Assembly (NCBI GenBank): GCA_002269645.1
Contig: NIVC01000808.1
Coordinates: forward strand, 372,001-436,000
Direction: 5' to 3'
Length of the DNA stretch: 64,000 bases
Source: Macrostomum lignano
Lineage: Eukaryota
This document shows, in pieces, positions 1-64,000 of the stretch. A model generated the notes under the pieces. That model was not told where the DNA came from and did not search any database. It saw only the letters and a list, made by a program, of their open reading frames with translations. Position 1 is the first letter of the stretch. Each line of letters starts with the position of its first letter. Position numbers and translations under genes: made by a program.

Positions 1-1764
1 TTGCTTTGGATACATCCTGATACAAATTCAATTTTTCCTGTCGAAAAAGCTTCGCACACCTCGATCGAGTCAAATCAGTCTATATAGGCTTTTTGCGTTT
101 TCATAGTTCATTTTCAAATTGCCACTGCATTGACAAAACTATAATTATATTTTTGTCGTTTAGGTTTATTTAAAATTTTATATTTACTTACACAGTTCCT
201 TTCGTCTTGCTCTCTGGAGGTGCAGAACCGACATCAACTCTTTTACCATTTATTGTCGGAAAGGCTGATTGACTGTTTAAAGTCTGCAAAAATATTAGTT
301 TTCTGTTTGTTAAAACTAGTTGTCGTAATTAAATACAAAATTTAAACAATTTTTTAATGATTCTATAATCCCGTTTTTTAGCTTTCATTCCACAGTTTAA
401 TTAGGCGATTCTCTCCGTGCGCTTTATGCTCTCAAATTGGCTTAGAAATTGTAAAATAAGTTTTTATAAGCTGCATAGGAATTTCATTTGCTATTTTTAT
501 GTTGAATTTCGCTCATCGCGGTCCAGACAGTGATATACGAGCGTAATTACTAAATGTCTACTTTTTGGTAACTACGCGTAAGTGTTCCCTAGTGGTCACA
601 GTTGTTCTGATATCTACTGATTGAACGCTGACGTTGTTGCAGTGAATTTGGTGTGGGGTGTCGGGCTCAATGCCACATCGCTTTATCAATATACATGTAG
701 ATGGCTCATTATATGCATTTAGCTGTATCACGTACCGAGATTATCACTGTCTCACGTGCATTTCGTTTCGTTCTCATTTTTGACCCGCTTTCTCAAAATT
801 ATAATATGTTCGTTGTCATATAGTGATCTACAGTATATTTTTTATATTTTGTCTTATTGGACTTTAATTACTGTGTAAAACTGAGACAAACTTATAAACT
901 TTACAGTGCTTTGCGTAGCTATATATCTTGCTCTGAAACTTTTCCAATTCTTAGTAAATTATGAAAACTATCTATTCAATCCGGCTAAAAATAGGAAGTT
1001 GATATTTTCAAAATAAAAGCATCCATTCAAACATTGATGCCTCATATAGTTTTGTCAAATTTCAGCAAACCCACCTCATGAATGTCGATCTCTCACCCCA
1101 ATGCCGGGTGCCGTAGCTAGCTGTTTTCTGAATTCTAACAAGTTCCGTTATAGAAATAATGGATGTTAATATTGTGCATAATATTCTAGACGAATTATGA
1201 ATATCGTAGAAATATGTTCCATTTTAGTCTTTTTGTTAATTTATGAAATGCCATCGCACCTGTAGCTCGTATGCTGCCTGATCACGCCAATATAATTGCT
1301 TATTCAAGATTCATAATTATTATTATGGTTAATTATGCAGTTAACTTTCATAAACTACCGCTTTAAAATATAGTTATTGAAAATTAATACGCACTAATAA
1401 AATTGTATTTTAGTGAACCACTTGTCTGATTGGCAGTTTTGCTGGCTTACTTAACGCGTGAATTTCAGCTACGCCCAATGCTAATCAGCACGATGTCTGC
1501 ATGTTGGATCCTTATTAAAACCACGCATCAACATTGTAATGCACTGATAGCAATGTTATTATAATTATCTGCCATATCCCTTGTGTTTTGCCTGATTCCA
1601 TAACCATATTGCTGAGTTCTAGACTCACTAAATAGAAGTTCGCTTTATTAGTTGCTTTATTTGTAGCTAACACCGAGTTAATGCGCATGGGTATCAGATA
1701 AATTATGACGTCTGTATTTCAAGCTCAAAATTGCCTCCATTTGTCTTGCAACTGTTCTAGTATT

Positions 1765-2138
1765 TTGTTGACGTGAAATTCTTCATCATCACGTTCGGAG
1801 TAGCTGATCTACATGTAGATGCAAATAAATTTAAATTATTTGTTGACGTGAAATTCATCATCATCACGTTCGGAGTAGCTGATCTACATGTAGATGCAAA
1901 TAAATTTAAATTATTTGTTGACGTGAAATTCATCATCATCACGTTCGGAGTAGCTGATCTACATGTAGATGCAAATAAATTTAAATTATTTGTTGACGTG
2001 AAATTCATCATCATCACGTTCGGAGTAGCTGATCTACATGTAGATGCAAATAAATTTAAATTATTTGTTGACGTGAAATTCATCATCACCACATTCGGAG
2101 TAGCTGATCTACATGTAGATGCAAATAAATTTAAATTA
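1765..2138. repeat. 75-bp tandem repeat, 5 copies
   Basis: Unit TTGTTGACGTGAAATTCATCATCATCACGTTCGGAGTAGCTGATCTACATGTAGATGCAAATAAATTTAAATTAT recurs with period 75; explains ORFs 1757-2092 and 1773-2165. Confidence 0.95.
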
Positions 2139-2895
2139 AATGGAAACGTTGATATGGCATTATAATAATTATTAAAGTAGAAACAGAATCTCTTGTTGGA
2201 GGCTTATGGGCACCATGGTGCAACACCTTCGGTGACATCGTCCCCAACTAGCGCTGATCTGAGACAATCCTGCTGACTCATGAGCAACATACAAGTGCGA
2301 AAATGCACTATTCCACTAAGCAGGTTCACTATAGTGCGCGGATACATACGCAGTCATACACACAGGCACACACACACACAGTTGTGTACAGCGGCCCTAT
2401 CTGTATTTATCGATAGGCATGTACACTTCACTGGGCCTTCGAGGTTGGCTTTTAAGGGTGTGAATCGCACAACAACCTCGGTATATTTTTCGGACACAAA
2501 TTTCGTGGAGAATTTGGAAGGTGGAAATCAGCTAATCAGGGGATTAAGCTATAACCAACCCGTGTGAACTGGCTCACTGCATGGCTCTCGAAATCGTTTT
2601 TTGACTAGAATGGGGCTCTGAACTGACCTGCCAACCAGTGTCATCTAGCTGTCAATCTCGAAGTCATAGTAGCCGATAAAAGGGACGCTGCTGGGACTGG
2701 ATCGCATTGACCATGCAGGGACAGAGATGATCCTTTTGCAGGGGTGCCTCTATACACCGCTGAATGTATGATTAAGTATTGAATTCCCAGAAAATACATG
2801 TATATGTACTTGCTCGCTTTCGCCTGAAATGTGTTAATTTGTCAGCAGATAGCGCTGATACAGAACGTCCCATCCTTCAAGAATCCCCTAGACAG

Positions 2896-2896
2896 C

Positions 2897-2949
<53 letters not shown>

Positions 2950-2962
2950 AAACAACAACAAA
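2896..2962. repeat. (CAA)n microsatellite
   Basis: About 22 CAA units; source of the poly-Q/N/V ORFs. Confidence 0.95.
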
Positions 2963-3059
2963 ATACGTTGTCAGCCAGTCAAGCGAGTCATGCGAGAGGC
3001 AAGAAAACGTCACAGGGCACGAACAGGAACGACGCAAGTATCTCACAGGAAGCACCCCA

Positions 3060-5850
3060 GACAACAACAATTACTATGAGCTACATACAGCAGCCCTGGA
3101 CAAGCAAAGTTGGTTTGCTGTCAAAAAGCGAGTCAGCGAGGATCAAAAGTCTCAGCGTCTCTTAGAAGCAGGTCGACAAAACGCAGACTTCTCGCCTGAC
3201 CAAGCCACAACGGCCCTTGAAGGGATAGCAGCAGCACATCCTGCAGTGGTTCAGGGCAGTACTTCTCTGCTCGGATGACGTGGCCGGTCAGCTGTAGGCG
3301 CCGGATGCGCAGCAGCTGGCTGGGTCGGGAGAGCTGGGCCCGACGGTATAGCTCATCATTGCTGGTGTTGGTGGTGGCGGTCGGCGAGTAGTGGACACCG
3401 AGAGCGGCTCGCAGAAGTCAACGTGAGCAGCGTAGAGTTGCCGCTCCTGCGGGCCGGTCGGTGGCCACATTTTAGCATTGTAAAGGAGGACGGTTTCTAC
3501 GCTCGTATGACTGCCTTCTCGGGGTGTCGCCTGCTTGTTCTGAGACAGAGCATAAATCCGTTGGAGTCGTCAGAGAGGCCAGTGCGCAGTACCCAGTCCA
3601 GGAGCAGGACGAACAGAAATGGATGTCCCCTTAAAGAACGCCGGAGGACGTTTCGAAAAACTCAGAAAGGCGTTACAACTGCCACCCTAGTCTTCTGGTA
3701 CAGGGCCATCACAGCCGTCACCAGCTGCTCAGGTACGTGATACGCGCGCAGGATGTTCGTGATGACCCGCCTCGACACCAAGTCAAAGGCCTTCAGGAAG
3801 TCCACGAAGATGCAGATGATGGTCGACTGGTAGATGCGGGCCTCTTCCAAAATGCGGTGCAGAGCGATAACTTGGGTCACGGTGCCTCTGCCTGGCCGAA
3901 ATTCGTTCTTCTCGCGCCGAAGGAACGGGTCCAGCACCGGCTGCAGCCGCGACAGCAGAACCCTGTTGAACAGCTTAGCCGTGCAGGACATTAGTGAAAT
4001 CCCGCGATGCTCTTCGATCTTGACGGAGCCTGGTTTCTTTGGGATCCGGACGATATGCGCAATCCACCACTCAGCAGGGGCGGGGTCCCTAGATAGAACG
4101 CAGTTCATCACTCGCGGGACTTTCAACGCGACCTGCGAGAGGCACAGCACCTCGACTGGCACATCGTCGGGTCCAGTAGCCTTGTTGCCTAGCGACTTCT
4201 TAGCAAGTTGGAGCACCTCGTCGATGGTGATGGGGCTGGTGTTAAAGGAGCTCTCTGGCATCGCAGTCTCCGTGGGCAATGACATGTCATCCCTTTGCGG
4301 CGGCGGAGGTGCGTTGACGATACCAGAGAAGTTTCACCTCTCTTCGGGCGTGTCACCCGCCAGGTTCAGAGCGTTGCGTCTCTTGCAGCCTATCAGCTGA
4401 TTGACGACCGACCAGACGGCACACGATTTCTTGTCGGGACCGACGTCTGTAAACTCCTGAATAGCGGTCTCTACGCGGCGCTTTGCCGGGCTTTAAATGT
4501 CTCCATCAGAGTCTCCTCTTCCTTCTCCACAGGCTGACCGCTCCTCTGCAGTCTCTTCACTGTCAGCCGGGCCTGCCGCAGCACTTCGTCGTCCTGCCAC
4601 ACTGGCCGACTCTTTTCTACTGGCTTCGATCACCACCGGCAGAGTTTTGGTAGCGGCGGCTTGGATGGCGGCACTGATGTTCTGGTACTCGGCTGGGGTT
4701 GTTGTGTCTGATCGTCCTTCCAGCGCCTCGGCAAAGGCCAGGCAGAAGCGGCCACTTGAAACCGGGTAGCGTAGGGTGCGGAAGTAGCGCTTTGGCTGTT
4801 TTTTCGGTGGTCGATATAACGGGTCCCTCAGGCGCAGGTCGTAGGAGAGCAGCCTGTGGTCTGACCGCACTGCCAGCGGAGCCACCGCGTCGCAGTTTGT
4901 CACTTGTCGTCGTTCTCGCTTGCGAAGAAGCACGTGGTCAAGCTGTGCGAGTCGCTTTCTAACCAATTTTCCACACGCTTTCCGACGTCGCCGTTTACAT
5001 CCAGCAAACGTTTCCAATCTGTGAAGCGGCTTCCTGAACAGCGAACAGATCGTGGCGGTCCATGAAAGCCACTAGGGCATTAGTATTGTTGTTTTCGCGT
5101 GGCGTTTCAAAGCGGGCGCGCTCGGACATTCGCATGACGGCGTTGAGGTCTCCGAGTCCCAGTAAAGTGTCATGTTGAGCGGTCTTATCCAGCTGTGCTG
5201 ACAGGAACTCCAGAAACTGCCGGTGCTCAACTGGGTGCGCAGCCGTGGGCGCATAGGCACAGAAGAGCCGCATGTTACGCCTCCGTGTCGACGCGCAATA
5301 GCTCTTACAGGCTTTCAAAACGTGTACTTTGCTGAAGCTTTGGCCCTGTTAGAACGCCAATTCCTTCCCGTCCTTTCGAGTCTGCTGATGTGTATTGCAG
5401 GAGCCAGCCGCCGCCTAAGTGCTCCTGGTGTAGCCCAGGCTCGGCCGTGATGGAGAGCTCCTGCATAATTATGTCAAGTTGTAGGTCCCCTAAGATGTGT
5501 CTCCATTTTGGTCGCAGAGTTCAGCAGTTCCATGTAGCAATTCTGAGCTGTTGTTGTGCGCATTTTGGTTCGGCTGGGGTCCTGTGATTTTGAACCTCAT
5601 GGTCCGTGGCGCCATCCAGCGGATCCGCACCACCAGTTGGGGAGGGGCCTGTCTTTGCGGCCCGTCGCTCGCGTCCCCTCGCATCCGCCAAGTCGACCAT
5701 GGCGATTTCGCTCACGGCGCCGTTCTTTATGTGGATGGTGTGCCGCTCTTGTCAGCTGGAACAGAAGCGCGACTCTCCGTTGAGACACCGTTGACGCACC
5801 GCTAGCATGCTTGGCGGCGGTACCAGGAGGCCGCGCTATTTAAACGCTAT
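3060..5850 (-). mobile_element. Degenerate RTE-like non-LTR retrotransposon (AP endonuclease + reverse transcriptase), pseudogenised
   Basis: Minus-strand fragments in order: LRIATWNC, LGLGDLNA, QLDHVLLR, SDHRLL (APE); KATGPDD, RGISLMSCTAKLFNRVLLSRL, IFVDFLKAFD, GVL*GD (RT); LLYNAKMW and LTGHVIR (C-terminus). Several frameshifts and stops; YADD region missing; no RNase H. Confidence 0.9.
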
Positions 5851-5884
5851 ACTACAATACAATAACTTTAAATAGACTGCAACT

Positions 5885-7185
5885 AATGGCACCCAAGAGG
5901 ATGTCTCAAAGGAATCCGACAGGCCGTCCAGTGTCAGCACAGCAGCGCACGTGCCATGATACTGCGCCATGACGGCGGAAATCAGCTTCACAGGCACGTT
6001 GTACGCACGAAGCACCATTGGAGCACGGCCCTCACGACCGAGCTCAATTAAAAAACCTTCCTGAAGTCAATAAAGAGATCAATCAAGCTCGACTGGCGGT
6101 TCGCGCTTTCTCGATGACTCGGCGAAGAGCCAGGATCTGCGCCACTGTGTCGCACTAGGGCCGGAACCCGCGCTGCTCAGGCCTCCCTCAAATACGGATC
6201 CAGCACGTGCTGCAACCGCGATATACTAGCGTAAATGAATCCGGTTGAACAGCTTCTCATAGCGCAAGGACTACAGGCCGCAGATACCTCGGTGCTCCTC
6301 AAGCCGTGTGGTGCCCGGCTTCTATGGAATAGCGACGATGTGCGCCGTGGGCCATTCGTTGGCGCCACCTCATCGAAAAGCACGCGGTTCATCATATACT
6401 GGCGACCTCGCTGGCATACAGTGGAGTCGCAGCGCATCAATGGGAACCTCATCCGGACCTGCAGCTTTGCCGCCCAAGCATCACAAAGTCAGGGACTACA
6501 TTGAAGTTCTCCTCTGCCAGCAGCGGCGTCCCCGGCGGCAGCCTCACATCGGGGGCGGAGGCGCGTTGTGTTGACGATGGCGGTGAAGAACTCGCACAGC
6601 TGATCGTTTCTGCTCTCATCGGCAGTGTCGCCAGCCAGATTGAGCGGAATGCGCCGCTTCCGCCCCGTCAGAGCGTTGATGGCAGACAAGGCCGCGCGTG
6701 CTTTGGCGTCGTTTCTAGCTACGGTGACGGCCTGGATGGCGTCATTAACAGCGGCCTGTTGCCGCTGCAGCTATAGAATAGGTTTAGACAGCCGCCCAGA
6801 GCTTCCCTCCGAGTTGGACGCCTGCCCAGACGGAGCGCTCTGCCCTCGCTTGCCGAATCACAGGGTCTTCTTGCCAGCCTGGCTGCCTACGTTGGGCCGG
6901 TCGCATCAGCAAGACTACTTTCTCCACCGCGGCTCCGTGCTCGGAGGTAAAGTGCCTCCACACGCCCGCAACTCTACCTAGAGCTCTGGCGAAAGCACTA
7001 GCGAAATGGCGACGCGCCTGGATGTCATTGAGCGCACAGTAGTAGCGCTGCGATAGTCGCTTCGGTGGAGGTAGGGCGGATCGCGCACACGCAGGTCGCA
7101 GATCGACGAGGAGCCGCGATTATCGTACCGCAGAGTCAGCGGCGTGATGGCGAGGTAGTTGACGGCGTGGCGGCGCTCAGCCTTA
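5885..7185 (-). mobile_element. Second, more decayed RTE-like LINE fragment (end of endonuclease to RT GVxQG motif)
   Basis: LRAYNVPVKLISAVMAQYHGTCAAVLTLDGLSDSFETSS parallels copy 1 LRAYHVPEQLVTAVMALYQKTRVAVVTP; DLRVRDPPY parallels DLRLRDPLY. Confidence 0.8.
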
Positions 7186-7418
7186 ACTTTTTAAATAGCA
7201 TTGTATAGTTTTAATACTTGAATTTTGTTGTGACGAACTAGATAGTCTCGATATCTGTATAATTTGTTTTAATGTATTACTAAATTATGAGTAAGTAAAA
7301 GCGCAATTCCAATTTTCGCATTTTCAGACAAAACATTCTTGAGCCTGACTGCATTATTCGCACCGTTTTTTGGTGAAATTTAATTGCTACACGTTGATTA
7401 CGCATTGCTGCATCGACT

Positions 7419-7438
7419 ATGGCGAAATTATCGATACG
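7419..7438 (+). CDS. OAZ: Candidate first coding exon of antizyme ORF1 (MAKLSIR, phase 2)
   Basis: ATG GCG AAA TTA TCG ATA CG|GTGAGC; the phase-2 donor joins the phase-2 acceptor at 12970 (CG+G = Arg) to give an open 26-aa ORF1. A putative 37-nt GTAAGT..TTTTCAG intron lies just upstream (7291-7327). Confidence 0.5.
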
Positions 7439-7860
7439 GTGAGCAGTGATAATTGTCTATTCTTTGATGGCCTATTATATATGTTATATTAATTCGAAGT
7501 TACGATTAGGCCTATCTATACGAAAACTAAGTTGTATCTGCTGCAAAGAAGTCAATTATGAAAGATTATAGCTTTTCCCATTGTATAGCTGTATAGATTA
7601 TATAGTATAGATTATAGTAGATTATACTATATAGTTTATAAGCTTATATAGCTTTTAAGCAACCATTATAACTATCTTTTCACAAATGACCTTGTATTGT
7701 CACTGTACTGTAGGCTAGTCTAGTCTGTAGATATGTAAACCTGCTTATAATATATTCCAATCTAAGACTAAGTAATGCAGGCAGAAGTGGCAACAAATAT
7801 TGAAGTTTGCATATTCTATTCAAAATGATATTATGAAGTTTGTGTAAATCAATGTAGGCC

Positions 7861-8454
7861 ATATTGTGGATTGTGTTATATGTACACCAAAAAGTATCTA
7901 GCTATATAGTAAATTGTACGCCAATAAAGTATGCAAATTAAGGGTTCTAGTAAATTGTACGCCAATAAAAATGCATGATTAACAAGCACAAAAACTATGG
8001 AAGAAGCATGCCAAGGCGCGCATCAAAAAATTACCATAAAAAAGTAAAATTGAAAACGTACATCATTTAAAAAACAAAAATAATTAGTAAAACAAAGTTT
8101 TTACGTTTACTACTAGTTAAGGTACATTTTTTAAAAAGAACTTTAATATATTGTTTGAATATTAAATTTATTGTCATAACTTAGCGAAGTAACTTTATTG
8201 ACTATTTAGCGTAATTTACGTAATGGTGTCATACATCAATGCTTTTGTATGCTGCGCTGAAAGCTTGAACAAGTATAGTTAAGAATTGTAAGCAGATGAT
8301 TATGCTTGGAGGTTGTATTTCCTCCGGTTATGATAGATGTACGCCAGCCAAAGAATTTGTACGCCAGATATAAGCCACTTAAAGCGTATGTACACCAGCT
8401 AAAGCATTTGTACGCTGGAATTTTCCGGCGTATACTACACCTTCCGCAATATAG
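7861..8454. mobile_element. Putative non-autonomous DNA transposon (MULE-like MITE)
   Basis: Imperfect terminal inverted repeats ATATTGYGGA..., flanked by direct repeat AATGTAGGCC (7851-7860, 8455-8464); internal TGTACGCCA sub-repeats. Confidence 0.4.
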
Positions 8455-11400
8455 AATGTAGGCCTATATATTTATCACCTAAAGGCTAAATTAAAAATAT
8501 GCCTAGCTTTTTTCAATATTCTGTACCTTGATGAAAAAGAATATGCTAATTTTTTTTAAATTAGCATATTCTAAATTAAATTTTAAATTATGCTGCCATG
8601 TTGCAGAGCAAAACAAAAATATAAGCTATACTATCTTGCATTGCATAGCAGCATGCAATTTGCTATGCACACTAAGTGCATAGCTACATGTTGATGAAAA
8701 TGGCTATGTGCCACTCTGTAGATAGCACAGATTTTTTTTGAAAGCCTTTGTGCATGGGAATTTTCCTCAAAAAGGGCCTCCACAAGACTGGCATGGATGT
8801 AGGCAAATTTTGCAACAATTAATTTTGATAGCAAATTTAATGTAAACAAATTTAAGTGTTTAGTTCTGAAATTTTTTATGTAATTTCTATATTCTTAGAA
8901 CTTTATTACTGTCTTATGAATATTATGAATTTGATAAAAATGTTTATAGCATATTTGTGGAACTGTAAATTTTTGTAAATTTTGCAGAACTTAAAAGAGC
9001 TATAAAAGTGTTTGCCTGATATATTGCATATTTTGCTCATATTATAGTACAAAGATGCATGTATGGTTTACACAATCGCAATTATTGCTATTCAGTGTAC
9101 ATTACCATACATCAAGTGATAATATATGTAGAAGCAATTGAGAGCAAAAGAAAATGTCATGTATAGAAAAGAGTTAAATATCTATTCTTCATATAGTCCT
9201 TGCCTTATCCTATTATTTAGTACCTTACCATACCACATTATAGGTATGCTTCTATCCAATAGCAAGGAATAACTGGATTTTATAGAAAAAAGTATTTGAA
9301 TTCAGTGGCAATGAGGAATTTATGTAGTGGCTAAAATATATGAAGTTATGTTACATATATTAGTACATTTTTTGTTTTGCATGAGTTGTAAATCAAAAGT
9401 GAAAAAGTAAGTGTTAGTCATACTAAATAAGGTTTTTCTAAATTTCAATTTAGAAAAATTTTAATTTTGGAAAGTACCAAATTTCAATTTTGATAGAAAA
9501 TGCACTTTTGGAATGCACTTTTGGAATCTTTACAAGTTAAAGCAAATTATATGTAAAGTTTTTTTAGAATGCTTATTAGCAAAGCAAATGCTTAGCAAAA
9601 GAAGTATGAAAGAAATGAAGTAATCTCTATGTAACTAAACCTCTTTATACTAAAGCTCATGACCTTTGATAGAAAAAATGCATTCAATCAAAATAAATTT
9701 TTATGCTGACCTTCAAGAAAGAACACATTTCTTAGATAGCCATTTGGATCAAGTACATGATAAATAATCAATAGAACAAACTCAATTAAAAGCCTAAAAT
9801 AAAAATTTAATAATAAATCTAAATATACTAAATCTCTTAAGGTTTGTATGTTTGTCCATAATGCTTTACAGATTGCAATTCTTGGCTGATTTTGATCACA
9901 TTTTTGCCAAAAGATGCAAAATCCTCTGGAAAGAAGATGGTTAAAATTTCTTGTATCTGCTTCAATGCTAAAAGGATTAAATATTTGAAAAAAAACTGTT
10001 TAAAATGGGCTTTTTCAATGCAAATTTTATTAGGGAGAAACTTTGCAGCCAATTTCAATGATTGTGCCAGAGCCAACTGATAAGAAAACTCATTGGGCCC
10101 TACTTGAAGGGCTCAATGAAAGCAATAAAATTATTCTGGATGCTGGCAGCTAGCTCTAATTAGCTAGTATATTTACTAATATCATTATATTAAAAGAATT
10201 GATAATATTATGCACAGGTCTTCCTTTATTGTCACTGAGTTTGACTAGATTGATATTGAATTAACCTTTGGCAAAATTATCTATAGTGAATCTCTATTGC
10301 TAAATTTTTTAGAGCAAAAAAATAATAATAAAGAGCTTACTAAAATTGGTTAGCACCCATATATATAGCCTCCAAAATTATAATATTAGCATCTGTGCAA
10401 CTTAGTTTTATAGCTTATCTGATGTTTTTTGTAACTTAGTTTGTTCCTTTTACTATGTATATTATTTTTATTCTCCTTTAGTTTCTTATTTTGTTTTGCT
10501 TTTTCTATTTTATTTTCTTAATGCCATTATTTCTATCTTTTTTATTTTTTATTTTTTTAGTACTGCAAAGCTTTTGCCAATCATTAAGCAGCATATCCTT
10601 AGAATAGTAGGCAATTTATAGCCAAATATTAAATAGGGATCTGACAAAGTAAAATTTTTGAGATTTTCAAGATTCAATATTGTTTGACAATGCAATACAA
10701 TTGAGACTTCAAGATTTTAGACTTTATTATTTTGCAACTTGTATAAACCCAATAGTTCAAAGGACCAAGGACAAAGTACCCTAGAGAAAAAACTATTTTG
10801 GTATATGCCAATTTATACCAAATATGAATTAAATATTTTGCTTCATTTTTTCCACTTTGCATTATCAATTTTGAAATTTTACTGCTAGACTATAGTAATT
10901 CAGATATTTAATTTAAATAATTCAAAGCTAAAAAATAAAAATAACAGTTGTATTTATACAACATTTTATATTTGAAAATAAAAATAAACTTTGTACATTT
11001 CTGTTAAATAGCAAAACCTTTAACTTGTTAAAAAAAGTATAGAAGTTTTTAGAATACACCCATTTTTCCAAAGTATGGCTAAATCCCTTAATATTAGTGA
11101 CACTAAAATGGATTGGATTTTTGGCACTAGTTTGAATCAGTTTGAAGTCAATGTGTTTATATTGGTGTCTAGTATGGTAGATATATATACTATATTCAAT
11201 ATATTGGTATCTACCCTAGGGCTTTTAGTTTACTTTTTTATATCTTAGATTCTTGGCACTTTTTAAATCAAGATTTGATCAAGAAAAAGGTCTAAATCTC
11301 AAATAATGCTAAGATTGAAATCTTGTATGACCTCTACTATTAAACAATGCTAATTTTAACTCTACCTTGCACTTTGTCAACCTTATTGATCTAACAGTGC

Positions 11401-11489
11401 ATACAAATATTATTGAATAGCAATCAGCATCCCCCATCAGGGAGCCAATAAAAATGTAAAAAATTTTTTTTTTCAATAAACTACATATA

Positions 11490-12430
11490 GCTTCTGACCT
11501 CAGCTTTGACATCTTAGCAATCCCCCCAAGCCTTGCCATCTCAGCAATCCCCCCAAGCCTTGCCATCTCAGCAATTCCCACAAAGCCTTGACATCTCAGC
11601 AATCCCCCCAAGCCTTGCCATCTCAGCAATCCCCCCCCCAAGCCTTGTCATCTCAGCAATCCCCCCAAGCCTTGCCATCTCAGCAATTCCCACAAAGCCT
11701 TGACATCTCAGCAATCCCCCCAAGCCTTGCCATCTCAGCAATCCCCCTAAGCCTTGCCATCTCAGCAATCCCCCCAAGCCTTGCCATCTCAGCAATCCCC
11801 CCAAGCCTTGCCATCTCAGCAATCCCCCCAAGCCTTGCCATCTCAGCAATCCCCCCAAGCCTTGACATCTCAGCAATCCCCCAAGCCTTGCCATCTCAGC
11901 AATCCCCCCAAGCCTTGACATCTCAGCAATCCCCCCAAGCCTTGACATCTCAGCAATCCCCCCAAGCCTTGACATCTCAGCAATCCCCCCAAGCCTTGAC
12001 ATCTCAGCAATCCCCCAAGCCTTGACATCTCAGCAATCCCCCCAAGCCTTGACATCTCAGCAATCCCCCAAGCCTTGACATCTCAGCAATCCCCCCAAGC
12101 CTTGCCATCTCAGCAATCCCCCCAAGCCTTGACATCTCAGCAATCCCCCCCAAGCCTTGCCATCTCAGCAATCCCCCCAAGCCTTGCCATCTCAGCAATT
12201 CTCACAAAGCCTTGACATCTCAGCAATCCCCCCAAGCCTTGCCATCTCAGCAATTCCCACAAAGCCTTGACATCTCAGCAATCCCCCCAAGCCTTGACAT
12301 CTCAGCAATCCCCCCAAGCCTTGACATCTCAGCAATCCCCCCAAGCCTTGCCATCTCAGCAATTCTCACAAAGCCTTGACATCTCAGCAATCCCCCCAAG
12401 CCTTGACATCTCAGCAATCCCCCACCCAAG
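11490..12430. repeat. 26-27-bp minisatellite in putative antizyme intron 1
   Basis: Unit CATCTCAGCAATCCCCCCAAGCCTTGA/C, about 35 copies. Confidence 0.95.
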
Positions 12431-12710
12431 CCTAGGCATCTTAGCAAATTCCCCAATGAGTCCTTTATGTTCGACATTATGCTTCATTCATTTTGAAATG
12501 ACGCTTCTAAAATAAAAAAACCAAAAGATAGTGTCAAATATGATTGCCAATATCGAATTTTGTAATGCAGGCATATTTGATAATTATCCATCCACAATAC
12601 TAAAAATGATTTTCTTAAGTGCATCCACAAAATTGAAATGTTTTTAAATTTAAAGTACATTAGGTACTGCCTTTGTAAGGACTTTCTCAAACGCCATAGA
12701 TAAGACTATT

Positions 12711-12882
12711 CATACATGCGCAACCTTGGGAATCACTCGGCCGTTTCTATTGGCAACACACACATGTAAGTCGCTATTGGCTGAGAGCAGTCACGTGACT
12801 ACTATTCTGTCCAATAGCGACTTACATGTGTGTGTTGCCAGTGGAGGCGGCCGGGTGAATCCCTAAGTTGCGCCCAAGCATG
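12711..12882. mobile_element. Palindromic hAT-type MITE, 172 bp
   Basis: Nearly the whole element is an inverted repeat (TGGCAACACACACATGTAAGTCGCTATTGG / CCAATAGCGACTTACATGTGTGTGTTGCCA); 8-bp TSD AGACTATT at 12703-12710 and 12883-12890. Confidence 0.85.
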
Positions 12883-12969
12883 AGACTATTAGTAGACTGT
12901 ATATAATCCAATGCACTCATTATCTAATAAGTTATAACAAAAAGTGCATCTCAAATATTCAACCCGCAG

Positions 12970-14456
12970 GAATAGTGAACTGAGCGATTTTTGCTCCCGT
13001 CCGCCTGCCGGGCCTTCGCAGGGTTTTTGATGCTCCCCGGGCCGCCACAGTCAGCGCACAGTTGACAGAGGGCAGCGGCCTGGGGGCACTCGACAAGCCC
13101 CCTGTCACCCATGTTAGCCAAGAGTCGTCTGCTTATGCCGGCCGTCAATCTGGATTTGCGGTCGGGGTGGGCGGTCAGCCACTCGCTTACACGTTGCTAC
13201 CCGGTGCTGGCCAGCGCCAGACAATGGCGCTGTTCGTCACCGAGGGCGACCAGCTGGGCGAGCGGCTGAAGCAGCAGCTGACGGACATGCTGGAGTTTGC
13301 TGAAGAGGAGCTCCAGTGCGACCGTGTGCTGCTGGGTGTAAGTCGGCGAAGGCAGGATAAAGGTAAGTCAGTCAGCATCTATTATATGCAGCTTCGGTTT
13401 TCACATTTCAAATTTAACTTCAAACAGCTCTCAGACACCATAAAATCGAATAACTACTCGTACGAAGCTAGAAAATTAGCGGGATTCAGAGCTTCCAAGC
13501 TATCACAGAGATTGGCATGTGTCATATTTGAATTACAGGGATTAGCAGATATATCAATCTATAAGCCACAAAGATTAGCAGATTACCTAATGTCTAAGCT
13601 ACAAGGATTAGGAAATTACCTAATCTCTAAGCCACAAAGATTAGCAGATTACCTAATGTCTAAGCTACAAGGATTAGGAAATTACCTAATCTCTAAGCTA
13701 CAAGGATTAGGAAATTACCTAATCTCTAAGCCACAAAGATTAGCAGATTACCTAATGTCTAAGCTACAAGGATTAGGAAATTACCTAATCTCTAAGCTAC
13801 AAGGATTAGGAAATTACCTAATCTCTAAGCTACAAGGATTAGAAGATTACTTAATCTCTAAGCTACAAGGATTAGCAGATTGCCTAATCTCTAAGCTACA
13901 AGGATTACAAGATTACTTAATCTCTAAGCTACAAGGATTAACAGATTACCTGATCTCTAAGCTACAGGGATTAGCAGATTACCTGATCTCTAAGCTACAG
14001 GGATTAGCAGATTACCTGATCTCTAAGCTACAAGGATTAGCAGATTGCCTAATCTCTAAGCTACAAGGATTAGGAAATTACCTAATCTCTAAGCTACAAG
14101 GATTAGAAGGTTACTTAATCTCTAAGCTACAGGGATTAGCAGATTACCTAATTACCTAAGCTACAAAGATTAGCAGATTATTTAATCTCTAAGCTACAGG
14201 GATTAGCAGATTACCTGATCTCTAAGCTACAGGGATTAGCAGATTACCTGATCTCTAAGCTACAAGGTCAGGTCCGAGCAGATCGGATTAAGCCTCTAAC
14301 AGTAGTTGAGCACCAGAGCTATATAACCGGAATTGCAGACGCTCTGCTCAAGACGCTTCTTTTCCTCGGCTTCGCCGGCTACAACCCCGGCCGGAGGAGC
14401 GGCAGGGCATCGAGGCAGGCGACTTCGCTTACATGGTTTATCAGATTGCGGACTGA
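12970..14456 (+). CDS. OAZ: Ornithine decarboxylase antizyme; +1 programmed frameshift at TTT-TGA (13025-13030); exons 12970-13362 and 14339-14456
   Basis: ORF1 ends ...RPPAGPSQGF-stop; the +1 frame reads DAPRAA... into ALFVTEGDQLGERLKQQLTDMLEFAEEELQCDRVLLGVSRRRQDK|DALLKTLLFLGF and DFAYMVYQIAD*, matching the antizyme motifs LLEFAEE, LLRTFSFLGF and CFMAY. Donor AAAG|GTAAGT at 13363, acceptor TTGCAG|AC. A one-base frame break occurs in the last exon. Confidence 0.93.
13031..13107 (+). promoter_or_regulatory. RNA pseudoknot 3' of the antizyme frameshift site
   Basis: Stem 1: 13031-13045 with 13075-13088 (14 bp, one U bulge, one G-U). Stem 2: 13063-13073 with 13097-13107 (10 of 11 pairs). Confidence 0.8.
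13540..14267. repeat. 33-bp minisatellite in antizyme intron 2
   Basis: Unit TCTCTAAGCTACAAGGATTAGCAGATTACCTAA, about 21 copies. Confidence 0.95.
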
Positions 14457-15597
14457 GTGACCAGTTGTGTTTTAAAATCAATTATTGCTTGGGCATTGTT
14501 TTCAATTCTGTTTGCTCTCTGTCTGCCTGGCTCCAGTCAGCTCCCAGCTCTCTAGGGGCGCTCAGTTTGGCAGGGCGCACGCAGAATTGAGAACAAAGCA
14601 AAAGCAAAGTTGTTCAGTGAGGGCAGGTCGTGTTGTTCGTCTTTTTTCTTTAATAAACTCTGTCTCGCATCAATAATCAATATTTTCCCTCCTATTATTC
14701 AAATCAGTTAATTTTTAACTTGCTTCAGCCTGACTCCCAGCACCAGTTTATTTTTAACACATTACTAGTTAGTAACTCCTGTTAGATTTGCACCTGAAAA
14801 GAGTGTAAATGCGTATCTAATTCCATAAACTCTGTCCCCAAATGTTTATCCAGCTCTACTCGCTTCGATTCTGTTTGATCAATTGAAAATAAATACTCGA
14901 ACAAAAAAGCTCGCATATTGTGTGTCTGACTGGTTAATTTTTAAGCTATCGTATTCTTTTCATTCTTATTCCTTCGCCGTTGCAATCTATATCTATCTCT
15001 ATCTTATTTTTCTTTGGTTCAGTTCAGTTTTACCTGGCGCGCTGTGTTGCAAACATATTTCCAACTTTGGACTGTGGTTAAGATTGGAAAATTACCGGAG
15101 ATTTCCTTGAAAAAAGTCTAGAGAGAGAGATAGAGAGGGGCCAGCTGGAGGGCAAAGTTCTAAGCAGTCGAGTTAGCACGTGACAGCACAGCAGCGCCTG
15201 GCTGTCTCAAGACCTGCTGCAATAGAACAGCTCTCTAACTTTCTCTCTGTGTGTAGCAGCTTAGCCTTAGTGTTTACAGTCGGATATATTTGCTTTGCAA
15301 GCGCTTTTTGCTGATAAAATACTACTAAACGCCCCCAAAAAGTTAAAACTGTTTACTATTATTCTTAATAATAATAATAATAATCATTATCCGAATCATT
15401 GTGTGACTGACTAAAAACACTTAAAATATGCTTTTTTAAGTTTTGTCCTTGATTATTTTCTCTGGAAAGGTATGCTTAGTAGGCAATCTTAACTGTATGG
15501 TAATTAATCTGGATTTGAAATCTAGAAGTTTAGAAGTTTAGACGTAGCAAGTTGTTCATTAAAGGAGCAAACTAGTTTTTTTATTAATTAATACTCG

Positions 15598-15872
15598 TAA
15601 TAATAATAATTGATTACAACTGCTCTAATGGGCAGATGTGCAACCGGACAGCTCAGCCGCAGCTATTGCTGTTTAGTCTAAAGACACTGGGGTCACCACA
15701 CACAGCCTCAATTACCCCAGCTAATGCTGGCACCCATTTTACAGCTGGGTGAACTGAAGCAATGCAGAGTTGAGAGTGTCTTGCTCAAATGACACAAACT
15801 GTTCTAGCGGGACCGAGAATCGAACCCCCGACGCTCTAACCACCAGGCTACAGCCCCATCAGCTACAACCCC
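15598..15872 (-). mobile_element. tRNA-derived SINE with CORE/Meta-like central domain, copy 1
   Basis: Minus strand: GGGGTTGTAGC head, GGTTCGATTC B-box, GTGTCATTTGAGCAAGACAC and CACCCAGCTGTAAAATGGGTGCC core motifs, (ATT)n tail; homologous to 59481-59928. Confidence 0.8.
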
Positions 15873-16271
15873 TGTAGCTTATTTTTCTTATAACTGTCTG
15901 GATAGATCGGTGCAGACTATCGGCTCTATTTTTGGGGAAATCACGGGACCCGCTGTGTACTTTTAAAAAAGTTCGTCTGCATTTCTGTACCCGTCACCCG
16001 ATCCCTTCGGCTGGCTGAACTTGCACGCGAAATCTACTGATAGGATTTTCGGGAACAGCTGACCCTTAATTTGCAGTAGTGACGTCACTAGCTTGGCATA
16101 CGGTAAAACGAATTCATGAGAAAGCGCTAGTTTTGCTTCATGCATTAATTTTCAATATTATGTTGCAAAAGACTCTGGTGAGTTCAAATCCAAAGTCTAG
16201 CAGGTTTATTGACAGTGTTTTGAGTGAATGCAGATTACGCGGGATTAGTAAGAGCAAGTGAAAGGCAATGG

Positions 16272-16739
16272 CCACTGTTAACATAGCAGGACGTAAAACT
16301 CCTGAATAAAATACACTGCGAAGTTAGGAATAATTAATTATTTTTCATCACAAAATTAATCATTGCGTTTGATCTGGGGAAGTGAAGATTTCCATTCCTT
16401 CAATTTAGCATGCACAACATGTTACTCTGTTGTATTTTATATTGTTTTTTAGTATTATTTAATCGTATTTTATATAGGTCTGCATGCAAAAACTTTATTG
16501 AAGAAGAAACGAAATAAAAATTTCACTAGTGAGTACACTATAACTTCGGCTTTGGGCTTGTAAAAAATAGCGTATGAAAATAATACTTTCACTAACTACA
16601 TGTGTGTAAAATATTAAAGTAATGGTAATCTTCATTGACCCTCTATTGATTCTGAGATTCTGAGATTCTGAGATTCTGAGATCGGCCTCCTAAAAAATTA
16701 CACGATCTACGAGTTTTACGTCCTGTTTTACTACAGTGG
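16272..16739. mobile_element. Putative MITE with ~30-bp imperfect TIRs
   Basis: CCACTGT..CAGGACGTAAAACTC at the left end and its reverse complement at the right end; no clear TSD. Confidence 0.5.
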
Positions 16740-17589
16740 TCCTTGGTGAAAGGCTGTATGATGCAAGCTACATGTAAAGCAATCGTTATAACAGGATGCA
16801 TTTGGATTGTGAACAAACCGGTTAGAGACGATTCACTGAAAAAGAATTACGCTCATATTATTTTAAATAATATCCTACTAACAGTAGCAATCTGTGCGTG
16901 TAATCGCAGGCTTAAAAAACTAGACATAGCATATTTCAATATTATAAAATAGCAAAAAATATTCGCGTGTTAATGTCGAAACCTAAAGTACAAGGGCGCT
17001 TATCCTCGACTTTCTTAGAAACGATCGCTCTGCAACAATATTATAAGAAACGTAATAAATATTTAAATTTGTCGCTTCGTTAGTGCAGATAGTTTGAATG
17101 GAGTTTTCACCATTGACAAATTCACCCGGGAAAATGATCGGATCTCTCGAGAGCGTATAGAATGCACTATAGCCATTATAGTCTAGAAATGATGAGTTAA
17201 TTATAAACCTTGCACGCATGTAGGAGCGTAAATGTTTGTACAAATCACATTAAAACAAAAAGCGCTATATATACGCTCGTACACTATGCAATATCAATAG
17301 CACTAAAATATTGTCTGATCATCCATGGGTTTGAACTGAGAATCCCCCAGTGATGCTTGCTGTAAATTGGGAGCAAAAAAAGTAAAACAAACTACGAGCT
17401 GGCGAGCTAAAGCAGGACTTTGCACTCGAAATCTTGCGAATTTCACTGGAGGCAAAGTGCTGACCCAAAGACCAGGAAAGCAATTGCAAAGTTTCTGGTG
17501 AAATTTCTGTTCCTATCTCTCAAGCCTAAAGCGCAAAATTCGAATGATCTGCCAGTTCAGCATCCGTGCGCGCATGTCCATGGCATTGA

Positions 17590-20500
17590 TCAGCCGGTGT
17601 CACCGCCGCCGCCAGCCCGGTAGCTGTGCAGCATCCGGCGGTTCACCGGCCACACATCGGGGTTCCACTGCTTGGCCTCAAGCTCCTCGGCAGTTGGCAC
17701 GTAGGGCGTGTGCAGCCGCACCGCGCTGCCAGCCACGCTCAGCAGCTTCACCTCCAGCGGTCCGACATTCATCAGCTCTCCTAGCGAGCGCCCGTCATCG
17801 CCCAGCTCGCGTAGCAGCTGGCGGAGCTCCTCGTCGCCTGCCTCGATGTCGTCCTCAGCGTCGCTGTCAGCTGCGTCGTCGTCCCTGTCGCCGACGCCGG
17901 AGCCCCGCTCCGAGGCGGACTGCAGACGGGTGGTCAGCGCCAGGAACCGGTCCTCCAGAGCCTTCTCCGAGGCGCTTCGAGGCTGGCGCGAGGCGCCGTC
18001 CTCTGAATCGCCGGTGCCGCCGATGGCGCCTTTGGAGGCCAGGACCTACGGGAGAGGAAAAATGTGAGGGAGAGATGTACTGAGGTGCTGAGCTCGAACT
18101 AGATCCTGCAACGTTACACACTCTGAGACACACCCTGAGATTCCCATAGACACACCCTGAGATTACCATAGACACACCCTGAGATTCCCATAGACACACC
18201 CTGAGATTACCTTTGACACACCCTGAGATTACCTTTGACACACCCTGAGATTCCCATAGACGCATCCGCAGGATCCTCATAGACAAATCCCCAGGATCCT
18301 CATAGAAACATCCCCAGGATCCTCATGAAACATCCCCAGGATTCTCATGAAACATCCCCAGGATCTTCATGAAACATCCCCAGGATCTTCATGAAACATC
18401 CCCAGGATCTTCATGAAACATCCCCAGGATCCTCATGAAACATCCCCAGGATCCTCATGAAACATCCCCAGGATCCTCATGAAACATCCCCAGGATCCTC
18501 ATGAAACATCACCAGGATCCTCATGAAACATCCCCAGGATCCTCATGAAACATCCCCAGGATCCTCATGAAACATCCCAAGGATCCTCATGAAACATCCC
18601 TAGGATCCTCATGAAACATCCCCAGGATCCTCATGAAACATCCCCAGGATCCTCAAAAAACACCCCCAGGATCCCCATGAAACATCCCCAGGATCCTCAT
18701 AGACACATTGTCAGATTTCCCATCAAATAATCCCACAGAGCTTTGCCCACCTGGTCCAGGTCGAGCTCCAGCAGGCCCGGCTCAGCCAGGCTGTCCCCAT
18801 CCCGGAACTGCGTGAGGAAGAAGTCCCTGGAGAAGCGCAGGTCCTGGACCCGGCACTCAAACAGGTCGGCCATGATTCGCAGATTGCGACGCTCCAGGTC
18901 CTCCACCTGGGCCAGCACCCGTTCCATCTCGGCCCGGTGGGTCTCAGCCTCTTCCTTCAACCAGCTGTTGTCCACAAGCTCCTGGGTGATGCCGACGGGC
19001 GGGGGTCAGCGAGTGCGGTGGAGTTCAGCGGATCGCATCAGTGACAGTTCCGAGTATTTTTAAATTCACTGCAGCTCTAGCCCGTGTAGCTTTACACTTA
19101 GCAGATAAGTGGATTGCTAATCTAGCCAACAAGGATTATTAAGGAATAGAATGGATGGCTAATCTAGCCAGCATGGATTATGAAAGGATAGAATGGATTG
19201 CTAATCTAGCCAACATGGATTATTAAGGAATAGAATGGATTGCTAATCTAGCCAACATGGATTATTAAGGAATAATAGAATGGATTGCTAATCTAGCCAA
19301 CATGGATTATTAAGGAATAGAATGGATTGCTAATCTAGCCAACAAGGATTATTAAGGAATAGAATGGATTGCTAATCTAGCCAACAAGGATTATTAAGGA
19401 ATAGAATGGATTGCTAATCTAGCCAACAAGGATTATTAAGGAATAGAATGGATTGCTAATCTAGCTAACATGGATTATTAAGGAATAGAATGGATTGCTA
19501 ATCTAGCCAACAAGGATTATTAAGGAATAGAATGGATTGCTAATCTAGCCAACATGGATTATTAAGGAATAGAATGGATTGCTAATCAAGCCAACATGGA
19601 TTATTAAGGAATAGAATGGATTGCTAATCTAGCCAACATGGATTATCAAGGAATAGAATGGATGGCTAATCTAGCCAACATGGATTATTAAGGAATAATA
19701 GAATGGATTGATAATCTAGCCAGCATGGATTATGAAAGGATAGAATGGATTGCTAATCTAGCCAACATGGATTATTAAGGAATAGAATGGATGGCTAATC
19801 TAGCCAACATGGATTATTAAGGAATAGAATGGATTGCTAATCTAGCCAACAAGGATTATTAAGGAATAGAATGGATTGCTAATCTAGCTAACATGGATTA
19901 TGAAAGGATAGAATGGATTGCTAATCTAGCCAACAAGGATTATTAAGGAATAGAATGGATTGCTAATCTAGCCAACATGGATTATTAAGGAATAGAATGG
20001 ATTGCTAATCTAGCCAACAAGGATTATTAAGGAATAGAATGGATTGCTAATCTAGCCAACATGGATTATTAAGGAATAGAATGGATTGCTAATCAAGCCA
20101 ACATGGATTATTAAGGAATAGAATGGATTGCTAATCTAGCCAACATGGATTATCAAGGAATAGAATGGATGGCTAATCTAGCCAACATGGATTATTAAGG
20201 AATAATAGAATGGATTGATAATCTAGCCAGCATGGATTATGAAAGGATAGAATGGATTGCTAATCTAGCCAACATGGATTATTAAGGAATAGAATGGATG
20301 GCTAATCTAGCCAACATGGATTATTAAGGAATAGAATGGATTGCTAATCTAGCCAACAAGGATTATTAAGGAATAGAATGGATTGCTAATCTAGCTAACA
20401 TGGATTATGAAAGGATAGAATGGATTGCTAATCTAGCCAACAAGGATTATTAAGGAATAGAATGGATTGCTAATCTAGCCAACAAGGATTATTAAGGAAT

Positions 20501-23500
20501 AGAATGGATTGCTAATCTAGCCAACAAGGATTATTAAGGAATAGAATGGATTGCTAATCTAGCCAACAAGGATTATTAAGGAATAGAATGGATTGCTAAT
20601 CCAGCCAACAAGGATTATTAAGGAATAGAATGGATTGCTAATCTAGCCAACATGGATTATTAAGGAATAGAATGGATTGCTAATCTAGCCAACATGGATT
20701 ATTAAGGAATAGAATGGATTGCTAATCTAGCCAACAAGGATTATTAAGGAATAGAATGGATGGCTAATCTAGCCAGCATGGATTATGAAAGGATAGAATG
20801 GATTGCTAATCTAGCCAACATGGATTATTAAGGAATAGAATGGATTGCTAATCTAGCCAACATGGATTATTAAGGAATAATAGAATGGATTGCTAATCTA
20901 GCCAGCATGGATTATGAAAGGATAGAATGGATTGCTAATCTAGCCAACAAGGATTATTAAGGAATAGAATGGATTGCTAATCTAGCTAACATGGATTATG
21001 AAAGGATAGAATGGATTGCTAATCTAGCCAACAAGGATTATTAAGGAATAGAATGGATTGCTAATCTAGCCAACATGGATTATTAAGGAATAGAATGGAT
21101 TGCTAATCTAGCCAACAAGGATTATTAAGGAATAGAATGGATTGCTAATCTAGCCAACAAGGATTATTAAGGACTAGAATGGATTGCTAATCTAGCCAAC
21201 AAGGATTATTAAGGAATAGAATGGATTGCTAATCTAGCCAACAAGGATTATTAAGGAATAGAATGGATTGCTAATCTAGCCAACATGGATTATTAAGGAA
21301 TAGAATGGATTGCTAATCTAGCCAACATGGATTATTAAGGAATAGAATGGATTGCTAATCTAGCTAACATGGATTATTAAGGAATAGAATGGATTGCTAA
21401 TCTAGCCAACATGGATTATTAAGGAATAGAATGGATTGCTAATCTAGCCAACATGAATTATTAAGGAATAGAATGGATTGCTAATCTAGCCAACATGGAT
21501 TATTAAGGAATAGAATGGATTGCTAATCTAGCCAACATGGATTATTAAGGAATAGAATGGATTGCTAATCTAGCCAACATGGATTATTAAGGAATAGAAT
21601 GGATTGCTAATCTGACCTGCTTAGTATTCTTGTCCAGCTGCTGCACCGCAGTATCCGTGGCCCGACTCTTCTGTTCCTCCAGCGCCGTGTCAGTGGTGGT
21701 CTGGATGCGGTCCCGGTCCTGCCGTGTCTTCCTGTCCAAGTACTCGCACATGGACTTGAACGTCTCGTCGATGTCGCGCACCTCCTGGCGCAGCAGCCGG
21801 ATGCTGGTCTGCTGCTCCAGCTGGCCGCGGTCGCGGAACTCTCGCCAGGTTTCAATCTCGGACCTGGTGGCCGCCGTGTCCGCTATGGTCTGCTCGATCT
21901 CCTGGCGGAGGCTGCGGATCTCCTCCCGCTCCTGGGAAAGCCGGGCGAAGCTGATTGAGCCGGTTGTCTGGCTAATTGAGCCTGGTTGTCTGGCTAATTG
22001 AGCCGGTTGTCTGGCTAATTGAGTCTGTTAATCTGGCTAATTGAGCCTGGTTGTCTGGCTAATTGAGCCTGTTAATCTGGCTAATTGAGCCTGGTTGTCT
22101 GGCTAATTGAGCCTGTTAATCTGGCTAATTGAGCCTGGTTGTCTGGCTAATTGAGCCTGGTTGTCTGGCTAATTGAGTCTGTTAATCTGGCTAATTATGT
22201 GTGATAATCTGTTTAATGATGTGTGATAATCTGGCTAATGATGTGTGATAATCTGTTTAATGATGTGTTATAATCTGGCTAATGATGTGTGATAATCTGA
22301 CCAATGATGTGTGATAATCTGGCTAATGATGTATGATAATCTGGCTAATGATGTGTGATAATCTGGCTAATGATGTATGATAATCTGGCTAATTATGTGT
22401 GATAATCTGGCTAATGATGTATGATAATCTGGCTAATTATGTGTGATAATCTGGCTAATGATGTGTGATAATCTGGCTAATTATGTGTGATAATCTGGCT
22501 AATGATGTGTGATAATCTGGCTAATTATGTGTGATAATCTGGCTAATGATGTATGATAATCTGGCTAATGATGTATGATAATCTGGCTAATTATGTGTGA
22601 TAATCTGGCTAATTATGTATGATAATCTGGCTAATTATGTGTGATAATCTGGCTAATGATGTATGATAATCTGGCTAATTATGTGTGATAATCTGGCTAA
22701 TGATGTGTGATAATCTGGCTAATGATGTATGATAATCTGGCTAATTATGTGTGATAATCTGGCTAATGATGTGTGATAATCTGGCTAATGATGTGTGATA
22801 ATCTGGCTAATTATGTGTGATAATCTGGCTAATGATGTGTGATAATCTGGCTAATGATGTGTGATAATCTGGCTAATGATGTGTGATAATCTGGCTAATG
22901 ATGTATGATAATCTGGCTAATTATGTGTGATAATCTGGCTAATGATGTGTGATAATCTGGCTAATGATGTGTGATAATCTGGCTAATGATGTATGATAAT
23001 CTGGCTAATGATGTATGATAATCTGGCTAATGATGTGTGATAATCTGGCTAATGATGTGTGATAATCTGGCTAATTATGTGTGATAATCTGGCTAATGAT
23101 GTGTGATAATCTGGCTAATTATGTGTGATAATCTGGCTAATTATGTGTGATAATCTGGCTAATTATGTGTGATAATCTGGCTAATGATGTGTGATAATCT
23201 GGCTAATTATGTGTGATAATCTGGCTAATTATGTGTGATAATCTGGCTAATGATGTGTGATAATCTGGCTAATGATGTATGATAATCTGGCTAATGATGT
23301 GTGATAATCTGGCTAATGATGTATGATAATCTGGCTAATTATGTGTGATAATCTGGCTAATGATGTGTGATAATCTGGCTAATGATGTGTGATAATCTGG
23401 CTAATGATGTGTGATAATCTGGTTAATGATGTATGATAATCTGGCTAATGATGTGTGATAATCTGGCTAATGAGGTGTGATATTCTGGCTAATTATGTGT

Positions 23501-24281
23501 GATAATCTGGCTAATTATGTGTGATATTCTGGCTAACAATCTGGCCACTGATCACCTGCTGGTCCAGTCGCCAGTTCTCTTGCATAGCTGCCACCACCTC
23601 GGGCCGGTCAGTAAAGTGCTCCGAGTCCTTTTTCTCCTGCTCTTGCAGCCGCTTCAGCAGCATATTCATGTACGCCTCGCGCTCCTCAGCCAGCCGCTTG
23701 TTCCGTTCTTGGTTCCGCTCCTTCATCTCCAGCTGGCCTTTCACCTGTGCGTTTTGTATTCGGGATTGATTACTGTTAATTTGAGTACGCTGTCACTAGA
23801 TTAGTGGCTATACTAGTCACTGTCACTAGATTAGTGGCTAGTCACTGTCACTAGGTTAGTGTCTAGTCACTGTCACTAGATTAGTGGCTAGTCACTGTCA
23901 CTAGATTAGTGGCTAGTCACTATCACTAGATTAGTGTCTAGTCACTGTCACTAGGTTAGTGTCTAGTCACTGTCACTAGGTTAGTGTCTAGTCACTGTCA
24001 CTAGGTTAGTGTCTAGTCACTGTCACTAGGTTAGTGTCTAGTCACTGTCACTAGGTTAGTGTCTAGTCACTGTGACTAGATTAGTGCTCTGCACCAAGTG
24101 GAGTTGCCGGAGACAAGCCAGGTCTCACCTGAAACGCGATCTCCTCCAGCTCCCGCTCCTGCAGCTTGATCTTGTAGTCCCAGATGGCCTCAGCTGGCGT
24201 CATGCCGGGTTCCTTGGCCTTCTTGGACTTTTTGCCGCCCTTCTTTCCCTTCTTGCCGCCGCCTTTTTTGCCTTTAGGCAT
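17590..24281 (-). CDS. CCDC83: Coiled-coil domain-containing protein 83, ~447 aa; exons 24281-24129, 23744-23556, 21931-21617, 18981-18751, 18045-17590
   Basis: All junctions GT-AG, phase 0. EAIWDYKIKLQERELEEIAFQVK, QENWRLDQQ, VDNSWLKEEAETHRAE and NVGPLEVKLLSV are collinear with the vertebrate CCDC83 segments EALLDYQCQIKE, WENDWLKKEIAIHRKE and NLGPLGVKLMSV (recalled, not searched). Confidence 0.85.
18125..18700. repeat. Two adjacent 22-bp minisatellites in CCDC83 intron 4
   Basis: GACACACCCTGAGATTCCCATA followed by CATCCCCAGGATCCTCATGAAA. Confidence 0.93.
19130..21612. repeat. 39-bp minisatellite (~63 copies) filling CCDC83 intron 3
   Basis: Unit GGATTGCTAATCTAGCCAACATGGATTATTAAGGAATAGAAT-type; contains a 507-bp higher-order duplication. 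Confidence 0.97.
21950..23540. repeat. Two adjacent 22-bp minisatellites in CCDC83 intron 2
   Basis: CTGGCTAATTGAGCCTGGTTGT (21950-22190) followed by CTGGCTAATGATGTGTGATAAT (22190-23540). Confidence 0.95.
23800..24085. repeat. 25-bp minisatellite in CCDC83 intron 1
   Basis: Unit AGTCACTGTCACTAGGTTAGTGTCT. Confidence 0.95.
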
Positions 24282-24431
24282 GGCAGAGCTCGTTGGCAAA
24301 TGCGGCTATAGCTAATAGTGGGATATTTTAGCTGGAAAAACTTTATTGAGACAATGCTTAAACCGATCTGAGACTGCTCTACTGGAGAATGAAGTCGGCG
24401 CTCTCTTTCTAACAGCCGCCTCCCCTCTCCG

Positions 24432-24446
24432 GTTGCTCATAGCAAC
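24432..24446. promoter_or_regulatory. RFX X-box-like motif in bidirectional promoter
   Basis: GTTGCT-CAT-AGCAAC, perfect inverted half sites, 151 bp upstream of the CCDC83 ATG. Confidence 0.6.
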
Positions 24447-24934
24447 AGTGCAATGCGCGCTGGGGCGCCGTACTCTTTCACTCTCTTCTTCTTCTCTGCT
24501 ACACACCTCACCCTCCTCCCCCAGCTACCCCAGACAGCGGTGTACGCAGATAAGGCTGCGCACCTGAGAGACTCCAGGTTAGACTTCTGGCTTCATCTGT
24601 TTTTCTCAATTCCATGAGACCACCGCTGCAAGCATACTTGTGCGTCCATCTAAACACAATGTCTCCCTGCGGTGGTTGGTGGGTGGGGGCTGACACGCCT
24701 TATGTCAGGCTCTGTCTGTCTGTCTGACTCTCCACCCCGACGGCCGCCTCCTCTGGGCTTTTTTGTCTCGCCGCTCCAGTCAAGTGGAAGGAGGAGAGCC
24801 CAGCGGATCAGCAGACAGACTTGGCGGACAAATCGCCTCGCAACTCCCCAGTCCGCTGATCCCCTCATCTAAGGATTAGGGAGGAAAAGAAGGGAGAAAG
24901 TTGAGGCAGGCGGGGGCGGTCGCGGCCTGACAGG

Positions 24935-27750
24935 ATGCAGAACTGCTACAACACGGACGCGCGCGGCGGTCGCAGACCAGCAGCGGAGGCCGCCGCCGCC
25001 TCAGACATCGACGAGCGACTGACAAGGCGACACCTGGAGACGCTGGAGTTTGCTCAGGAGATTGTGCGGCAGAATCGCGAGCTGAAGGCGGCGGTGCAGA
25101 CGCTCGAAGAGCAGCTGCTGGCGGCGACTAAGACGGAAGAAGCGGCTGGCGGAGGCGCACAGCACAAAAGCAGCCAGCAGATGGAGGACGAAACGCAGCA
25201 GCGGCTTAAGGAAATGCAGGTGAAAATGCAGGTCTCAAGGTTTTAAAGTTCTCAAAGGGGTCTCAGGGTCTGGAAGGTTCTCAGGGTCTGGAAGGTTCTC
25301 AGGTTCTGGAGGGTTCTCAGGGTCCGGAGGGTTCTCAGGGTCTGGAGGGTTGTCTGGAGGGTTCTCAGGGTCTGGAGGGTTGTCTGGAGGGTTCTCAGGG
25401 TCTGGAGGGTTCTCAGGGTCTGGAGGGTTCTCAGGGTCTGGAGTGTTCTCAGAGTCCGGAGGGTTCTCAGGGTCCGGAGGGTTCTCAGGGTCTGGAGGGT
25501 TCTCAGGGTCCGGAGGGTTGTCTGGAGGGTTCTCAGGGTCTGGAGGGTTCTCAGGGTCTGGAGGGTTCTCAGAGTCCGGAGGGTTCTCAGGGTCTGGAGG
25601 GTTGTCTGGAGGGTTCTCAGGGTCCGGAGGGTTCTTAGGGTCTGGAGGGTTCTTAGGGTCTGGAGGGTTTTTAGGGTCTGGAGGGTTCTCAGGGTCTGGA
25701 GGGTTCTCAGGGTCTGGAGGGTTCTCAGGGTCCGGAGGGTTGTCTGGAGGGTTCTCAGGGTCTGGAGGGTTCTCAGGGTCCGGAGGGTTCTCAGGGTCCG
25801 GAGGGTTCTCAGGGTCCGGAGGGTTCTTAGGGTCTGTAGGGTTCTTAGGGTCTGGAGGGTTTTTAGGGTCTGGAGGGTTCTCAGGGTCTGGAGGGTTCTC
25901 AGGGTCTGGAGGGTTCTCATTGTTTCGAGGTTTCTGATGGTTAGATTGGGCAGCAATCGAACATCACTCAGGCATCACCACTCCCTACTCATACTCTGAG
26001 CTGCCCTCTCGAACCCTCCCGACAGGATCTGTGCAACCAGCGAGTGGACGAGGTGGCCAAGCGACTGGCCGAGCAGCACGAGCGCGAGGTGGCGGCGCTG
26101 CTGCACGATCGGGCGGAGGCGGAGCGGACCTGGTACTCGGCCAGGCAGCAGGAACAGGCCGAGCTGCTCAAGTTGCAGACGGCGTTGCGCGACCGGGACG
26201 AGCTGGTGGCCCAGCTGGAGGCTCGGGTTGGGCAAAAGGCCGAGGCGCTGACAGCGGAGGCGGAGCGAGCGACGTCGCTGGAGGCGGCAGTGGCTGCGGC
26301 AGTCAAGGAGCGGGACGCAGCCAGGCGGTCGCTGACGGCGGCAGAGGAGCGCCGACGCGAGGAGGAGGTGAGAGACTGCCAATCAATCAGTCTGTAATTC
26401 ATTTTCACATGTACACATGCAGTCAGGCCTATTCCGCTGACGCCTGAGTGCACACATGCAATGGGATACACTCGAGCCCTGACTCCCCTAATGAGTGTTT
26501 TCTAACCCTGTGTATTGGGGCTTGCAGGGGCGTCAATGCAGGCTTTTTCAATTGAAGGGTGCGACAGCGGCTTTAGCACCAGGGGCTTTAGCACCAGGGG
26601 CTTTAGCACCAGGGGCTTTAGCACCTGCAGGAGCTTTAGCACCAGGGGCTTTAACACCAGGAGCTTTAGCACCAGGAGTTTTAGCACCTGCAGGAGCTTT
26701 AGCACCAGGGGCTTTAGCACCAGGGGCTTTAGCACCAGGGGCTTTAGCACCAGGGGCTTTAGCACCAGGGGCTTTAGCACCAGGGGCTTTAGCACCAGGA
26801 GTTTTAGCACCAGGGGCTTTAGCACCAGGGGCTTTAGCACCAGGGGCTTTAGCACCAGGGGCTTTAGCACCAGGGGCTTTAGCACCTGCAGGAGCTTTAG
26901 CACCAGGGCTTTAGCACCTGCAGGAGCTTTAGCACCAGGGCTTTAGCACCAGGGGCTTTAGCACCAGGAGTTTTAGCACCAGGGGCTTTAGCACCTGCAG
27001 GAGCTTTAGCACCAGGGGCTTTAGCACCAGGGGCTTTAGCACCAGGGGCTTTAGCACCAGAGGCTTTAGCACCAGGGGCTTTAGCACCAGGGGCTTTAGC
27101 ACCAGGGGCTTTAGCACCAGGGGCTTTAGCACCAGGGGCTTTAGCACCAGGGGCTTTAGCACCAGGGGCGCCAGCACTAGGGTCGCGGATTCGAACCTAG
27201 GTCCTGTGGCGCTAAAAGGCTTAACAAAGCAATCCATAGCACACCCACTGTGCCCCAAAAACAGGCCGCTCAACACGAGCTCAGCGCGGAGCGCCAGAAA
27301 TGCGCCGAGCTGCGACTTCGGCTCGACCAGCTGGCGCGCGACCGCGACGCCGACAGCCAGGCGGAGGCGGAGCGGCAGCGCCAGCTGGAGGACTGCCAGC
27401 GCGAGCTGGAGGAGCTGCGCCAGCGAGCCGAGCGGCTGGAACTCCGGCTGGCCGACTCGGAGCGCCGGCTGGCAGAGGCGCGCGCCCAAGAATCGCGCCT
27501 GGCTGCGGAGAACGCGGCACTCGAGGCCGAAATTGAGGCGCTGCGGCTGGCCGCAAAGCGCCAAAAACAGCCGGCGCCGCTGGCGCAGGCGCCAAAGCAG
27601 CAGGCGGCAACGGCGCGGGAGTCTGGCGACGCGAATTTTCGCGAATTCGTCGCCGTCAAACGGGAGGTGGCGGCGCTGCGTGAAGAGAACGAGCGGCTGA
27701 GGGGCCACCTGAGGACTGCCGGCTCCACCGGCAAGAAGACCAGGGACTAG
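24935..27750 (+). CDS. Uncharacterised coiled-coil protein, ~370 aa; exons 24935-25219 (or 25231), 26026-26367, 27265-27750
   Basis: Three GC-rich E/Q/R/A/L-rich ORFs joined by phase-0 GT-AG junctions (CCGACAG|GAT, GAG|GTGAGA, AAACAG|GCC); ends ...FREFVAVKREVAALREENERL...KTRD*. No family recognised. Confidence 0.8.
25255..25915. repeat. 18-bp minisatellite, intron 1 of coiled-coil gene
   Basis: Unit GGAGGGTTCTCAGGGTCT. Confidence 0.95.
26572..27177. repeat. 15-bp minisatellite, intron 2 of coiled-coil gene
   Basis: Unit AGCACCAGGGGCTTT; same family as 46291-46705. Confidence 0.95.
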
Positions 27751-27879
27751 CGATGGGGATGAGAGGAGTCTGTTGAGATTGTACTCAAAGAGAATAGTCA
27801 AATCTTAATGTGATTCTTGAGATTGTGGTGAGATTCCTGAGATTTTCATGAGTTTTTGTGAAGTTATAGATAGATTTGA

Positions 27880-28305
27880 GATTAAGATGAAATTTGTTAA
27901 ATTATGATGAGATTTGTGAGCTTATGATGAGATTTGTAAGATTATACTGAGATTTGTGAGATTACATTGAGATTTGTGAGATTATACTGAGATTTGTGAG
28001 GTTATGATGAGATTACAATGAGGTTTGTGAGATTATGTTGAGATTTGTGAGATTATGTTGAGATTTGTGAGATTATGTTGAGATTTGTGAGATTTTGATG
28101 AGATTTGTGAGATTTTGATGAGATTTGTGAGATTTTGATGAGATTTGTGAGATTATACTGAGATTTGTGAGGTTATGATGAGATTACAATGAGGTTTGTG
28201 AGATTACAATGAGGTTTGTGAGATTATGTTGAGATTTGTGAGATTATGTTGAGATTTGTGAGATTATGTTGAGATTTGTGAGATTTTGATGAGATTTGTG
28301 AGATT
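27880..28305. repeat. 20-bp minisatellite downstream of coiled-coil stop codon
   Basis: Unit GAGATTTGTGAGATTATGTT with variants. Confidence 0.9.
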
Positions 28306-28789
28306 TACATGTATTTTTACATGTATATGTATATGCATCTATAAATATTAAGTGCACGCGCACTAACTCCGTGCCTTAGCCACATGAACTTAACTTCAGT
28401 ACCCTACAGTTTAATTGAATTCAATTTGGCTTTTCTATTATTTTGTTGCATTAAAAACACAGCTGAAGGTGAAAGTGTGAAAATATTAAAAATGGACAAT
28501 AGATAATCAAGCATGCCATGACGCAGTGTGCTGTGTGAGAAATTTGTCAATACTACTAGTTAGTACTGGATTCGCGTATATTTGAACCCAATAAAATTTA
28601 TAGTTAAAACAATTAACAGATTTAGAGCGCGAAAAATATGTTCCAATAAATAATTAATTCGTCCTTCTGATCAAAAAAGTTTAAGAGAATCGATCACGAT
28701 TGTTAGAGATCATCATTGTGATGTAGCGAAATCGGGGTTGGGATTCTATTCGTTCTAGGATGGGATTCAAGACATCTGAAAATGGGATT

Positions 28790-29060
28790 CTAGATATCTG
28801 AGGATGAGATTCTAGATATCTGAGGATGGGATTCTAGATATCTGAGGATGGGATTCTAGATATCTGAGGATGGGATTCTAGATATCTGAGGATGGGATTC
28901 TAGATATCTGAGGATGGGATTCTAGATATCTGAGCACGGGATTCTAGATATCTGAGGATGGGATTCTAGATATCTGAGGATGGGATTCTAGATATCTGAG
29001 GATGGGATTCTAGATATCTGAGGATGGGATTCTAGATATCTGAGGATGGGATTCAGATTA
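28790..29060. repeat. 22-bp minisatellite downstream of MsrA
   Basis: Unit TGGGATTCTAGATATCTGAGGA. Confidence 0.93.
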
Positions 29061-29212
29061 TTCGAGAATGGGATTATAGATCACGTAGAATTTGTTGGCA
29101 GTCATCAAGTTCTTCCTTCCCAACAAGATAAAATCAGCAAGATCAGGACTCCTAATTACTCATATGGTTCAATTCTGAATATCAGGCCGCAGCCAAGAGT
29201 AACCAGTCAGTT

Positions 29213-31499
29213 CTATTTTCCGGGCAGCGCTGGGCAGGCCACCCCGGTGCCTCGCAGTCCGCAGTAGCCGTCGGGATGCTTGTGCAGGTACTGCTGGTGC
29301 TCGTCCTCGGCATAATAGAACTCCTTCAGCGGCGCAATCTCGGTGGTCACAGAGCCGCCGGGCGGCAGTTTAGCCTTGGCTACCAAAGCCTCGGAGTAAG
29401 CTCTGGCCGACTCAGCAACCAGCTGCGCCTCGGCCGAATCCGATGCCGAGTAGTAGATGGCGGACCGGTATTGCGTGCCGACATCGTTGCCCTGCCGCAT
29501 GCCCTGGTTGGGGGGAGGGGCAGAGCAGCTCAGCGTTGACGTGTCTGACTCTCGCGACAATATAGTTCTGTCCCAACATCCTTCCCAACTCCAACCGACA
29601 CTCCATATATCCGACACTTCATATCTCCGACACTCCATATCTCCGACACTTCATATCTCCGACACTTCACATCTCCGACACTTCACATCTCCGACACTCC
29701 ATATCTCCGACACTTCATATCTCCGACACTTCATATCTCCGACACTTCATATCTTCGACATATCATATCTCCGACACTTCACATCTCCGACACTTCATAT
29801 ATTCGACATTTCATACCTCCGACAGTTCATATCTCCGACACTTCATATCTCCGACACTTCATATCTCCGACACTTCATATCTCCGACACTTCATATATCC
29901 TTCATATATCCTTCTTCCTTCATTAGTGCATGAGCAGGTAATTACCAGCAAACAGCGCCGTTCCCATTAGCTGCTCACCTGAGTTGGATCGTGGCTCTCC
30001 CAGAAGGCCTTGAGCAGGCCAGTCAGCGGAAGCTCGGCGGGCCGGTACACAACTCGAACCACTTCGGCGTGGCCGGTGCGGCCGCTGCACACCTCCTTAT
30101 AAGTGGGATTGGGAGTGAAGCCGCCAGCGAATCCCACCTGCGGAGTTGTGAGGGGGCGCGAGCAGAGAAGTGAAGACTCAGTGACTGATAGACTCAGGAA
30201 AGAGTTGTGAACATAGTGTGCTAGGCCAGACGCCCGACACAAAGACCCAGGAGAGGCTGCGGTGTGCTGGGCCAGCTGACAGACACAAAGACCCAGGAGA
30301 GGCTGCGGTGTGCTGGGCCAGCTGACAGACACAAAGACCCAGGAGAAGCTGCGGTGTGCTACGCCAGCTGACAGACACAAAGACCCAGAAGAGGCTGCGG
30401 TGTGCTGGGCCAGCTGACACACAAAGACCCAGGAGAGGCTGCGGTGTGCTGGGCCAGCTGACACACAAAGACCCAGGAGAAGCTGCGGTGTGCTGGGCCA
30501 GCTGACAGACACAAAGACCCAGGAGAAGCTGCGGTGTGCTGGGCCAGCTGACAGACACAAAGACCCAGGAGAAGCTGCGGTGTGCTGGGCCAGCTGACAG
30601 ACACAAAGACCCAGGAGTGGCTGCGGTGTGCTGGGCCAGCTGACAGACACAAAGACCCAGGAGAGGCTGCGGTGTGCTGGGCCAGCTGACACACAAAGAC
30701 CCAGGAGAAGCTGCGGTGTGCTGGGCCAGCTGACAGACACAAAGACCCAGGAGAAGCTGCGGTGTGCTGGGCCAGCTGACAGACACAAAGACCCAGGAGT
30801 GGCTGCGGTGTGCTGGGCCAGCTGACAGACACAAAGACCCAGGAGAGGCTGTGCTGGGCCAGCTGACAGACACAAAGACCCAGGAGAGGCTGTGCTGGGC
30901 CAGCTGACAGACACAAAGACCCAGGAGAGGCTGTGCTGGGCCAGCTGACAGACACAAAGACCCAGGAGAGGCTGTGCTGGGCCAGCTGACAGACACAAAG
31001 ATCTTGGAGGCAGAGAGAGGGTGCACTGATTGGGACAACTACCTGTTGATAAGCACAAAGACTGCGGAAAGGACATTGAAATAAACAGGGCAAGCATTCA
31101 CGCGGGCTTCCCGGTTAACAATATTGTAATATTGCTATTGAATTATTGGATTCTGTCAATCACCTGCGTAGAATAAACGCCCTTCATGCGCCAGAACAGG
31201 CGCTCTGCGCCCCAGTAGCAGCCGAGGCCGAACACGATGCTGAGCGTGTCAGGCGGAAACGGCGGCACAGCGCTGTTGCCCTTCAGCACAGCGTGGACGT
31301 TAGAGACGCGCATGGGGGTTGCGCGGCCCGGCAAAGCCTTGTCAGGCGACACCAGCATGGCAGAGTCGAAGCAGCTGACTGGAGTCGAGGTCGAAGAGAA
31401 GGCGGAGGCCGACACAGCAGTGGCGATGGTAAATGTGGCTAGTTGAATTGCTGCTCGGCTAGCAACTCCCGCAACTTGTGAGCTGCAAACAAACTGCAT
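29213..31499 (-). CDS. MSRA: Peptide methionine sulfoxide reductase A; exons 31499 (or 31358)-31164, 30137-29979, 29503-29213
   Basis: [83 protein letters not shown]; phase-0 GT-AG junctions. Start codon uncertain. Confidence 0.95.
29590..29900. repeat. 16-bp minisatellite, MsrA intron 2
   Basis: Unit CTCCGACACTTCATAT. Confidence 0.93.
30235..31000. repeat. 41-46-bp minisatellite, MsrA intron 1
   Basis: Unit GACACAAAGACCCAGGAGAGGCTGCGGTGTGCTGGGCCAGCTGACA. Confidence 0.95.
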
Positions 31500-33084
31500 G
31501 CAAGTAAAAGCTAATTTGTTCATTCCAGCACAGCAGGAAAACAAAGCTTACAAGCATAGCAGCAATAAATTGGTATCAGAAATTGAGAATTAATGAATCT
31601 CCATTCATTCCAGTCTACGAGGTTCCTAATGATTAGGAATAATTGAATAAAGTAAAAAATAAAGTATAACAATAGTGACACAAGGAATGGGTGCTGAACA
31701 GTTGCCTTTAACTTAGAGAGAAGAAGATAAAGCTAAAAATGTTAAAAGGTGCCAAACTATTTTGCCAAGATACATACAAAGTCTCTAGCACTCTCATTGA
31801 AATTTGACCTATAGGATCAACCTACCTAATTTAATTTAAGTTGTACTGTTATATTGATGATATAAACTATTTTTTTAACTATTTTAGCTATTATTAGAAA
31901 TATAAACTTAAAATTATGTTAGATGGGTAATTCAAAAAAGATAATAATTGCTCAATTTGTTATTATATACTATAATTTATATAGTACTAAATACTATTGT
32001 ACTTATAAATTAGTATTTTAAAATTTAATAGGCTAATAGTAACTTTTAAGACATTCTATAAGTCTCATTCTATAAGTTTAGAAGCTTCTTATAATTAAAC
32101 CAAATCTTTTGAGCAGAAAATATATCTGATAATACATGTGATACACACCAATTAAATAGAGATAGAATTTTGGTGTATGTTAGGTATTTATTGAATGGAA
32201 TACACAAGATTATGATAAAAAGAGGCACAATAGAGCAAAAATCAGTTTATCAGATTCAGATACCAGTAAACCTAACACAAATCTAAAAATCTAACAACAA
32301 CAGACCACAAGCACTAGCTAGAATTATACTAAAGAGATTGACCTCAACTCAATTTTTAGCTTCCTAAGCTGTTCTGAGTAGGGCCTAAGGGTTTAATATT
32401 CAATACAATGGAAATGGAGCCACATATGCTGAGTCACAGATAAATGAAGGGAATTTTGTCTTAGGCCTATCTTTTTTCATCATCTAATATATATGACAGA
32501 TCTACTATAACTGTATTTTAATTTTAATATCTATACCTGTACCTGTACTGGCTGTACACCTGTATTTTAAAGAATCGTACGGTTTAGACTCAATGAAATA
32601 GTCACGGTGGAATAGAGATAAAAAGTGCACCCAGAAGAATATATTTTCAGTTAACTGAACGTGCTGAAAAATTGTGCAATTTATTGATCTGCTTATTGAT
32701 CGATCTAGTTGCAGCATTTCCTATAAAATCTGAAGATTGAAATCTGCATAATATTTGAACCGTATATCAAAAACTCCTGAATCCTAAAACATTTTGCCTC
32801 TAAAATTCTTGATTTTATAAAAGCTAGCAAAAACTAAAATAAAATCATATTTACTTTCGCTTTGACAACTCGCAAAGTACTGAATGTTATAATGGGCTCT
32901 TAGATACGGCCCGACTACTGGCTACTACTCGACACTCGACACTCAACAGACGTAAGCAATTTCAAAGACTAAGTAAGTCATTGAATAATTTTTGTACACT
33001 CAGTTCTTATACCGGTATTCAAATATCACGTTCTAAATATATAGGTAATAAACTTACAGAATTTTTTTTTTTATTTTTCTGTAC

Positions 33085-33430
33085 GAAGTTCTGCTGATTC
33101 GAAACCTTTAAGCCGGGGGCCGGGATGGCAAATTTTTTTACCTCGGGGGCCAGAAAGAGAACCTAGCGCATGACTGCGAGCCAAAGAAAAAGAGAGAGGA
33201 GAGGGAAAAGAGAAAATAGAAGATAGATAAGAGAAAGTAGAAGCGATGGAATAGATGGAGAGAGGAGAGAGGAGAGGGAGAGAGGAGAGAAGGAAGAGAG
33301 GAGAGAAGAAGAGACACAAACATTGAGCAGGCCGGATTGCTAATTGTTAAGTTTCAAAGGACCCGAGAGCCGGATAGAGAAGCTTCTCTGGCCGCACGAG
33401 GCCAGCAGGCCGGAGTTTGCCGACCTCCTG
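33085..33430. mobile_element. hAT-like non-autonomous element with AG-rich interior
   Basis: Right end GTTTGCCGACCTCCTG resembles the hAT TIR CAGGGGTCGGCAAAC; segment GAAGAGAC.CAAAC.TGAGC.GGCCGGATTGCTA.TTGT.AAGTTTCAAAG is shared with ~53605-53662. Confidence 0.55.
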
Positions 33431-33506
33431 CCTTATAAGCGGATGATGTACATGGACTCGACATGAATAGTAACACTAGATCAAGCATTACATCTACATG
33501 TATATT

Positions 33507-33686
33507 CAGGGACTACTCAAACACCGGGACGGGAAACTAAAATTTTTTTACGAGGCTGGCTGGCAATTATTTTCATTAGAGAGATGCTGTGTTACTTTGT
33601 TGTCTATGGTTATTTTCTACTGCTGATGATAGACCAGCCTCGTAAAAAAATTCTAGTTTCCCGTCCCGGTGTTTGAGTAGTCCCTG
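33507..33686. mobile_element. hAT-type MITE, 180 bp, ~53-bp TIRs
   Basis: TIR CAGGGACTACTCAAACACCGGGACGGGAAACTA...ACGAGGCTGG; 8-bp TSD TGTATATT at 33499-33506 and 33687-33694. Confidence 0.92.
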
Positions 33687-34433
33687 TGTATATTATAAAA
33701 ACTGAACAATCATCAAGTGGACAGTTTTCAATACATGGTGACTGCCCGGATTTGCCCTTACAACGTACAAAAAATTACCGCGCTCTGACAAAATAAAAAA
33801 TGCAATTTAGATAAAAATTCTATATAAAGTGCTCTAGACGCTACCTAACGTACCTTTCATTATCCATAGGCTTTAAAGAATCTGCATGAACATGTGCTAA
33901 ATAGCAGCTTTTTCTCGCCATTTTGCCAAATAATTTCAAAAGATATCAAAATTGTGCCAATTTTTGTTTCATTTGTCGGAAATAAAATCTGATGTAATTA
34001 TGTAGTACATTGAGACGCATCATAATTGTAAACGTACTATAAATTTAGCTGTCAAAGTCATTTTTCAAACACGATAATAAAAATCATTATATGGCTAAAA
34101 AGTTTATCTCCCTAAAATAATTACATTGCATTGAATATATATATATACTCGTACATGTAAGTCTTAGCAAGAAATCATAATTTCGTGACGTCTTATCATA
34201 ACAGACAGCACGTTAATTTTCACCGCAAATTTAAAAGCGCTCAATCAATGAAAATAAACAAAAGAAATACGGCGGATTTCAGATCTAAAAAACACATGCG
34301 TACAGTATAGTAATCCGAGTATGTAATACATATATGCATGTTTATCAATAGAATTCAACGTAAATGTGTTACACCAAATTTACTGTACCCCTGGCTGTCC
34401 TAATGACTATAGTACGCGGTGTACTTTAGATGA

Positions 34434-57195
<22,762 letters not shown>

Positions 57196-57574
57196 CGGTG
57201 CTGGTAACTGCAGAAGGCCGAGACCACTGTAGCGGGATGCAAGGGGATGCAGAGCAAGCTTCGAATATCTGATAGAAATTGAGGAGCATTTATTCTCTCC
57301 CGGCGACCAATCCGAGCGTATCCCATTGCTGCTCAGTTGGGAAGAAAAATGAGGGGAAGGGGAAGAGAGTAGGAGAACAGGGGCGACTCTAATTATCGTT
57401 ACGGTGGCCTTCCTAACCTTCTCTCTGAAAGACACTTGCCCTCATTCAGTTCTCATCCAGGAGCCGATCACCAAAGGGCAAAGGACTCTGTGGTACTGCA
57501 TATCTATGAGCCCAATTAATTGAGTGCAATAAATTTGTATAGCATCGAATAAATTCGGTTATTACGAAGATTTA

Positions 57575-58579
<1,005 letters not shown>

Positions 58580-58671
58580 TTACTATTTGATACAACAATT
58601 GCTTTTGGCAAGGAAGGCAGCCAATATTGCGCAGTCAGGATGCAAGTTTAAACCGTCGCCAGCAGCGCCAA

Positions 58672-59091
58672 CTAGCCATCACGGAGGATTTGCTCCTGCG
58701 AGCTGCCCGAGATTTGGCCGCCGGTTCGATTGCCGCCAGCGACAGCTGCGGTCGCAGCGGCGGCTGCCGCGGCCGCGTTGGCGCCGGGCACGGACGGCAG
58801 CAGGATGGTGGCCACGTGGCGGCTTTTCACGTGCCGATCGCGCAGTCTGGAAGCGTAGAAATCCTCGCGGTCCTTGGCCCGGTCCATGAAGCTGCCTAGA
58901 CAGTAGAGCATCGCGTTTACCATTAGGGTGGCGGCGACAGAGCTGAGTAGCACTATGGGGCCCATCTGCTCGCGAACGAAGCACTCATACAAACTTTCAA
59001 GGCTGTCCAGGCTAAATTGAGACTCGTCAATATTCAGCAGATCGCCCAGTTTGCATTCGACGAATAGTGCGCTTCCCGTAGCTGCCTGCAT
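58672..59091 (-). CDS. Candidate 139-aa single-pass membrane protein
   Basis: Non-repetitive ORF from ATG 59091; hydrophobic PIVLLSSVAATLMVNAMLYCLGSF followed by basic RAKDREDFYASRLRDRHVKSRH; acceptor TTCCTCAG| at 59137; ATTAAA ~120 nt after the stop. No homolog recognised. Confidence 0.5.
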   Translation of the reverse strand: MQAATGSALFVECKLGDLLNIDESQFSLDSLESLYECFVREQMGPIVLLSSVAATLMVNAMLYCLGSFMDRAKDREDFYASRLRDRHVKSRHVATILLPSVPGANAAAAAAAATAAVAGGNRTGGQISGSSQEQILRDG

Positions 59092-59480
59092 GTCGTTTTG
59101 GAACTGTTTTTCACGCCAAACTTCTAGCGATTTTAGCCTGAGGAATAATAGCTTGCAACTAGGCAAGAATTTCAATTCATTTTTGAAGGATTTTTCATTA
59201 TTTTTGAGACGAAGCTTCGGACCATAGACAGCTGATCCGGAGCAGACAAATTTAAAGTGTGCCCATCACAAACAGCCAATCGGCTAACGAGTCGAGTTCT
59301 TACTTTCTAGCAAGTACAATTCAACATGGAAGAAGGGGTGTTGCTTTTGCCGTGGGCTTGGCTGATTGCTACATGTAGTTTGGACTAACTGGTGTTTTAA
59401 TATATAATAATGCTAAGAGCTCAAGAAAAACTACAAAAATATTAAAGCACTATAGCATTCCAGCTGTGGCACTTTGACTA

Positions 59481-59928
<448 letters not shown>

Positions 59929-60301
59929 TTACTAGGTTACAATGCCTAAACGCAAATAAAAATTCGAAATTCTTTGTTGCACGTTGATAAAAACAGCTAG
60001 TTACTTTTTAATTCTGCTCTACGTTCGAATTATGCATTGTATATTACAATACCAATCTTAATAAAAAGTGTAAACTTTTAATTTAGGACTGTATTTCCTG
60101 ACCTCGCTGCTGCTGATACAACATGGGTTTCTTAAGACCGGGGCACAAAGATGAACTGGGGGCAACAAAGATCAAAGCTTACTAAAATTAAAATCGACAC
60201 AGATGCTATGAAATAGAAGATATTGTTCCTGAGCTCCAGACTCCGCACTCGCTATATGCACACAGCAGTCCATGGCCTATCATTCAGTCCCGCTTATTTA
60301 C

Positions 60302-60511
60302 TTTTCTCACTGCCAGCCTTTTTTAATTTTCCCGTCTCAACTCCCAAGAGCTTCAATCTCTCTCTTCTGTGCTCCATCTGACTGCTGCATCTTGTCGGCG
60401 TTTCCTGCTTTCTGTGCAGCTAATTTCCTGAATTTCCCGCAGTGGGGAACGGGGCAGGATCGGAGGAAGAGATTGCGTGGGAAGCTCGCCGAGTTCTAGG
60501 AGGTATTTATA
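60302..60511 (-). promoter_or_regulatory. Putative TATA promoter and non-coding first exon for the minus-strand PLC-beta unit
   Basis: TATAAATA at 60511-60504 followed by GC-rich sequence and donor GAAAA|GTAAAT at 60301. Confidence 0.35.
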
Positions 60512-61379
60512 GTTCCGGGATCCTGTGCCCGCCCACTGCAGATTGAACAATAATATGATATTTTTTTCTGTTCTAACCAGACTCACGCTCTAACTCTCCG
60601 TTTGAGTTTTTTTAGCGATTCGGCTGCTGCACAATGCATATACGAGTAGCAGCTCAAAAGTAGTGATTTCATTTCCGGAACCATGCAGCAACTGTTGGAT
60701 CGTTCACTAACAAAAAACCGTTGGTTATTTCATTTGCACCACTACAAATTATAAAGCACAATGACAAGGCTGCGGTTTGCGCTAGGCTTGCCTTGAGCAA
60801 ACCGGCTTTAGTGCCCAGGCACCCTCTTTCTGTACGCCCCCACCGCGTGTGTACCAGTACGTTCTCTTTCGTGCTGGCTAGGTGGGCGCCCACCCGTCCG
60901 GCGGCAGGGAGGTATTCTTTCCAGCCGCGCTGCTCAGCAGGCAGTGTTTTTGCGCAGTTCTTTTTTTCTTCTTTTTTATCCTCATTTTAGGAGCCTTTCA
61001 ATAGAAAATACGATTGAGGTCTCGCTAATGCTTTCGCTTTCGCCAACGTCGCGTCTTCATGTTTTGCTTTGGAGCTCAAAATAACAAATGCTTGTTTGTA
61101 CACCGCGGCAGCACTGAACATTTAAATTGCTTTCTTAGTTTCACAAACAAGCCGAATAGTTTCGGCCCAAGTATAATGGTCTATGGGGTATAATTGACTT
61201 CGGTTGCATTTCGCCATAGACATGCAAAATTGGTACATGCATATAGAATTGACGATCGAAAGCGGTGCATCGCGCGGCTCATATTTGCGGCTTAGTGCTT
61301 TGTTCCACCCCAGGCTAACAACTGTGAAAAGCGGCTGACAAAGGCGCATAGGGCACCGAATTCGACGCGCACCACGACA

Positions 61380-62363
61380 ATGAACAAGCAGAGCATAGAG
61401 GACACCTGGGGCATGCGGGAGTACAGCCTGCAGAATTCTGTTCGCATCGTCAATAACAATCCGGACATGAAGAACAACGTGAGTGTTTCATGTGCATGCG
61501 GCGAGTTGATTAACCAGAATACGGACTGGCACGTGATGATCGCCAATGGCACCAAGCTGTGCTACTTCTGTGCCAATTGCAATTCCTGCCGGAAGTCAAA
61601 CGCCTGCGCTCCCCAGCGGCTGGTGTGCATCGACGGCCTTGTGCTCTGTCATGACTGCCTGGTGAACTTCGGCTACCCGCGACAGCCCACCTTCCGGATC
61701 AAATTTGACGATCCAAACGGACTGATTGATCCGGCAAACGCCAACCATTCTGCAAACAATGCGGCACCGGCGGCTGCTGCGGCTCCAGCAGCTTCGGCGA
61801 CTGCCTCGACGACCGATGTGCTACAGGAATACCGACGCAAGGATCGATCCTTGTTTCGCGAAAAAGCCGACGGGCGTCGGCAGCTGAGGCGCGCGTATTA
61901 CGAACGACAGATGGCCCGGCTGCCAGACAAGCGAAATCCGCTGGTGACGGCGGTGCCGTACGACGCTTCAAAGGGCAGCCTGGAAAAAATGGTCTGCCCG
62001 GTCTGCAGCAAGGCGGCCACCGGTACAGTCAGATACGTTGTGGCCGCAATCGGCCGTATCTATCACAGATCCTGCTTCGCTTGCCAGAACTGCAAAATTC
62101 CGATGAACCAGGGCATTCAGGTGGCCGGCCGGCATTTCGAGCTCTGCTCGTGCGAGCCGCCCCAGGCTTGGTGCACTAGGAGCGAGTGCAAGCTGCAGAG
62201 GATGGCGCACCACGAGTCCAGCAATTGCTGGCTGGCCCCAATCAGGCCTGGCGGCCGGGAGCAGCGCGATACCGACATCAGCGCTAAATTTGATTCCAAG
62301 GATTCCAAGAATGAAACGAAAGCCGATCAGAAAGAGGCTGGAGCTGCCGGTGCACAGGCCTAA
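61380..62363 (+). CDS. Intronless protein with two LIM-like zinc-binding domains, 327 aa
   Basis: N-domain CAC..CYFCANCNSC-x19-CHDC; C-domain CPVC-x19-HRSCFACQNC-x17-CSC; Ala-rich and charged linker; GC-rich codon usage. Confidence 0.8.
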   Translation: MNKQSIEDTWGMREYSLQNSVRIVNNNPDMKNNVSVSCACGELINQNTDWHVMIANGTKLCYFCANCNSCRKSNACAPQRLVCIDGLVLCHDCLVNFGYPRQPTFRIKFDDPNGLIDPANANHSANNAAPAAAAAPAASATASTTDVLQEYRRKDRSLFREKADGRRQLRRAYYERQMARLPDKRNPLVTAVPYDASKGSLEKMVCPVCSKAATGTVRYVVAAIGRIYHRSCFACQNCKIPMNQGIQVAGRHFELCSCEPPQAWCTRSECKLQRMAHHESSNCWLAPIRPGGREQRDTDISAKFDSKDSKNETKADQKEAGAAGAQA

Positions 62364-62593
62364 AAGTTTAAACGACAGTTACACGTCTCTTAAATTTGAG
62401 CTACAAATTTAATTTTGAAAAAATAAACGGAGCGCAAAGTTCCAAGCTCGCAGATTTCTGCTGCGCTTGGAGTTTAATTTAATTTCAAATTATATCTGCG
62501 AACTTATTGATTAGGTTGGTATAACTTAACTGAATCACGAGAAAGACTCAACAGGATGTGAGTTTAAATGCTGAAAGATTCAATACCGACGAT

Positions 62594-62810
62594 TTAAGGT
62601 TAGGGCTAGTGGTTAAGGTTTAGGTTAAGGCTTAGATTGGGGTTTGGGATTAGGTTAGGTCTTAGGGTTAGGGTATGGTTAAGGGTTTGCAGTTAATCTG
62701 TGGCAGTTAATTTTTGGCACTTAAACTTCACTGGCAGCAGTCAAACGTCACTCTGACAGTCAAAAGTCACTGGTAGTTAAACGTCACTGGCAGTTAAACG
62801 TCACTGCAAC
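62594..62810. repeat. Degenerate TTAGGG-like tract followed by CAGTTAAACGTCACTGG short repeats
   Basis: GGTTAGGG/TTAAGG variants at 62594-62688, then ~20-bp sub-repeats. Confidence 0.65.
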
Positions 62811-63834
62811 AATCAAATGCTGGAAGTCAATTTTCGTTGACCCATTGTTAGGCTGTGTTCTATCTAATTTTCTGTCCTAAATCGTGTACATGCATGTACT
62901 GTATGTGTGTTCCACCTGGGATTAGGAAAGCCAGTGTGGGTTTTAGCGCCTTTTAAGGCAAAATGATGTTCTTTACAAAAAGGTCCTTGCTTAATTTTAG
63001 CATAGACTAGCATAGTCCCTCAGGAAGCCCTTACATGTACATAGTCTCTACGTAAGCCATTTTTAAGATTTTTTTATTTATCATCATTATTGTTATTATT
63101 ACTATTATAATTATTACTATAATTATATAGTAAGCAAGAGCCCGATCGCGTAAGCGTATTCACCGACGCGCGGCAGTTTAAACCAATCTGATGAGTGACT
63201 GAGGCGTTACTTTTTATTCAATACCCCATGGGACGCACGTGGAGGATTCAAGACAAATAATTTGCAAATTTCGAGTGAATCACTGATGATTTTTTCAAAT
63301 TCTTTCTGCAAAAGGGTATTTTTGTAGTGCTTTCTGGAGTAAAAGCTTTCAGCAACGATTTTAGTGTAAAAGTACGAATGTGTTTTGTTTTAAAAGTAAA
63401 AATTCAAATAACAACACGATGATGCTAAATTTTTCACATTAAGCGTGAAAAGTTTACAAGATCAGCAAGCAAGACAAGCAAGATTATTTTCAAATTCAAC
63501 CGAGGATGAGGATGGATGGCTATACAATTATAAAAGTACATGTAGCTAATATTTTTGTAGCATACATGTATATTTGCAGAAAGACTATATTATGCAAGAT
63601 AAATTACGGTGTAGTTGTCGAATAATATAATTTCTAGCCCCTAGCCTTCTCTTCCATTTATGATTTAGCTTTAAGTATACGAAATAGAAATGGGTCTTAA
63701 TTCAATTCTAATCAATATCTGAAACGGAGTTCTTATAGACACGGCGGCCGTGTCTATAATATTTGAGCTTATGGGCACGGCCATTATCATCGATATAAAA
63801 CGCGTGTTCTATGGGGCTTTTCTCACAAGCAATT

Positions 63835-63915
63835 GGTGGCTCAGTGGATATGTCGATTGCCTTGAGATTTTGAGTTAGCAGGGGTTCGAATCCTCAATAG
63901 TTGGAGATTTTTTAA
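63835..63915 (+). other. tRNA-like Pol III head (SINE fragment or tRNA pseudogene)
   Basis: A-box TGGCTCAGTGG 63837-63847, B-box GGTTCGAATCC 63883-63893, T-run terminator just downstream; no acceptor or anticodon stem found. Confidence 0.5.
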
Positions 63916-64000
63916 TTTGAATTTTTTTAGCAAATAGAAATTTTTTCGCCCGAATTTTTTTCAGGGTTTTAAATAAATAAAACAATAAATTAAAATAAAT

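What the first reader, a model, noticed from the sequence alone, without database searches (positions are those of the whole stretch)
12970..13031. Programmed +1 ribosomal frameshift site UUU-UGA-U of antizyme
Seen: ORF1 stops at TTT TGA (13025-13030); GAT at 13029 is exactly in frame with the antizyme domain, and tRNA-Phe can re-pair perfectly on UUU at 13026-13028. Known: antizymes need a polyamine-stimulated +1 shift at the ORF1 stop; UUU-UGA is a described invertebrate variant of vertebrate UCC-UGA. Gene predictors will mis-annotate this locus as starting at 13062.
Basis: partly seen in the sequence, partly recalled or inferred. Interest (0 to 1): 0.7.

Follow-up and report, generated by a model that had tools for sequence, protein, structure and literature searches.

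The report
Flatworm antizyme +1 frameshift site
This is the real, and already published, programmed +1 ribosomal frameshift site (UUU-UGA-U) of the ornithine decarboxylase antizyme gene of the flatworm Macrostomum lignano; it is an ordinary example of a well-known mechanism, and the public gene models get it wrong.

Summary
The window is Macrostomum lignano genomic DNA (100% match to GenBank PAA76620.1 on NIVC01000808.1).

- **Sequence:** at 13025-13031 it reads TTT TGA T. A 26-codon ORF1 (ATG at 7419, spliced 7438/12970) ends at that TGA. The +1 frame starting at GAT 13029 carries the Pfam ODC_AZ domain and has no ATG upstream of the domain.
- **Conservation:** the cassette is base-for-base identical in two other M. 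lignano loci. It is also kept in RNA-seq contigs of two related species, one with UUU-UGA-U and one with AUU-UGA-U. This excludes an assembly error or a splice that bypasses the stop.
- **Downstream RNA:** a 73-nt H-type pseudoknot can form. Stem 1 has 11 bp, with one pair seen as G-C, A-U and G-U across species. Stem 2 has 10 bp and a one-nucleotide hinge. Synonymous sites there are unusually invariant (19/22 against 19/53, p about 9e-5).
- **Prior knowledge:** Ivanov & Atkins 2007 (PMC1874602) already list M. lignano antizyme as a UUU-UGA case.

Small additions from this work:
- GenBank models omit ORF1 and the shift.
- This copy lacks one C in a C-run of the last exon, which puts its C-terminus out of frame.
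- A relative uses AUU-UGA.

Verdict: confirmed, already known, low interest.

The parts
7419..7438 (+). Coding part of exon 1: ATG GCG AAA TTA TCG ATA CG, followed by the donor gtgagc. It starts ORF1 (MAKLSI + 2 nt). Kozak context is A at -3 and G at +4.
   Evidence: This is the only candidate of 155 ATG...GT mini-exons that encodes MAKLSIR, identical to the ORF1 start in the related mRNA L001. It is conserved in paralogous loci L006 and L007.
7439..12969 (+). Intron 1 (5.5 kb, GT...AG). It contains a 27-bp minisatellite (11502-12447) and a 172-bp MITE (12711-12882).
12970..13362 (+). Exon 2. It holds the rest of ORF1, the shift site, the 3' stimulator and the first 111 codons of ORF2. It ends AAAG|gtaagt.
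   Evidence: (blastn to mRNA contig L001 spans 12968-13362 without an intron).
13025..13031 (+). Shift site UUU UGA U. UUU sits in the P site and UGA is the ORF1 stop. After the +1 shift the A-site codon is GAU (13029-13031).
   Evidence: Literature.
13034..13038 (+). Pyrimidine tract UCCCC starting 3 nt after the stop. It is a near match to the UCCCU consensus of metazoan antizymes.
   Evidence: The consensus is described in PMC1874602. The tract is invariant in three species.
13035..13045 (+). Pseudoknot stem 1, 5' arm: CCCCGGGCCGC.
   Evidence: Pairs with 13075-13085 (11 bp). Recovered by the MFE fold and by RNAalifold. The pair 13041/13079 is G-C, A-U and G-U in the three species.
13063..13073 (+). 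Pseudoknot stem 2, 5' arm: UGACAGAGGGC. It lies inside the stem-1 loop. A13074 is the one-nucleotide hinge.
   Evidence: duplexfold with 13097-13107 gives -16.7 kcal/mol, 10 bp with one A.C mismatch. All positions are invariant. This arm is inferred, not shown.
13075..13085 (+). Pseudoknot stem 1, 3' arm: GCGGCCUGGGG.
13097..13107 (+). Pseudoknot stem 2, 3' arm: GCCCCCUGUCA.
   Evidence: It lies in a 19-nt block that is invariant in three species, including its synonymous sites.
14339..14460 (+). Coding part of exon 3 (acceptor ttgcag). It encodes DALLKTLLFLGFAGYNP, then goes out of frame in this copy. The stop is at 14458-60 in the frame as it stands. The conserved frame would stop at 14454-56.
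14385..14388 (+). C4 run where loci L006 and L007 have C5. This 1-nt deletion replaces the conserved C-terminus ...RPEERQGIEAGDFAYMVYQIAD with GRRSGRASRQATSLTWFIRLRTE.
14652..14657 (+). AATAAA, the likely polyadenylation signal about 200 nt after the stop.
   Evidence: Inferred only.

Best explanation
This is the recoding site of the ornithine decarboxylase antizyme gene of Macrostomum lignano (locus Mlig004369g3).

**Proposed mechanism**
1. Ribosomes start at AUG 7419 and translate the 26-codon ORF1 (MAKLSIRNSELSDFCSRPPAGPSQGF) across the exon 1/exon 2 junction.
2. They arrive with UUU (Phe) in the P site and UGA in the A site.
3. Termination there is slow because of the UGA-U context.
4. A fraction of ribosomes move +1. 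Either peptidyl-tRNA-Phe re-pairs on UUU 13026-13028, or the U of UGA is skipped.
5. These ribosomes read GAU and continue in ORF2. The product is a roughly 176-residue antizyme whose ODC_AZ domain binds ODC monomers and sends them to the proteasome.
6. By analogy with all studied antizymes, polyamines raise the shift efficiency, which closes a negative feedback loop.
7. The shift is probably helped by a pseudoknot that starts 4 nt after the stop (stem 1 13035-45/13075-85; stem 2 13063-73/13097-107) and by conserved sequence 5' of the site.

**Shown here:** the two-ORF anatomy, the domain, the gene model, conservation of the cassette, and stem 1.

**Inferred:** stem 2, polyamine dependence, the exact slip mechanism, and ODC targeting.
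For: - **Sequence and frames:**. In the spliced mRNA the ORF2 frame has a stop 16 codons upstream of the site. It has no ATG until codon 66 of ORF2.
- **Domain:** ODC_AZ scores 33.5 bits for exon 2 alone and 49.6-55.1 bits for the shifted products of three species. Solved antizyme structures 1zo0, 4zgy, 4zgz and 5bwa match at E about 5e-7.
- **Species identity:** (100% to BOX15_Mlig004369g3; NIVC01000808.1).
- **Conservation:** three M. lignano loci are identical over 111 nt around the site, including the T5 run. mRNA contigs assembled independently from three sequencing runs of one relative carry ATG...UUU UGA U. A third species carries AUU UGA U with the same ORF1 length.
- **RNA constraint:** 19 of 22 synonymous-capable codons are invariant in ORF2 codons 1-29, against 19 of 53 elsewhere (Fisher p = 9e-5). 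All 21 modelled pairs form in all three species, against at most 51% when partners are slid. One pair occurs as G-C, A-U and G-U. Stem 1 is recovered by MFE (z = -2.4) and by RNAalifold.
- **Literature:** PMC1874602 lists M. lignano as UUU-UGA, describes class II pseudoknots in Platyhelminthes, and describes the UCCCU tract and the poor termination context.
Against: - No M. lignano transcript or protein data could be examined directly here. mRNA-level support comes from relatives and from the cited paper.
- No Rfam family matched the region. From my own memory, not checked here, Rfam's antizyme frameshifting element models the vertebrate class I pseudoknot.
- With three sequences the covariation is not statistically distinguishable from shuffles (329-338 of 500 shuffles reach it).
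- Stem 2 never varies.
- A competing inner hairpin (13050-55/13061-66) overlaps the 5' arm of stem 2 and keeps pairing through two one-sided changes.
- M. lignano lacks the UGG of 5' module A, which both relatives keep.
- This particular copy has an out-of-frame C-terminus, so its product may be defective.
Confidence: 0.95

Rival explanations
1. The extra T is an assembly error in a homopolymer, or the mRNA lacks one U. ORF1 and ORF2 would then be a single ordinary reading frame and no frameshift would be needed.
For: The same window does differ from its paralogues by one base in another homopolymer, C4 against C5 at 14385-88. Single-base length differences in runs therefore do occur in this assembly or genome.
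Against: - The T5 run is identical in three separately assembled loci.
- Short-read RNA contigs from three runs of a relative have the same GUUUUUGAUG.
- A third species has CAUAUUUGAUG, where the need for a +1 shift does not depend on a long T run.
- The requirement is universal in antizymes and is reported for this species from cDNA-era data.
Confidence: 0.01
2. The functional product is the short protein of the public annotation. It would start at the internal ATG 13224 (85-86 aa), and ORF1 would act only as an upstream ORF with no frameshifting.
For: GenBank and UniProt models start there. A Met is present at that position in all three species.
Against: - The 65 ORF2 codons upstream of that Met are conserved at protein and nucleotide level (DAPR.ATV..LLTEGSGLGA...PPVTHV).
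- The ODC_AZ match starts about five residues upstream of the Met (residue 87 against Met 92).
- An out-of-frame ATG at 13111 lies between ORF1 and that Met.
- ORF1 length, its stop position and the 3' structure are conserved, which an ordinary uORF does not require.
Confidence: 0.03
3. The cassette is genuine, but this copy (g3) is a decaying duplicate. The 1-nt deletion in the last exon removes the conserved C-terminal roughly 22 residues, so the frameshift here yields a crippled antizyme. The working genes would be the paralogues on NIVC01001019.1 and NIVC01003239.1. This is compatible with the main explanation for the site itself.
For: - C4 here against C5 in L006 and L007.
- The frame as it stands loses all similarity to the relatives after GYNP, while the other frame aligns.
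- The same 86-aa product sits in a UniRef100 cluster with n=2. My guess, not checked here, is that the two entries come from different assemblies.
Against: - It could equally be a long-read homopolymer error.
- Everything else in the exons shown is identical or nearly identical to the paralogues, so there is no further sign of decay.
- The Pfam score is not lower for the product as it stands (53.8 against 49.6 bits).
Confidence: 0.3
4. The 3' stimulator is a simple extended stem-loop (stem 1 plus an inner hairpin 13050-55/13061-66) and not a pseudoknot.
For: The nested MFE and RNAalifold structures contain this inner hairpin. Two of its pairs change on one side only and stay paired in the third species. 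It adds about -8 kcal/mol. PMC1874602 notes that some lineages keep only stem 1.
Against: - The downstream block 13096-13114 is invariant, including synonymous sites, and can form 10 bp with the loop (-16.7 kcal/mol).
- It leaves a one-nucleotide hinge, as described for class I and IIa pseudoknots.
- Class II pseudoknots are reported in Platyhelminthes.
Confidence: 0.3

Closest known systems
Macrostomum lignano antizyme as catalogued by Ivanov & Atkins 2007 (NAR 35:1842, PMC1874602)
   Same: Same species, same gene family and same UUU-UGA shift site. The paper names M. lignano as the flatworm example of UUU-UGA.
   Different: Nothing essential differs. Added here are the genomic exon-intron model, the three paralogous loci, the state of the public annotation, and the C-run deletion in this copy. 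The paper's supplementary alignments are not held, so I could not compare base by base.
Planarian and trematode antizymes with an AUU-UGA shift site
   Same: Same phylum and the same +1 shift at a UGA stop. One relative found here (L005) uses AUU-UGA-U with an otherwise near-identical cassette.
   Different: The window itself has UUU in the P site. This allows perfect re-pairing, whereas AUU allows two of three positions.
Class IIa invertebrate antizyme pseudoknot (oyster Crassostrea gigas prototype; Ivanov et al. 2004, as described in PMC1874602)
   Same: - Stem 1 has 11 bp and starts a few nucleotides after the stop, overlapping the UCCC(U/C) tract.
- The 5' arm of stem 2 lies in the stem-1 loop.
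- The hinge is a single nucleotide.
- The total span of 73 nt is longer than the 60-nt vertebrate class I.
   Different: Loop 1 is 17 nt here, while the description says it can exceed 35 nt. Identity of the stem-1 sequence to the class II consensus could not be checked because the figures are not held. Stem 2 has no covariation support here.
Mammalian antizyme 1 (OAZ1), UCC-UGA-U with a class I pseudoknot and 5' modules A, B and C
   Same: - A +1 shift at the ORF1 UGA followed by U.
- ORF2 begins Asp-Ala-Pro.
- The ODC_AZ domain is homologous to the solved rat and human antizyme structures.
   Different: - The P-site codon is UUU, not UCC.
- ORF1 has only 26 codons.
- No Rfam family matched the region.
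- The UGG of module A (UGG-UGC-UCC-UGA) is replaced by CAG in M. lignano, though two relatives keep it.
Bacterial release factor 2 (prfB) +1 frameshift, CUU-UGA
   Same: Autoregulatory +1 shift at an in-frame UGA, with P-site tRNA re-pairing on a U-rich codon.
   Different: The stimulator (a Shine-Dalgarno-like element), the sensor (RF2 level rather than polyamines) and the domain of life all differ. It is an analogy only.

Membership tests
Ornithine decarboxylase antizyme (protein family, Pfam PF02100) | ODC_AZ domain scoring above the curated threshold | tested here: met
   Exon 2 alone scores 33.5 bits. The full shifted product scores 53.8 bits as it stands in the window and 49.6 bits with the conserved C-terminal frame. 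The cut-off is 24.2 bits. PDB antizymes match at E about 5e-7.
Antizyme +1 programmed frameshift gene architecture | A short ORF1 with the initiator AUG overlaps a long ORF2 in the +1 frame. ORF2 lacks its own start upstream of the domain. | tested here: met
   In the spliced mRNA, ORF1 is 26 codons plus UGA. The ORF2 frame is closed 16 codons upstream of the site and has no ATG before ORF2 codon 66. The layout is the same in two other species.
Antizyme +1 programmed frameshift gene architecture | [quoted passage not shown] | tested here: met
   UUU UGA at 13025-13030. The codon list is in Table 1 of PMC1874602.
Antizyme +1 programmed frameshift gene architecture | Poor termination context (U or C after the stop) and the UCCCU tract 3 nt downstream | tested here: met
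   UGA-U, then UGC, then UCCCC at 13034-13038. The tract has 4 of 5 identical to the consensus, with a pyrimidine at the fifth position. It is invariant in three species. The feature is described.
Antizyme +1 programmed frameshift gene architecture | 5' module A (UGG-UGC immediately 5' of the P-site codon) | tested here: not met
   M. lignano has CAG-GGU before UUU-UGA. The two relatives keep UGG in register (UGG-AGU and UGG-CAU). This module is common but not universal, so it does not bar membership.
Class II (invertebrate) antizyme pseudoknot | H-type pseudoknot just 3' of the stop: stem 1 of about 11 bp, stem 2 pairing the stem-1 loop with downstream sequence, and a one-nucleotide hinge | tested here: inconclusive
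   Stem 1 is recovered by two predictors, and one pair occurs as G-C, A-U and G-U. Stem 2 is possible (10 bp, -16.7 kcal/mol, hinge A13074) but invariant, and it competes with an inner hairpin. Three sequences give no statistical power.
Rfam RNA families (all 4227 models), including any antizyme frameshifting element | Covariance-model match | tested here: not met
   No match at gathering score in the window. No antizyme family appeared even at E <= 10 in 12800-13400. From my own memory, not checked here, Rfam's antizyme element is the vertebrate class I pseudoknot, so a miss in an invertebrate would be expected.
Antizyme (function) | Frameshifting stimulated by polyamines; the product binds ODC and targets it for degradation | not testable with these tools
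   Inferred from family membership only.

The most novel reading that the evidence does not exclude
The cassette may be turning over unusually fast in this flatworm lineage. The P-site codon switches between UUU and AUU among close relatives. M. lignano has lost the otherwise deeply conserved UGG of 5' module A. The 3' pseudoknot may be a compact variant of class II with an alternative inner hairpin. One of three recently duplicated copies carries a real C-terminal frame break, so the recently duplicated genome may express both intact and truncated antizymes.
Probability: 0.2. Interest if true: 0.3.

Novelty: already known. Interest (0 to 1): 0.15.

Why it matters
Antizyme frameshifting is the classic cellular example of regulated recoding, and this instance adds no new principle.

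Its practical value is for annotation. All public protein models for the three M. lignano antizyme loci are wrong: 85-86 aa from an internal Met, or a 5'-partial model that reads ORF2 backwards through the site. They should be replaced by a ribosomal-slippage CDS of about 176 aa with three exons.

The comparison also gives a small, clean data set for anyone studying how +1 shift sites and their stimulators evolve in flatworms. It contains UUU against AUU in the P site, one compensatory pair in stem 1, and loss of the module A UGG.

Tried and rejected
- **Rfam:** the whole window at gathering score and 12800-13400 at E <= 10 gave nothing relevant, only chance snoRNA and miRNA hits below threshold.
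- **Exon 1 by blastn:** blastn and blastn-short of the related mRNA 5' end against the window found no exon 1. It was found instead by enumerating ATG...GT mini-exons in the right phase. The 5'-UTR motif GGCGAACCCTAACC shared by the two relatives is absent from the window, so the transcription start is unknown.
- **Protein searches:** two searches returned only five proteins in total, so no larger comparative set could be built. P0002 has no contig on record.
- **Species of the relatives:** a literature search for the run accessions SRR7428098-100 and SRR22269866 found nothing. The two relatives are therefore unnamed, and I assume they are Macrostomum or close kin.
- **Supplements:** those of PMC1874602 are not held.
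- **Bacterial-style ORF:** the 365-aa ORF 13062-14159 is an artefact. It runs from exon 2 into the 33-bp minisatellite of intron 2.
- **Minus strand:** the ORFs over the site (12951-13148, 12959-13108) were considered and dropped. They are short and lie antisense to a conserved coding exon. They were not searched against any database.
Full report
**1. What is in the sequence.**

Reading 12400-14200 shows a splice acceptor...caacccgcag|G, with the exon starting at 12970. A run of five T lies at 13024-13028, followed by G, A and T at 13029-13031. In the frame of 12971 the translation is NSELSDFCSRPPAGPSQGF and then a stop. The last sense codon is TTT (13025-27) and the stop is TGA (13028-30). 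In the +1 frame, GAT at 13029 opens DAPRAATVSAQLTEGSG...LEFAEEELQCDRVLLGVSRRRQDK. That frame ends at a donor, AAAG|gtaagt, at 13362/13363.

The heptamer TTTTGAT itself occurs 19 times in the window against 14.5 expected. The motif alone means nothing. The context carries the weight.

**2. What gene it is.**

- The +1 frame of exon 2 hits Pfam ODC_AZ (PF02100) at 33.5 bits, against a cut-off of 24.2.
- A protein search finds a 100% match to GenBank PAA76620.1, 'hypothetical protein BOX15_Mlig004369g3 [Macrostomum lignano]', on contig NIVC01000808.1 of assembly GCA_002269645.1. The window is therefore flatworm nuclear DNA.
- tblastn of that protein places the last exon at 14339-14460, behind the acceptor ttgcag.
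- The first exon could not be found by nucleotide similarity. I listed all 155 ATG-to-GT mini-exons upstream that have the correct splice phase. Exactly one encodes MAKLSIR: ATG GCG AAA TTA TCG ATA CG|gtgagc at 7419-7438. This is identical to the ORF1 start in a related species (below) and is conserved in the paralogous loci.

The gene model is exon 1 (ending at 7438), a 5.5-kb intron, exon 2 (12970-13362), a 1-kb intron, and exon 3 (from 14339), with AATAAA at 14652.

Spliced, ORF1 is MAKLSIRNSELSDFCSRPPAGPSQGF plus UGA, 26 codons. In the spliced mRNA the ORF2 frame is closed by a stop 16 codons upstream of the site. It contains no ATG until ORF2 codon 66. The full protein can therefore only be made by a +1 shift.

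The shifted product has about 176 residues. It scores 49.6-53.8 bits on ODC_AZ and matches the solved rat and human antizyme 1 chains (1zo0, 4zgy, 4zgz, 5bwa) at E about 5e-7.

**3. Is the extra base real?**

Three lines of evidence argue against both.

- **Paralogues.** The same assembly has two further loci, L006 on NIVC01001019.1 and L007 on NIVC01003239.1. Over 111 nt around the site all three are identical, including the T5 run.
- **First relative.** Public sequencing runs SRR7428098, SRR7428099 and SRR7428100 each assembled independently into the same roughly 1.08-kb intron-less contig (L001-L003). It reads ATG GCG AAG CTT TCT ATA AGA AAC AAT GAG ... GGG TGG AGT TTT TGA TGC TCC CCG G. 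Its ORF1 is MAKLSIRNNELSNFCSRPPAGPGWSF followed by a stop, also 26 codons, and it is followed in the +1 frame by DAPRTATV... and the antizyme domain.
- **Second relative.** The contig L005 from SRR22269866 reads ...GGG TGG CAT ATT TGA TGC TCC CCG GGC. ORF1 is again 26 codons and the stop is at the same place, but the P-site codon is AUU. Here the need for a +1 shift does not rest on a long homopolymer at all.

I could not name the two species. They are 65-67% identical to M. lignano over the C-terminal 85 residues.

**4. Prior knowledge.**

Ivanov & Atkins (NAR 2007, PMC1874602) surveyed close to 300 antizyme mRNAs. [quoted passage not shown] They also state that AUU-UGA occurs in planarians and trematodes.

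The same paper describes three further features:
- a weak termination context, with U or C after the stop;
- a UCCCU tract starting 3 nt after the stop;
- a class II pseudoknot in five invertebrate phyla, including Platyhelminthes.

The exact phenomenon in the exact species is thus already published. A search for 'Macrostomum' plus 'antizyme' finds only that paper and one unrelated paper.

**5. Stimulatory elements.**

The stop is followed by U. Three nucleotides later comes UCCCC (13034-38), which is invariant in the three species.

From 13035 the RNA can form an 11-bp helix, CCCCGGGCCGC (13035-45) with GCGGCCUGGGG (13075-85). It appears in the single-sequence MFE (z = -2.4) and in the RNAalifold consensus. 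The only variable pair, 13041/13079, is G-C in M. lignano, A-U in the first relative and G-U in the second. The 5' change is non-synonymous (Ala to Thr) and the 3' change is synonymous.

Inside the loop, UGACAGAGGGC (13063-73) can pair with GCCCCCUGUCA (13097-107). This gives 10 bp around one A.C mismatch, at -16.7 kcal/mol. It leaves a single hinge nucleotide, A13074, before the 3' arm of stem 1. Together these make an H-type pseudoknot of 73 nt, with a 17-nt loop 1 and an 11-nt loop 3. This agrees with the verbal description of class IIa.

The caveats are real:
- Stem 2 never varies.
- Three sequences give no statistical power. Between 329 and 338 of 500 shuffles do as well.
- An inner hairpin, 13050-55 with 13061-66, competes with stem 2. 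It also stays paired through two one-sided changes.

Independent of any model, the region is under RNA-level constraint. Take the codons whose amino acid is the same in all three species. In ORF2 codons 1-29, 19 of 22 such codons are nucleotide-invariant, against 19 of 53 in the rest of ORF2 (Fisher p = 9e-5). The window boundaries for this test were chosen after seeing the alignment.

Upstream of the site, a block from about 13 to 46 nt 5' of the stop is also well conserved (AGC.A.UU.UGCUC.CG.CC.CCUGC.GGGCCU). The UGG of module A is deeply conserved (UGG-UGC-UCC-UGA in human and S. pombe). It is present in register in both relatives but is CAG in M. lignano.

**6. Mechanism.**

*Shown:* the anatomy, the domain, and conservation of the cassette.

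*From established knowledge of antizymes:* with UUU in the P site and UGA in the A site, slow termination lets a polyamine-dependent fraction of ribosomes shift +1. The A site then reads GAU.

*Inferred:* UUU-U allows perfect re-pairing of tRNA-Phe. The AUU relative shows that perfect re-pairing is not required in this lineage. The choice between re-pairing and occlusion of the first stop nucleotide therefore stays open. The product would bind ODC monomers and target them to the proteasome, which lowers polyamine synthesis.

**7. State of the annotation and of this copy.**

- GenBank's model for this locus starts at the internal ATG 13224 and has 86 aa.
- The model for the paralogues (PAA52458.1/PAA73325.1, 159 aa, 'partial') reads the ORF2 frame upstream through the site as RLPGLRRVF-DAPR.
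- None of these models includes ORF1 or a slippage.

Separately, this copy has CCCC at 14385-88 where both paralogues have CCCCC. As a result its C-terminus reads GRRSGRASRQATSLTWFIRLRTE. The conserved version is RPEERQGIEAGDFAYMVYQIAD, which the relatives and the rat structure support.

The same 86-aa product is in a UniRef100 cluster of two entries. That may hint the variant is real, but I could not check where the two entries come from. A long-read homopolymer error is not excluded.

**8. Verdict.**

The finding is a correct reading of a genuine programmed +1 frameshift site. It belongs to a thoroughly characterised family, and the literature has already listed it for this species. Novelty: already known. 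Interest: low. The useful output is a corrected gene model and a few comparative details.

Noticed in passing
window 14385-14388 (compare L006 and L007, alignment A5): The last antizyme exon has a C4 run where the two paralogous loci have C5. This copy's C-terminal 22 or so residues are therefore out of frame relative to the conserved ...GDFAYMVYQIAD. It is either a real paralogue-specific deletion or a homopolymer assembly error.
   Followed up: partly
window 12711-12882, flanked by AGACTATT at 12703-12710 and 12883-12890: A 172-bp palindromic element sits in intron 1, 88 nt upstream of exon 2. It has 63-nt arms that are 87% complementary, with CACGTG at the centre. It has an 8-bp target-site duplication. 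It is present here and in L006 but absent from L007, which shows the empty site ...AGACTATTAGTAGAC. It looks like a hAT-type MITE insertion that is polymorphic between gene copies.
   Followed up: partly
window 11502-12447 and 13534-14267: Both antizyme introns carry long minisatellites: a 27-bp unit in about 35 copies and a 33-bp unit in about 22 copies. They create long spurious ORFs on both strands. Intron 1 is about 5.5 kb here, against about 7.4 and 6.7 kb in L006 and L007.
   Followed up: partly
whole window, e.g. 19110-21613, 22010-23536, 35983-37617, 40347-41028, 44636-45689, 54147-55200, 55926-57009: The window is unusually dense in tandem arrays: 30 TRF rows (about 25 distinct arrays) with score at least 400 and periods of 4-182 bp. 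They include a 2.5-kb array of a 42-bp unit and 1.6 kb of (GATA)n.
   Followed up: no
L005 positions 42-125 (SRR22269866 contig): A related species uses AUU-UGA-U instead of UUU-UGA-U, with an otherwise near-identical cassette. The P-site codon therefore changes among close relatives and links M. lignano to the AUU-UGA type reported for planarians and trematodes.
   Followed up: partly
window 13019-13021 (CAG), against UGG in L001 and L005: M. lignano has lost the UGG that lies 6 nt upstream of the stop in both relatives. That UGG is part of the deeply conserved 5' module A of antizyme mRNAs.
   Followed up: no
window about 17590-24281, minus strand (L004 14367-21058): The next annotated gene is a 447-aa protein on the minus strand with no Pfam hit. 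The same neighbour follows the antizyme gene in L006 and L007, so the duplicated segments extend beyond the antizyme gene.
   Followed up: no
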